A DNA stretch of 64,000 bases from an uncultured Acidobacteriota bacterium (GTDB lineage Bacteria; Acidobacteriota; UBA6911), in assembly GCA_963827655.1 (NCBI GenBank), contig CAWHCF010000001.1, positions 32,001-96,000 of the forward strand, written 5' to 3'. Shown here piece after piece: positions 1-64,000 of the stretch. A program made the position numbers and the translations under genes. The first letter of the stretch is position 1; each line of letters begins with the position of its first letter. A model generated the notes under the pieces. That model was not told the origin of the DNA. It did not search any database and worked only from the letters and a program-made list of their open reading frames with translations.

Positions 1-2
1 GC

Positions 3-857
3 CTCGTAGTCAACCCGCATCGTGCCGCCCAGCCCAAGCGGCAGATTGATATCCGGATTCACGAACCCGCCTCGAGCCCGCTCGATGCCACCCACAGGCT
101 GATAGGGTATTTCCTTATCGACAAAGCCCAGGTGCACGGCCGCCCACGCCGCCGCCTCGACCAGATCCCTGGGCTTGAACTTCTGCCAGTCATCGATAAA
201 CAGCGGCCGCTCGCCATCGGGTTCCGAGAGCAGGATCAGCAGAATGTTGATGTACGCGCGTGTGCAATCCACCACGGGAAAGAAGATGGTCGTGCCTGGC
301 CGATTGGATATCTGTTTGTTCCAGCCAATGTAGTAAGGAAAGCGCCGGGGGAATTCGAGCCGCTGGTCGGAAATCCTGTGCTTTACCGCTTCGGCTACGG
401 TCAGCCAATCTGCCTCCGACCACTCCTTCCATTTCGGCGGCAGCTCTTTCAGGATGGACAGCGCCTGATGCCCCTTCAGGCGGTTGATCAACCAGATTCC
501 GGAGTCGTTGATCAGAAAAAAGGACGTGGCCTGCGCGTTATCCGGGCTGCTGGCCGAACGTCCGATCACATTCACGAAAGGAGTTCCCAGCTCCTTGCTT
601 CCGTCCGGTGTCTTCAACGGTCCGTCATGCATGGTCGCGCCGGTCAAGCCTGTCGATACTACGAGAACCGCTTCCTCGAGCGCAGTCAGCGGGGCCGGGG
701 GGTTCTCGCTCGTGTGGCTCAGCCCGGCCGCGGTCACAGAAGTGCCTCGGCTGATTCGCCGCGTGCGTCTCTCCGCAATCGCCGACATGAGCGGATATCG
801 GAACAGCGATGCCAGTCCCGGATGCCGGGCGCCTGTATTATTCTCTCCATTACTCAT
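3..857 (-). CDS. Hypothetical protein, possibly nitroreductase/SagB-like fold (3' end outside window)
   Basis: Not in the ORF track because it runs off the edge. Open frame from ATG 857 with GAGG upstream: MSNGENN...YPLMSAIAERRTRRISRG...PLTALEEAVL...GRSASSPDNAQ. The RRxRR and RxxxS motifs resemble FMN-binding nitroreductase N-termini. Confidence 0.7.
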   Translation of the reverse strand, partial: MSNGENNTGARHPGLASLFRYPLMSAIAERRTRRISRGTSVTAAGLSHTSENPPAPLTALEEAVLVVSTGLTGATMHDGPLKTPDGSKELGTPFVNVIGRSASSPDNAQATSFFLINDSGIWLINRLKGHQALSILKELPPKWKEWSEADWLTVAEAVKHRISDQRLEFPRRFPYYIGWNKQISNRPGTTIFFPVVDCTRAYINILLILLSEPDGERPLFIDDWQKFKPRDLVEAAAWAAVHLGFVDKEIPYQPVGGIERARGGFVNPDINLPLGLGGTMRVDYE

Positions 858-924
858 GAATGACCTCAAAGATCCTTGGTGTTTCTTCGTGTCAAAGACC
901 TGGTGGTACTGCTTCGCACCAGGT

Positions 925-3900
925 TCAGTTATGTTGATCCAATTCTGCCATCACTTCGGGGTAGACGTCGCGCGACGCATTCTTCCCGATGAAGCAGTCC
1001 ATGTGGGCATAGTTGGGAAACACAATCCGCGTGTAAAAACGCGGGCCGTTTTTCTCGCACAACAACTTGAAGGTCCGTTCCGTTCCCTCCGGCAGGAAGA
1101 GTCCATTCTCCGCCCCGTGGATAAAACTTATCGGTATGGCCAGCCGGCCGATATTGGGCAGGTATACGTCGTTGCCCTTCTTATCCACAATCTTTCCCTC
1201 TCGGATCATCCGGGCTATGTGGTTGAAGGTCGTCAGATTGGCAACGCCGAACATCTCGTGCATGGCCTTGTGAGTCGCATCATTCAGCTGGTCGTGCTTG
1301 TACACCTCGCCATAGATCAGCTGGATGCGCCGGCAGACGGGACTGGTACACCTTTGGGCCTTGGGATTGAGCTTCAAGACCGCGTCCGCCAGCTTGTCCT
1401 TCCAGTTCCTGGCATCGAAACTGGTCGTCATCGTCTCCACGCCGAGAATCGTCAGAAATGATCCCAGGTCCAGCCCCGCCTTGATCCGGTTCAAAGGAGG
1501 AGAAACCGGAAAGAACGCGAGCTGCGAGCAAACCGCCGAGCGAACTCCCTGAAGTCCGGCCATCATGGCCATCAGGAAGGACATCGAACCGATGCAGTGC
1601 ACCATGGCCTGGACGCTTTCCGCCCCGGTCACTTCACGCACGCGCGCTACCGCCGCCGGGTAATCTTTGGTGGCGATGTCGTCAACCGCAAATTGAGTCA
1701 ACGACGAAGCCAGTTCAGGACTGGCCCGGTAATCGAACAACCAGACGTCGTATCCATTGGCAAACAGGTACTCGGGAAAATTGACGTCCACCGTGTCGAT
1801 GGTATAGGCGAGCGTGGAGGTTCCAAAGCCTGGCGAGAGAATAACCGGCCCCTTCTTTCCGCCCTGGTAGCGCGTCAGCCGAAGCAGCACTCCGTCGCTG
1901 GTTTTAAAAAAGTGCAGCTCCGGCGCGCTCAGTCGCAACGGACGCTTCTTCCGCACGGGAGCATCGACGCTGAATTCATTGGTCCGGGCGAAGACCCCCC
2001 CGTAGACATCGAACAACGCGCCGGCAAAGAAAAAACCAAACCGGAGCATCCCTTCCAGGCGCTCCTTCATATCTTTCGCGTTCGTGACCTCCATGGTTGT
2101 CATCTGGCGCATGAAGTCGTCCGGCCTGATTTTCAGAATTCCCTTGCCGAGAACCGGGCTGTCTTTGGTTTCCCCCTCGTGGACCGTGATAAAGAGCGTG
2201 GTCGTGTCGTCCCAGGTATCGAGTCCGCCGTCGCTCTTGACGTTCTTGAAACCATAGAAGAAGTAAGTCTTCCCTTCCTCGGAAGTCATCTTCATGGAGT
2301 ACCGCATCTGCCGCGTATTGATCTGATCGGGATCGGCCGCCAGCAGGCTGAAGTGCCCGTCGCTGACCGTCAGCGGCCGCGGAGAGAGAGCAGGGGCGTA
2401 CGCCGTCCCGACCATCCGAGCCTTGTGCTGAGGATCAGTGAGCATGAGTTCCAGATCGTTGGAAGTCACAGTCAGGGTAAATTCGAATGGAGAGTTGTCT
2501 TTCTTTCCCTGGTCTCTCCCCTTCTGGAAATCGTCCTTGACCCGGGTGGAAAAATGACCTCTCATTGTTTCAGTGAATCGCAATCCTGTCCGCAAGGAAG
2601 GGGCCGGGACTGGCCGGCTGCGACGGAAGCTGGTAGTTGATCTGCCAGCCGCGATCCTGAGCCAGGAGCGCGACGCAACGCTCGGCGACAGCGGATATGG
2701 TGAGCAACGGGTTGACACCAAGTGGGCGCGGAATCACCGACCCGTCTGCCACGTACAGGTTGTCGTAAACCTCCGTGCCCTGATTTTTTGAGAATACCTG
2801 CCCCTTGTGATTTACCACGCCCCGCCCCGCATCCGCCGCCATGACGCAGCCACCCAATGGGTGCACCGTGGTCAGACTGTGCTTGGTATGTTCACTCCAG
2901 AGCGGATTCTTGAGATAGATACCACCGAGCGGGCGAGTGCTTTGCTCCAGCCGTTGGCTCACCGTCGTGAAGATGGACTGCTGGCCAACCCCGGGCCATT
3001 CGATTCGCAAACGGTCATCTTTCAAAACCATGCGTCCGGCGCCGTCGTCGTGGGTCATCACGAGATAGGTTTGGGTATTTCGTACCGCGCCGAAATACGG
3101 ACCGCAGGCCAGACTCTCCAGTTCCTGCTTTCTCTCACGCACGAAATCAGGGGCATTGATATCCGTGTCAGAGCCGTGAACGGGAACCGTAGCGGCGAAT
3201 GTTGCGGGAAGAAACGACGACACACCGCCGGGGGTTGAGCCCTCCTCGATCACCATTCCGTCCTCGAGACGAGGCTGATTGCGCAGATCGATTATTCCGG
3301 TGATACAGGGTCCGACGGGTTCCCTGCCCTCCACGGGCCTCGAGCCGAAGCCCACGCCATTGATGGTCTCGTTGCTGTTGTAGCTGAAGGCCAGCACGTC
3401 TCCATTGCCGGTAAAGTTGTGCCCGACGCGATCGGAGACCGGCAAGCCGGCGGCTTTCGATCGAAGCAGGATTTCCGTGGAGCCCAGGGTTCCCGCCGCC
3501 AGGACCACCAGGTCGGCGCTCAGGAAGAGAGTGGGGGAATCCCACTTCTCGCGCCCTGAATCGAGCAGCTGATAGTGGATCAGCCAGCGGCCATCCTTTC
3601 GCTCGAGGCGGCGGACTCCGACCTGAGTGTATATCTCGGCGCCATGATTGCGCGCGTCCGGCAGGTAATTCATGATCACGGTGTTCTTGGCCCCGTGATT
3701 GCAGCCGGTAACGCAGTCTCCACAAAGCGTACATGCGTGTTGCTGCACTCCGACATGGTTGACCCCATCCTTGAAGGTCACGTTGACGGGAGGGCGGTAG
3801 AAAGTGCCGTTCAAGAACAAAGCCGATTTTTCCAGGGCTTGTAACTTGGGCAAAGGAGGTTGATCGGCCGGATAGGGCGTTGGTTTAAGCATCTCTTCGG

Positions 3901-4318
3901 CGCGTCGATACCCTTGATCGAGCCCGGTGGCCAGATCATTGCGGATTTCCTGCGGCCAGCGTGCATCTTCGAAGACGCGCGGTTCGGCGCGCAAGGACAC
4001 GTTTGCGTTAAGCAGCGACGTGCCCCCCAGCCCGCAACCGACAAAAACATTGATATTGTCGTTGACGTGAAAGTCGTAAAGTCCGGTGCGCAAGCCGATG
4101 TGTTTATCGGGCAGGTCTGCCTGAAATTCGCGCAACACTTCGGGTTCGGTATCCGGGTATTCTCCGGGCTGAAACTCTTTTCCGCGTTCGAGCACGCAAA
4201 CCAGCTGGCCGCTTCGTGCCAGCCGGGACGCAGCGATGCCTCCGCCGTAACCCGAACCGATCACGACGACAGGGTAGTGACTCTTGAGGTTCTCAATGGG
4301 TGATGAGAGACGAGCCAT
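925..4318 (-). CDS. GMC oxidoreductase (cholesterol-oxidase-like) fused to an alpha/beta hydrolase; one frameshift near 2600-2625
   Basis: ORF 2570-4318 has GSGYGG, GCGLGGTSLLN and HPLGGC/DGS..P GMC motifs. ORF 925-2721 has a hydrolase core (VHCIGS elbow, YAHMDC). The two overlap and join as ...INYQLPS/RPVPAPSLRTGLRFTETM. Confidence 0.85.
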
Positions 4319-5041
4319 CGGCGGCCTCCTCTGAGGATGAATGAAACCCGCGGCGGGGGATGGGATCCGCAGTCCAAGAATCGATTGGGCCCTTGAGGGT
4401 ACGACCTTTTCATTTGCAGTTCAAATAAAATTGGTTGCCGTTTTTGCGTCGCATTTCCCAAAGTGAAACATCCACAAGGCTCCAGGCCAAGCACGTTGCG
4501 CGAGCATGCCTGATGAATTTCGGCGGAAAACGAAGCGTGACTAGAAGCGGGGATATCAGTCGATCAGGCGATCGTCTCAGAGGTCGAGGAATGCCAACAG
4601 AATAAAGAGATGGAAGTAGGCTACGCACCGAGTGCCATCCTGTCAGAGAGGACAAGTGACTACGTATCAGGGCCGGCGCAAACGTTGCGCGCAGCGGCCA
4701 AATTATTTGCTCGACTATCGAGACGCCGTTTTAAGCGGCAGCGACATGTGAGGATCCCTCCTATACGGCAGCTGCGCGCCCTCCTCGTCTACGACGTCCG
4801 TGCTCACCGTCGGCATCTGCGCTATGGCCGTGGCGTCTGATCTCGCTGGGTACAGCACGGAGCGTATCCTGGCGCTCGCGGTTCAATGCAGCCGCGCGCA
4901 TCGCGCAGTCCCAAATCTCCGCGCACGCCGCCAGCAGCCGGCGGAAACCTGTGGCGATTTATCCATCGGCTGCATTAAACAGTGATGGTGGCGGGGAGTT
5001 ACTGGTTCATTCAGTCGGTCTTTTCAGCGTGAGGTGAATTG

Positions 5042-6007
5042 ATGAAAACACTTTATGATCCGATAGAGCCGTACCAGCAAGGAATGCTGAAGGTGTCTGA
5101 AATCCATGACATTTATTACGAGCAGTGCGGGAATCCTGATGGCCAGCCCGTTGTCTTTCTCCACGGTGGCCCTGGCGGCGGAATAATCGCGGACTATCGC
5201 CGCTTCTTCGACCCGGAGGCTTATCGAATTGTGTTGTTCGATCAGCGAGGGGCAGGCAAAAGCACTCCGCATGCTTCTCTGGAAGAAAACACAACCTGGC
5301 ATCTGGCTTCGGACATTGAGCGTTTGCGCCAGCATCTGGGCATTGAAAAGTGGATGGTCTTTGGCGGTTCGTGGGGCAGCACCCTCGCCCTGGCTTACGC
5401 ACAGACCTACCCTGCTTGTGTTGGCTCGCTCGTGCTGCGCGGCATATTCCTGTGTCGCCCGAAGGAGATTGACTGGTTTTATCAGGAAGGCGCGAGCGCA
5501 ATCTTCCCGGACGTGTGGGAGCAATACCAGAGCGTCATCCCTGAATCCGAGCGCGGCAATATGCTTGAAGCCTACTATCGCCGGCTGACGAGCGACGATG
5601 AGTCAGTTCGGCTGGAAGCTGCGCGAGCGTGGAGCATATGGGAAGGCAGCACATCGAAGCTGATCCCCGATCAGAAGCTGATTGATGATTTCAGCGAGCC
5701 GCACAAGGCGCTTTCGCTGGCGCGCATCGAAGCGCATTACTTCATAAACAATACGTTTTTCGAGACGGACAATTATCTGCTCGAAAATGTCGGCAAGATT
5801 CGCCACATCCCTGCCGTGATTGTTCAAGGCAGATACGACGTGGTCTGTCCGATGATGAGCGCCTGGGCGCTACATCGAGCGTGGCCTGAAGCAGAGTTTA
5901 TCGTCGTGGGCGATGCGGGCCATTCAGTCAGCGAGCCGGGCATTACCAGCGCGCTGGTCGATGCGACTGATCGCTTTAGAACTCAGGCGGAAGGTCAACC
6001 TGAATGA
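5042..6007 (+). CDS. pip: Proline iminopeptidase (peptidase S33)
   Basis: HGGPGGG, FDQRGAG, GGSWGSTL, QGRYD and DAGHS motifs; GAGGTG RBS. Confidence 0.95.
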   Translation: MKTLYDPIEPYQQGMLKVSEIHDIYYEQCGNPDGQPVVFLHGGPGGGIIADYRRFFDPEAYRIVLFDQRGAGKSTPHASLEENTTWHLASDIERLRQHLGIEKWMVFGGSWGSTLALAYAQTYPACVGSLVLRGIFLCRPKEIDWFYQEGASAIFPDVWEQYQSVIPESERGNMLEAYYRRLTSDDESVRLEAARAWSIWEGSTSKLIPDQKLIDDFSEPHKALSLARIEAHYFINNTFFETDNYLLENVGKIRHIPAVIVQGRYDVVCPMMSAWALHRAWPEAEFIVVGDAGHSVSEPGITSALVDATDRFRTQAEGQPE

Positions 6008-6241
6008 ACACGGTGCCGTCAGACGTAATTCGTGACTCTCGGTGGATCAGGGGGTTGCCGCCATTACCAGAGCGGGAGGACCCGCCGGCATTGTCCGGAA
6101 CGACAACCCGATGCATGAGATCCGCAGCCGCAAATCTTTTCAATCCGGCACGCCGGAATGGGATGCCGCCCGCGCATCCGGTACGATCAGATTGCGATCG
6201 GTCGCGACGTGGAAATCCCGGTGAAACGGAATCACGTGCTT

Positions 6242-6684
6242 CTAGGGTTTGGGCGGCGTCAGGCGGGTCGTGTGGCGCGCTACCATTCGCCATTGCCCTC
6301 CGTCCTTGGCCCACACCTGGAGCATGATCAGAGGAGTCTCGGTGGACTGGCCGTCGACCACGTTGTGGGCCACAAGTTCTGTCCGAACGTAGGCCGCTCT
6401 GCCGTAAACTCGCACGATCTGGTTAGGTCCGTGGCGGAAGTCCGGCCTGCTCTTGACGAGCGCAGCGATGCATTCCTTCTTGTTCTCGCTCTTGCCGGAC
6501 GAGTGGCTGTAAACAGGTCTTCTGAGAGGAGTTCCCCGAGCTTCGCGGCGTCTCCCGCTTTGGCCGCCTGGTTGAATGCCGCAACGGCGGCCGCTACGGC
6601 CTTCTCCTCGGCCGGGTTATGGTCCGAGGCCCACGCCGGAGATGCAAGTAGCAAGCTGAGTGAGACGAGCAGTAGGTTTTTCAT
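6242..6684 (-). CDS. Secreted NTF2-like/DUF4440 protein; frameshift near 6512
   Basis: Signal peptide, then GDAAKLGELLSEDL. A shifted frame continues YSHSSGKSENK...VRVYG...LQVWAKDGGQWRMVARHTT to TAG at 6242-6244. Confidence 0.75.
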
Positions 6685-7042
6685 ATGCTCGATACAATAA
6701 CACTACCGTAAGGCCCGCCGCAACGATCACGCCACTCCTCCCGCTTCCGCCCGGGGTTGCGCCGCGAACCTGGTGAACCCCATGTTTCGCTGGTAGAAAG
6801 AAACAGTCCGCCCGAGGCTCACGCGAATCAGTCTGTTTCTTCCCGGAGCTTCACACATGTCACAAGGTCCGGCACTGGTAACGGCGGCGGCAAGTGGATG
6901 AGGGACAAGACACCAGGAAACTTTTTCATCGCCAACCTTGCTCGCGCACATTTGCAGTTCAAATAAAATGGCTTGGTCGTATTATCACCTAAAGCGTAAA
7001 GACGACGAAGAAACTACGGGACGTCCAAGAAAGGAATCCACC

Positions 7043-8512
7043 ATGATCAAACCGTCGTTCATCCAGAGGATCAAGCGATGCCTGGCGGTGACAACCCTCC
7101 TGGGCTCGGCCGCTCTCGCATCCGGTTTAAAGACTGCCGTTGCCCAGGCGCAAGCCGGCCAGTTCCGCGCCGGAGCGGCGACCAGCAACATCACCCCGTT
7201 TCTGGGCGCGCCCATCGTGGGCGGCTGGGATTCGCCGCCTGCCACCCAGATTCACGACGAGCTGCACGCGCGCTGCCTGGTGCTCGACGACGGCCGAACC
7301 CGCGTGGCTATCGTGGTCTGCGACAGCGTCGGGATCGCGCGCCAGGTCTTCGACCAGGCGAAGCGGCTGGTGCACGAGCAAACGGGACTGCCGCCGGAGA
7401 ACATGCTCATGGCGGCCACCCACACACACTCCGGCCCCAGCGCCCGCGGCGCCAATGCATTCGCCTTCGACGCCCCGCTTGACGAATACCAGCGCTTCCT
7501 TGCGCAGCGCATCGCCGACGGGGTGCGCCGCGCCCTGCGCAACCTCGAGCCGGCGCGGGTCGGCTGGGGCGCCGGCCGCCTGGCCGACCAGGTTTTCAAC
7601 CGCCGCTGGAAGATGAAACCCGGCACTCCGCTGCCCAACCCGTTCGGCGGCCAGGACCGCGTGCTGATGAATCCCGGGATCGCCAACCCGAACCTTCTCG
7701 AACCCGCCGGCCCGACGGATCCCGAAATCCGATTCATCTCGATTCAATCGGCGAGCGGGCGCCCTATCGCTCTGCTTGCCAACTACTCCCTGCACTACGT
7801 CGGGGGAACAGGCGGCGCCCAGATCTCCGCCGACTACTTCGCGATGTTCGCCGACCGCATTCAGCAACTCCTTGGCGCCGACCGGCTCGAGCCGCCGTTT
7901 GTCGGCATCATGTCGAACGGCACCAGCGGCGACGTCAACAACATCAACGTACGCGGGCCGCGCGAGAGTCTTCCCCCTTACCAAAAAATGCGCCAGGTCG
8001 CCAACCTCGCCGCCGACGAAGTATTCAAGGCTTACCAGGGGGTCAAACATAACGATTCCGCGCAGCTCGGCGTTCGCCAGCGCGAGATTCAGCTCCAGGT
8101 GCGGAAACCGTCGCCCGAACAGATCGCGCGGGCGCGGGAAATTCTGGCGCGTCCCGCCGAGGCCAAACCGGCGCATGTGCGCGAAGTCGAGTACGCGCGC
8201 CGGACTCTTTCCCTGAGCGAATGGCCGTCGCAGGTGCCGGTAGTTCTTCAGGCTCTGCGCGTGGGCGAGGTCGGAATTGCGGCGATTCCGTTCGAAGTGT
8301 TCGCCGAGACCGGACTGGAGCTCAAGCAGAAAAGCCCGCTCAAACCAGCGTTTACGATCGAGCTGGCCAATGGCTGGTACGGGTACCTGCCGACCCCGGA
8401 ACAACACGAGCTCGGCGGTTACGAGACCTGGCTGGGAACCAACCGGGTCGAGGTCGAGGCGTCGCGCAAGATCGTCGCTGCGCTGCTCGAGCTGTTTGCC
8501 CAATTGAAATAA
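7043..8512 (+). CDS. Secreted neutral/alkaline ceramidase-like hydrolase
   Basis: ATHTHSGP, NYSLHY, NGTSGDVN, PFEVF and ELANGWYGYLPT motifs; signal peptide. Confidence 0.85.
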   Translation: MIKPSFIQRIKRCLAVTTLLGSAALASGLKTAVAQAQAGQFRAGAATSNITPFLGAPIVGGWDSPPATQIHDELHARCLVLDDGRTRVAIVVCDSVGIARQVFDQAKRLVHEQTGLPPENMLMAATHTHSGPSARGANAFAFDAPLDEYQRFLAQRIADGVRRALRNLEPARVGWGAGRLADQVFNRRWKMKPGTPLPNPFGGQDRVLMNPGIANPNLLEPAGPTDPEIRFISIQSASGRPIALLANYSLHYVGGTGGAQISADYFAMFADRIQQLLGADRLEPPFVGIMSNGTSGDVNNINVRGPRESLPPYQKMRQVANLAADEVFKAYQGVKHNDSAQLGVRQREIQLQVRKPSPEQIARAREILARPAEAKPAHVREVEYARRTLSLSEWPSQVPVVLQALRVGEVGIAAIPFEVFAETGLELKQKSPLKPAFTIELANGWYGYLPTPEQHELGGYETWLGTNRVEVEASRKIVAALLELFAQLK

Positions 8513-8600
8513 GAGACTCGGCTTTACCGCGAGGACGCAAAGGCGCTAAGATGCGTGCTTGGTCCTTGGAGCCTTCTTGTCTTCCCGGTCAGAGCGGCCA

Positions 8601-9401
8601 ATGATTGGTATCCGCATACTTCTTCTAATGATAGCCTTGTCTTTCCTTGCCCTGCCCGCTCACACCCGCAAACGCGAAACGGGATTCCTGAACCGCACAG
8701 TCACGTCCGTCAAGCAGGAATACCGCTATCAGGTTTACGTGCCCTGGAACTGGGTGAAGAGCAAAAAGTGGCCGGTAATTCTGTTTCTGCACGGGGCCGG
8801 AGAACGAGGTGATGACGGCTTGATCCAGACCCAGGTCGGCATCGGCGCCGCGATCAGACGTTTTCCTGATCGATTTCCTTCCGTTGTGGTTATGCCGCAG
8901 TGCCGAAGGAATAGCTGGTGGACTCACCCGGAGATGGAAGCAATGGCTTTGAAGGCCCTGGATGAAACGATCAAAGAGTTCAATGGAGATCCTGAGCGGC
9001 TCTACCTCACCGGACTTTCGATGGGTGGTTATGGGACGTGGAGCATCGGTTCAAAGTTTCCGGCCAAGTTCGCCGCTCTGGCGCCAATTTGCGGCGGCGT
9101 GCGTCCTCCTTCCAGGTTGCCGCCGCAAACGGCAAGTCAGTTTTCAGATCCAGGCGCGGATGCCTACAAGATTGTGGCTCACAAGATAGGCAAAACACCC
9201 GTCTGGATCTTTCACGGAGGCGCCGATCAGGTGGTACCCGTGGCCGAATCTCGCCTCATGAGTGAAGCTTTGAAGGAAGCGGGCGGCAACGTCAAATACA
9301 GCGAGTATGAAGGCGTAGGGCACAATTCGTGGGACAGGACATATGCAGAGCCCGACTTCATGCCCTGGCTCATGTCCCACCGTCGAATGTCTTCACATTA
9401 A
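8601..9401 (+). CDS. Secreted predicted peptidase/carboxylesterase (alpha/beta hydrolase)
   Basis: LFLHGAGERG, TGLSMGGYG, FHGGAD and GHNSW motifs. Confidence 0.85.
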   Translation: MIGIRILLLMIALSFLALPAHTRKRETGFLNRTVTSVKQEYRYQVYVPWNWVKSKKWPVILFLHGAGERGDDGLIQTQVGIGAAIRRFPDRFPSVVVMPQCRRNSWWTHPEMEAMALKALDETIKEFNGDPERLYLTGLSMGGYGTWSIGSKFPAKFAALAPICGGVRPPSRLPPQTASQFSDPGADAYKIVAHKIGKTPVWIFHGGADQVVPVAESRLMSEALKEAGGNVKYSEYEGVGHNSWDRTYAEPDFMPWLMSHRRMSSH

Positions 9402-9504
9402 CTTATTCCAGGTATCTCACCGCGAAGACACCGGGCGGCAAAGCAGCCGTAATTTCCATACCTTTCCTCACGTCTTCGAGTTGAGCGATCTGGCAGGGAA
9501 CCCT

Positions 9505-12500
9505 ATGAAAGAAATCGTTCTGAACCGTGATGACATTCCTCTCTGGACCGGGGGTGACGGAAAACTCAGCGTATTTGTACCCGGGCTCGACCTCAAGAAG
9601 CCTCTGTCTCCGGCTACCAACGAGGTCGCCAGCCTGGACTTTTCACTGCAAGGGACCAATCCCATCCTGATCGGCACGCCCGGGGGAGTAAAGCTCGCAA
9701 TTCGCGCGGGGACCAGCGCACGTCTGACCCCGATATGGCCCAACAGCCAAGGAGATCTGAAGCAGTTGCTGCGTGAGCACGGCCTCGAGGATTTTCTTGC
9801 TGCAAACACGGATCAATTGATTCTCGCGCTCCGTCTCGGATCCAACGCTTCGGCCGCCGTGTCAGGGGCCTTTTCTTACTCGGTGCTGAGCGCCAAAGCC
9901 ACGGTTGAGGCCGGCGGCGACGTCGGCTATTCATATTTCCGCGCCCTCTCTGCTTCGACCCCTGCCCTGCAGCTCATCACCGGTTTTTTCCGCGACCTGC
10001 GACTCCCCTCGCATATCTCCCAGCCGTTACCGGCGGGCGAGGTTATCGTTTTCCAATACGGAGGGTATCTCAAGTTCGGCGCTGATCTTTCCGTCGGGTA
10101 CGAGATGAAAGGCACGCCGAAGTTCGATCTCGGCGATCTCCAGCTGTCTGAGCACTTCCAGTTGAGTGTCATTGGAAGACTGGGTCTGAACGCCAGTCTC
10201 GCCGGCCATTTTGCCGTGCAGGCCCGGCCGGCAGCCGATCCGGGGTGGATTCGGGTGATCGTACAGCGGAAACACCAGCAGGAACTCAAAATCGCTGCCG
10301 ACCTGGCGGTCGGGGCGGACAGCAAACTTGAAGGGCTTCCGGAATCGAGCCGTGAATTCCTGAGCGCCGCGCTGGGGGTTCATGCAAAGAATTGGTTTAA
10401 TCTTCTGGACCAGGTGCGCGACTACGCGAATTTCGACTCGATGAAACAAAAGCTGGACGGACTCGCGCTCGACTTCCTGAAGGAGTATCTGGAAAGAGTC
10501 TTCGGCGCGCTTCCCGACGATTTCAATGTCGTGCTGCAAAAAGTCAACTCGGTGGTACTGCAATACCAGAACCTGGAAAACTCTGCCATCACGCTCTTCG
10601 ACCGATACTACGCCAAACTGGACGTGCTGGTGGCAAAGTTGTCCGAGCTCGAGCAGCTTCCCTCCTGGGACAAGCTCCGAGGCCAAGTCGACCGCGAGTC
10701 GTGGGACGTGCTGCGCCAGCTGACCGATGGCAACCCCCTGGGCTGGATCACGGGCAAGGTGAAGCTCCCCGGTTCGGATCAACCGGTCGCCCAGCCTCGA
10801 TAAGCTGAAAGAGAGGGCGAGGAAGGCGCTCGCCTTGATCCAGGACAAGGCGCACGCCGAGATTCGCGAAGTGATCGGCCTCGCGAAGGAGAGTTTTCCG
10901 CTCGATCGCTTTTTCCGGCTTCTGGCGACTGTTGATACCGCCGACGAGCTGAAAGCGCTGGCTAACGACAAACTGGGGCACTTCATCCAGCGGCTGATCG
11001 GGCAGAGCATCGAAGAACTCCGTTCGACCGAGCAACTGAAGAATGCCATTCGCCGGATTCAGGAAGCGCTCAAAGCGGAAGAGACTTTCCGGGATAAGCT
11101 CTATGCCAAATTCAGGGAAGCCGCAGAGCAGTCGTGGCGTCTCAAGCTTTATTCAGAATACAGTCGCGCCGAGGAAAGCGACGCGCTGATTGATGTAGCG
11201 ATCAATCTCAAGCTGCCTGAAGGGCAGGACCTCATGGCCTCGGCGGGCCGGGGCGATTTTCAGGACTTGCTGGCAAGCTACCGGCCGGAACTGGTCCGGA
11301 TCAACGAAGGAATTCTCACCCACAGAACCACGAACGAGAGCGCATTTAAAGTCAACATCCTGGGCTGGCATTACGGCTTCAACTATTCCGGCTTCGACCG
11401 CGTCATCGTCGATGCGGAGCAGCGCATCAAGCCGGAAACCAACGGCGTCCTCACGGTCTACAGCAACGTCGCGCTCACCAAGGAAAAGGAGCGGAGACGG
11501 AATGGCGAACGAATGTTCACCAGTTTCCTGCTGCAGTTTCTGGGGGAGTCTCGCGGCATCCTTCAGGCCGATCCCAAGCGCAGCCAGTACTTGATCGATA
11601 TCATCACCGGGATGGCGGCGAGTTATCAACTCCGTTTCACCGATGACAAGACCGAGCCGGATGAACTGAGGAATTATCTCAGCTTCGCGAAGGACTTCGG
11701 CCTCGACAAAGTTGGGGGAACCTTCGAGGAGCTTCAACCGCTGCTTTCGATGGACGACCAGCGAAAGCATTACGGCCCCATCTCGGCGGAATACGAGGTT
11801 CGGTACACGCAAGCCGGACTGGAAAAGCTCTTTCAGGGAGACTTCGATGAGGCCTTTGTGCGAAGCGTCATGCGCAAAATGGTTCTCGCGAATTACTTCA
11901 AAGATTCAGGCCTGCAAGATATCGGCTGGTGCTATTCGGAAGCTGTCTTTCGGAAGAGAGAGGAGATCAATCGAAGCGCAGGGCAGCTCTTTTCAAATCT
12001 CCCGCGGCTTCAGGTGGAGAATCTGCTGTCTCCCATTCCCGGAATAGAGGCTCCATCAAAGGTAAGCCTGACCTCGAACGCGCAGGTCAGGGTTCTTGAC
12101 ACCCTGTTCAATATCGAAGACCGCCTGATCAAAGGAATGCGCAGCTTGCACGCATTGATTCAAGGCGGACAGCCGATAGCCCTGGATCGTTTCAGAAAGG
12201 CGCTCGAGGAGATCGGCGACGCGCTTACGGTTTTCGACAACTTCGACGAAGGGATCAACACGGTCTTCGCGCTCCTGGATCGGTTGATTGATCGGGCGAC
12301 GCCCGCAGGCCAGGTGCGCGCATCCTCGCTGAAACTGGTATCCAGATTCCAGGACCGGGAAGTGACCAAAATGTTTATCCTGCAGCCAGGCGTCGAGACC
12401 GGCGTTCCCGTTGCGGAGGCGCCGGACTCCCCGAGCCCACAGCGCCCCGTTGCCACGCGTCGTGTTTCGGCCTCACCGGCCAAGGCGCGAAGACGCAAAG

Positions 12501-12508
12501 GAGGATAG
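9505..12508 (+). CDS. Large hypothetical protein (about 1000 aa); frameshift near 10790
   Basis: ORFs 9343-10803 and 10835-12508 are joined by an open second frame (SLDKLKERARKALALIQDK). Codon usage is coding-like; no motif recognised. Confidence 0.7.
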
Positions 12509-12512
12509 ACCC

Positions 12513-14198
12513 ATGTCGCGTGTACGAACTTTTTTGGTCATCGCATTACTGGCCGTATGCACCGGCGGCAGCGCCCAGCAATCTCAGCTGGGTCGAGTCG
12601 AATTTCAGGTAACCGGCTCGGAAAAATCCCGAGAGCACTTCCTGCGCGGACTGGCTGCGCTTCATTCCTTCTGGTACGAGGAGGCGCTCGAGGCTTTTCG
12701 CGAGTCGACCAGGGTTGCTCCAGATTTTTCGATGGGCTACTGGGGCGAGGCCATGGCGCATAACCATCCGCTCTGGGGCGAGCAGGACACCGAAGACGCG
12801 AGAAAGGTCCTGCAAAAACTCAACGTCGCGCCCAAGCTCACGCCGAGGGAGCGCGCCTACCTGAATGCCGTCAGAATCCTCTACGGCGAGGGAGACAAGC
12901 ATGCGCGCGATCTGGCTTATTCGGCGGCGATGGAGAAGATTTATCGCGACTATCCGGATGACCTGGACGCGGCCTGCTTTTACGCGCTCTCGCTCCTGGG
13001 AACCGTCCGGCCTGAAGACAAGGGCTTTCGCCGGCAGGCTCAGGCGGGGGCGATTGCACTCGCCGTTTTTGAGAAGAACCCGAACCATCCGGGAGCGGCC
13101 CACTACATCATCCATGCGTTCGACGATCCCGATCACGCCATTCTGGCCTTGCCTGCTGCGCGCCGCTACGCCGAGATTGCCCCCGAAGCCCATCACGCGC
13201 GGCATATGCCGGCGCACATCTTTCTGCAGCTCGGAATGTGGCCGGAAGCGGCCGCTTCGAACGAATCCGCGTGGGAGGCTTCCGATGCCTGGGTCAAACG
13301 CAAGAATCTGTCTCTGGTCAATCGCGATTATCACAGCCTTTACTGGCTGCTCTACGTCTACCTGCAGCAGGGGCGTTATGGCAAGGCGGAGCAGTTGCTC
13401 GAGTTGATGAAGAAGGTAATGACCGAATCCAAGGATGACAAGCGGCCAGGCTACTTCGCCAGCAACTACGCTATGATGGCAGCGGCTTTCATGGTTGAGA
13501 CCGAACGGTGGGACCTCGCCGCTAAACTCTTCGGCGCGGCGCGGGCGGACGAACAGCCGGCCGGCGAGCATTCCGGGCATGCGGCCCACTCCGATGCGGG
13601 TGCCCAAGGGAGGACCGCCGCGCGCTCGAATACCAGCCAGGTGGTTCCGGTCTTCATGCGTGGGCTGGCGGCTGCAAAAAAGGGATCTGACGAAAGCGAA
13701 AAAAACCTTGCCGCGTTACGCGCTTTGCAAAAGGCGGAAAAGAGCAGTTATCGGGCAAAGTCGGAGGAGATCCGGGAACTGGAAATAGCGGCTGTAGCCG
13801 CATCATCGAAAGGCCAGCACTCTAAAGCGATTGAATTGATGAAGGAGGCTCGCAAACTCGAAGACGACCTGGCCCCGCCTTCGGGCCCGCCGGCTCTGAT
13901 CAAACCTGCACACGAATTGTTCGGCGAGATACTGCTCGGCGCCGGCAAAGCCCGTGAGGCTGCCGAGCAATTTGCCGCCGCCCTGCTCCGGCAACCCAAC
14001 CGGGCGCGCTCGCTTATCGGCGCGGCGCGCGCTGCCGCTCAAAGCGGCGACTCGAAAGCCGCTTCTGAGTTTTACGGAAAATTCCTCAAGCAGTGGGAGC
14101 AGGCCGACCGGGATTTGCCGGAACTGACGGAAGCCAGGGACTATCTCAGCCGCCGCCCCGCGGTACCTTCAGGTATCTCTGGCGTCTTCGCGTCTTAG
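12513..14198 (+). CDS. Secreted tetratricopeptide-repeat protein
   Basis: Signal peptide; HSFWYEEA, YWGEAM, HPGAAHYIIHAFD and HMPAHIF motifs; GGAGG RBS. Confidence 0.85.
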   Translation: MSRVRTFLVIALLAVCTGGSAQQSQLGRVEFQVTGSEKSREHFLRGLAALHSFWYEEALEAFRESTRVAPDFSMGYWGEAMAHNHPLWGEQDTEDARKVLQKLNVAPKLTPRERAYLNAVRILYGEGDKHARDLAYSAAMEKIYRDYPDDLDAACFYALSLLGTVRPEDKGFRRQAQAGAIALAVFEKNPNHPGAAHYIIHAFDDPDHAILALPAARRYAEIAPEAHHARHMPAHIFLQLGMWPEAAASNESAWEASDAWVKRKNLSLVNRDYHSLYWLLYVYLQQGRYGKAEQLLELMKKVMTESKDDKRPGYFASNYAMMAAAFMVETERWDLAAKLFGAARADEQPAGEHSGHAAHSDAGAQGRTAARSNTSQVVPVFMRGLAAAKKGSDESEKNLAALRALQKAEKSSYRAKSEEIRELEIAAVAASSKGQHSKAIELMKEARKLEDDLAPPSGPPALIKPAHELFGEILLGAGKAREAAEQFAAALLRQPNRARSLIGAARAAAQSGDSKAASEFYGKFLKQWEQADRDLPELTEARDYLSRRPAVPSGISGVFAS

Positions 14199-14224
14199 AG
14201 GTTGGATTTGTTACGATCCGACTG

Positions 14225-14344
14225 TTACTCCATGAAGGCACCGAGTAGCCAATAAAGCAAGAAGAAGATCAAGACAGTGCTGATACAGCCCCCACCCAGC
14301 TTCCACGCCCCCAATCCCGCCAATCCACCTCGCAGTAAACCCAT
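14225..14344 (-). CDS. Small membrane protein (39 aa)
   Basis: MGLLRGGLAGLGAWKLGGGCISTVLIFFLLYWLLGAFME*, with AGAGGG RBS and one hydrophobic helix. Below the ORF-track cutoff. Confidence 0.65.
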   Translation of the reverse strand: MGLLRGGLAGLGAWKLGGGCISTVLIFFLLYWLLGAFME

Positions 14345-14563
14345 GACCCTCTACCGTTCCTTTCCCAAGTTTCTCAACTCACATCTACTCTCCGGGCTGA
14401 AATTCAGCGCGGGATCGAATTTGCAAGAGCCGTTCCCAAGGTTCTAAATGCGCTAAGTGCAATCTCACAAAACTCTTTCAGGAACCACGCCTCGCCGGAC
14501 ATTCAATGAAAACGATCGAGAGCGAGGAAAAATTGCCGATATCGCCCTCAAGGTGAGGGCTTC

Positions 14564-16087
14564 TTATTTAGTCTCCATGGTCAGGAGCGACGCCATTGTG
14601 ACGATACCCTTCCAGAGATGCCCCAGCCGAAGGTTTTCGTTTTCGCTATGCTGGTTGTTGTCAAAGTTGACCATCGGGACGCTGATGGCAGGAAACCCGA
14701 GAACCCGGATGAACTGGCTTATAGGAATTGTGCCCCCGCTGGTCCGGATGCGGACCGGCTCTGTTCCCCACGTCCTCTCGAGCGCCTTGGTTATGGCCTG
14801 CGATATCGGCAGATTCATTTCGGTGCGGTAAGCCTCGGTGGGCTTGCGCCGGCTGATGCGCATGATTTTTGAATGCTTCAACCGAATCTGATCATCGGGT
14901 TCGCTCTCCACGATGTGATAGCCCTGCTTGCGGATGTGGGCGACCACCTTTTCGATTATTTGCTCGCTGGGAGTTTCCTTTACCAGGCGGATGTCAATCG
15001 CAGCGGTCGCGTCAGAGGGTATGATCGTGCGCGCCTCTTCTCCCACATACGCGCTGCGCAGGCCACGAATATTGAGGCTCGGATACTGAAGCGCTTCCTG
15101 AAGATTCTTGCCCACCGCGTCAGGTTGGGCGATGCCAAAGAATCTTTTCAATTCTTCGAGGTCGTCCGGGACACCTTCCTGAATCCGTATTTCTTCGGGT
15201 TTGAGCTTGGGGATCCCGTCATAGAAACCGGGGACGACCACGCGTCCCGCATCATCTTTCATGGAAGCAAGGAGCTGAGCCAGCCTCATCGCGGGATTCG
15301 GCACCCAGTTTCCATAATGCCCGCTGTGCAAGGGAAACTTGGGGCCATAAACCGTCAACTCGAGTACGGCGCTTCCGCGCGCGCCGAAGTTCAAGGTCGG
15401 CCGCCCGCTCGGATGCATCGGTCCATCGAGGATCAACATGACATCTGCCTGAAAGCGCTCGCGGTAGCGCTCGATGGCACCGGTCAAGCTTGGAGAGCCC
15501 GCCTCTTCCTCGCCGTCAAGAACGACGCGAATGTTGCTGGACGGCTCGCGCCCGCCGGACTTCAACGCATCCAGAGCGGCGCACAGAGCCACAATCGGCG
15601 ATTTGTCGTCGGACGCGGAACGGGCATAGATGCGCCATTCCGGTTGGAATCGGCTGAGGCTGGAATCAATGGGCATCTCCTTGCCCCCATCCTCGAGGCG
15701 GGCGCTCCGGAGCACAGGAACAAAAGGGCTGGACTGTTTCCATCGAGGGGGATCGACCGGCTGGCCGTCATAGTGGATGTAAAACAGGATCGTTCGAGCG
15801 GACCCCGCGATCTTTTTCTCACCATAGACGAGAGGATTGCCTGCGGTTTCCAGAATCTCGGCAACCAGACCCCGACGCTCGAGCATGCCCCGCAGATGCT
15901 CCGCGTTGCGCCTTATGTTCGGACGATCGGCGGCGACATTTGGAATTGAAAGCAACTGCACCAGTTCAGAGAAAATCCGGCCCTGATGCTGCGACACGTA
16001 AGCCTCGATGGCCTCGCGCTCTCCTGCGGGCGCCGGCTGGCCCAGTAACGCCAGTCCTAAAGAAATTCCCAAGACAGTCTTGTTCAC
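14564..16087 (-). CDS. Secreted M20/M25/M40 metallopeptidase
   Basis: HYDGQP, RSASDDK, GEEEAGS, HSGHYG and NQHSENE motifs. Confidence 0.9.
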   Translation of the reverse strand: MNKTVLGISLGLALLGQPAPAGEREAIEAYVSQHQGRIFSELVQLLSIPNVAADRPNIRRNAEHLRGMLERRGLVAEILETAGNPLVYGEKKIAGSARTILFYIHYDGQPVDPPRWKQSSPFVPVLRSARLEDGGKEMPIDSSLSRFQPEWRIYARSASDDKSPIVALCAALDALKSGGREPSSNIRVVLDGEEEAGSPSLTGAIERYRERFQADVMLILDGPMHPSGRPTLNFGARGSAVLELTVYGPKFPLHSGHYGNWVPNPAMRLAQLLASMKDDAGRVVVPGFYDGIPKLKPEEIRIQEGVPDDLEELKRFFGIAQPDAVGKNLQEALQYPSLNIRGLRSAYVGEEARTIIPSDATAAIDIRLVKETPSEQIIEKVVAHIRKQGYHIVESEPDDQIRLKHSKIMRISRRKPTEAYRTEMNLPISQAITKALERTWGTEPVRIRTSGGTIPISQFIRVLGFPAISVPMVNFDNNQHSENENLRLGHLWKGIVTMASLLTMETK

Positions 16088-16223
16088 CCTGACGTCCCTC
16101 CTTTTCGTGTTTTTGAGGTTAAACAAACGCTACCGCCAAGGGCCAGAGAATTATTTTTGAGCAGCAGCAACTCTTTTTTCGCGAAGAATCCGTATAATTG
16201 CTGTTGTCGACTTGCGATTCACG

Positions 16224-16262
16224 GGCGGGGCTATTCACTGGCCGGCCGGGCCTTCGGCCCTG
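16224..16262. repeat. Dispersed palindromic repeat; second copy at 56351-56384
   Basis: GGCGGGGCTAYTCACTG...GCCGGGCCTTCGGCCCTG is present at both sites. Confidence 0.65.
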
Positions 16263-16350
16263 ATTAGCGAGAAGAACTTTCTAGACGCATACCGGCTACT
16301 GAATCGCAGCTTGTCGATGTCAATGGTTGTTTCCGCCGAGGTCCCGACCG

Positions 16351-17599
16351 ATGAGCCGAGCCTGCTGGGCAATGATGGCCGCATTAATCGTCGCAGCCGG
16401 GACTGCTTCCGATAAGATGGGGACGGTCACGTTCACAAGAGACGTGGCTCCGATTCTGCAGAAAAGCTGCATCAGTTGCCATCGGCCCGGAGAGATTGGG
16501 CCCATGCCGCTCACTTCTTACTCCGAGGCGCGCCCCTGGGCCAAGGCCATTCGTGAAGCCGTCGCCGGCAGGAAGATGCCCCCCTGGCACGCGGCCGCAG
16601 ACTCACGCCCGTGCGAGAACGATCCGCGTTTGTCGCAGCGCGAGATCGACACAGTTCTCGCCTGGGTTGATGGCGGGGCGAAAGAAGGAGATCCCGGAGA
16701 CATGCCCCCCATCCCAGCCTTCGTCGAAGGGTGGAGTATCGGAAAGCCCGACGTGGTCTTTTCCATGCGGGAGGAGTTCACCATCCCCGCTGAAGGGGTA
16801 ATCCCATTCACGTACTTCGCCGTACCGACGAATTTCAAGCAAGATACCTGGGTCCAGGCCGCAGAAGTTCGGCCGGGAAATCGCGCCGTAGTGCATCATG
16901 CCGTAATTCTGGTTCGCGAACCTCGTTCCAATACTGAAGGCACTGATCCGAATCAGAACCTTGAACGGCGCCTCGAGCGGATGCTTGTCGGAACCGCTCC
17001 GGGGATGCCCGCGGCGGTTTTCAAGCCGGGCCAGGGGAAGCTTATCAGGCCCGGAAGTATTTTGATCTTCCAGGTGCACTATACGCCGAATGGCTCGATT
17101 CAGAAGGATCGCACCTCAGTGGGCCTGATCCTGGCGAAAAGCTCCGGTGGAACAAGTCGTGGTGAGCTACGCGATCGGCAACGATCGATTCCGGATTCCG
17201 GCGGGCGACCCGAATTACGAGGTTCGCTCCTCGTTCACGTTCCCGGAAGACGCGCGGGTCCTGAGCGCAATGCCTCACATGCACATGCGCGGCAAAGATT
17301 TCAGCTACACCGCAGTCTATCCCGACGGGCAGCGCGAGCTGCTCCTGAATGTACCCCGGTGGGACTTCAACTGGCAGCAGGTCTATCGTTTCAAAGAGCC
17401 GGTCTTCATGCCGAAGGGGAGCCGGATCGATTGCCTGGCGCACTTCGATAACTCTCCCGGGAACAAGTCCAATCCTGATCCTGCCAAGGACGTTCCCTGG
17501 GGAGATCAGGTCTGGGAAGAGATGATGATCGGCTGGATGGATTTCGTCTTCGAAAAAACGCGCGGCGCGCCGAGCTCTGGCGATGAGCAGTTAAAGTAG
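16351..17599 (+). CDS. Secreted cytochrome c plus copper type II monooxygenase-like protein; frameshift near 17140
   Basis: CISCH heme motif, followed by VVHH, QVHY, MPHMH and EEMM, matching the His/Met copper-ligand pattern of PHM/DBH-type domains. Confidence 0.8.
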
Positions 17600-17723
17600 C
17601 GTCTTCGCGTCTTAGCGATCTGGCATCTCGCAGCCTGACCTGAAGCGGTGTAGAATCTCTCCCCGCGCCCATATGACGGTTTGAAGAGACAACTTTCGTA
17701 ACCGAAGGATCCTTGCCAAGCCT

Positions 17724-18776
17724 ATGAAGATCCCAAGAGTAGTTGCACTGAGCACTCTGATCGCCACAATCGTCTGCCAGGGGTTCCCGACCGGAGACCA
17801 ACAAGCCGAAAAAAGCGAAGGCAGCGTGGTGCGAGCCGATGCGGCGCTCGATAAGCTCGTCCCGCCCACTGCCAAGATCGAGAAGATCGCGAATGGATTC
17901 GATTTCACCGAAGGCCCCGTTTACATGCCCGAGGGCTACCTTCTGTTCAGCGATATTCCCCGCAATACGATCTACAAGTGGATGCCGGACGGCAAGGTCT
18001 CGGAGTTTCGCAAGCCGAGCGGCTTCAATGGAACGGACGCTCCAGCCGGAGCCTTCATTGGATCCAACGGACTGACCCTCGACCGGGAGGGCCGCCTGAT
18101 CATTTGCCAGCACGGCAATGGCAGGGTCATCCGCCTGGAAAAGAACGGCGCTGAAACTGTCCTGGCGGACAAGTATGAGGGGAAGCGGCTCAACAGTCCG
18201 AACGATGCGGTTTACAAATCCGATGGATCGCTTTACTTCACCGATCCTCCGTACGGGTTTCCGAAACAGGATGACGATCCGAAGAAGGAACTGAAATTCA
18301 ACGGCATTTATCGGCTGGCCGGCGGGAAGTTACAACTGCTTGTGAAGGATCTGAGCCGGCCCAATGGCCTCGCGTTTTCGCCGGATGAAAAATATCTCTA
18401 CGTCGCCAACTCCGACCCGGCACGCAAACTCTGGATGCGTTACGAGGTCAAGTCCGACGGAACGCTGGGGGCCGGTACCGTGTTCTACGACGTTACGCGC
18501 GAAACCGCCGATGGACTTCCAGACGGGCTAAAAGTGGACAAGCAGGGGAACCTGTACTGTACGGGACCTGGAGGCGTCTGGATCTTTTCTCCGCAAGGAA
18601 AATACTTGGGGAAGATTCAGGCTCCTGAGATACCGGCCAACTGTGCCTGGGGGAAGCATACACAGGGAAGCAGTTCTGCGGCGCTGGGCCCGCGGGAAGA
18701 GGCAAAGACGCTCTACCTCACCGCGCGAAAAGGGGTATATCGAATACAGCTGGCGGTCGCCGGCATCCGGCCTTGA
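17724..18776 (+). CDS. SMP-30/gluconolactonase family protein
   Basis: FTEGP, SNGL, LNSPND, PNGLAFSPD and PDGLKVD motifs. Confidence 0.92.
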   Translation: MKIPRVVALSTLIATIVCQGFPTGDQQAEKSEGSVVRADAALDKLVPPTAKIEKIANGFDFTEGPVYMPEGYLLFSDIPRNTIYKWMPDGKVSEFRKPSGFNGTDAPAGAFIGSNGLTLDREGRLIICQHGNGRVIRLEKNGAETVLADKYEGKRLNSPNDAVYKSDGSLYFTDPPYGFPKQDDDPKKELKFNGIYRLAGGKLQLLVKDLSRPNGLAFSPDEKYLYVANSDPARKLWMRYEVKSDGTLGAGTVFYDVTRETADGLPDGLKVDKQGNLYCTGPGGVWIFSPQGKYLGKIQAPEIPANCAWGKHTQGSSSAALGPREEAKTLYLTARKGVYRIQLAVAGIRP

Positions 18777-18860
18777 ATCTTGGCCACCTTCGCGTGTCGC
18801 AGAGATGAATCCAGAACGCGAAGAAACGTGGACGTTGTCCTGGAAAGGAGAATCACCCTG

Positions 18861-19250
18861 ATGAATCGCAGAAAGCATCTGAAGCTTCTGGTCGCAGCGC
18901 CTGCCATTCTATCGAGCACCGCAGCCGCAGCGCCGTCACCGATCCAGCTTCATCTCGATCTCGAAGTCGATCCTGCCAAAGAAAGTGAAATGGTGTCAAA
19001 TTTTCGCAAGACCTTCCGTCCGGCGATCAGCAAGCAGCCGGGATTTGTGGACGTCAAGCTGCTCAAGCTGCAGAGTGCGCTCGTAGGAAAGGCTCCGGCC
19101 AACTCCACTTATCGACTGTTGATCAGTTTCGAGACGGAGGAGCTACGGAAGAAGTGGGTCGCAACCGACACGCATCAGCAGGTGTGGCCCACGATCGAGA
19201 AAACCCTGAAAGGTGCAAAGCATATCGTGCTGCTGTACGACGTCGTTTGA
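18861..19250 (+). CDS. Tat-exported ABM/dimeric alpha-beta barrel protein
   Basis: MNRRKHL twin-Arg leader; KQPGF and WVATDTHQ motifs. Confidence 0.7.
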   Translation: MNRRKHLKLLVAAPAILSSTAAAAPSPIQLHLDLEVDPAKESEMVSNFRKTFRPAISKQPGFVDVKLLKLQSALVGKAPANSTYRLLISFETEELRKKWVATDTHQQVWPTIEKTLKGAKHIVLLYDVV

Positions 19251-19264
19251 CGTTTGCGGTTCCG

Positions 19265-20008
19265 TTACCTGGCTTTAAACAACCAATTCAAGGCATTCCG
19301 GATCAGCCGCTGCATCATGGGGTGGCCCAGCGCATCCGGCGTGTGTCCGGGAGCCAGATAACAGAAGCGCCCCTGCCCGAGTTCTCTCCACCAGCCGGCC
19401 GGCGCTTCCAGATTGTCCCTCGCGATCGAGCGCAGGAGGAGGTGTTCACGGTCGAGGTAGTATTTCACCGTGTGCTGTTCGTCGAAAACTTCAAAGTCCT
19501 CGACGCCGGCGGTAACCGGATGCGTCCTGTTTTCAACCCGCACCGTGAAGACATAGGGTTTCGGGTGACCGCCGTAATCTCCCCCGAAGAGTTTGTAGTA
19601 GAGACCTCCGGGTGGATAGATACCCTGGGAGTTATGCAAGGCAAGGAAGCCTCCGCCGCCGTGCACGAAATCCCAGATCGCCTGCTGCTGGGAGTCGGTC
19701 ATCCATTTCACCGGAGGCTTGTCATATCCGTTGGGCCAGTTCATGCCGTCTCGAAGGATGACCAGGAGCTGATACTCTTTCAGCGCTTCGGCCGACAGGG
19801 CCTCGACGTTTTCGATAAACGTAATCGGAATATTCTCGCGCAAGAACGCCGGAGCCAGGTGGTCGCGAATATAGGTGGGGCTGTGATACCGGTCGCCGAT
19901 CAAAGCCAGGGCGCGCGGGCGCCTGGCCGACTGGTAGACGCCGGGCGTGTTCTGCGCCTGGGCCAGCGCCGCCAGCGCAATCATCAGTGCAAACCAGCTG
20001 CGGATCAT
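19265..20008 (-). CDS. Secreted ThuA-like domain protein
   Basis: GDRYH, FVHGGGGFLALH, HPVTAGVEDF..DEQH and GRFCYLAPGH motifs. Confidence 0.85.
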   Translation of the reverse strand: MIRSWFALMIALAALAQAQNTPGVYQSARRPRALALIGDRYHSPTYIRDHLAPAFLRENIPITFIENVEALSAEALKEYQLLVILRDGMNWPNGYDKPPVKWMTDSQQQAIWDFVHGGGGFLALHNSQGIYPPGGLYYKLFGGDYGGHPKPYVFTVRVENRTHPVTAGVEDFEVFDEQHTVKYYLDREHLLLRSIARDNLEAPAGWWRELGQGRFCYLAPGHTPDALGHPMMQRLIRNALNWLFKAR

Positions 20009-20125
20009 TGCGATTACTCTACTACACGATAGCCAGGACCTTCCAGAACAAGCTGCGACATAATAGCCCGTTAAATAGTTCGGTTTTGAGCGGAAGTTGG
20101 CGCGTTCGCTGTTTCCGCAGCATTC

Positions 20126-20207
20126 AACCGCGAAGACGCGAAGACCCGACGGCCGTGAGGCTGCAACCCAAAAGAAAAAGCACCGCAGAGACGCAAAGGC
20201 CGCAGAG
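20126..20207 (+). repeat. Composite repeat, copy A (copy B at 26102-26181)
   Basis: Shared blocks AACCGCGAAGACGCGAAG, GCCGTGAGGC, CAAAAGAAAAA and AGCACCGCAGAGACGC occur in the same order and orientation. Confidence 0.8.
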
Positions 20208-20632
20208 GCACGCTCAATTGGCGTCGGTGAATCACTCCACATTTTAGAACGCATCACAAATCTTTCAGGAAGGGATTCAATAACATTAGGTCGCATTTTT
20301 TGCTTGACAGAGTTTTCTGGTTGTGTTTAAGCTCGGCTCAGCAAAATAGCGAGACTCCTAACGCTGCTACATATGCTTCCCCCATCCGCCCGCCCCTTCG
20401 GGCGTTGAGCAGCTCGAGAGAATCGAGTTTTTGAAGGCTTCTTCCAACTCGCGCAAAGAGATTTCATGTAAGTGGGTCTTCCTGTAGACGGACGACTGTA
20501 GACGGACGACGGCCGGGACGATTTGATTTGCATTTCGTCTTCGCTATCGGGGTACTGGTGTGGTGCAATCGTGAAAGCAGCCGAACACACCAAGACCCAG
20601 TTTGAGATGATCAATCGTGGAGGTGAGCAAAA

Positions 20633-21371
20633 GTGACCAAGTTCAGGATTACGCTTGCGCTCGCGTTTCTCTTCGTTCTGGCATCGACTGCCGCGGCTGG
20701 CACTCTGACGGCGAGCACCGGCACGGTTACCCCTGGCGGCCCTGTTACGGTGACCTGGAGTGACGTTACTGGTCCAACAATTTTGGACTGGATGGGACGG
20801 TACGTCCAGGGAGCCCCCGACGGGGCATACGATGACTATGTATTCACCAGCACTTGCACGCACGATCGGGGCATCACTCCTACTGTCGTCGGGCTCGTGT
20901 ACCTTCGCGATGCCAACCACGCCCGGCACATATGAATTTCGGCTGTATGCGACCAACGGCAGCACTTTGCTGGCGAGGTCCGGTCCAGTCCAAGTGTCCA
21001 CTGCCTCCGCTCCTCCCCCAGGTCCTTCCCAAAGTGTCGGCGGCGCCAGGATCGTCACCTACACCACGAGTACTACGCTCACGGCGGACGATGTCAGTCG
21101 CTCCATTATCAACAACGGTGGGGCTAGCGCTCCCATCACACTGAACCTGCCCGCCTCCGATGTTGGCAATGTGGTTACGGTCTACATAATTGCTGGCCAG
21201 CCGATCACGATCAACCCGAGCGGAACGGAACGAATCCAGATCCTAACGAACGCGAACGGCGACGCGATCCAGAGCGACACCTTGCGCGGAACCATGATTA
21301 CCCTCGTTTGCCATGTACGTGGCTCATGGGAACCCATGGGCCAGATAGGAACATGGTTTGATGTCAATTAA
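20633..21371 (+). CDS. Secreted protein with an Ig-like domain and a tail-fibre-like C-terminal domain; frameshift near 20860
   Basis: GGAGGTG RBS and signal peptide. VTVTWS..DWMG joins PGTYEFRLY in the second frame, followed by a Pro linker and TLTADD...ITLNLPA...ITINP...ITLVC...W. Confidence 0.7.
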
Positions 21372-21639
21372 AAAAGTTCTACTTCTCCCTTGCCTGCTTA
21401 TAACAAATCTGTCTGTGGCATGGTCGACGACTTTCTTGGTCCGTCCTGGAGGCATGGGTTCGATTTGCACACAGTACGTAGCGGATGTCGGTCAGACACT
21501 TATGCCGGCCGGGACGCAGTACGGCACCCTTCCTGGAATGACGCAGCCCGCGCCGTTCCCTCGGTATTACCTGACTAACAATCCGGACCGCGGCTGGCTT
21601 CCGTGGCCGGCGTTCTGTATGGGGGCGATACTTCCTTGA
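21358..21639 (+). CDS. Small secreted protein, miniature paralog of the downstream beta-helix gene
   Basis: Signal peptide; its N- and C-terminal segments match the two ends of the 21636-23560 product. Confidence 0.6.
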   Translation: MMSIKKVLLLPCLLITNLSVAWSTTFLVRPGGMGSICTQYVADVGQTLMPAGTQYGTLPGMTQPAPFPRYYLTNNPDRGWLPWPAFCMGAILP

Positions 21640-23560
21640 ATAAACGCACGTTTGACAACTTGATTCTCACCCTCGGTTTGATCCTGATCGTTCTGGTGGG
21701 CGAGTCGCGCGCAGCTACTTACTTCGTCCGAAGTGGAGGAACCGGCATAAATTGCACGCAGTATCAGACGGTCGGCACGGCGAGTGGAACAATCCAAGCG
21801 GCTATAAATTGCACATCAACCGGAGGCGACGTCGTAGATATAGGCCCGGGCGTGTTCCACGAACGCGTAACCTTCCCGGCCAGCGGCAGCGTCGGCAACC
21901 CGATCATCGTGCGTGGCGCGCTGGATCCGGCAGGAGGTTTACTGACAACTGTCGACGGCACAAGCGCTATAACCGGCACATGGCAGCTGGCGAACGATAC
22001 GCAAAACGTCGACGCCTGCGGTGGATCTTTTTGCCGGCACGGCTACACTTTCCGGCTCGGGGACATACCGTATCAACACACCTTCCAGTGAACCTTGGCA
22101 TATCCAGGAGGGAACCGGAAAAAAGCTACTACGCATTTCCAACCAATGGATGAACGGCACCAGGGACTACAACAACTATTGCCGCTCAGGATTTGAGTTT
22201 TTGAACAAGCCGTCCAATTTTATCGATGACGTTGATTGGGGCGTTAGCTATTGGGACGGGATAGAGGCACTTTGGGGTTACAGTTCAGCAACTGGTTACA
22301 CTTATGTTCGGTATAGAGACGGGACAAACCCAGGCACGAAGAACCTGCGATGGGCACCGGGTGGGGAGTATGATTTTGAAAGTAGTTCCGTAGTCGAAAT
22401 CAACGCAAGGTCGAATATCACGATCTCGAACCTGATCATACAGGGTGCGCTGAACGGTGTTCTGATACGGGGTGGCGGCAACCAAGGGGAGGGAACTACC
22501 GCCGACAACAACACCGTGCAAGGCTGCACAATTCGCAATTTCGAATATGGTGTGCTGGTCTACGGACGAACAGACAATACCAAAGTTCTTTCTTGCGACC
22601 TGCGTTCCGGCCTGCTCGGCATGTCAGGTTTTCAACCGGTTGCTTGGCAACCGGTTTCGACGATCTCGACGGATCCCGTCTATCCATATAATCGGAGTGT
22701 GAGCTGGCACATGTATGCCATGATGAAGTTCATGAACGATAAGTCTTACAGTATCAGGCATCCGGGCGTTGCGATCCACCCCGGCATTATGAACAGGGTC
22801 TTTCCTGTTGAGCCGACAAACATTGAAATTGCCTACAATGAGATGACCGAGCTCAACTACGGCGTGGACATGCTCGGAGGAGATGGGATCGACATTCACC
22901 ACAACACGGCGCACAACAACGTGGACATCGGCTTTCAGCGGTCTCCGAGCTCCACCGGCGGCACGCAATATAAAGATCCACGACAACGATGTGTGGGAGC
23001 AGAAATATACTCTCTTCAGGTGGCATTCTGCCAATCAATCTGCCGGCGACAACTACATTTACCGGAATCGAGTTTCTGCTCTTGACAGAGTCGGTGTGCA
23101 CTGTTTCCTCCCCAGCCAGATTGGTTCCGGACCTCAGGTTTCAGAGCTGAACATATGGTTTTATCACAATTCTTTCTCGGGAGGTGCTACCGTCTGGGAG
23201 CTTGACAAAATCATAAGCATGCCTGGGTTTCGCGCTGTTAATAACGTGATTTCTCACTCCGGCAACACAGCCATTGATTCCGGTTGGCTCACGATGGGTG
23301 TATTCGATTACAACATCATGAGCGCGAACCTTGGAGTCGGCGGTCCTTGGTATGGCGGCAATAATATAACAGGGATGCCGGCCATCTGGTCAACGAGTCA
23401 GATCGAGAAAAACTTTGTCCTGCCGGCCAGTCATGCTGCGCGAAATTCCGGAGTGGATGTGGGACAGGTATTCACCGCAGCTGGCACACAATATCCTGCC
23501 CTACCGGGCATGACACCAACGCCGCAACCTGATCGTGGCTGGCTAAAGTGGCCCCCATAG
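21636..23560 (+). CDS. Secreted right-handed beta-helix (pectin-lyase-fold) protein; frameshifts near 22030 and 22950
   Basis: TTG start overlaps the upstream stop. ATYFVRSGG..TIQAAIN..GDVVDIGPGVFHE..GNPIIVRG is followed by Asn-ladder repeats (NITISNL, NIEIAYN, IYRN, FYHN, VNN) across three ORFs. Confidence 0.75.
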
Positions 23561-23833
23561 AATTAGCGGTGTAGGTACGGCTTTTTGAAGGGAAATGATG
23601 AATACGCAACTCGCGTTTTCTTTGCATCTTTGCATGTTCGAGGTTAATGCTGTTAATGCGACTTTACGATTAAGTCAGGGAGATTGCCGGCTGAGCGAGG
23701 AAGCCCTGCGTTCCTGAACTCTCGCCGGCCGTGAAGTGGGAACGGTTTCATCGGCGATATCCGTCAAATTCCGATTGACGGGCAGTTGGCCATTTTAACC
23801 ATAATTCGCAGCCCAGGGTACTTGGGAGTGTGT

Positions 23834-26239
23834 ATGACGGAATTAAGGAAATATACGGGGAAAGCTTCCGGGTGGTTTGTCTATCTATTTCTGGCCGTAG
23901 GTTCTCACAACATCATCGCCGGGTGGTTGCATGCACAGCCGGTGTCTTTCGTCACCGCCAGGAGGTTCAGTGCCGGCTCGGGTCCCGTATCAGTTGGCGT
24001 GGGCGACTTCAATCAGGATGGAAATCGGGACCTGGCAGTGGCCAACAGCGGTTCCAACAATGTCTCGGTGCTTCTGGGCAATGGCAATGGAACGTTCCAG
24101 CCGGCGGTCAATTTCCCGGTCGGCGGATCCCCGAATTCCGTCGTCGTGAGTTACTTCAATGGCGACTCGATTCAAGATCTCGCCGTGGCGAGCTCCGTGA
24201 GTTCGACGTCTACGAGTGTTTCAGTGCTCCTGGGCAATGGCAATGGAACGTTTCGGCCGGCGATGAGCTTTCCTGCCGGCGGATTAGGCCTTCCCATGAC
24301 CTACGGTGATTTCAATAATGACACCTTTCAGGATGTGGTCATCGGCTCGATCTCACCGTTCATGAATGGCGTAGTGCTCCTCGGAAACGGAAACGGCACA
24401 CTTCGGCCACCCCTGAACGCTCCCATTGGGGGCAGTTCTCTGGTCGCGGGCTACTTCAATAACGATGGAATTCTGGACATTGCAGACGTCGCCTCAATAT
24501 CTAACAGGATCCGGGTGCACGTCGGTAACGGAGACGGAACGTTCCGGTCACCCCTGTTTTCTCCTGGCGTCCAAGCTCCTCGAACACTAGAGTTGGGCCA
24601 CTTTAATCGCGATGTCATCGCGGATCTGGTCGTGGCCGACGTTGACTCGGGCGATGTGGGCATACTTCTGGGCAATGGAGATGGAACATTTCGACCTGGC
24701 GGATTTTCTGGCCTTCTCTTGCCTGGTCCCTTCGCTGTAGACGACTTCAATGGTGATACCATCGATGATCTGGCCCACAGTTCTGGCGGGGGGGTTGGTG
24801 TAGCGCTAGGCCGAGGAGACGGATCGTTCCGTCGGCCATTCATAAGCACTGCTGCCTCTGGTTCTTTCTTCGCAGTGGGTGAGTTCAATAGCGATGGGCA
24901 CAAGGATCTCGTGACGACCGACGGCGACGGAGTGACGATCTTGCTCGGTTGGGGCGATGGGACGTTCCGGGGGTCTTGGAACTATGACCTCGGGACGGAA
25001 TTGAGACCTCTTAGCGCTTTTTTAAGGCCGATGGTCACGCGCGGTGATTTCAATCGCGATGGCATTCAAGATCTCGCGATTGCGATCCCTGGTATTCCCG
25101 GTAGAATCTCGGTATTTCTGGGCAACGGAGATGGATCACTTCGCTGGTTATACGACTTTGGGGCTGGCGGCGCCGACTCTCTCGAAGTGGGTGACTTCAA
25201 CGGCGATGGGATTCAGGATCTTGTGATCTCCGACGCGCTATTCCTGGGTAATGGGAATGGCACATTCCAGCCAGCAATAAACTTCCCCGGTGTCGATGCT
25301 CCTTCTGGCATCGCAGTGGGCTTCCTGAATGGAGACGGGTTTCTGGACCTTGCAGTGGTGAGCCGTTCTGCCAGCAGTATTACGGTGCTGCTCGGTAATG
25401 GGAATGGGACATTCCGGCCGCCATTGTCGTTTAATACTGGGGCTCCTGTGCGTTTTCCTGAAAAAAGATCTGTCGCCCTGGGCGATCTTAACCGCGATGG
25501 CAGTCTAGACCTGGTGGTCACCAACTCCTCTGCCGGCAGTATCACGGTGCTGGTCGGGAATGGAGATGGCACGTTCCGGGCGCCATTACTCTTTGATACC
25601 GGCAGAGAACCTGTTGCCGTTGCCGTTGGGGATTTCAATAGGGATCAATTCCTGGATGTCGCCGTGGCCAGTCCCGCTATTGGCATCCTGGTGCTCCTGG
25701 GCAATGGGAATGGAACCTTACGCATCCCGTCAAACCTTGGTAGGAGTGCTGACGCCATCACACGGGGCGATTTCAATAGCGATGGGATTGACGATCTGGC
25801 GGTGACCGGCTCTTCCTTACCCGGCACCCTGGTGCTCCTCGGCAATGGGGATGGAACGTTCCAGCCGGCGGTGATTTTTGAGACGGCTAACGGCTCTTCA
25901 CTCCTCGTTGGCGATTTCAGCGGGGACGGCCGTCCAGACCTTGCGATCGTCGGCAATCTGGACGCTTTCTTCTTCCGTATCAATACGCTCTCGGTGCTGA
26001 TCAATAACACTCCTGATCCGCGCCTGACACTGGAGCCCCTGGAATCTGACCGCGCACAAGCTCGCGTTCCGCTGTCTTGGTCAATTTTGTTCCGGAGAAT
26101 TAACCGCGAAGACGCGAAGCGCAGCCGTGAGGCCGCGAATCAAAAGAAAAAAAGCACCGCAGAGACGCCGAGGGCGCAGAGAAACGCAGAGTCTTTCACT
26201 CTTTCTCTTGGCGAGCTTTTCTGTCATGAACTGCCCTAA
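23834..26239 (+). CDS. FG-GAP/VCBS repeat beta-propeller protein
   Basis: About 13-14 repeats of GDFNxDGxxDL...VLLGNGxGTF. The natural end is probably LINNTP near 26013, and the tail reads through a repeat element. Confidence 0.9.
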   Translation: MTELRKYTGKASGWFVYLFLAVGSHNIIAGWLHAQPVSFVTARRFSAGSGPVSVGVGDFNQDGNRDLAVANSGSNNVSVLLGNGNGTFQPAVNFPVGGSPNSVVVSYFNGDSIQDLAVASSVSSTSTSVSVLLGNGNGTFRPAMSFPAGGLGLPMTYGDFNNDTFQDVVIGSISPFMNGVVLLGNGNGTLRPPLNAPIGGSSLVAGYFNNDGILDIADVASISNRIRVHVGNGDGTFRSPLFSPGVQAPRTLELGHFNRDVIADLVVADVDSGDVGILLGNGDGTFRPGGFSGLLLPGPFAVDDFNGDTIDDLAHSSGGGVGVALGRGDGSFRRPFISTAASGSFFAVGEFNSDGHKDLVTTDGDGVTILLGWGDGTFRGSWNYDLGTELRPLSAFLRPMVTRGDFNRDGIQDLAIAIPGIPGRISVFLGNGDGSLRWLYDFGAGGADSLEVGDFNGDGIQDLVISDALFLGNGNGTFQPAINFPGVDAPSGIAVGFLNGDGFLDLAVVSRSASSITVLLGNGNGTFRPPLSFNTGAPVRFPEKRSVALGDLNRDGSLDLVVTNSSAGSITVLVGNGDGTFRAPLLFDTGREPVAVAVGDFNRDQFLDVAVASPAIGILVLLGNGNGTLRIPSNLGRSADAITRGDFNSDGIDDLAVTGSSLPGTLVLLGNGDGTFQPAVIFETANGSSLLVGDFSGDGRPDLAIVGNLDAFFFRINTLSVLINNTPDPRLTLEPLESDRAQARVPLSWSILFRRINREDAKRSREAANQKKKSTAETPRAQRNAESFTLSLGELFCHELP
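26102..26181 (+). repeat. Composite repeat, copy B
   Basis: Same blocks as 20126-20207. Confidence 0.8.
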
Positions 26240-26579
26240 AAAACATTGCGTCGCATAGGAGCTCGACCAAAGGACCGAGACAACGCCAATCCTTCGCGGT
26301 CGGCGAAAGAGAATCGACCAACGCTGGCGCCGTGGAACGAATCGGCGCCGCTAAATAAAGACGCTGCCTAGAGCCGCTCCGAGTAATCGCTCTTTCCGAA
26401 GTAGAGTCCCAAGCCATTCCCTTGCCGTAGGCTTGTTGAGCGGCGACGGCCGTCCAGACATCGCGGTCGCTGGTTCTCGCCAGTTTGTGGGTAATCGTTT
26501 CCACAAGCTCTCGGTGCTGGTCAACAACACTCCATAGCGTTTCTTCGTGTCTCTTCTGTTTTGTTTTTGCATCTTGCAT
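26196..26579 (-). CDS. Hypothetical protein (doubtful)
   Basis: 127-aa ORF starting 3 nt after the DUF2339 stop. Its N-terminus is repeat-like and no motif was recognised. Confidence 0.3.
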   Translation of the reverse strand: MQDAKTKQKRHEETLWSVVDQHRELVETITHKLARTSDRDVWTAVAAQQAYGKGMAWDSTSERAITRSGSRQRLYLAAPIRSTAPALVDSLSPTAKDWRCLGPLVELLCDAMFFRAVHDRKARQEKE

Positions 26580-26582
26580 GAT

Positions 26583-28870
26583 TCATGTGAGAGCTTTCTC
26601 GCCGGCGGCTGGATTGGATGTCTCAAAAATGACCTTCTTGAATCGCTGGTACAGGAATGAAACTGCAAGGAGCAGGCACCCCAGACTGATGAACGAAAGG
26701 ACTCGGTACAGCGTTCGCAGAGTCCATATGTCGACCGAGAAGACTTTGACGATCGCCACGAAAAAGAGCGCAATACCGAACAGCCGGATCGGACGATAGC
26801 GATAAAAAATTCCGGCTGCAACCGCTGCAATGGAATACACACTCCAGAGCAGCGACAAGCTCAGTTGCCGGCTGTTCCTCACCTGTGCGGCCAGCGAACC
26901 AAACTGGGACGCACTCACCTCTTCCCGCCCGGCGGCAGAGCAAGGTGGCGCAATCGGTCTTCATGGTACGCCCACGACTCCTGGGTGATGAGAAAAACAG
27001 TGACCCCATTCGCCAGCAGAATCAGCCCGGTGTGCACTGGTCGCTCCCAGCGTTCCGTGCTCGAAAAGGTTTCGGCGGTAAAACATCGCCATCAAGTAGA
27101 CGGCCGCGATGGCGGCCAGGAAAGAGAATACGCGGCGGTTAAAGACAAGCGTATATCGCGAGAGGGGCTCGAAAGCGTCCCAGGCAAAGAGCCTGAACAA
27201 GCAGAGGACCAGGACGGCAAATGCAGCCTGCCGGATCCGGACCGACGCAATCCGGAAACCGATCCAGATCAGCACAACCGATTCCGCAGCCCAGCTCAGC
27301 GTGATCCAGTTCTGCTCGAGCTCGATCGGAATCGAGAGCGTGACCAATGTGACCGAAACCCCGATAAAGGCAAGCGCCGCCGTACTCCTCTCGCGGTCGC
27401 GGCTCAGAAGCGGGCGGCGTAAAGGTAGACCAGAGCGAGCGCCAGGGCAAAGGAACCCATCCAGGCGTGGTACTCCGACCAGCGGAGTACGCGGTAGCTG
27501 GCGCCGTAGTAGCCGAGTCCCGTGCCCAGGACGACCAGGATCTCCAGTAAATCGGCCGGGAAGACCGACCAGAGTCTCCCGAGAATACTCTGCAGTAGAA
27601 ACGCCAGGAATACTCCAGTGAGCAGGGCGAAAACGAGCAGCCGATCCGGCTCGCGAAAGTCAACCGCGATCCAGAAAGCGATCCCGAGAGCATTCAGGAC
27701 GAAGACACCCGGGGCGATTCGATTCGTTCGAACGCGCAGGCTGGCGCTCAAGGCCACTGCGTCAAAGATCAGCAAAAACCACCAGTAGTATTCCGGATCA
27801 TGGCCTAGAACCGCCTGCGTAGAGATGAAAAAGAGCACCACCGCTGTGGCTTCCAGCAACCCAGGGCTTTTTGCCTTTTCCAACCGGCGTCGCAGGGCTT
27901 CGCAAAGACAAACATAAAGGACAACAAAGAGGACCAGGAAGATCTCGGTCGTCCACAGCGCGTCACGAGTGTAGAAGCGATTACCCCAGTGCCAGAACAA
28001 CCCGACCGTGCCAATGAAGCTCAGCACATTGAGAAAGGGCCAGCTACGCCACAGTGCCAGCAGCCCCATTCCGCCGTCGAGAATCAAGAGGTAACCGAGC
28101 AGTCCTATCTGGTTGTTGGTGTCGGTGCTCAGCCAGTAGGGCGTCAGGATGCCCCCCAGGACTCCAAGAACGGCAAGTGTCTTGCTGGAGTAGCGAGCCG
28201 ACAACAGGCTGGCCGCCGCGGTGACAAGCGCCATCAAGAAGAGCGCCGACGCCTGGGGAAGCAAGGAGTAGAAATTGAAAGACGCATAGAGCGACAGGTA
28301 GAGAATCGAGATGCCGCCGCCCGCGACCGCCTGGCCGTAGAGTTTGTATCCCTTCTTCTGAAAGCGCTCACCGGCATACAGGAACGCCAGACCGGAGAAC
28401 GATCCGATAAGCACACGCCCGCCATCGCCAATCCAGCGATTGTCGAAAGCCAGCTTGAGAAAGTAGAGGCAGCCCAGGACGATGGCGAATATGCCGATCA
28501 TCAAGAGCCAGTTGCCGCCGACCAGCGCCTCGAGCTCCGGAGAACCGCGCGGCCGTGGCGGCGGGGTGCATGTTGCGGGAGAAGGCGTGTCACCAGCCAT
28601 CGGCGGCATGGAAGGGGGATGAAATGGCGCCTCACTCTCACTGCGCAGGCCAGCCGGAATCGATGCCTCGGGAGTCTCAACCGCCGCTGATTGAGGGGGT
28701 GACGTCTCGACTTCTCGTTGCCGGCGTTCGACGAGAGAGCGCAGGTTTTCTATTTCGGACCGCAGCCAGGAGACCTGGGCTTCGAGGTTGGCAAACTTTC
28801 TGCTGTACCACAGAATCAGCAGCGCAAGGGCGATTCCCACAAAACCCAGAAAGGCGAACTCAAGCATCAC
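26583..28870 (-). CDS. DUF2339 predicted membrane protein; frameshifts near 27410, 27050 and 26935
   Basis: LEALVGGNWL..IG, GGGISILYLSLY, IPIELEQNWITLSWAAE and KVFSVDI..YRVLSFI.LG..LL.VSFLYQR motifs across successive frames. Confidence 0.85.
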
Positions 28871-28902
28871 GAAGCCGCTTCCCTTTCGAAAAGTGTTGGC
28901 GT

Positions 28903-28972
28903 TTCTTCGTGTCTCTGTGTCCTGGTGGTGTTAGTTACGCAGCGACAACCACGAAGACACGAAGACACAAAG
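28903..28972. repeat. Inverted pair of 9-nt-periodic repeats
   Basis: CTTCGTGTCTCTGTGTCCTGGTGGT faces ACCACGAAGACACGAAGACACAAAG. Confidence 0.7.
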
Positions 28973-28980
28973 ATCGATCT

Positions 28981-30369
28981 CTACGGTTGCCGCACAAACT
29001 GGGCATTGCGAGCGTCCAGCGCCCGGAAGAGCGCGTCGCGGACCTTGTCGTACTGAGCAGGAATTTCAATTGGCGGGTTGGCAAAGCGGGATTCTACGTC
29101 CGGGATCTCCGAGGCGTGATACTGGGTCTTGAAGCCGGTGAATTTCAGGCCGTGGGCCGTCGAGATTACCACGACCCGCGACCCGCGCGGCACTTCGCCA
29201 TGACGGATCAGTTTCTTGAGCGCCGCCAGAGCCACGCCAGTATGCGGGCAGTTGTAAAGGCCCGTGAGATCCCCCTCGGCAGCCGCTTCGGCCAGTTCAT
29301 CCTCGGACGCCTGTTCAACCGATCCGTTGAATTGCTTCAGCACGCGAATCGCTTTTTTGATGCTGACCGGGTTGCCGATCTGGATGGCGCTCGCCATCGT
29401 TGGCTTGGCAGAAACGCCTTCGATGGAGCTGAATCCCCGGAGATAGCTGCGATAGAGCGGATTGGCATTCTCGGCCTGGGCACAGACAATACGCGGCAAC
29501 CGATCAATCAAACCAACGGCCTGCATGATGAGAAAACCCTGCCCCAGAGCGCTGACATTCCCCAGGTTGCCGCCCGGAATGACAATCAAGTCGGGCACTC
29601 CCCAGTCGAACTGCTGGCACAGCTCGAAGCTGATGGTTTTTTGCCCCTCGACCCGCAGCGAGTTCATCGAGTTCGCCAGGTAGATATTGTGCTTGCTGGT
29701 GATCTCCCGGACGATCTTCATGCAACCGTCGAAATCGGTGTCGATTGCCAGCGTGATCGCTCCATGGGCCAGAGGCTGCACGAGTTGAGCGTGGGAGACC
29801 TTGTTTTTGGGCAGGAAGACAATTGCCGGGATCCCCGCGGCAGCGCAATATGCGGCCAGCGCCGCCGAAGTATCTCCCGTGGAAGCGCAGGCGACGGCCG
29901 GAATATCCTTCCCCTCATGCCGCATCTGCTTCACCATGCTCACGAGCACGGTCATGCCCAGATCCTTGAACGATCCAGTGTGGCTATTACCGCATTGCTT
30001 GATCCAAAGGTCCTCGACCCCCCAGCGGTACCCGAGCTGTTCGGCCCAGAAAAGATTGCTTCCACCCTCGCAAGTGGACACGATGTTTTCATCCAGGATG
30101 TCCGGGCAGACAAATTCTTTCTTGCCCCAGACTCCCGACCCGTAAGGCCAGAAGGTGGTCATGAACCGGCTGTCGAATATGTTCTTCCACTCTTCTGGAG
30201 AAGTCATTCTCAGGGGCACTGGATCGTGTATGACTTCCAGCAAGTCATTGCACTTCGGACACTGGTAAATGATCTCGTTGAGGGCGTATTCACCGGGGCA
30301 GCCGCTGATGCACCGAAAGATCGCTCGATATCGCGCCCCAGGGTTGGGGTATTTCAGTGGTATAGGCAT
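28981..30369 (-). CDS. thrC: Threonine synthase
   Basis: HTGSFKD (PLP Lys), [23 protein letters not shown] and PGGNLGN motifs. Confidence 0.95.
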
Positions 30370-30567
30370 ACAGGATCTGAATCAGTATCGATCGAGCATG
30401 ATTCTACCCTATTTTGTTTCTTTGTAGCCTGGTGTCTCTTCGTGTCTCAGCTAATCAGCGGTCAGCCGTCAGTTCCCGCATCAGCGCCGCAACAGCTTCA
30501 CAGGTGCTTGCCTGCAGGGTGGGTGGCGGGGTAACCTTGCTCTCATCCCGAACGGAAAGTAACGCTA

Positions 30568-32124
30568 ATGCAGACCTTGCCCGAGCTGATTCGCTGGCGC
30601 GCGCGTGTGACTCCCGAAATACCTGCTGTCTGGTTCGAGGGAAGGCAGATCACGTATCGCGAGCTTGACCGGCGCTCCAGCCAGGCAGCCAATGCGCTGA
30701 TCGAGCGCGGAGTGCGTCCGGGAGATCGCGTCTGTGTCCTGGACCAGAATCACGCCGGGTTCATCGAGCTCATGTTTGGTCTGGCCAAGGCCGGCGCGGT
30801 TTACGTTCCGGTGAATTGGCGCCTCGCGCCACCGGAAGTCCGTTACGTGGTCAATGATTCCGAGGCAAAACTCCTCTTCGTGGGCGGCAGCTTCTGCCAG
30901 ATCATCGAAGAGATTGAGGACCAACTCACGACGGTTCGGAAAATCGTTTCTTTTTCAGGTGGCAGTGATGCCTGGGAATCCTACACCGCGATGCTGGACG
31001 GGGCTTCGGAAGCGGACCCCCGGGTTCAGATCGTCGATTCGGAAACCACGTGGCAGCTTTACACCAGCGGGACCACCGGGAGACCGAAGGGAGCGGAATT
31101 AACCACGTCAAACCTGTTTTCTGTTTTCGGCTTTGCCCCCGCGCTCTTCGGAGGAATGCGCGAAGGGGAGCGGACGCTGGTCGTCATGCCGCTCTACCAT
31201 ATCGGCGGATCCGGCTATGCCCTGATGGCGCTCATCGCCGGGAACACGCTGGTGATGATGCGCGAATTCAACCCGGCCAAAGCCCTCGACATCATTCAGG
31301 AACAGAAGGTGAATCACTCATTCCTGGTGCCGGCCGCCCTCCTGTTCATGCTTCAGGCTGAAAACTCCGCCCGGACCAACTCCTCCAGCCTCCGGGCCAT
31401 CGTCTACGGGGCCTCTCCCATTCCCGAGGACCTGCTGCGACGCGCCATGGATCATTTCCGATGCGAATTCTTTCAGGTTTACGGTCTCACAGAAACGACG
31501 GGAGGGGTGACGCGCCTGCGCTTCGAGGATCATCATCTCAACGGACCGCTGGCCCGGCGTCTCAAGTCCTGCGGCCAGCCGCTCTTCGGCGTGGAAGTCC
31601 GGGTAGTGGATTCCGAGGGACAGGATGTGGCGCCCGGAGTCATGGGAGAGATTGTTGTGCGAGGTCCCGTGGTAATGAAGGGCTACTGGCACGACCCCGA
31701 GGCCACCGCCAGAGCCATCCGGGACGGCTGGTTGTACACGGGCGATGCCGGTTACCTGGATGAAGATGGCTACATCTATATTCAGGATCGGGTAAAGGAC
31801 ATGATTGTCTCGGGCGGCGAAAACATCTATCCCGCCGAAGTGGAGAGCTGCCTTTTCGGACATCCGGCGGTGGCCGACGTGGCGGTCATTGGAATACCGG
31901 ATGAACGGTGGGGTGAAGCCGTGAAAGCCGTGGTCGTGTTAAAGCCCGATACGGCGGTCGGCGCCGAAGAGTTGATTGAATTCTGCAAAGGGAAGATTGC
32001 GAACTACAAGAGACCGCGCTCCGTGGATTTCGTAACCGCGCTGCCGAGAAACCCCACCGGCAAGGTTCTCAAGCGAGAGCTCCGCAAACCTTACTGGGAG
32101 GGGAAAGATCGCAACGTAAATTAG
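30568..32124 (+). CDS. Long-chain fatty acid--CoA ligase
   Basis: YTSGTTGRPKG, YGLTET, TGD, GGENIYPAEVE and PTGKV motifs. Confidence 0.92.
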   Translation: MQTLPELIRWRARVTPEIPAVWFEGRQITYRELDRRSSQAANALIERGVRPGDRVCVLDQNHAGFIELMFGLAKAGAVYVPVNWRLAPPEVRYVVNDSEAKLLFVGGSFCQIIEEIEDQLTTVRKIVSFSGGSDAWESYTAMLDGASEADPRVQIVDSETTWQLYTSGTTGRPKGAELTTSNLFSVFGFAPALFGGMREGERTLVVMPLYHIGGSGYALMALIAGNTLVMMREFNPAKALDIIQEQKVNHSFLVPAALLFMLQAENSARTNSSSLRAIVYGASPIPEDLLRRAMDHFRCEFFQVYGLTETTGGVTRLRFEDHHLNGPLARRLKSCGQPLFGVEVRVVDSEGQDVAPGVMGEIVVRGPVVMKGYWHDPEATARAIRDGWLYTGDAGYLDEDGYIYIQDRVKDMIVSGGENIYPAEVESCLFGHPAVADVAVIGIPDERWGEAVKAVVVLKPDTAVGAEELIEFCKGKIANYKRPRSVDFVTALPRNPTGKVLKRELRKPYWEGKDRNVN

Positions 32125-32151
32125 GCTTGAACCAGCTGGCGTCTGGAGGGG

Positions 32152-32538
32152 CTACCAGATTCGCGGCACCTGGTATCGGTCGAAGATCGGATCGGCGCTG
32201 ATGAGGGTGAGACGTTCTTCGGCCACTTGACACACGAGAAGGCGATCGAACGGGTCTCGATGATGAAATGGGAGGCTGGCAGTCCTGGCAACATGGCGAA
32301 ATGTAACGTCGAGCTGTTCAATGTCGTTCGCCTGCATTACTGTCGGGATGAAGGACTCTATCGGATCTGCGATCTTGAGCTTGCCGATGCTGCACTTGAT
32401 CGCGATCTCCCAGATGCTGGCTAGGCTGAGAAAGAGGCTATTCTCGGGATCAATGACCAGCTGCTTTGCCTTGGAACTGAATCCGGGCGCACCGCACACC
32501 ATCCACAAGAACGCCTGTGTATCCAGGAGAATCCTCAC
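32152..32538 (-). CDS. vapC: PIN-domain VapC toxin
   Basis: LLDTQAFLW, SIWEIAIK, HRDPFDR and SAD motifs. Confidence 0.92.
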   Translation of the reverse strand: MRILLDTQAFLWMVCGAPGFSSKAKQLVIDPENSLFLSLASIWEIAIKCSIGKLKIADPIESFIPTVMQANDIEQLDVTFRHVARTASLPFHHRDPFDRLLVCQVAEERLTLISADPIFDRYQVPRIW

Positions 32539-32765
32539 GGCATGTAATCTTTGAAATCTTCGAGCGGAGCGTCGAAGTCCGGTGCGATGTAGAGGATCTT
32601 ATCCTTTGCTGAGCCAAGCTTTCGGCGCCGCTTGATCTGGCGAAATGGGACGAGTTTTGCCACAGGCTTGTTGTCGCGCGCTATGATCACTTCCTCGCCC
32701 AGCATTGCCTTCTGAACCAGCTCGGAAAGCCGGGCCTTCGCTTCGTGAATATTGAATTGTTTCAT
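32535..32765 (-). CDS. Phd/YefM family antitoxin
   Basis: NIHEAKARLSELV..GEEVII.R..KPVAKL; overlaps the toxin start by 4 nt. Confidence 0.92.
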   Translation of the reverse strand: MKQFNIHEAKARLSELVQKAMLGEEVIIARDNKPVAKLVPFRQIKRRRKLGSAKDKILYIAPDFDAPLEDFKDYMP

Positions 32766-32784
32766 CCTACGCCTCTCGATTCGA

Positions 32785-32809
32785 GCTTAGTCATTTTATC
32801 TGACCAAGC
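32785..32809 (-). promoter_or_regulatory. Likely TA operator overlapping the -10 box
   Basis: On the minus strand GCTTGGTCA-N7-TGACTAAGC forms a dyad over TAAAAT, with TTGGCT 17 nt upstream. Confidence 0.65.
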
Positions 32810-33030
32810 ACCGTCAGCCAAGTTTTTCCCTTCGCTCGTTGAGACGGCCTCTCGGATTTCGGCCGTCCGCCGCTCGGGTTTAGCCGGCACGGCGTTCCCC
32901 TTCTCACGACTGGATAGTCCGATAATGGAGCACCCGATCCCAACGAAAGCTCTTATCCGATCATGATCGCAGCGCATGAACAGGGAAGCTACGCGCGAGC
33001 CAGCAAGCACTCGCGCTCCGTTTTGTTCAG

Positions 33031-33180
33031 AAGGTTTCCAAGCGTACGTTGAAAGAAATGATTGAGGCAGACAAGACGGCCGCGAACCACGAGGCAATCG
33101 CCGATCATTACCACTCGGAGGCCGTTAAGGCTCGTGCCAAAGCCGGTGAGCCATGACCAAACGGCGCCAAATACGCAAAA
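33031..33180 (+). pseudogene. Remnant of a small His-rich helical protein
   Basis: KVSKRTLKEMIEADKTAANHEAIADHYHSEAVKARAKAGE, then broken. Resembles 'KTxADHxxIAxYYxxEA' helical proteins. Confidence 0.35.
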
Positions 33181-33296
33181 ACCCTTTGGGTTTCTGCGTT
33201 TCTCAGCGGTTCGGTTCGGACCTCCGGTATTGACCACGAAAGATGTAAGGACGATACGCTTCAGTTGCCGATGCCGTCGTGTTTGGTTGGGCAAGC

Positions 33297-34550
33297 CTAG
33301 AAGTAGGCGGGCGCGCCGGCGCGATCCATGACGGACCAGACCGTCTCAACCTTCTCACCGCGGAGGCCGTAAATCCGATCGTACAGATTCACATTGGGAT
33401 CACAGTGCGGGATGATAAGTTCCAGCCGATCCCCCAGCTTGACTTCCCGGCTGGGATTCTCCAGGAGCAGCCTGCCATGTTCGTCGCCGGCAAAGGAGTA
33501 CGTCACACCGGTGAGATCGCGCGGCTCCGGCCCGAACTTTCGATCGGTGGCGATCGCCTTGATTCCGCCATCCAGGACAGCCTTGTTACCGGATCTATGA
33601 ATGACCGTAGTGAGCACCGTGAGCGAAGGGGCAAAGTCTTCGTACACGTCGCCGCTCTGTCCGCCGATTCTCCGGTAGTCCACATCCATGAAGACGTAGG
33701 AGCCGACCTGCAACTCCGAAATCCCCTCAATCGAGGAATCGATGTTGTAAGTCCCTGTGCTTCCCCCCGAGAGAATCGCAAGTTCAAAACCGTTCTTGCG
33801 CAGAAGATCCCGGGTCTCGAGCGCTTTGCCCATCGCCTCTTTGGAGCTCGCTTTGCGCGCCTCGAAGCCGACCACATGCGAGGAGTGCCCGGCGTAAGCG
33901 GATATGCCTTTGAGCTGCAGGCTCTTGGCCTTCTGGATCTCCTGGGCCAGCTTCAAGGCCGGCTCACCCGGCTGGGTGCCGGTCCTATTGCTGCCTACAT
34001 CCAGGTCGAGCATCAGGTTGAGGCGCAGGCGCGCGGCTTCGGCCGCTTCCTGCAGTTCCTTGACGTTATCCGGATGATCCACGGCGACCATCATGTCCGG
34101 ACTATTCTTCGCGATCGCGATAAGGCGCTTGATCTTGGGCTTCCCTACCATCTCCGACGTAATCAGTATTCCGGGAATACCGGCCCGCGACATGACCTCC
34201 GCTTCGGCTATGGTCGCCGCGCAAATCCCGCGCGCGCCCGCCTTGATCTGGCGCTGCGCAATCTCGACACACTTGTGGGTCTTAGCGTGCGGCCTCAGAT
34301 CGATCGAATTACTCCGCGAATGTCCCGCCATCTTCTCGATGTTAGCCTCGAAGCGATTGAGATCCAGAAGCAAGCATGGAGTCGGCAGGTCAGACCGGGA
34401 CATGCCGGCCAACGAGTCCTTTTTCTGCATTTTCTTATCCATCTCCCTCCGGGTGTAGCTCTCGTGTTTGGCAAACAGGAGTGTTGGCGCGAGGTAAACG
34501 GGAGAGGTTGCCAAAATTGACGTCACGAATTTTCGTCGATTCGGTTTCAT
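33297..34550 (-). CDS. DSD1/D-threonine aldolase family PLP enzyme with Tat-like leader
   Basis: LPTPCL, LRPHAKTHK, YAGH, GGSTGT, ELQVGSYVFMD, DEHG and HCDPNVN motifs. Confidence 0.9.
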   Translation of the reverse strand: MKPNRRKFVTSILATSPVYLAPTLLFAKHESYTRREMDKKMQKKDSLAGMSRSDLPTPCLLLDLNRFEANIEKMAGHSRSNSIDLRPHAKTHKCVEIAQRQIKAGARGICAATIAEAEVMSRAGIPGILITSEMVGKPKIKRLIAIAKNSPDMMVAVDHPDNVKELQEAAEAARLRLNLMLDLDVGSNRTGTQPGEPALKLAQEIQKAKSLQLKGISAYAGHSSHVVGFEARKASSKEAMGKALETRDLLRKNGFELAILSGGSTGTYNIDSSIEGISELQVGSYVFMDVDYRRIGGQSGDVYEDFAPSLTVLTTVIHRSGNKAVLDGGIKAIATDRKFGPEPRDLTGVTYSFAGDEHGRLLLENPSREVKLGDRLELIIPHCDPNVNLYDRIYGLRGEKVETVWSVMDRAGAPAYF

Positions 34551-34677
34551 AGGTTCCCTCGTAAGTCTGCCGAGTTGGTTCAGCAGCGCGCTCGCATCGC
34601 TGATGAGAATTTATCCTTAAGTGAACGGAGAGCGCAATGAAATAAACGTGTCCTGGCGTCTTGCTTAGTGGCGGTTG

Positions 34678-35400
34678 TTACTTCTTCGGTTCGGACGGAC
34701 GGAGTTCAACCCGGCTCGGGAGAGCGCGTGGATCCATCTCCAGCAGGTCCACAACAACCTCGGCGACATCCTCGGGCCACAGCTTCCACGTGTTCGAGCG
34801 CTTGTGTTCCTTTTCCTGGCCGAAGTCGGTGTTCACCGAGCCCGGCATGACGTAACTGACCCGGATATGGTCGTGACGAACCTCCTGCATTAACGCCTCC
34901 GAAAAGCCGATCAGTCCGAATTTCGAAGCGTTGTAAGCCGCTCCCCCGGGAAAAGCATTTTTGCCGGCCAGGCTGCCGATATTGATGATGTAGCCTCCGC
35001 CGCGGCGCTTCATCAGTGGAAGGGCTTCGTGGCAGCAATAGAAAACCCCGGACAGATTCGTTTCGAGAGTCGCTTTCCATTCATCGACGGGCATTTTCTC
35101 GACGTAGCTGTAGGAGCCGACTCCTGCGTTATTGACCAGAATGTCGAGACCGTCCAATTTCTTGCCCGCTTCCTGGATCATTGCGCGCACCTGATCGAAG
35201 TCTCGGACATCGCACGCAGTTCCCGCAACTCGCTCGGTGCCCTTTGATCGGAGCGCCGCGACGGTACGGTCGACATCCTCCTTCTTCCGGGCGCAAAGAA
35301 AAAGGCTTGCGCCCCGGCTGGCGAGCGCATGCGCAATTGCCAGTCCAATACCGCGTGTGCCGCCGGTCACCAGCGCTGACTTTCCTGCGATTCTGCTCAT
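34678..35400 (-). CDS. SDR family oxidoreductase
   Basis: TGGTRGIG, NNAG and YNASK motifs. Confidence 0.92.
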   Translation of the reverse strand: MSRIAGKSALVTGGTRGIGLAIAHALASRGASLFLCARKKEDVDRTVAALRSKGTERVAGTACDVRDFDQVRAMIQEAGKKLDGLDILVNNAGVGSYSYVEKMPVDEWKATLETNLSGVFYCCHEALPLMKRRGGGYIINIGSLAGKNAFPGGAAYNASKFGLIGFSEALMQEVRHDHIRVSYVMPGSVNTDFGQEKEHKRSNTWKLWPEDVAEVVVDLLEMDPRALPSRVELRPSEPKK

Positions 35401-35453
35401 GAAAGACCCTTCTTACCGCGAAGACTCCAAAGACGCCAAGAATTTCGTTTTTA

Positions 35454-35888
35454 TCATTCATCACGATCGGATTCGGCCAGTTGTACAATCGTGCCGTGCG
35501 CCCGCGTTGGAGAAATAAAAGCTTCCTTCCACGACGCATTGCTGTAGTTCTCCCCCACGATTCGATACCCGGCCGCCTTGAGCTTTTGCACCAGCGCCTC
35601 GATGCGCACCACCTTGAAGGTCAAATGATGGACTCCTTCCCCTCTCTCACGTAGAAACTTGGCCACGAAGCCGTCGTCGTTCAGCGGCTCCAACAGCTCA
35701 ATTTTCCCTCCGTTCGGATAACGGTACTGCTCGAAACGAAAGCCTTCCTTGCGCTGGTCGTGTCCGAAAAGAAATTCGCCGCCTAGAACATCGCCATACA
35801 ACTTCGAAGCTTCCCTGATGCTATGAACCGCGAGGGCAGTATGATCGAGTTTCAAGATATGTTCGCGGAACTCGGATAAGTCAGTCAT
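35454..35888 (-). CDS. VOC protein, methylmalonyl-CoA epimerase-like
   Basis: LDHTALAV, IELLEP, FLRERGEGVHHL and HGTIVQL motifs. Confidence 0.8.
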   Translation of the reverse strand: MTDLSEFREHILKLDHTALAVHSIREASKLYGDVLGGEFLFGHDQRKEGFRFEQYRYPNGGKIELLEPLNDDGFVAKFLRERGEGVHHLTFKVVRIEALVQKLKAAGYRIVGENYSNASWKEAFISPTRAHGTIVQLAESDRDE

Positions 35889-36152
35889 CCCACCTCCAGA
35901 ATCATGATGACGTCACCTTCTCTCACGCTCGCGCCTTCCGAGGCAAAAATCTTTCGCACCAGGCCTTTGACCGGCGACTCGATCGGCATTTCCATCTTCA
36001 TTGATTCCATGATAACCAGCGTGTCTTCTTCGACCACCGCCTGCCCTTCGGCCACCACGATTTTCCAGAGGTTACCGGTAATGTGCGCCCTGGATTTCAA
36101 TTGCGGATTTCGGATTGCGGATTTCGGATTTACCAACCTGTTCTTCAGTCAT
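35885..36152 (-). CDS. Stand-alone biotin carboxyl carrier protein
   Basis: ESMKME biotinylation motif. Starts either at TTG 36136 or at ATG 36152 with a 1-nt frameshift near 36092 (MTEEQVGKSEIRNPKSAIEI/RAHITGNLWK). Confidence 0.85.
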
Positions 36153-36239
36153 TAAAGCATCCAGCGGGTTTCCAACGGAACCCCCGCCCACACCTCTTTG
36201 TTTTTCAGTCCGCAATCCGCAATCTGCAATCTGCAATCG
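36101..36239. repeat. Inverted arrays of the heptamer AATCCGC/AATCCGA
   Basis: TTGCGGATTTCGGATTGCGGATTTCGGATT at 36101-36130 faces TCCGCAATCCGCAATCTGCAATCTGCAATC at 36209-36238. Confidence 0.8.
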
Positions 36240-36572
36240 TTAGATGTTCCACTCGTCCGGAACCTGGACGTTCATCCGCATCAGCGCCGCCGCATAAGTC
36301 TTCCCCTGCGGATCGATGCGCAAGGAGGCGGTCCCTCCTCCACCGAGCGCGCGCGTCAGCACAAAATTGAAAGCATGAATCTTCGGCAGATCGTAGCGCT
36401 TGACGGTCCCCTGGCAGAAGTCGCCGAAATGCGCCTTGACGCGCTCTTCCGTCACCTGCTCGGCGATCAGCGAGTAGTACTCGGGCCTGCGCGCAATGAT
36501 TCCGCAGTTCAGCGTATCGCCCTTGTCGCCGCTGCGGCCATGAGCAATCCGGGCCAGCGCAACTTCCTTCAC
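36240..36572 (-). CDS. AtuA C-terminal-like small protein
   Basis: IAHGRSGDKGD..N, FNFV...LGGGG..SLRIDPQGK motifs. Confidence 0.85.
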   Translation of the reverse strand: MKEVALARIAHGRSGDKGDTLNCGIIARRPEYYSLIAEQVTEERVKAHFGDFCQGTVKRYDLPKIHAFNFVLTRALGGGGTASLRIDPQGKTYAAALMRMNVQVPDEWNI

Positions 36573-37933
36573 TCAGCTCCCCCTCTCAAAGTGACGCACG
36601 GGCGAATGGCGGTCTTCGGAATAAGACTGGGCCAGTAAACAATCTGCTTGTGCGGCGTGGGGCGCCCCACCTCGAGTCCGCAAGACGTCGGAATACCGCA
36701 CAGGATGTGGGTGATCATTTCGCGGGAGATCTTCTCCGCGCTCTTGGGATCGTCCACGAGGAACGCCATCCGGAGATAGACTTCGTCCGGATCCTCGGCT
36801 CGACGGGACATATCTCCGTGGACTCCGTCGTAGCCGAAGATCGAAACCAGGTGGTCATGATATCGGATCCCGAGTTTTTCAAGCCTCTTCAAAACCAGAT
36901 CGGCGCTGGCGCGGGCCTTCGCCACACAATCCGGCCAGGTGTAGACCAGGCCGACGGAAATCTGGTAGCGGCCCTCGTAGCTCATCGAGACCTTGTAGGT
37001 GGAGGTTGGAGGATGACCACGCACACCGCGGACCCGCACCCGATTGCCTCCGAGATCCTCCATCTCGACCTGGGTAATATCGCTGATCACATCAGCCACG
37101 ATGTAAGCTGCCGGATCTCCGATTTCGTAGAGGAGTTGCTCCTTCAACACTGCCGGAGTTATCAGTCCTCCCTGGCCCGGATGGAGCGTGATGATCAGCG
37201 AGCCGTCTTCGCCAACCTCGCCGATGGGAAACCCGAGATTGGCAAGGTCGGGGACATCCTGCCAGCCCCCGTTGAAATTACCCCCTGAAGCCTGGCCGCC
37301 GCATTCGAGCAGGTGTCCGGCCATCGTCCCTTTAGCCAGGAGTTCGTACTGCGTCGGCTCCCAGCCGAACTCATGAATCATGGGACCGAGCGCGAGCGCC
37401 GCATCGTTCACGCGTCCGGTCACAACGATATCGGCCCCCCGGTCAAGCGCTTCGGCAATCGGAAAGGCGCCGAAGTACGCGTTGGCGGACAGAATCTGGC
37501 CCGGGATCTCCTTCTGGGACGCGCCGGTGTCGAAATGCCGCAGGTCGATTCCCATACGAGCGAGCGACTCGAGCTGAGGCATGAGATCGTCGCCGTAAAC
37601 CACCCCGACCTTCACTTCCGGAAAGCCGGCTTCGCGCGTCATCGCCACCAGGGCGTCGGCAAGACCGAGGGGGTTTAGACCGCCGGCATCTGCGATCAGC
37701 CGTACTCGATTCTGCCGCAAAAGTGGCAACGCCGTTTTTACCAGCGGCACGAAATCGTGGGCGTACCCCATGCTCGGATCTTTCAGGCGTTGCTTCTGCA
37801 AGATCGACATTGTGATTTCGGCCAGGTAATCCATGATGACGTAGTCGAGCGGTCCGCCCCGGAGGAGGTCCAGCAGGGCGTCGTTGCGATCGCCCCAGTA
37901 TCCGAGCCCGCCGCCAATTCGAATAGTCTTCAT
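36569..37933 (-). CDS. Acyclic terpene utilization AtuA family protein (DUF1446)
   Basis: GYWGD, DYLAEITM, SANAYFG, TGRVND, GHLLECGGQASGG and EQLLYEIGDP motifs. Confidence 0.9.
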   Translation of the reverse strand: MKTIRIGGGLGYWGDRNDALLDLLRGGPLDYVIMDYLAEITMSILQKQRLKDPSMGYAHDFVPLVKTALPLLRQNRVRLIADAGGLNPLGLADALVAMTREAGFPEVKVGVVYGDDLMPQLESLARMGIDLRHFDTGASQKEIPGQILSANAYFGAFPIAEALDRGADIVVTGRVNDAALALGPMIHEFGWEPTQYELLAKGTMAGHLLECGGQASGGNFNGGWQDVPDLANLGFPIGEVGEDGSLIITLHPGQGGLITPAVLKEQLLYEIGDPAAYIVADVISDITQVEMEDLGGNRVRVRGVRGHPPTSTYKVSMSYEGRYQISVGLVYTWPDCVAKARASADLVLKRLEKLGIRYHDHLVSIFGYDGVHGDMSRRAEDPDEVYLRMAFLVDDPKSAEKISREMITHILCGIPTSCGLEVGRPTPHKQIVYWPSLIPKTAIRPCVTLRGGAE

Positions 37934-37953
37934 TTCCGCTGCAACCTCGTGCA

Positions 37954-37997
37954 AATCGTCAATCGCGATCAATCGTCAATCGTCAATCGTCAATCGT
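37954..37997 (+). repeat. Heptamer array (AATCGTC)n
   Basis: Tandem AATCGTC units between the hydratase and AtuA genes. The same unit occurs at 41691-41717, 48355-48472, 58203-58358 and 62285-62440. Confidence 0.85.
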
Positions 37998-38000
37998 GAA

Positions 38001-38763
38001 TCATTCAATCCAGTGTGGCTTTCGCTTCTCGAGAAAGGCGCGAATGCCTTCCTTACTGTCTTCCGTCTTCATCAAGCGCGCCAGGGCCGATTCCAGGTAT
38101 TCGAGTGCGGACGGAAGCGGGAGATCTTCCACGGCAGCGATCGCCTCTTTTCCCAGCCGGAGAATGCAGCCGCTTTTCTCGGCAAGGCGTCGCACGAATG
38201 CATGCGGCCGCCCCGTCGAAGGTTTCGCGGGGATAGACCTGGTTGACGATTCCGCAATCGCGGGCGGCCTCGGCTGACATACGTTCCCCCAGGAAGATCA
38301 TTTCGGTAGCCTTCTTGCGCCCTACCACCCGGTAGAGCAGTGCCAGAACCATCATGGGAAACATTCCGACGTGAATCTCCGGCGTGGAAAAGTGAATGTC
38401 TTCGCAGGCAAGCGACAGGTCGCACGCGAGGAAGAGGCCGAGGCCGCCGGCCATAACGTGTCCTCGCGCCAGCGCTACGGTCGGTTTCGGGCATTGGTGG
38501 ATCTCGAGCAGAAGCTGGCGGAAATCGCTTCGTCCGAAGCGATCGCCTTCCCCGAGCGCGGCTTTCAGATCCGCGCCGGCGCAGAAGACCTGATCACCCT
38601 CGCCGGTCAGGGTAATGACCCGAATGTCGGACCTGTCAGCCGCATCGCGCAACGAACGCCGCAGTCCTGCGAGAACGGCGTTATTCAGGGCATTGCGCTG
38701 TTGGGGGCGGTTGATCGCTATGCGGGCGACACCTTGCTCGAATGACGTCAGGACTTCGCTCAT
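38001..38763 (-). CDS. Enoyl-CoA hydratase/isomerase; frameshift near 38200
   Basis: NRPQQRNAL, FCAGADL, AGGLGL..CD and PEI.VG motifs. The C-terminus EDSKEGIRAFLEKRKP lies in ORF 38001-38195. Confidence 0.88.
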
Positions 38764-38808
38764 GGCAGGGGTCTAACCACGAAGACGCAAAGAGACAAGC
38801 ACCGAGTT

Positions 38809-40365
38809 TCACACAGGGGTGACGGTATTCTTCCGCCATGGTCGTTCGACTTTCTTGTTTCTTGTGGCTTTAAGAGCCCGGATCAATAGCGGGCGCGTGT
38901 TGCGCGGGTCTATGATGTCGTCGACGCCGCCCCAGCCGGCAGTCTTGTAAATGTCAATCTCTGCGAGAATGTTGGCCCGCATCCGCTCGCGCACTTCGGG
39001 GGCCATCTTGTCGAGACCCCCCGTTTTGATCGCGTGGATCCCCACCATCCCGTCGGCCCCCATGACTGCGATCTCGGCGGTCGGCCACGCCACCAGGTAA
39101 TCCGGCTCATAGTGTTTGCCGCACATGACGTAGTACCCTGCCCCGTAAGACTTCCGCAGCACCACCGTGAGTTTAGGCACGCTGGCATTCGCGGTGGCAA
39201 AGAGCATTTTCGCTCCATGGCGGATGATTCCCTGCTGTTCGACCTTGGAACCAACCATGAAACCGGGAACATCGACCAGATAGAGCAGCGGGATATTAAA
39301 AGAGTCACACAGATTGATGAAGCGCGCCGCCTTGTCCGCGGCGTCCACGTCGAGAACTCCACCCAGATGCTTCGGGTTGTTGGCCACGATTCCGACGCTA
39401 TATCCGCCCATGCGGGCAAGGCAAGTGATGATGTTCTTTGCCCACTTCCGCTTGACGTCAAAATAGTCGCCATTGTCGGTGATCGCCCGGATCAAATTGT
39501 ACATGTCGTAGCTTCCACGCGGATTCTCGGGCAGAAGATCGAGAATCGACTCCTCCCGGCGGTCGTGCGGATCGTTGCACTCGATGACCGCAGGCCTCTC
39601 GTGGCAGTTGCTCGGGAAATAAGAAAGGTACTTCTTGACCGCATCAAGACAGTCGGCGTCGTTCTGGGCCAGGTAGTCTCCCATGCCGCTGACGCTGCAG
39701 TGCATTTCGGCGCCGCCCAGGCTTTCCTCGTCAATGACCTCTCCGACAGCCGCACGCACGAGGGCCGGACCCGCAAGCGCCATGGACGAAGTGCCCCTGA
39801 CCATGGGGACAAAGTCCGCAAGACCGGGAATGTAGCCGGTCCCGGCCGCACCGGGGCCGACCATCGCAGCCACCTGAGGCACGACGCCGCTCATGAACAC
39901 CTGGTCGCGAAAGAGATCTCCGGAGTCGGCGAACAGCGAGACGCCGTCCTGCATGCTGTCATCAGGATCAATCCGGGCGCCGGCAGAGTCGATGAGCCAG
40001 ACCACCGGGATGCGCTGCTTCAGAGCCAGGTCGCGCAGACGGCGGCATTTCGCGTCTCCCACCCGGCCGATGGAACCCCCTTTGACCGTGAAGTCGTACG
40101 ATATGACAGCGACGCCGCGGCCCGAAATCTCGCCCATTCCAATCACGACGCCGTCGGCGGGGACCAGGTCACGCTTCGGAGTCCCCATCTGAGTCGCATG
40201 CATGCCGTATTCGAGGAAGCTGCCGGGATCCAGCAGGTAATCGAGTCTTTCGCGGGCCGTCATCTTCCCGCGCTCCTTCTGCCTGGCAACCCGCTTCTCG
40301 CCTCCCATGCCCAGGACTTGAAGGCGGCGTTCCTCGAGTCGCCTTACTTCCTCACGCATGGTCAT
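38809..40365 (-). CDS. Acyl-CoA carboxylase carboxyltransferase subunit
   Basis: GKMTARER, DFTVKGGS, DSAGAR, LGGA.MH, VDVPGFMVG and RKSYGAG motifs. Confidence 0.92.
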   Translation of the reverse strand: MTMREEVRRLEERRLQVLGMGGEKRVARQKERGKMTARERLDYLLDPGSFLEYGMHATQMGTPKRDLVPADGVVIGMGEISGRGVAVISYDFTVKGGSIGRVGDAKCRRLRDLALKQRIPVVWLIDSAGARIDPDDSMQDGVSLFADSGDLFRDQVFMSGVVPQVAAMVGPGAAGTGYIPGLADFVPMVRGTSSMALAGPALVRAAVGEVIDEESLGGAEMHCSVSGMGDYLAQNDADCLDAVKKYLSYFPSNCHERPAVIECNDPHDRREESILDLLPENPRGSYDMYNLIRAITDNGDYFDVKRKWAKNIITCLARMGGYSVGIVANNPKHLGGVLDVDAADKAARFINLCDSFNIPLLYLVDVPGFMVGSKVEQQGIIRHGAKMLFATANASVPKLTVVLRKSYGAGYYVMCGKHYEPDYLVAWPTAEIAVMGADGMVGIHAIKTGGLDKMAPEVRERMRANILAEIDIYKTAGWGGVDDIIDPRNTRPLLIRALKATRNKKVERPWRKNTVTPV

Positions 40366-41522
40366 TGCTTCAATCCTTCCAGCTTCGCGACGATCTCTTT
40401 CATCACTTCATCCGAGCCGCCGCCGATAGTGAACAACCGATTGTCCCGATATGAGCGGGCGATGGGATACTCTTCCATATAGCCGTAGCCGCCATACATC
40501 TGCAGGCAGCTATCGACGACGAACTTGGATACCTGGCCGGCGAAGAGCTTGCACATCGAGATCTGCTTGGTTGCGTCTTCTCCGTTATTGAAGCGGTAGG
40601 CGCATTCGTAAACCATGGAACGGAGCGCAGTCATTTGAGTGAGCATATCGACAAAGCGATGCTGGTTTACTTGAAAGGAGGAAATCGGCCGGCCAAACAC
40701 ACGGCGCGTGCGAGTGTATTCCTTGGTTCGCTCGTAGGTCACAAACGTGGAGGCCATGGCAGAAACACACGCAATGAGTCGTTCGTCTTGAAATTGCTGC
40801 ATCTGGTAGATAAATCCCATGCCCTCCTCCCCGATGCGGTAGTCGAGCGGGATGCGCACGTCGTCGAGAATCAGTTCGGCGGTGTCGGAGCAATGATTCC
40901 CGAGCTTTTTCAGCTTTCTCCCCACCGAGAAGCCCGGCTGATCGGTGGGAACCACGAGCAGGCTGAAGCCATGATGCCCTTTCTCAGGATCTGTCTTGCA
41001 CAGCAGCGTGACGAAATTAGCCTGAGTGCCGTTCGTGATAAACATCTTGCGGCCGTTTACGAGATAGTGATCGCCGTTGCGCCGCGCCCGCGTCTGGATA
41101 CTTGCCACATCGGAACCGGCCCCGGGCTCGGTTACGGCTATCGAGCAGATGTAGTCCCCTTTGATCGCAGGCTCCAGGAATTTTCTTTTCAGCTCTTGCG
41201 AGCCGTAGCGGGCCAGCGCCGGAGTGGCCATGTCCGTCTGCACCGTGATCCCGACGCCGAAACCTCCAGCCGGAACGCGGGCGAGCTCTTCGGCCAGAAT
41301 CACGGTGTACCAGTAATCGGCATTCATCCCTCCGTATTCCTCGGGATAACGAAGGCCGAGGAAGCCCATCTCTCCCATGCGCTTCCATACCCAGCGGGGA
41401 ACAAGTTCATCTCTCTCCCAATCGTCAACGTGAGGTATCACCTCCTTGGCAAGAAACGAGCGCAGGGTCGCGCGAAACATGTCATGTTCTTCGGTGAAGG
41501 GAGAAAAAGGTGGAGCAACCAT
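40362..41522 (-). CDS. Acyl-CoA dehydrogenase
   Basis: AVTEPGAGSD, KMFITNG, DTAEL, QMYGGYGY and IGGGSDE motifs; GGAG RBS before ATG 41522. Confidence 0.93.
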   Translation of the reverse strand: MVAPPFSPFTEEHDMFRATLRSFLAKEVIPHVDDWERDELVPRWVWKRMGEMGFLGLRYPEEYGGMNADYWYTVILAEELARVPAGGFGVGITVQTDMATPALARYGSQELKRKFLEPAIKGDYICSIAVTEPGAGSDVASIQTRARRNGDHYLVNGRKMFITNGTQANFVTLLCKTDPEKGHHGFSLLVVPTDQPGFSVGRKLKKLGNHCSDTAELILDDVRIPLDYRIGEEGMGFIYQMQQFQDERLIACVSAMASTFVTYERTKEYTRTRRVFGRPISSFQVNQHRFVDMLTQMTALRSMVYECAYRFNNGEDATKQISMCKLFAGQVSKFVVDSCLQMYGGYGYMEEYPIARSYRDNRLFTIGGGSDEVMKEIVAKLEGLKQ

Positions 41523-41667
41523 CCCGAGTACTCCATATTCAAGGGATTCTGTTCGGTTCCGATTTCGAAAAAATATCATTTCGGGCACCAAACTTCACTG
41601 ACATTCTCACTCCCCGGCGCGAAGAATCGCGAATACCGGGCACGCCGACTAGCTTTCCCACTTTGGC

Positions 41668-41684
41668 GATGTATACTATACATC
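41668..41684 (+). promoter_or_regulatory. Likely TA operator and -10 box
   Basis: Perfect dyad GATGTATA-C-TATACATC containing TATACT, about 50 nt upstream of the antitoxin. Confidence 0.7.
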
Positions 41685-41731
41685 ACAACCCGATTGACCG
41701 TTGACGATTGACGATTTACCCTTGTAAGACC

Positions 41732-41992
41732 ATGAAACGGACTCAGCTTTATCTTGATGAAGAGATGGCAAGAACCCTGGCCAGGTTGAGCCGCCAGAAA
41801 GGCACGACAATTTCTGAACTCGTGCGTGAAAGCGTGCACGAAAAGTACATGACTGTGAGGGCGGACGGAAAGGCGGCTCTGGCACGGCAACTCAGCGGCA
41901 TCTGGGCCAAGAGGAGAGACCTGGCAAAAATCGATCAAGTCATTCGCACACTGCGAAAAGGGGCGCGCCTCAAGAGGTTCGGGCTTGACTGA
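41732..41992 (+). CDS. CopG/ribbon-helix-helix antitoxin
   Basis: MKRTQLYLDE...TISELVRE; overlaps the downstream PIN gene. Confidence 0.85.
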   Translation: MKRTQLYLDEEMARTLARLSRQKGTTISELVRESVHEKYMTVRADGKAALARQLSGIWAKRRDLAKIDQVIRTLRKGARLKRFGLD

Positions 41993-42371
41993 GATCTTGC
42001 TCGACTCTGATGTGATCATAGCGTGGCTGCGTGGCTACCATCCCTTTTCCAAGCTCATACCCGAACTCCTGAATGAAGGGAATTCGCTTGGCTGGACACC
42101 GGTTTCGGTCGCTGAAATCTTCGCGGGTGTACGGAAAACTGAGGAGCAGCAGGTCTCCAACCTGTTTCTCATTCTCGAGTTCGTCCCTCTATCCGTAGAG
42201 ATCGGCAGGAAGGCCGGATACTATTTGCAGGCTTATTCAAGGTCGCACCACGTCGAGCTGGGCGATGCCCTGATAGCTGCGGCCGCCTGCCTGAACGACA
42301 AGCCTCTCTGGACTCTCAACAAAAAACACTATCCGATGAAGGACGTCCGTTTCTATTCACCTCGGGCGTGA
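41985..42371 (+). CDS. vapC: PIN-domain VapC toxin
   Basis: LLDSDVII, SVAEIFAG, DALIAA and TLNKKHYP motifs. Confidence 0.9.
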   Translation: MTEILLDSDVIIAWLRGYHPFSKLIPELLNEGNSLGWTPVSVAEIFAGVRKTEEQQVSNLFLILEFVPLSVEIGRKAGYYLQAYSRSHHVELGDALIAAAACLNDKPLWTLNKKHYPMKDVRFYSPRA

Positions 42372-42468
42372 CGCGAAGGCTTTGCGTACCGGCGTCTTTG
42401 TGGTTGAATAGTCCGGACCAGAATCAGCCGCAAAGACACAAAGACCCAGTAATCCGCCGGGTTCCGAT

Positions 42469-43604
42469 TTGAAGATAGACCGGGTTGAAACTTTCTTGCT
42501 TCGAGCCCCGCTGGCGCGCGCTTTCGCGTACTCTCAGGCCTGGTACCGGGAACGTACCGCCCTGATTGTCCGAGTTGTGACGGACGATGGATTGGAGGGC
42601 ATCGGCGAGTGCTTTGGACCCGCCGCGGCAGTCTCCGCCGTGATTGAAAGCCTGTACGCGCCTGCTTTGATCGGCGCCGACCCGCTGGAAAACGAAGTCC
42701 TCTGGGACCGGTTGTACAACATGCTGCGCGATCATGGCCGCAAGGGTTTGCCGATCGAAGCTCTCAGCGGTATCGACATCGCCCTGTGGGATCTCAAAGG
42801 CAAATCGACAGGGCTTCCGGTTCACAAGCTGCTGGGCGGCTCATTCCGCAGCAAGGTCCAACCGTATGCAACCGGCTTCTATCGACACGATAGCATCGGA
42901 AACCAGGATGAAGCCCTGTGCGGCGAAGCCGAGGGCTACCTCGAAGCAGGACTCAGAGCGATGAAAATCAAGGTGGGCTTTGGCTTGCTGGAAGACCAGC
43001 GCACGGCGCGCGCCATTCGCCGTGTCACCGGCGACCAGGTTCGCTTGATGGCCGATGCGAATCACGCTTACGATGCGTCGACCGCAATCCGGCTGGGACG
43101 AGTCCTGGAGGAGGAGCAATATGACTGGTTTGAAGAACCGGTCACGCCAGAGGACACCGAAGGATATCGATTGGTTCGAGACGCTATCGACGTTCCGATT
43201 GCCGGGGGGAGGCTGAATTCACTCGCTTCGGCATGAAGAAGCTGATCGTGAATCGACTGGTGGACATTGTCCAACCCGATTGCTGCGCCACCGGCGGGTT
43301 GACGGAGGCCCGGCGCATTGCGGTTCTGGCCAACACCTTCGGGGTTCAGTGCGTTCCCCATGTTTGGGGCACCCGGATCGCCATGGCCGCCGCATTGCAT
43401 TTTATCGCATCGCTTCCGCCCACGCCGCCCTCGCTCGCGCCCGCGGAGCCGCTGCTGGAATACGACTGCTCACTCAATCCACTGCGAGAGGCGGTGATCA
43501 ACGAACAGATCACTCCGGATCGCGAAGGCATGGTGGAAGTACCTCAGGCGCCTGGCCTCGGCGTCACGTTGAACCTCGAATTCGTACGGCCCAAAAATCG
43601 GTGA
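42469..43604 (+). CDS. Mandelate racemase/muconate lactonizing enzyme family; frameshift at a G run near 43205
   Basis: DIALWDL.GK, KIKVG, DAN, WFEEP, AGG/E, QPD and PHVWG motifs split across two ORFs. Confidence 0.9.
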
Positions 43605-43673
43605 CAGGCGCGTGATCTCAGTGGCGGATCTCGTTGACGCTTACCTCAGTTCTGAAATAAGGTGCCTGTCACC
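43600..43673. repeat. REP-like inverted repeat (GGTGACAGGC family)
   Basis: GGTGACAGGCGC...GTGCCTGTCACC; same core as 54711-54801. Confidence 0.75.
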
Positions 43674-43676
43674 TAA

Positions 43677-43902
43677 GGGCTCGCGCAGAAATAACTTCAC
43701 ATTCTGGCGCGAGGGTCGGTGCTCAATCATGGACTGGTTTCTGTTTGCTAACACGCTGAGGATCGCGCCCCTTCGGGCTGCGCAGCCCGCTGGCTTTGTT
43801 GCTCGCTCCTCACGTACCGCACCGGGTACGCATCGTCGCTCGCGCCTCGCCAGCGGGCCTGGGGGCCTGCAGCAGAATGCGAACTTATTTCTGCGCGAAG
43901 CC
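43677..43902. mobile_element. MITE (226 bp, non-autonomous)
   Basis: Imperfect TIRs of about 30 bp: left GGGCTCGCGCAGAAATAACTTCACATTCTG, right (reverse complement) GGCTTCGCGCAGAAATAAGTTCGCATTCTG. TAA flanks both sides, there are internal hairpins and no transposase. Confidence 0.8.
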
Positions 43903-43932
43903 TAAGAAACGCAAAATCGTGGAGGTTTCTGT

Positions 43933-44958
43933 ATGAACCGGAATCGACTCATGCTTCTGATTGCTTTCCTGGCGCCGTCTCCCGTCCTGGGCGAGGTCCA
44001 CAAAGTGGAAGCCAAGGTCTACTACCGCACGTTCTTTCGCGGGCATCCAGTCTTGCAGCGCATAAAACCCGGCGACCGTGTTATCACCAAGACCATCGAT
44101 GCGGCGGGCCAGGACGACAAGGGAGTCCAGCGTCATCCGGAACCGGGCAACCCGCTCACCGGACCGTTCTACATTGAAGGAGCCGAGCCGGGAGATGCGC
44201 TCGTCGTGCGTTTCGTGCGCGTCAGCATGAACCGTAACTGGGGATATACCCAGTATCGCCTGGGACTCTTCTCCTTGACCCCCGAGTACGTGGAGACCAT
44301 CTACCCCAACAAGTACAAGGAGAATTTGATTCACAAAGGCCGCGCCAATACGGTGCCATGGGATCTTGACCTGGAGCGCAAGGTGGCGCGGCTGCGAGAG
44401 CCAGTCAGCAGTCGAATCAAGCTGGAGTTTCCCACCAAACCCATGCTCGGATGCGTGGGGGTGGCCCCAGGCGGCGATTTTGCGCCAACCTCGGGTCCGT
44501 CGGGATCCTACGGCGGCAACCTGGACTACAACGAGATCGGCGAAGGCGCTACCGTGATACTGCCGGTCTATCATCCGGGCGCGCTCCTCTTTCTCGGGGA
44601 CGGGCACGCGCTTCAGGGCGACGGTGAGCCGACCGGGACCGGCATCGAGACTTCACTGGACGTCGAATTCGAGGTTGAGGTACGGAAGAAAGCGGGCGTG
44701 AGCGGGCCACGGGTCGAAACCAGCGATTACATCATCAGCATAGGCAGCCAGCCCGAATTTGCCAGCTCGCTCGATAATGCTCTGAAAATGGCCACGACCG
44801 ACATGGCTCGCTGGCTCGTGAACGAGTATCAACTGGAACCTTGGGCCGCGCACCTTCTCATCGGCTATCAGGCCCGCTACGACGTGGTGACCGTGATGGG
44901 TTCGATGGCGCTGAAAATCCCCAAGAAATATCTGCCGCAACGAACGGCGCCGCGCTGA
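43933..44958 (+). CDS. Secreted acetamidase/formamidase family protein
   Basis: NPLTGPFYIEGAEPGD, GGNLD and GDGHALQGDGE motifs; signal peptide. Confidence 0.9.
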   Translation: MNRNRLMLLIAFLAPSPVLGEVHKVEAKVYYRTFFRGHPVLQRIKPGDRVITKTIDAAGQDDKGVQRHPEPGNPLTGPFYIEGAEPGDALVVRFVRVSMNRNWGYTQYRLGLFSLTPEYVETIYPNKYKENLIHKGRANTVPWDLDLERKVARLREPVSSRIKLEFPTKPMLGCVGVAPGGDFAPTSGPSGSYGGNLDYNEIGEGATVILPVYHPGALLFLGDGHALQGDGEPTGTGIETSLDVEFEVEVRKKAGVSGPRVETSDYIISIGSQPEFASSLDNALKMATTDMARWLVNEYQLEPWAAHLLIGYQARYDVVTVMGSMALKIPKKYLPQRTAPR

Positions 44959-45133
44959 ACCAACGTTGAGATCGAGAACAAGGAGGTGGTGTGGGCGGCG
45001 CTGGAGGACTTCAAGAACTCCGGGCAGACTTCTCCGACTGTCTCATCGGGCGTCTGAATCAAGGCTCGGCTGCGACGAAACTGCGTCCTTCGACTCGGCA
45101 GTCAAGGGTCTGCCCGGCTTCCGATTGCTTTAA
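44959..45133 (+). pseudogene. 3' half of a PIN-domain toxin gene
   Basis: Three frames give VEIENKEVVWAALEDFKNS / ADFSDCLIGRLNQ / LGCDETASFD..VKGLPGFRLL*, which has the PIN DFxD and T/SFD motifs. Confidence 0.7.
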
Positions 45134-45221
45134 CCCGACCTTGAACAACTTGCGTCTTCGTGTAACAAGACAAAAAACTTGTTTTCCGGGCAAGATTTCC
45201 ACAAGCAGAGACAAAGCTTCT

Positions 45222-45286
45222 GCCACGGATTACACGAATTTCACAGAGCCAATTCAGATTTCGTGAAAATTCGTGGAATCCGTGGC
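45222..45286. repeat. Palindromic intergenic repeat
   Basis: GCCACGGATTACACGAATTTCAC pairs with GTGAAAATTCGTGGAATCCGTGGC. Confidence 0.75.
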
Positions 45287-45389
45287 GAGTACTTGGTTGC
45301 GGTCATTCGGCCGCGCTGTGTTTGGCAGTTAGGGTAAAAACATCTCGCCGGAAATTGACCCTGCGCCTAACCAGGATAGGATCCATTGC

Positions 45390-46112
45390 ATGATTCCTTT
45401 GCGCGACGACAATCCCACATCGATAACGCCCGTTGTCACAATCGGACTGATCGCGATCAACGTCCTGGTGTTCTTCTACCAGGTCTCGCTTGGCCCTCGA
45501 GAGGAGGAGTTGCTGGTCTATCAGTACGGCTCCATACCGGCTGTTGTCTTCGGGTCCAGACAGTTGCCTTCAGACATTCAGGCCATTCCACCGACGTTCA
45601 GTCTCATCACCAGCATGTTCCTGCACGGCGGTTTCATGCATCTCATAGGCAACATGCTGTACCTGTGGATCTTTGGAAACAACATCGAAGACGCCATGAG
45701 TCATATCCGGTATGTCCTCTTTTATCTGGTCACCGGAATTGCGGCTTCATTGGCTCATGCGTTCACCAACCCGGGATCAACCGTACCAGCAATCGGCGCG
45801 AGTGGCGCTATTTCAGGAGTATTGGGAGCCTACCTTCTGCTCTATCCACGGGCCCAGGTTTTGGTCCTGATCCCCCTCGGCTTTTTCTCGCGTCTCATGT
45901 ACATACCCGCCGGGTTTGCTCTGGGCATCTGGTTTCTGTTTCAGCTCGTAAGCGGCGGCCTGAGCGCGGGTCAGCCGGGCGGTGGCGTGGCCTGGTTTGC
46001 GCATATCGGCGGTTTTCTTGCGGGTATGCTTCTGGTCGGAGCCTTCAAACGCCGCTCGGTCCGGTTCTTCAATCCAGCGCATCACCATTCCGGACGCGTC
46101 GAAAACTGGTAG
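45390..46112 (+). CDS. Rhomboid intramembrane serine protease
   Basis: FLHGGFMHLIGNM, GASGAI and AHIGGF motifs. Confidence 0.93.
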   Translation: MIPLRDDNPTSITPVVTIGLIAINVLVFFYQVSLGPREEELLVYQYGSIPAVVFGSRQLPSDIQAIPPTFSLITSMFLHGGFMHLIGNMLYLWIFGNNIEDAMSHIRYVLFYLVTGIAASLAHAFTNPGSTVPAIGASGAISGVLGAYLLLYPRAQVLVLIPLGFFSRLMYIPAGFALGIWFLFQLVSGGLSAGQPGGGVAWFAHIGGFLAGMLLVGAFKRRSVRFFNPAHHHSGRVENW

Positions 46113-46198
46113 CGTCTTCGAGGTTAGGGCGGCAGAACAAAACACCAACCACGAAGACTCAAAGACTCGAAGAAGCGCTAAGAAGGATCACGAGGAGT

Positions 46199-48403
46199 CT
46201 AGCGCAGCAACTGGGCGGCGGAATCGATGTGAGCCGCGAGAGCCACAAGGCAGTCGCGTACCACCTGCACCCCGGCCTTTGCCTCCTCCGGTCGCTTTTG
46301 CTCAAGCGCCTCGCGCACGTAGGGAATCGTTTTCACCCCATAGCCCGTGTAAAAACCGGGCGCGTAGAGCTGGTGTTTAAACCAGGGCCTTCCTGGCAGA
46401 CCACCCGGCGCGGTCAGCAGTCGTTCGCTTTGATAAAGGAGACGGTTCAGGGCGCGAAGGTGCGTCGCCTCGCGATCGAAAATGCCGCCCGAAGCGGCTG
46501 CCTGAGCATAAGCGTGCTCAAAGGCTTCTGCGCTCTTCCTCACAGCCTGTTGCGCCGTCTTCAGCGGCCCGATGTCGGTTCCAGCTTCTTTCGAGGCGAG
46601 CTTTTCCAACTCGTCCACATATCGTCCGATGGTATCGGCCAGGTTGGTGAATTCAAACGGAAGCACCGGCGCGCTGGCCAGGCGCATCACTGCCGTCCCG
46701 TCAAGCTGAGCCAGCGCCCGCCCATAGACAAAGGTCGTATCTGAAAAGCGCGTATACCACGCGATCGAGTCATAGATGGAATGGTAAACCCCTCCCCCTC
46801 CTTCACCGCCGAAACTGAGGTTGAGTGACGCGACGCCCAGATGATCGATAAAGGCAGTATAGTCCGAACCGGAACCCAGGGCGCCGATGCGCAGGTCGGT
46901 CCGCTCCTCAATGTCCTTCTTCTCGCTTTGCTCCTTCGCCTGTTCCAGCTGTTTTTTTCGCGCCTCGTCGTACACTGATTGCCCGCCATTCGGATCGGGG
47001 ATATCACGAGCTACTTCGTGCATGAAGCGTTCAAGGGAGTGGGACCCCGAGGCTCGATACGAGCCTTTTCCATTACTGTCGCCATTGATGTATATGACCG
47101 CCTTCTCCTTGAGTTCTGCGGCATGATGCTCAACCCATTCGGTCGAGCCCAGAAGACCCTGCTCTTCCCCGTCCCACGCGGCCAGAATGATGGTTCGCTT
47201 GGGCCGCCAGCCCTGCTTCAGAAGCTCGCCCAAAGCCCGGGCCTCCTCCATGAGCGCGATCATTCCGCTCACCGGGTCAGCGGCTCCGTTGACCCACGCG
47301 TCGTGGTGATTTCCCTGGATGATCCATTCGTCAGGAAAAGCAGTCCCTTCGATTCGGGCAATCACGTTGTACACCGTGTGGAGATCCCAGGCGTGGGATA
47401 CCCTGAAGTGCACCAGTGCCGGCCCCGGTCCCACGAAATAGGTGAGGGGAAGAGCGCCACGCCACGATTCGGGCGCCACCGGACCGCGCAGGTTCTTCAG
47501 AATCGGGAGCGCATCACCCCAGCTGATCGGCATCACCGGAATCTTGGTGACGGTAGCCGCCTGTTGCAGCGAAAGCCGCTTGGCTTGGGCCGTTGCTCCG
47601 ACCCCGGGGGTCAGAGGGTCGCCGGGGTGGATGGGCATATCGGCGACACTGCCGCGCTGCACGCCGTGCTCGGGCCTGTAGGGACCCTCCGCGTAAACCG
47701 GCCCTTGATAGTATCCATCATCTTTAGGGTCCGAGTAGATCAGGCATCCGATCGCCCCATTTTCATGCGCGACCTTCGGCTTGATTCCGCGCCAGCTTGC
47801 GCCATAGCGCGCCAATACGATTTTCCCTTTCACATCCACGCCCATCTTTCTCAGTGTTTCATAGTCCTCCGGCACGCCGTAGTTAACATAGACCACCTGC
47901 GCAGTGACATCGCCGTCGACCGAATAGGCGTTATACGTGGGAAGCTGATTCGCGTCGGAAGAATCAGGATCCTCGACAATGGCAGGTTCTTTCAACCGGG
48001 CCAGATATTTTCCGGGCGAGAGAAGTTCAAGCCTGCGCTCCTTAGGCATCGGAAACAGGACGCGGTACTCCTCGATCGAGGCTGAAAGTCCCCAGGATCT
48101 GAATTTGTTCAGGATCCACTCGGCGTTCTCCTTGTCTCTCGGGGAACCGAGATGATGCGGTTCTGCAGCGAGCACATCCATGTATTCCCGCAAGAGCCTG
48201 GCATCCGGGATGGCGCGCATTTTCTCTTCCCAGGCCATCTGCTCCTTTGCTTGTGCCCCTGAAAAACCGCGCTTCGAGCTCCCCTGCTGCGCTCCGATGC
48301 CGGCGATCCCGATGGAAAACGGAAGGGCCGTCAGGGTGCAGAGTAAGGCGATCTTGATTGACGATTGACGATTGACGATTGACGATTGGGGTTTGGCAGC
48401 CAA
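46199..48403 (-). CDS. M28 glutamate carboxypeptidase II-like peptidase (PA and TfR dimerisation domains)
   Basis: YVNYG, QRGS, GDPLTPG, GNHHDAW, WDGEE.GL.GS.EW, GSGSDY and YHS.YD motifs. The start is uncertain because it lies in a heptamer array. Confidence 0.9.
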   Translation of the reverse strand: MAAKPQSSIVNRQSSIKIALLCTLTALPFSIGIAGIGAQQGSSKRGFSGAQAKEQMAWEEKMRAIPDARLLREYMDVLAAEPHHLGSPRDKENAEWILNKFRSWGLSASIEEYRVLFPMPKERRLELLSPGKYLARLKEPAIVEDPDSSDANQLPTYNAYSVDGDVTAQVVYVNYGVPEDYETLRKMGVDVKGKIVLARYGASWRGIKPKVAHENGAIGCLIYSDPKDDGYYQGPVYAEGPYRPEHGVQRGSVADMPIHPGDPLTPGVGATAQAKRLSLQQAATVTKIPVMPISWGDALPILKNLRGPVAPESWRGALPLTYFVGPGPALVHFRVSHAWDLHTVYNVIARIEGTAFPDEWIIQGNHHDAWVNGAADPVSGMIALMEEARALGELLKQGWRPKRTIILAAWDGEEQGLLGSTEWVEHHAAELKEKAVIYINGDSNGKGSYRASGSHSLERFMHEVARDIPDPNGGQSVYDEARKKQLEQAKEQSEKKDIEERTDLRIGALGSGSDYTAFIDHLGVASLNLSFGGEGGGGVYHSIYDSIAWYTRFSDTTFVYGRALAQLDGTAVMRLASAPVLPFEFTNLADTIGRYVDELEKLASKEAGTDIGPLKTAQQAVRKSAEAFEHAYAQAAASGGIFDREATHLRALNRLLYQSERLLTAPGGLPGRPWFKHQLYAPGFYTGYGVKTIPYVREALEQKRPEEAKAGVQVVRDCLVALAAHIDSAAQLLR

Positions 48404-48472
48404 TCGGATACATGATGGAGTTCATTCGTCACACACCACAATCGTCAATCGTCAATCGTCAATCGTCAATCG
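48355..48472. repeat. Inverted heptamer arrays (GATTGAC)n / (CAATCGT)n
   Basis: Arrays at 48355-48388 and 48439-48472 enclose the M28 start region. Confidence 0.85.
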
Positions 48473-48481
48473 AAGGTTCTC

Positions 48482-49372
48482 CTACTTCGGATTCGCCGCG
48501 GGGCCGGCTGTGACGACCTTCGTGAACGTTCCATTCCCCAGGCGCTGAAACGGTCCGCCATCCTGTGAGAATTCCTCAACAAGAGTGAACGTATTCTCCG
48601 AGATGACCGAAATGGCACGCCTGAGGCGAAAAGTCTGCCCCTTTACCTGAACCGGTACGGCCTCCAGCCGAATCCCGGGACCTGTCCACGTGCCTGTGTT
48701 GAACATGACGATGCCGTTGTTCCGGTACTCGAAATAGGTGTAAAGCTTGCTGGCAGGATCAAATCCGATGAAGCCGTTTCCGCGCAGGATATCCTTGCCT
48801 GCTCCGGTTTCGAATCGGCTTTCAAGAAACTTTCCGTCGAGGACACGGTCGAACGTCATTTGGCCTTTCAGTTCGCCGCCCGGACCCAGCGGGCTTTCCC
48901 TCGCGACCATCTCGAATTTCCATTGCCCTACGAAGTAGTCCAACTTCTGCACCGGCGAGAGATCCTTCTTTGCAATCACGTCTCCAACCCGCTTGAGGTC
49001 GTACGTGAAACCCAGCTTCTGCGCTCCGAGGTTAACTTCACCCTTCCCATCGAGCGTCTCCCCTTTAAGCACAAAGTCAAAGTTGACGGTGACTGGTCCC
49101 TGCGGCGCGTCGATCTGAACGACGGCCGTGACCTTTTCCCCATCCCGTTTGATTTCCTTGAATGGAATCTCTGTCGTTCCGGTTACTCCGGAAATACTGC
49201 CGGAGTAAGTTTCGCCCTCCTTCTTGAAAGAAACGGTGGCTTTTCGCTCTCCCTGGAGGGATCTCACCATTCCTTCCCACCGTCCTTGCAGCGGGTCCTG
49301 TTGCGCTCGGCCCGTCATCGCCGCCGCAAAGACCAAGAAAACCGCAAACGCGGGTACCATCCTTCGAGTCAT
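48482..49372 (-). CDS. Secreted two-domain beta-barrel protein (C-terminal DUF1579-like)
   Basis: Signal peptide; LQGRWEG domain, then KLDYFVGQW...LDGKFL...GFDP...SQDGG. Confidence 0.7.
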   Translation of the reverse strand: MTRRMVPAFAVFLVFAAAMTGRAQQDPLQGRWEGMVRSLQGERKATVSFKKEGETYSGSISGVTGTTEIPFKEIKRDGEKVTAVVQIDAPQGPVTVNFDFVLKGETLDGKGEVNLGAQKLGFTYDLKRVGDVIAKKDLSPVQKLDYFVGQWKFEMVARESPLGPGGELKGQMTFDRVLDGKFLESRFETGAGKDILRGNGFIGFDPASKLYTYFEYRNNGIVMFNTGTWTGPGIRLEAVPVQVKGQTFRLRRAISVISENTFTLVEEFSQDGGPFQRLGNGTFTKVVTAGPAANPK

Positions 49373-49477
49373 AGTTCTTCTCCGAGATCTTGAGAGGATT
49401 CAATTATTACCATAAGCCATAGACGCTGCCAAACTGCCGTTCGCGTTTCTTGGCGTCTTTGTGGTAAACGAGTTGCG

Positions 49478-50971
49478 ATGAACGGATATGACGTAGCTGT
49501 GATCGGGGGCGGTCCCGCGGGTTCGACCGCCGGTAGACTCCTGGCGGAATGGGGTTACTCGGTCGTCCTCTTCAACCGGCCTGAGAAAAGAAGGCCCAGT
49601 CTGGCCGAGTCCTTGCCGCCGAGCACCCGCAAGCTCTTTGGCTTTCTGGGCATTCTCCAGAGACTCGAGGACGCCCGCTTTTACCGGTCGAGTGGCAACA
49701 CGGTCTGGTGGGGCGATCCGGAGGGGAGTGTCGAACGATTCGGCGGGTCATCCCAATCCTGGGGTTACCAGGTACTGCGCAGCGATTTTGACCAGTTGCT
49801 CCTTGACCTGGCTGGATCCGCCGGAGTTCACGTGCGTCCCAACGCAACGGTCCTGAAAGTGAACCTGGAAGCCGACCACCGGGTTTCGATTCAATATGAC
49901 GATGCCGGGGACACGCGAGCCGCATGCGAGGCTCGATTCGTGCTCGATTGCTCGGGTCGCAGCGGCGTGATCGCGCGCCGCGGATTGCGCAAGAAAGAAG
50001 CTCGCTACAGCACACTCGCGATCGCCGCCGCGTGGCGCAATGAGACTGGTTGGGGACTGAAAGACGCAACTCACACTCTGGTCGAGGCCTATCCCGACGG
50101 CTGGGCCTGGTCAGTACCCCTCTCGGCGCAGCAACGCCACTTCACGGTCATGGTGGATCCGCAGCAGGTTCAGGCTTCACGAGGCCGCGGCCTGGAAGAG
50201 ATCTATTTTGATGAGATGGGAAAGACCGTCCAGTTCAAGACCATTCTCCGCGCTGCGACAACGGAGGGCGCTCCGTGGGGGTGTGACGCCTCGCTTTACT
50301 CTTCCGAGACGTTTGCCGGCCCGCAATTCATTCTGGTGGGAGACGCCGCCTCGTTTATCGATCCTCTTTCCTCGTTCGGCGTAAAGAAGGCCCTGGCATC
50401 AGCATGGATGGCCGCGGTCGTGGCAAACACTTGCTTCAAGAAACCGGCGCTACGGCAGATCGCACTCGACATGTTTTCCAATCGCGAGCGTCAAGTTTAT
50501 GCGAGTTATCTCCGGCAGAGCGCGCGCTATTTTCAGCAAGCTTCCATGCGCTATCCGACTCCATTCTGGATCGCTCGCGCCCAGGTTGCGGAAGGTTCGC
50601 AGGTCTGGGACCCTGACGAGGAGGAGCTCAAGCGCGATCCCGACGTCCTGGCCGCCTTCGCTGCTCTCAAGGGCAGCCGTGCCATTCGGCTGCAATGCGC
50701 ACCGGATGTGCGCGTGGAGAACAGGGCCGGCATCGAGGGAAACGAAGTGGTACTGAAAGAAAGCCTGGTCAGCCCGGGCCTGCCCTCCGGAGCTCGATTC
50801 CTGGGCGGCGTGGACCTCCCACGGCTGGTTGAAATAGCAGGAGAACACAGCCAGGTGCCGGATTTGTTTGCGGCCTACAATCGAATCTGCCCTCCGGTCG
50901 ACCTGGGAAACTTCCTCGGCACGCTTTCTGCTCTCCTGGCCAAGGGGATACTGAGGAACCTTCACCACTAA
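49478..50971 (+). CDS. qhpG: FAD-dependent monooxygenase for CTQ biogenesis
   Basis: GGGPAG, DCSGR, GWAW and GDAASFIDPLSSFGV motifs; directly upstream of qhpA. Confidence 0.8.
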   Translation: MNGYDVAVIGGGPAGSTAGRLLAEWGYSVVLFNRPEKRRPSLAESLPPSTRKLFGFLGILQRLEDARFYRSSGNTVWWGDPEGSVERFGGSSQSWGYQVLRSDFDQLLLDLAGSAGVHVRPNATVLKVNLEADHRVSIQYDDAGDTRAACEARFVLDCSGRSGVIARRGLRKKEARYSTLAIAAAWRNETGWGLKDATHTLVEAYPDGWAWSVPLSAQQRHFTVMVDPQQVQASRGRGLEEIYFDEMGKTVQFKTILRAATTEGAPWGCDASLYSSETFAGPQFILVGDAASFIDPLSSFGVKKALASAWMAAVVANTCFKKPALRQIALDMFSNRERQVYASYLRQSARYFQQASMRYPTPFWIARAQVAEGSQVWDPDEEELKRDPDVLAAFAALKGSRAIRLQCAPDVRVENRAGIEGNEVVLKESLVSPGLPSGARFLGGVDLPRLVEIAGEHSQVPDLFAAYNRICPPVDLGNFLGTLSALLAKGILRNLHH

Positions 50972-50996
50972 CCGCAAAGACTCGAAGACACCAAGG

Positions 50997-51023
50997 TTCG
51001 TTCGGGACTTCGCCCCGAACGAA
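50997..51023. other. Stem-loop between qhpG and qhpA
   Basis: TTCGTTCGGG-N7-CCCGAACGAA with no U tract. Confidence 0.5.
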
Positions 51024-51169
51024 AGGCCCCTCGTGAACAACTACCTGTTGCTTTGAATGCTTCGCTGAGCGCCTAAGACACGCGAAGAGACTCAAATAGA
51101 CTCCAGGGTGCTGCTTATTGGATTGAATCGACCATAGCCTGTGTGCTACAAGTCAAGACGTTCCGTCTT

Positions 51170-52906
51170 ATGTCGAAAGCACAGTTTCTCGCCCGCCTGG
51201 TCTCTTTCTACTTTGTCGTTCTTTCACTTTTCGCTCAACAGCCGGCTCCACAACAGCCCAGTCCCGCCAGGGCCATCGAAGAGAAGCCCGAGGATGATGG
51301 AATTCCGATCACAAGCACGGTGGTCCGAACGGCGTGCGCCCCGTGCCACACGATCGATGATAAGAACCGCATGTCGCGCATCTCCTACCGGCGCACCACG
51401 CCCGAGGGATGGCAGGAAACCATCCGGCGGATGGTTTCTCTGAACAAGGTCGAGCTTACGCCCAAGGATGCCCGCGAGATTGTGAGATATCTCTCGAATC
51501 ATCTGGGTCTCGCACCTGAAGAAGCCCGCCCTGCTCTGTTTGAGGTCGAGCGGCGGATGATCGATTTCAAGTACACGGATCGGGACATCGAGCAAATCTG
51601 CGCCAGGTGTCATTCGCTGGGCCGGGTCATTTCGCAACGCCGCACCAAGGAGGAATGGGAACTCCTCATTGCCATGCACCGCGGGTACTATCCGCTCTCG
51701 GACTTTCAGGCATTCCGGCGCACGGGACCTCCTCAGACACAACCGGGACCGGACGGGCGCCCGCCGGATAACCGTCACCCCATGGAAAAAGCCGTGGCGC
51801 ATCTAGCAGAAGCTTTCCCGCTGAAGACCAACGAATGGTCGGCGTGGTCCGCCAACATGCGCGCGCCGAAGCTGGCGGGACGCTGGGCGCTCTCAGGCTA
51901 CCAGGTCGGACGTGGGGCGCTCTACGGGCAGATGGTGGTCACGACAAATCCGGAAGCGGAAGACGAGTTTGTGACCCAGGTTCGATATGCGTACGCGCGC
52001 TCCGGGAGTTCGGTCGAACGCGCGGGAAAAGCGCTGGTCTACACCGGATTCCAGTGGCGCGGCCGTTCGTTTGACGGCAAGGACGAGAAGAGCGGACTAC
52101 GCGAGGTGATGTTCGTCGAACGCGATTGGCAGCGGATGTCGGGGCGCTGGTTCACAGGCGCGTATGACGAACTGGGAACTGACATAAGACTGCAACGCAT
52201 AACCAACGATCCTATCGTTCTGGGTGTTGAACCGATCGCTTTAAAAACCTCGTCTTCCGCCAGGACGGTTCGAATTTTCGGCGCCAATTTTGCGGCCAAA
52301 CTCACGCCCGCCGACGTAAACTTCGGCCAGGGAGTTAGAGTCACCCGAATCGTCAGCGCCGATCCGGATAGTGTCTCGGTCGAGGTCGAAGTCGCAGCCG
52401 ACGCTCCCGTGGGCGCGCGGGATGTGTTCGTTTCCGGCGCCGCGCGCCATGCGGCTGTCGTCGTTTTCAACAAGACAGATGGAATCAAGGTTCGTCCACA
52501 GGCAGGGATGGCACGAGTAGGCGGCGCAAACTTTCCTAAACAATACCAGCAGTTCGAAGCGGTCGCTTACAACAATGGCGCCGATGGCAAGCCCGACACC
52601 AAAGACGATTTGGATCTTGGAATTGTCGATGTCGCCTGGAGCCTGGAGGAGTACACGGCGACATTTGGGGACGACGACAAAGAATTCGTGGGAACAATCG
52701 ACGCTTCGGGACTCTTCACGCCCAACATCGACGGTCCGAACCCCAAGCGCAAGAACCAGACCAACAACTACGGAGACGTCTGGGTCGTCGCCACGTTTAG
52801 CCCGGAAACAGGCGGCCAGTCAGCCAGACCCATCCGGGCTCGCGCCCACCTTCTCGTGACCGTTCCGGTCTACATGAGGTGGGAGCCCTCAGAGGTGACG
52901 CGATGA
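51170..52906 (+). CDS. qhpA: Quinohemoprotein amine dehydrogenase alpha subunit (diheme)
   Basis: CAPCH and CARCH, RIS..R.TPEGW...RM, QRRT.EEW.....H, YTGFQWRG, ARVGG, GLFTP...GPNP.R and LLVTV motifs. Confidence 0.95.
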   Translation: MSKAQFLARLVSFYFVVLSLFAQQPAPQQPSPARAIEEKPEDDGIPITSTVVRTACAPCHTIDDKNRMSRISYRRTTPEGWQETIRRMVSLNKVELTPKDAREIVRYLSNHLGLAPEEARPALFEVERRMIDFKYTDRDIEQICARCHSLGRVISQRRTKEEWELLIAMHRGYYPLSDFQAFRRTGPPQTQPGPDGRPPDNRHPMEKAVAHLAEAFPLKTNEWSAWSANMRAPKLAGRWALSGYQVGRGALYGQMVVTTNPEAEDEFVTQVRYAYARSGSSVERAGKALVYTGFQWRGRSFDGKDEKSGLREVMFVERDWQRMSGRWFTGAYDELGTDIRLQRITNDPIVLGVEPIALKTSSSARTVRIFGANFAAKLTPADVNFGQGVRVTRIVSADPDSVSVEVEVAADAPVGARDVFVSGAARHAAVVVFNKTDGIKVRPQAGMARVGGANFPKQYQQFEAVAYNNGADGKPDTKDDLDLGIVDVAWSLEEYTATFGDDDKEFVGTIDASGLFTPNIDGPNPKRKNQTNNYGDVWVVATFSPETGGQSARPIRARAHLLVTVPVYMRWEPSEVTR

Positions 52907-54339
52907 AGAAGCTTGGCCTGCGCGAGTTTCATCGATTTGAGGCGGCCGGTACGACCTTTCTTTACCTGGTTCCCAGCGCCGCGGTTCTTGCCCTCGACCA
53001 CGCCGCTTCGGCAGTCCTCGAGGCGCTGGGTCGCGGGCCGATGACACCCCAGCAGCTGATCAGCGAACTTTCCGGCCGTTTTTCACCCGCTGATCTCAAA
53101 GACACGATCTCGGAACTGATCGGCGTCCGCGCCATCGGTGACGTCGAGGCAAGCGAAAGCTCCAGTCCTCGAACCCTTCCACCGATGCCTTTCCCCCTGA
53201 CCACCATGGTTCTCAACCTGACCAACCAGTGCAATCTGAGCTGCACTTATTGTTACGAGTACGGCCAGGACAAGATCGTCGACACGAAGGACCCGAGACG
53301 GGCCCGTTTCATGACCGAGGAAACGGCGGCTCAGAGCGTCGATTTCATGCTCAAACAATCGGGTCCCAACAAGACTGTGCACCTGACATTCTTTGGCGGT
53401 GAAACCCTTCTGAATTTTCCCGTGCTGAAAGCTACCCTTGGGTATGCGCGCCGGCGCGCGGCGGAGATGGGAAAGGAAGTGGACTTCAGTCTCACGACCA
53501 ACGCCACGCTGCTGCGTCCGGAGACCATTGAATTCCTGGCGGAGAACCATGTCGGCGTCACCATTTCGATCGACGGGCCGAAGGAAGTCCAGGACCAGTT
53601 TCGCGTGTTCCACAATGGAGACGGAAGCTACGACATCATCGCGCCCAAGATTCGCGAGCTGCTGCGACGCCACCGCACTCGCCCTGTCGGCGCGCGCGTC
53701 ACGCTCACAGCCCAGACCCTCGACATCACCCGGATCTTCCGCCACCTGACCGACGAAATCGGCTTCTGGGAGGTGGGGTTTGCGCCGGTAACTACTTCGT
53801 CCAATCAGCAATACGCAATCAGCGACGCCGGCTTCGATCACATGCTCAACCAGTTCCGCTTGCTGGCTGCTGAATTCCTGGAATATTCGCTCCAGGATCG
53901 CCGGCACGGTTTCTCGAACGTCAAGGACACGCTCGAGGAGATCCACAAGGGACACAGCAAAGCCTACCCTTGTGGCGCCGGCCTGGGGCTGCTGGGCGTC
54001 TCCACCGACGGTGACGTCGCGCTTTGCCATCGCTTCGCCGCCTCGGATGCGCACAAGCTGGGAACCGTCCGAGACGGTATCGATTCGTTGGTGCAGATTG
54101 ATTTTCTCGAGAAAAACCATATCGCCAGCAAAACCGACTGCAGCAGGTGCTGGGCCCGGCCGCTCTGTTCCGGCGGTTGTTATCACGAAGCTTATGTGCG
54201 CTACGGCACGACCACACATCCTAATCTCCATTACTGTGAATGGATCCGCGGCTGGACCGACACATGCCTGCGCATCTATGGCGAGCTCGCGGAACGCAAT
54301 CCGAAATTCCTCGCGCAATTCGATGAGGGGGCGTCATGA
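52903..54339 (+). CDS. qhpD: Radical SAM/SPASM thioether-forming maturase
   Basis: CNLSCTYC, FFGGE, PCGAG, LCHRF and CSRCWARPLCSGGCYHE motifs; ATGA-coupled to both qhpA and qhpC. Confidence 0.95.
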   Translation: MKKLGLREFHRFEAAGTTFLYLVPSAAVLALDHAASAVLEALGRGPMTPQQLISELSGRFSPADLKDTISELIGVRAIGDVEASESSSPRTLPPMPFPLTTMVLNLTNQCNLSCTYCYEYGQDKIVDTKDPRRARFMTEETAAQSVDFMLKQSGPNKTVHLTFFGGETLLNFPVLKATLGYARRRAAEMGKEVDFSLTTNATLLRPETIEFLAENHVGVTISIDGPKEVQDQFRVFHNGDGSYDIIAPKIRELLRRHRTRPVGARVTLTAQTLDITRIFRHLTDEIGFWEVGFAPVTTSSNQQYAISDAGFDHMLNQFRLLAAEFLEYSLQDRRHGFSNVKDTLEEIHKGHSKAYPCGAGLGLLGVSTDGDVALCHRFAASDAHKLGTVRDGIDSLVQIDFLEKNHIASKTDCSRCWARPLCSGGCYHEAYVRYGTTTHPNLHYCEWIRGWTDTCLRIYGELAERNPKFLAQFDEGAS

Positions 54340-54710
54340 AGCATCTCAGGACCATTAACCGAAAGGCCGGACTCCTCGAGCAATACCTGGAGTCGTCATC
54401 GGCCCGCGAGAGTCAAACTGACGAGGCCGGCGGCGATGTCGTGGCTCTCCAGCAGGGACCACCACAGCAACCGCCAGGCCCTCACTTTCCGCTGGGCTGC
54501 TCTCTGCAATTCGATCCGGGCTGGGAAACAGATTCGAATGGCGGCACCGCCGGTCTATGCCAGCCTGTGGAACGGGACCTGTTTGACTGCCATACGGGTT
54601 GTTACTGGCCGGCACAAGTCCCTGATCAACTCAATCATGCGCCGGACTGGACCAGTAAATGCGCCGCCGCCCAGAAAGACTGGCGCAAGATCGATCTGAT
54701 TTTTCCGTAG
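54336..54710 (+). CDS. qhpC: Quinohemoprotein amine dehydrogenase gamma subunit precursor
   Basis: MKHL..IN.KA leader, DVVA, GC...FDPGWE, LCQP.E.DL..C...C.WPAQVPD and DWRK motifs. Confidence 0.95.
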   Translation: MKHLRTINRKAGLLEQYLESSSARESQTDEAGGDVVALQQGPPQQPPGPHFPLGCSLQFDPGWETDSNGGTAGLCQPVERDLFDCHTGCYWPAQVPDQLNHAPDWTSKCAAAQKDWRKIDLIFP

Positions 54711-54801
54711 GAAATTCGGTGACAGGCTCCAAATTGCGTGGCGAAAAACCAGTCTCTTGGTCCCTCTTAACCGCGCAATTTGGAGCCTGTCACCGAATTT
54801 C
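54711..54801. repeat. Perfect 28-bp inverted repeat (REP-like)
   Basis: GAAATTCGGTGACAGGCTCCAAATTGCG at 54711-54738 and its reverse complement at 54774-54801. Confidence 0.9.
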
Positions 54802-54849
54802 GCCCGGACCTGGCTGTTTTTCGACAAAAACTAAGCAGTCAAGACCGTC

Positions 54850-55956
54850 ATGAGATCCAGGATCGTACTCATCACTGCCGGATTGCTCTTACTTGGGGCG
54901 ACCCAGGGACAGGATCGCCGCGACGACCCCGCCCCGGGCAACGGCACACTTTATCTCGGCGTCTTCTCCAAGAAGATCGTGATTATCGACGAAGCCACGG
55001 GAGGGGTCACCGGCGAGATTCGGCTCAAGACCGGCATGCCCAGACAGATGTCGTTATCTCACGACCGAAAGCGGTTCTATGTAGTGAATGCGAACATGGA
55101 AGAGATGGAGGTCGTGGATATCTCTTCCAGGCAGGTGCTCGACACCTTCCGGATCGGTGAAGGCGACAAAAAGGTTCGCATTCGCAGCTTCCAGGTCGAT
55201 CCGCAGAATCGCTACATGATCCTTCTGACCAAAACCACGACCAAGCTCGCCGATCGATTTGAGATCGGCCCTCCGATGCTGCTCCAGTACGACCTCAAAG
55301 AGCACAGAGTTTTTCGAACCATACCGTGGCCCAAGAATGAGGAGCGCGAGTTTGCCAACCTGTTGTTCTCGCCTGACGGGAAATTCCTCTACTTCTTTTC
55401 CGATGATGTTCTGATATACGACACGACTGAATTCAAGCAGGTGGACAAGTGGGAGATTTCACGTCCGATCGAGGAGGGATTCGGGAGAATCAATTTTGGA
55501 CCGCTGGACATCATTAACGAAGAGCCGGGCTTCTTCACCGGACTGTTCACCGTCCAGGATCCGGTGCAAAACCGCCGCGTCATGGGAGTGGCGCGAGTCA
55601 ACCTGAGCGAAAAGAGCGTCGATTTCTACGCGCTCGGTCCCGCCACGCGCGTCAGCTTTTCCCTGGCGCCGGGGCGCAAACGGGCCTACGGTTTGATGGA
55701 ACAGGTCGGTCGTCACGAATTCTGGACCTTCGACCTGGAGAATCGCCGTCTGCAAGGCAAGACGGAGTTCGCGGGACGACCGCGTATGGAGTTGAAGACC
55801 AGCTCAAACGGCAGGATCCTTTACATCTATGAGGCTGGCAATACTATTGATCTCTACGACGCAGCCACGTACCGCCATCTTCGCACCATCGCTCTCGACG
55901 CGGACATGGCTACGGACCTCTACGTCATGCCCCCAGCCGGGAGCACCGGCAAGTAG
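54850..55956 (+). CDS. qhpB: Beta-propeller protein, probable QHNDH beta subunit
   Basis: Signal peptide and YVTN-like repeats (SPDGKFLY, NGRILYI..AGNTIDLYDA); position after qhpC as in qhpADCB. Confidence 0.82.
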   Translation: MRSRIVLITAGLLLLGATQGQDRRDDPAPGNGTLYLGVFSKKIVIIDEATGGVTGEIRLKTGMPRQMSLSHDRKRFYVVNANMEEMEVVDISSRQVLDTFRIGEGDKKVRIRSFQVDPQNRYMILLTKTTTKLADRFEIGPPMLLQYDLKEHRVFRTIPWPKNEEREFANLLFSPDGKFLYFFSDDVLIYDTTEFKQVDKWEISRPIEEGFGRINFGPLDIINEEPGFFTGLFTVQDPVQNRRVMGVARVNLSEKSVDFYALGPATRVSFSLAPGRKRAYGLMEQVGRHEFWTFDLENRRLQGKTEFAGRPRMELKTSSNGRILYIYEAGNTIDLYDAATYRHLRTIALDADMATDLYVMPPAGSTGK

Positions 55957-56089
55957 AGACCCATAGCACTGCTGTTCGCAATTGCGGTGTATGGGCAGTT
56001 GAGGCCTGAGAGGCCGACAGGGAGCGGGTCAATTACAGGCCGTCGCAAGTAACGTGATCCGGAGGATTTAGCCTTAAAGAGTTCTTTTC

Positions 56090-56230
<141 letters not shown>

Positions 56231-56484
56231 AAGCTTTTGTGCCACTAGGGGGCCGGACGGGCTTGATAGCCCGTCCGCACATGGATCGGTGGTTTTGCAA
56301 CAGCCTCGGATGGCCCGCGCCGCAGACCAATTTTTTCACACCTTCTGACCGGCGGGGCTACTCACTGCCGGGCCTTCGGCCCTGGCGACAAGCGAGCCGA
56401 CTCCTATCGTTCTGCCCAAACACGTTACTACCATCATTATGAACCAGCACCTGGCGTCTTCACTCCCTGGCGGTGGATTCTGAC

Positions 56485-58201
56485 ATGAGCCGTGTCCGTT
56501 TGATGGACCCGAACCTGCGCAAGGCGCTGGCGTACGTCTTTCCATATTGGCGCCGCCTGCTCCTGGTCCTGTCGCTGAGCGTGGTCAGCACCGCGCTGTC
56601 ACTCTACATTCCCTATCTTTCAAAAGGCCTCGTGGATCAGGCTCTTCTCGGCCGCGACGCAGCGGCGCTGCTTCGCATTGTACTGATGTTCACCGGGATA
56701 GCCTTGCTCAGCTTCGGGCTGAACCTTCTGAGCGGTCTCAGGTACACGCGAGTTTCGGCCGAGATTCTGTTCGATATGCGACTGGCGCTGTACCAGCACC
56801 TTCAGCGCCTGTCACCTCGATTCTACGCGCGCACGCGCCTCGGCGATATCGTCTCGCGCATCAACAATGATATCGGCGAAATCCAGCGCATTGCCGCGGA
56901 AACAGCGCTGGCCTGGGCGGGCAACGTGCTCTTTCTGGCCGGCACAATCACCATCATGCTATGGCTCGATGCTCGCCTTTTTTCCCTCAGTGTGGCGCTG
57001 CTGCCTTTCGGCATCTGGACTCTCAGGCGCTACCGCAACCGGCTCTCCGCAGCCGTGTCGATCCTGCGCCAGCGCAGCGCGGATATAGGAAGTTTTCTTA
57101 TCGAGACTCTTCAGGGGATGCGGTTGATTGTGACCTCCAATGCGCAGCAGCGGGAGGTTGCGCGCTTCAGAAGCAAGAACGACAGCTTCATCCAGGCGTT
57201 GATGTCGATGCAATTGTCCTCCTATCTGTCCGGCGGAATTCCGGGGCTGATCCTTTCGGGAAGCACCGTGCTCGTTTTCCTGTACGGCGGTCACAGGGTT
57301 ATCGAGGGAACCCTCACCATGGGAACTTTCGTAGCCTTCGTCGCTTACCAGATGCGGCTGCTCCCGCCCATCCAGGCGCTCATGGGACTCTACGCCAACC
57401 TCGCGACTGCCTCGGTATCGCTGCGCCGGATCCATGACATCCTCGACATCGCCCCGGAAGTGAGTGAACGCCCGGATGCCACCACTCTGCGCCAGGTGCG
57501 CGGCGATATCTGTTTCGAAAATGTCACGCTTTCTCACGACCGCGGGGCGCCGGCGCTCGAGAACATCAACTTTTCAGTGCGGAGCGGCGAGCTTCTGGCG
57601 CTGGTCGGCCCGAGTGGCAGCGGGAAATCCACCGTGGCGGATTTGCTCCTGCGCCTTCTTGATCCCGATTCGGGTGTGGTTCGGCTCGACGGGTACGACC
57701 TGCGCGAACGTCAGCCTCATGGATCTGCGCCGGCACATCGTGCTGGTGGACCAGGCGCCCTTTGTCTTCAACGCTTCGATCGCCGAAAATATCCGCTATG
57801 CGCGCCCCGAAGCATCCGACCCGGAGGTTGTCGAGGCCGCCCGCGCCGCCGGAATTGACCAGTTCATCCTCAGCCTGCCTGAGAAATATCAGACCCCAGT
57901 GGGAGAACGCGGCCTGGCTCTGTCGGCCGGCGAACGTCAGCGGATAGCGATTGCGCGCGCGTTCCTCGCCAACCCCGCGGTTCTGATCCTGGACGAGCCC
58001 ACCGCTGCGCTTGATCCGCTTTCAGAACGCCAGGTTGTGGCCGGATACGAGGCGATCATGCGAGGCCGCACGACCATCCTGATCTCGCATCGCCTGCAAC
58101 TGGCTTCCAGGGCAGATCGGATCGTGGTGCTGGCGGGCGCGAAGATCGCGGAACAAGGAAGGCCGCAGGATTTGCGGTACCTTGGCGCGTTCGTGTCATA
58201 A
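56485..58201 (+). CDS. qhpF: ABC exporter (permease plus ATPase) for QhpC; frameshift near 57708
   Basis: Six-TM domain and GPSGSGKST, then LSAGERQR, ILDE and ISHR in the second frame. Confidence 0.85.
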
Positions 58202-58202
58202 G

Positions 58203-58456
58203 GATTGACGATTTACGATTGACGATTGACGATTGGAGCTTGGTGATAGTTGTTCAAACTTCTTCAATAGCCGGATGCAATGATTGCGCAACCAGCACTT
58301 GACTTCTTTTGACAAACCGGGAGAGTGATTGACGATTTACGATTGACGATTGACGATTGGAGCTTGGTGATAGTTGTTCAAACTTCATTCAATAGCCGGA
58401 TGCAATGATTGCTGCAACCAGCACTTCGAACTTCTTTTCGGACAAAACCGGGAGAG
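58203..58456 (+). repeat. Tandem duplication of about 125 bp
   Basis: 58203-58326 versus 58327-58456; the copies differ almost only by 1-2 nt indels. Confidence 0.9.
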
Positions 58457-59130
58457 GGATCCGCATCGCCATCGTCGACAGCGGCATTCATGCTGCGCAC
58501 CCGCACGTAGGTGGTGTCGCCGGCGGCATCGGGATTTCTGAGGACGGAGACGAAACCGGCGATTTCCTGGACCGCCTGGGGCATGGAACTGCAGTCGCCG
58601 CGGCTATCCGCGAGAAGGCGCCGGAGGCCGAGCTCTACGCGATCAAAGTGTTCCAGCGCTCGCTCGTTACCAGCGTCGAGAGGCTGGTACAGGCAATCAA
58701 TTGGGCGGCGCGCCACGGCATGCAGCTGGTCAATCTGAGCCTCGGCACCGGCAAAACGGAGCATGAGACATCGCTACGGCCAGCGATCGATGCCGCGAGC
58801 CGATGCGGCACCCATCTGGTCGCCGCCTGCGAGAACTCCGGCGCGCGCTGGATGCCCGGTAGTCTGGACGGAGTCGTTCCGGTGGTGCTGGATTGGGATT
58901 GCCCGCGCGATGAGTATCGCGCCCGCGTGGCGAAAGATGGACGAACCATTTTTGGCGCCTCGGGGTACCCGCGCGACATTCCCGGAGTTTCACGCGAGCG
59001 CAATCTGAAAGGAATCAGTTTTGCGGTCGCGAATATGACCGGATTTGCGGCTCGGGCGCTGGAAGCCCATCCGGGCTCATCGCTCGAGGACCTGGTTCGG
59101 ATCCTGGGAAAATCAGGGACATCCCACTAG
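58405..59130 (+). CDS. qhpE: Short subtilisin-like S8 leader peptidase
   Basis: IVDSG, GHGT and GISFA catalytic triad; no signal peptide; lies within the qhp locus. Confidence 0.85.
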   Translation: MIAATSTSNFFSDKTGRGIRIAIVDSGIHAAHPHVGGVAGGIGISEDGDETGDFLDRLGHGTAVAAAIREKAPEAELYAIKVFQRSLVTSVERLVQAINWAARHGMQLVNLSLGTGKTEHETSLRPAIDAASRCGTHLVAACENSGARWMPGSLDGVVPVVLDWDCPRDEYRARVAKDGRTIFGASGYPRDIPGVSRERNLKGISFAVANMTGFAARALEAHPGSSLEDLVRILGKSGTSH

Positions 59131-59226
59131 TTTCCCGATTTCTGCCAGAAACGGTAAGCGGGCAGCTCCCTGGTTTCTCTCAATACTTGCAGAAATTGGG
59201 AAACCAGTGGGACGTCCCTGATTCTT

Positions 59227-60459
59227 ATGAGTATGCCTCGGAGAGACTTTCTGAGAGCTGCGGCTCACATCGCGACTGCCTCCGCTGGATTGGCAACGGC
59301 GGCGGAATCGGAACAGCAGCGGCGCATCGGGCGAATTATTCGAGAGTACGATGCCCAGGGCTGGCATCGCACGGGAAGCGAAACCGACAATTCTTCGGCC
59401 GAATGGCTGGCCGGACTGATGCGGTTAAGCGGGCTACAGCCCGTGATGCTCGAACCATTCGCTTTGAGCCGGATTGAGCCTCAGGCGGCATACATAGAAA
59501 TCGACGGCCGGCGAATTTCCGGCCTGCCGCTGTTCGACGGCGCCTTCACGGGACCCGAAGGTCTTTACGGGCGTCTGGGACCCCTCGACAGCAACGCCGA
59601 GATTACATTCTGCGAAGTCCCTGCCGCCGGCCCTGCGCCCGAGTTTGAAGTTGCCCGAAGCCGCGGAAAGCAGAAAGCGATTGTGACCGTCACCCGCGGC
59701 CGCCGCCCCGGTCTGGCTCCCAGAAACGCCGAGAAGTTCAGCGCTCCTTCCGGACCGGTTGTCCTGCAGGTGGAAAGCGCAGCCGGAGACTGGCTCGCGC
59801 AGCAGTCCGCAAGCGCCCCCAAGGCGAGGATCGTCGCACAGGTTCGGAGAATCAGCGTGCAGGCCCGCAATGTAATTGGGACACTCCGCGGCAGAAGCGC
59901 AAATCACGCGCCGCTGGTTGTAATGACGCCCCGAAGCGGGTGGTGGAACTGCGCCGGCGAGCGTGGGGGCGGAATTGCCTGCTGGCTCGAGATCATTCGC
60001 GCCCTTGTGGATAGCAATCCAGCGCGCGACGTGCTTTTCGTCGCCACGAGCGGCCACGAACTGGGGCATCTGGGTCTGGAGCAGTTTCTCGAACGGCGTC
60101 CCAGGTTGGCCCGGGGCGCCCTGGCATGGGTTCACCTGGGGGCCTCGATCGGCGCCGCCCAGGAACCCCGTTTGCAATACTTTGCTTCCGATAAGGAGCT
60201 CGAGACGACTGCGGTCGCAGCAATGGAAGTCGCCGGCGCCAGACTGCCGGAGCCGGCTTCCCGCGGGACAGTTCCGCCGGGCGAGGCACGGAACGTTCAT
60301 GAGCTTGGGGGTCGTTACTTTTCGGTATCGGGAGGAAATGCGCTCTTCCACCTGGAGGCGGACCGGTGGCCGGCGGCAGTCGACGTTGGAGCCGTTTCGC
60401 TATACGCAAATGCCTTCGCCAGCCTGACCCTCAGGCTGGCGAAGACCACCAGTGCGTGA
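59227..60459 (+). CDS. Tat-exported divergent M28-like hydrolase
   Basis: PRRDFL leader; HRTGS, NVIG, TPRSGWW..AGERGGG, SGHELGHLG and FH...D motifs. Confidence 0.7.
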   Translation: MSMPRRDFLRAAAHIATASAGLATAAESEQQRRIGRIIREYDAQGWHRTGSETDNSSAEWLAGLMRLSGLQPVMLEPFALSRIEPQAAYIEIDGRRISGLPLFDGAFTGPEGLYGRLGPLDSNAEITFCEVPAAGPAPEFEVARSRGKQKAIVTVTRGRRPGLAPRNAEKFSAPSGPVVLQVESAAGDWLAQQSASAPKARIVAQVRRISVQARNVIGTLRGRSANHAPLVVMTPRSGWWNCAGERGGGIACWLEIIRALVDSNPARDVLFVATSGHELGHLGLEQFLERRPRLARGALAWVHLGASIGAAQEPRLQYFASDKELETTAVAAMEVAGARLPEPASRGTVPPGEARNVHELGGRYFSVSGGNALFHLEADRWPAAVDVGAVSLYANAFASLTLRLAKTTSA

Positions 60460-60470
60460 AGGAGGGTACG

Positions 60471-61370
60471 ATGAAGATTCTCGTGTCTGGCTCCACCGGG
60501 CTCGTGGGCAAAGCTCTTGTTTCTTCTCTCACGGGAGCAGGGCATCAGGTGACTCGACTGGTTCGCTCCCGCTCCGGCGCCGGTGAGAAAGATATTTACT
60601 GGGACCCTGCGACCGGCAGCCTGGACTCCAGCCGGCTCGAAGGTCTTGATGGCGTGGTTCATCTCGCCGGTGAGAGCATCGCGGAAGGACGATGGACCGC
60701 TGAGAAGAAAGCTCGCATCCGCAATAGCCGGGTCAAAGGGACACAGCTTCTCGCCGATGCTCTGGCTCAACGAGTGCAGCGGCCCAGGACCTTGATCTGC
60801 GCGTCCGCGATTGGTTATTACGGCGATCGAGGCGCCGAGATTCTTCGCGAAGACAGCAGACCAGGCTCAGGGTTTCTGCCGGATGTCTGTCGTGAGTGGG
60901 AAGCCGCCACAAAGCCGGCGGCCGAGAGCGGAATTCGCGTGGTGAATCTCCGCACGGGGCTGGTTCTGAGTTCTTCCGGCGGCGCACTGCCGAAAATGCT
61001 CCCCCCTTTCAAGCTCGGCGCCGGCGGAAAGCTGGGCACGGGCCAACAGTTCATGAGCTGGATTTCAATCGACGACCTGGTCGGCGCAATCCAGCACGCG
61101 CTCGAGAAGAACAGTCTCAGTGGCCCGGTCAATGCTGTCTCGCCGCATCCTGTCACTAACCTCGAGTTCACCAAGACTCTCGGGCGCGTCCTGTCGCGGC
61201 CCACGATCTTCCCGATGCCGGCTTTCGCCGTTCGATTGATGTTCGGAGAGATGGGCGAGGATCTCTTGCTGGCAAGCGCGCGCGTCGAACCCGCGCGCCT
61301 GGCGGGCTCGGGCTACCTATTCCGCTATCCGGTGCTGGAAGGCGCCCTGCGACACGTGCTGCGGAAATAA
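60471..61370 (+). CDS. TIGR01777 family NAD-dependent epimerase-like protein
   Basis: SGSTGLVG, HLAGESI..RW, SAIGYYG, C..WE and G.Q.MSWI motifs. Confidence 0.92.
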   Translation: MKILVSGSTGLVGKALVSSLTGAGHQVTRLVRSRSGAGEKDIYWDPATGSLDSSRLEGLDGVVHLAGESIAEGRWTAEKKARIRNSRVKGTQLLADALAQRVQRPRTLICASAIGYYGDRGAEILREDSRPGSGFLPDVCREWEAATKPAAESGIRVVNLRTGLVLSSSGGALPKMLPPFKLGAGGKLGTGQQFMSWISIDDLVGAIQHALEKNSLSGPVNAVSPHPVTNLEFTKTLGRVLSRPTIFPMPAFAVRLMFGEMGEDLLLASARVEPARLAGSGYLFRYPVLEGALRHVLRK

Positions 61371-61408
61371 GACAACCGCCAAGACGCGAAGAAACCGGAA
61401 GGAAGAAA

Positions 61409-62284
61409 TCAGGCGGGAGGGGGGACGACAACCTTTTTGTAAGGGTGTCGTGCGGATATAGCCTCGCTGTACAGGAATACGTTTAGCGCCTGGTCATAGA
61501 GCTCCCGCGTTATGGTTAAATCACCTTGCCAGCATCCGAGCTTCTGGTAGCTCGCAATCGAGCTTGAAAGCGCCTCGAGGTCGATGTTCGGAAATAAGAC
61601 GGCTTCCTTCTCCGCAACCTCGCGCGCAGGCGCTTCGGCTACCCACAACCTCGCTTTTTGGTATGCTCGCGTGAAGGCCGGCGCCATCTCAGTCTGGAGA
61701 AAAGCCTGAGAAGCCATGAGGCTGCTGAAGGCGACGGGAGGCATCGCCTGACCAACCGCAGCCACCACATAGCCGATCCGCTCGATCTCGAGCTGCTGAG
61801 GCGAAGGTCCCTGCTGATGGACATAGTCTCCGCGACCGCCACGAAACACTGCGTCAATCTCCTCCACGCCTCCCGCATCAATCACGTTGATCCTGTTCCA
61901 TTCCACTCCCTGGCAGTGCGCGGCGTACTTCAGCATGATCAGCGGCTGCCCACCATGATCCGCCAGCAGCGACTTCCCTTCCAGCTTCTTCCAGTTAAAT
62001 GCCGGATCCCGTTCGCGTCCGGCCAGGAAGAAACCATCGCGCTGGTTAATCTGGGCAAAATGGACCGGCAGATCCTTCTCGCCCTTTTCCATCGGTCCCC
62101 AGTTCGAGCCGACGGCCGCTTGAACCACGTCCACTTCTCCCTTCCGGATGAGGTCGCGGGCCGTCTGATCTTTGCCGAGCACGCTGTATGCAGGCTCCAG
62201 TCCCTCTTCAACCAGGAAACCGGCGGTGACCGCGGCAATCAGAGGTGAGTAAAAGCTTGAATGGCGTGAAACCAGAATTCTCAT
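61409..62284 (-). CDS. NMT1/THI5-like substrate-binding-fold protein, no signal peptide
   Basis: FYSPL...GF..EEGL, QRDGFFL.GR and F.WK.LEGK motifs. Confidence 0.8.
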   Translation of the reverse strand: MRILVSRHSSFYSPLIAAVTAGFLVEEGLEPAYSVLGKDQTARDLIRKGEVDVVQAAVGSNWGPMEKGEKDLPVHFAQINQRDGFFLAGRERDPAFNWKKLEGKSLLADHGGQPLIMLKYAAHCQGVEWNRINVIDAGGVEEIDAVFRGGRGDYVHQQGPSPQQLEIERIGYVVAAVGQAMPPVAFSSLMASQAFLQTEMAPAFTRAYQKARLWVAEAPAREVAEKEAVLFPNIDLEALSSSIASYQKLGCWQGDLTITRELYDQALNVFLYSEAISARHPYKKVVVPPPA

Positions 62285-62440
62285 GATTGACGATTGACGA
62301 TTGACGATTGACGATTTCCAACTAAGAACGAATCTTTCGATCGGGATTCCGTCGATTGACGATTATTGACGATTGACGGCGGAGCAATCGTGACTGGTAA
62401 ATCGTCAATCGTCAATCGTAAATCGTAAATCGTCAATCGT
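62285..62440. repeat. Inverted heptamer arrays (GATTGAC)n / (AATCGTC)n
   Basis: Arrays at 62285-62316, 62354-62378 and 62400-62440. Confidence 0.85.
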
Positions 62441-64000
62441 TAAAGGTTGCCTTTGCGCATTTCTTCAGCGATGTAGGCACAGGCTCGGGCCGTCAGTGCC
62501 ATCATCGTGATCGTGGGATTGACGCATCCCGATGAGGTGAAGCTCGCTCCGTCCGTAACGAAAACGTTCTTCACCTCCCACATTTGATTCCACTTGTTGA
62601 GCATCGAGGTCTTGGGATCACTCCCCATGCGACAAGTTCCGATTTCGTGGATGCACACGCCGGGAGCCGCCAGCTTGCGGTTTTCATAGGTAATCTGCAC
62701 TCCGGCGGCATGCAGCATTTCTTTTGCCGACTCGAAGATGTCCTCGGCCATTTTCAACTCATTCTCGGAGTGGGAGCAGACGATGTGCAAAGCTGGAACT
62801 CCCCAGCGGTCGAAAATGTCTTTGTTCAACGCCACGTAGTTTTCACGCCGGGCCAGCATCTCGCCCCATCCCCCGATGCCCACAGAGTAAGGCCAGTTAT
62901 TCTTGACCGCCTTCTTGAACTCCGCACCGAAGCCGGCAGTATTCCGAGCATGGCCGGGAAACATCCCGCGGGTGCCGCTCCCCTGGTAGCCCCAGCCTCG
63001 AATATAATCCTTGCGCCGGCTGGTGAGATTGCGAAATCGCGGGATATAGATGCCGTTTGCCCGCCCGTCGTCCCAGCTTGTGACCGGACCCTTCCCTACC
63101 TCGAGGATTCCTCCCGCCCCTACCCGGATAGTGTGGTCCATCAGGTAGCGCCCCAGCACATCATGCGAATTCCCCAGTCCTTCAGGGTGGACGCGCGACC
63201 TGGAGTTCAGTAGCAGGCGCGTGGACTCCAGAGTGGAAGCACACAACACCAGCACCTTGCCGAATACCTCCCGGCCGGCTCGTGTTTCCCGATCGAAATA
63301 ATGGACTCCGCGAGCCTTGCCATTCTTGTCCACGACGATGTGACTGGCGACGGCATTGCCAATCAGAGTCATTCGACCTGTCGCTTCGGCCGCGGGAAGA
63401 GTCGAAACCGGACTGGAATAGTACGACCCAGTGGTGCATCCGCGCGAACAGTGGCCGCACCAATGACACTTGAGACGCCCCTTGTGATTCTGGGTGAGAA
63501 TCGCGGAACGGCCGATAGTGAGGCGCCGATCGCCAAACCGGTCCACCGCTTTCTTGAGGATCCTCTCCGCGCAGGTGAGATTCATACCCGGAAGAAACTT
63601 TCCGTCGGGCAGCTGGGGAAGATTTTCCGCGCTGCCGCTCACCCCTATGAAGCTTTCCACCTTGTCGTAGTAGGGCGCCAGGTCGGCATAGCCAAGCGGC
63701 CAGTCTTCACCGTAACCGTCGTGCGACGCAGCCTTGAAATCGTAATCGCTCATCCGATACGACTGGCGTCCCCATACGATCGACCTTCCTCCCACCTGAC
63801 GGGAGCGCACCCAATCAAAGGGCTTGTCGGGCGGCGTGGTGTAGGGATGCTCCGCGTCCATGACATACATATGGCGGTTATATTCATTGGCCACGGTGAT
63901 GGAGCTGAGCTGTTCCCGCGCGATCACGCCCGGTTGCCCGAATCCACGAAACGGCAGATCGAAGGGCCATTTGTGCTCGGTGAAATCTTTTTCCGGGTCG
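62440..64000 (-). CDS. GMC oxidoreductase (sugar dehydrogenase type; 5' end outside window)
   Basis: VGGRS..WGR, DWP..Y.DL.PYY, CHWCGHCSRGC, HEIGTCRMG and NPTIT.MAL motifs. Confidence 0.9.
   Translation of the reverse strand, partial: DPEKDFTEHKWPFDLPFRGFGQPGVIAREQLSSITVANEYNRHMYVMDAEHPYTTPPDKPFDWVRSRQVGGRSIVWGRQSYRMSDYDFKAASHDGYGEDWPLGYADLAPYYDKVESFIGVSGSAENLPQLPDGKFLPGMNLTCAERILKKAVDRFGDRRLTIGRSAILTQNHKGRLKCHWCGHCSRGCTTGSYYSSPVSTLPAAEATGRMTLIGNAVASHIVVDKNGKARGVHYFDRETRAGREVFGKVLVLCASTLESTRLLLNSRSRVHPEGLGNSHDVLGRYLMDHTIRVGAGGILEVGKGPVTSWDDGRANGIYIPRFRNLTSRRKDYIRGWGYQGSGTRGMFPGHARNTAGFGAEFKKAVKNNWPYSVGIGGWGEMLARRENYVALNKDIFDRWGVPALHIVCSHSENELKMAEDIFESAKEMLHAAGVQITYENRKLAAPGVCIHEIGTCRMGSDPKTSMLNKWNQMWEVKNVFVTDGASFTSSGCVNPTITMMALTARACAYIAEEMRKGNL

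Follow-up and report, generated by a model that had tools for sequence, protein, structure and literature searches.

The gamma subunit of quinohemoprotein amine dehydrogenase (QHNDH) encoded in the window, the 64,000-nucleotide stretch of Acidobacteriota DNA analyzed here, has a fifth cysteine, C109, that appears to be functionally constrained. The best single explanation for it, to which we assign a probability of roughly 0.42, would be a fourth intrapeptide thioether made by QhpD between C109 and D115. The candidate ring, C-A-A-A-Q-K-D, occupies positions 54660..54680 of the forward strand and was recognized by its spacing and conservation. Its bond would join the S-gamma of Cys109 to a methylene carbon of Asp115. 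Its installation would fall to QhpD, which makes the three known Cys-to-Asp/Glu bridges, and would take place in the cytoplasm ahead of leader removal by QhpE and export of the peptide by QhpF. A C-x5-D ring of this kind would have the size of the Cys27-Asp33 ring of the studied proteins and would pin down the C-terminal tail, which otherwise has no crosslink, just before the invariant DWR motif. The covalent link itself, the atom that accepts it, and the enzyme responsible are all inferred here from protein sequences and gene content.

The qhpC gene (54336..54710, forward strand, as are all genes of the operon) encodes a precursor of 124 amino acids, with a predicted leader of ~48 residues and a mature domain of ~76. 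Its ATG overlaps the stop codon of the upstream qhpD (ATGA). By its matches to PF08992 (115.7 bits, cut-off 25) and NF037958 QH_gamma (122.3 bits, cut-off 50), the product is the gamma subunit of QHNDH, and the N-terminal extension of ~48 residues that precedes the mature domain carries the conserved motifs MKHL..N.KA and DVVALQ. Judged by gene content, the operon is complete, in the order qhpG-A-D-C-B-F-E with qhpC inside it. It comprises qhpG (49478..50971), the flavin monooxygenase for CTQ biogenesis (NF049967, 252.9 bits, cut-off 240); qhpA (51143..52906), the dihaem alpha subunit; qhpD (52879..54339), the radical SAM/SPASM thioether-forming maturase (TIGR03906, 578.7 bits, cut-off 453; PF04055); qhpB (54850..55956), a divergent beta-propeller subunit; qhpF (56473..58201), the ABC exporter, present as two overlapping ORFs (56473..57858 and 57464..58201) with a one-base difference near 57710; and qhpE (58405..59130), the subtilisin-like leader peptidase (NF049966, 173.1 bits, cut-off 165). 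QhpD is a full equivalog of its family, and the PapB ranthipeptide maturase model NF047865 gives 284 bits, below its cut-off of 340. The operon is flanked by genes for DUF1579, M28 peptidases, a formamidase-like protein, an epimerase, an NMT1-like protein, and a GMC oxidoreductase. None of these flanking genes fits a second maturase or a thiol oxidoreductase, so an additional enzyme of either kind nearby was rejected, and QhpD is the sole such maturase there.

QhpB scored only 66.4 bits against TIGR03907, below the cut-off of 223, and gave no Pfam match at threshold over 54850-55956; a homolog of it adjoins qhpC in 80/80 related loci. This profile score sets the clade's beta subunit far apart from those studied so far.

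A script count placed the five cysteines of QhpC at residues 55, 75, 85, 89, and 109. In a phmmer comparison, residues 53-124 aligned with residues 5-76 of 1jju_C and 1jmx_G, gap-free and with an offset of 48; E-values to the 1JJU/1PBY and 1JMX/1JMZ gamma chains were 1.6e-22 and 8.8e-22, respectively. The published QhpC pairs are Cys7-Glu16, Cys27-Asp33, Cys41-Asp49, and the CTQ pair Cys37-Trp43, according to PMC8172795 and PMC13692751. By alignment to the solved chains, these correspond on the forward strand to C55-E64 (ring 1, 54498..54527), C75-D81 (ring 2, 54558..54578, C-x5-D like the candidate ring), C89-D97 (ring 3, 54600..54626), and C85-W91 (54588..54608). The codons at 54660-54689 (TGC GCC GCC GCC CAG AAA GAC TGG CGC AAG) read C-A-A-A-Q-K-D-W-R-K, with C109 at 54660-54662 and D115 at 54678-54680. 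An earlier note on this DNA had counted five cysteines, had matched four of them to the established thioethers and the CTQ, and had placed C109 six residues before D115 at the same spacing as C75-D81; the count, the gap-free alignment, and the codons bear out each of these statements. Both solved chains have Asp67, in the D-W-R motif, at the position of D115, and Ala61 at the position of C109, so the fifth cysteine is in no solved structure.

C109 was retained in 121/121 rows of an alignment of the query with its 120 nearest matches (58-98% identical). In the same rows C75, C85, and C89 were each present in 121/121 and C55 in 120/121, and position 107 showed eight residue types. The motif C-x5-D-W was found in 80/80 genome loci examined, out of at least 599 matching stretches; almost all of these loci are titled Acidobacteriota (Vicinamibacterales, Bryobacteraceae, Blastocatellia, and Solibacteraceae) or Gemmatimonadota. 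With C109 kept throughout both sets, the cysteine cannot be ascribed to chance, and its conservation in the clade, which the earlier note had proposed to check, held. By comparison, the position was Cys in 0/120 classical proteobacterial-type proteins (the P0157 seed and its 119 best matches, the named members being Alpha-, Beta-, and Gammaproteobacteria), and 119/120 of these had exactly four cysteines. The residues found there instead were A (80), K (25), S (7), V (3), E (2), and N, Q, and I (1 each). A site that takes such replacements when Cys is absent looks tolerant and is probably exposed, so packing offers no explanation for an invariant cysteine.

A search with profile A2, which was built from divergent Cys-bearing sequences, added further lineages. 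The fifth cysteine was present in Terriglobales, Blastocatellia, Sporosarcina soli, and a Planococcaceae isolate (names according to the sources), and it was absent from Rhodovulum, Tropicimonas, Azoarcus, Sphingomonadales, and Competibacteraceae. The homologs named for S. soli and the Planococcaceae isolate (P0443 and P0462, Bacillota) have a stretch of the type C-P-A-A-V-R-D; QHNDH may thus extend to monoderm bacteria, and five-Cys hosts may be available in culture. Three relatives, each a single metagenome sequence, differed in other cysteines: P0185 lacks the CTQ cysteine, with Thr at the position of C85, and keeps the fifth, and P0258 and P0260 have a sixth at the position of residue 120.

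All searches together gave 496 sequences. Of these, 96 were dropped as fragments or for a missing core, and the 400 that were kept have the C-x-W-x4-P-D core intact, followed by at least 22 residues. At positions 109 and 115, 214 of the 400 had Cys and Asp, 165 had Asp with no Cys, 5 had Gly with no Cys, and 16 were unreadable because of a frameshifted or truncated tail. A separate search of 50%-identity representatives, seeded with the five-Cys query, yielded 59 sequences that passed the core filter among the best 150 of 156 matches, and 15 of the 59 were unreadable; of the 44 clean representatives, 37 had Cys and Asp, and 7 had Asp without Cys. Within the limits of a search seeded in this way, five-Cys proteins outnumber those without the fifth cysteine in sequence space and are no rare oddity, and among the sequences collected here theirs is the form that dominates soil phyla. 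The Cys-bearing lineages span mature domains down to ~35-50% identity, and residues 107-108 and 110-114 vary freely among them. Across 43 Cys-bearing sequences with less than 80% mutual identity, the only constant residues were the Cys itself (by selection), D115, and W116.

The state of position 109 changed at least 3 times on an unrooted FastTree phylogeny of 376 rows that included the trait columns, and 6 times on an unrooted IQ-TREE phylogeny of 77 diverse rows from which they had been removed. The latter was poorly resolved (65 usable columns; 7 of 74 inner branches starred). Dating of the gains and losses by tree was dropped because of the poor resolution and the lack of a root, and we make no claim from the trees as to which state is ancestral and which derived.

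An acidic residue stood at +6 from the cysteine in 214/214 Cys-bearing sequences. This included 14 sequences with one extra residue between Cys and D-W, in which Glu stood at +6 in 14/14; these 14 form one clade (support 91) and therefore count as about one event. D115 was likewise kept where the cysteine was missing, in 165/170 Cys-less sequences of the pooled set and in 115/120 of the classical clade. D115 must therefore have another role; it did not co-vary specifically with C109, and its conservation in itself proves nothing about a bond. The five exceptions, P0290, P0293, P0367, P0369, and P0376, have Gly in place of the Asp of D-W-R, and all are Cys-less (5/170 versus 0/214; Fisher p = 0.016, uncorrected and ignoring phylogeny; two events on the tree). 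This difference weakly suggests an association between the Asp and the Cys. The spacing taken alone is weak evidence as well, since in the window peptide, by our own count, an Asp stands 6 to 9 positions farther on for about 12 of the 27 residues after D97.

Other acceptors for C109 were considered and rejected. Position 120 varies among D, E, K, N, C, T, and Q, and variation is also seen at 104, 107, and 108. Across the Cys-bearing lineages, no conserved acid was found downstream of C109 other than D115 (or the +6 Glu of the insertion lineage), which is therefore the only general candidate if C109 is linked to an acid.

The partner subunits were searched for cysteines that could pair with C109. 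The four cysteines of the window QhpA (residues 65, 68, 153, and 156) all belong to the haem-binding motifs (two CXXCH), and QhpB has none. In related loci, among homologs with at least 85% coverage, QhpA had the four haem cysteines only in 54/67 cases, five in 9, six in 3, and seven in 1, and QhpB had none in 53/70, one in 11, two in 5, and four in 1. With no spare cysteine in alpha or beta, a conserved inter-subunit disulfide is excluded, and pairing of C109 with either of these subunits was rejected.

In a regular helix, the C-alpha distance from i to i+6 is ~10 Å by standard geometry (our own calculation), too long for a thioether; if residues 109-115 formed a regular helix, a C109-D115 thioether would therefore be excluded. 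AlphaFold2 models were of low confidence and did not agree on this region. For the full precursor (alignment A1, 49 rows), the mean pLDDT was 51.3 and a helix covered 105-114; for the mature domain (A3, 117 rows), it was 46.0, and coil at 109-111 separated a helix at 105-108 from one at 112-118. Because the models are poor and their helices conflict, we draw no geometric conclusion from them. In the classical clade, position 111 is S, N, D, or A, and position 110 is mostly Pro. This pattern resembles the N-cap region of a helix and points to a helix start near 112. From it, we infer that C109 lies just before the helix and D115 in its first turn, an arrangement that would neither forbid nor prove a link. 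QhpC is described in PMC7876137 as mostly coil with two short helices.

Several features of the data favor a thioether at C109. The cysteine is as strictly kept as the four crosslinked ones, and across phyla, and it is invariant at a tolerant site among varied neighbors. It has no partner cysteine in an exported protein. The acid at +6 is present in every Cys-bearing sequence, and Gly occurs at 115 only where the Cys is missing. The same peptide already contains a QhpD-made C-x5-D ring, QhpD is present, and there is no second maturase. Against a thioether counts the Ala-rich, helix-prone character of C-A-A-A-Q-K-D, which has no Pro or Gly, unlike the known rings. The loss of the cysteine in the proteobacterial clade without visible compensation also counts against it, as it indicates that the residue is dispensable for the fold. 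QhpD moreover leaves Cys37 free in the studied proteins, as stated in PMC7876137, so that it takes more than a Cys with an Asp after it for crosslinking to occur. The same paper reports that QhpG helps to bring the crosslinking to completion.

The closest rival is a free thiol at or just before the N-terminus of the short C-terminal helix, where the helix dipole would lower its pKa, kept for packing against alpha or beta or for a redox or binding role; we consider this a serious contender, somewhat short of an even chance. It would accommodate the conservation of D115 independently of the cysteine, the helix N-cap pattern at 110 and 111, and the helices at 105-114 or 112-118 in the low-confidence models. 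The mostly coiled fold with its two short helices, the one cysteine that QhpD leaves unlinked in the studied substrate, and the uncompensated absence of the cysteine from proteobacterial-type proteins are also consistent with a free thiol. The variety of replacements at this position in Cys-less relatives nevertheless argues against tight packing, and we know of no thiol function at this place in QHNDH. Lone, exposed cysteines in exported proteins are usually selected against, and exported proteins of Bacillota tend to exclude Cys. An invariant cysteine across Acidobacteriota, Gemmatimonadota, and Bacillota, although lone and probably exposed, is not what a free thiol would lead one to expect.

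A link of C109 to some other partner appears unlikely. The partner could be another residue of QhpC, such as W105, W116, or the +6 Glu of the insertion lineage, or a disulfide could form with a second gamma chain or an outside protein. W116 is invariant and W105 nearly so, the CTQ of the same peptide is itself a Cys-to-Trp bond at i+6, and the further cysteine at 120 in two relatives would offer another thiol. However, some Cys-bearing sequences have Y or F instead of W105, the conserved acids after C109 come down to D115 or the +6 Glu, and alpha and beta have no free cysteine; QHNDH is moreover described as a heterotrimer in PMC7876137. About as doubtful is that C109 is a lineage marker without function, kept only through the close kinship of the sampled sequences. 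The small number of state changes on both trees would fit this, and most of the counts given above are phylogenetically dependent. Nevertheless, the cysteine is constant in the very lineages in which positions 107, 108, and 110-114 vary widely, and these lineages span several phyla, with identities that fall to ~35-50%.

We hold as plausible, without favoring it outright, a wider reading that extends the fourth thioether to the family. Most QhpC lineages (Acidobacteriota, Gemmatimonadota, Bacillota, and others) would then have four QhpD thioethers plus the CTQ. The three-thioether form of Paracoccus and Pseudomonas would be a derived one, a proteobacterial minority that lost the C-terminal staple, and QhpD would be a four-site protein maturase whose substrate range extends 67 residues into the mature peptide.

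For crosslinking by a radical SAM enzyme of a true enzyme subunit, and not of a small secreted peptide, QHNDH serves as the reference case. To our knowledge, its chemistry comes entirely from two proteobacterial four-Cys proteins. The gamma subunits of these, from Paracoccus denitrificans (1JJU, 1PBY) and Pseudomonas putida (1JMX, 1JMZ), belong to the same family as the window QhpC and share with it four cysteines, the Glu/Asp acceptors, the CTQ Trp, and DWR, and the operon partners qhpA, B, D, E, F, and G are the same. They differ in having four cysteines in all, with Ala at the C109 position, against five in the window QhpC. Unlike in the studied QHNDH, the window QhpB falls far below the TIGR03907 cut-off, and the QhpC leader is ~48 residues long compared with the 28 reported in PMC7876137.

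The Cys27-Asp33 ring of QhpC resembles the candidate ring in donor and acceptor types, C-x5-D spacing, peptide, and available enzyme. It differs in its sequence, C-Q-P-[MV]-E-[AR]-D with a Pro, and in its location at the active site, whereas the candidate ring, rich in Ala and with a putative bond, belongs to the C-terminal tail. Ranthipeptide maturases of the PapB/CteB type likewise make multiple Cys-to-Asp S-C-beta links, and QhpD matches the PapB model below cut-off. Their substrates, however, are secreted RiPPs with other ring sizes, whereas that of QhpD is an enzyme subunit. PapB makes six Cys-Asp thioethers in freyrasin according to the review PMC8172795, in which papB is presented as homologous to qhpD. 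A literature search found no description of a fifth cysteine or a fourth thioether in QhpC; the primary structural and QhpD papers and the supplements lay outside its reach, and an earlier remark is possible.

A crosslinked C109 would mean that the accepted description of QhpC, three thioethers plus the CTQ, leaves out a bond in most of the family; the fourth site of QhpD would then be simple to read out by mass spectrometry. With a free C109, a function would have to be found for a lone thiol that is strictly conserved in an exported quinoprotein. The question is directly testable in either case, and Sporosarcina soli and the Planococcaceae isolate may, to judge by their source names, be cultured five-Cys organisms.

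Contigs of related strains from public runs were compared with the window. Those of X1 and X2 span 54300 to ~54700, and that of X3 covers 54400-54716. The codons of the mature QhpC domain were unchanged in all three, and all listed qhpC differences fell in the leader, at 54341-54470. The RNA run X15 was rejected as evidence of expression, since it gave just a 69-base contig over 54636-54700 with 6 differences.

One base at 57710 was missing from contigs of X2 (DNA, 2 contigs) and X15 (RNA library, 1 contig), and the window qhpF therefore carries one extra base, through an assembly error or through a frameshift specific to the strain. The qhpF homologs of related loci are single ORFs of 569-617 amino acids.

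A 96-bp element (54710-54805) lies right after the qhpC stop and has perfect inverted arms of at least 24 nt (54715-54738 and 54774-54797). X1 and X2 contigs join 54709 to 54806, without the element; a mobile palindrome inserted here or a long terminator hairpin could account for it. In soil and rhizosphere runs, contig depths over two other segments, 56016-56411 in the gap between qhpB and qhpF and 58128-58250 after qhpF, summed to hundreds to thousands. Joints and loose ends were numerous there, and the segments look like widespread short repeats.
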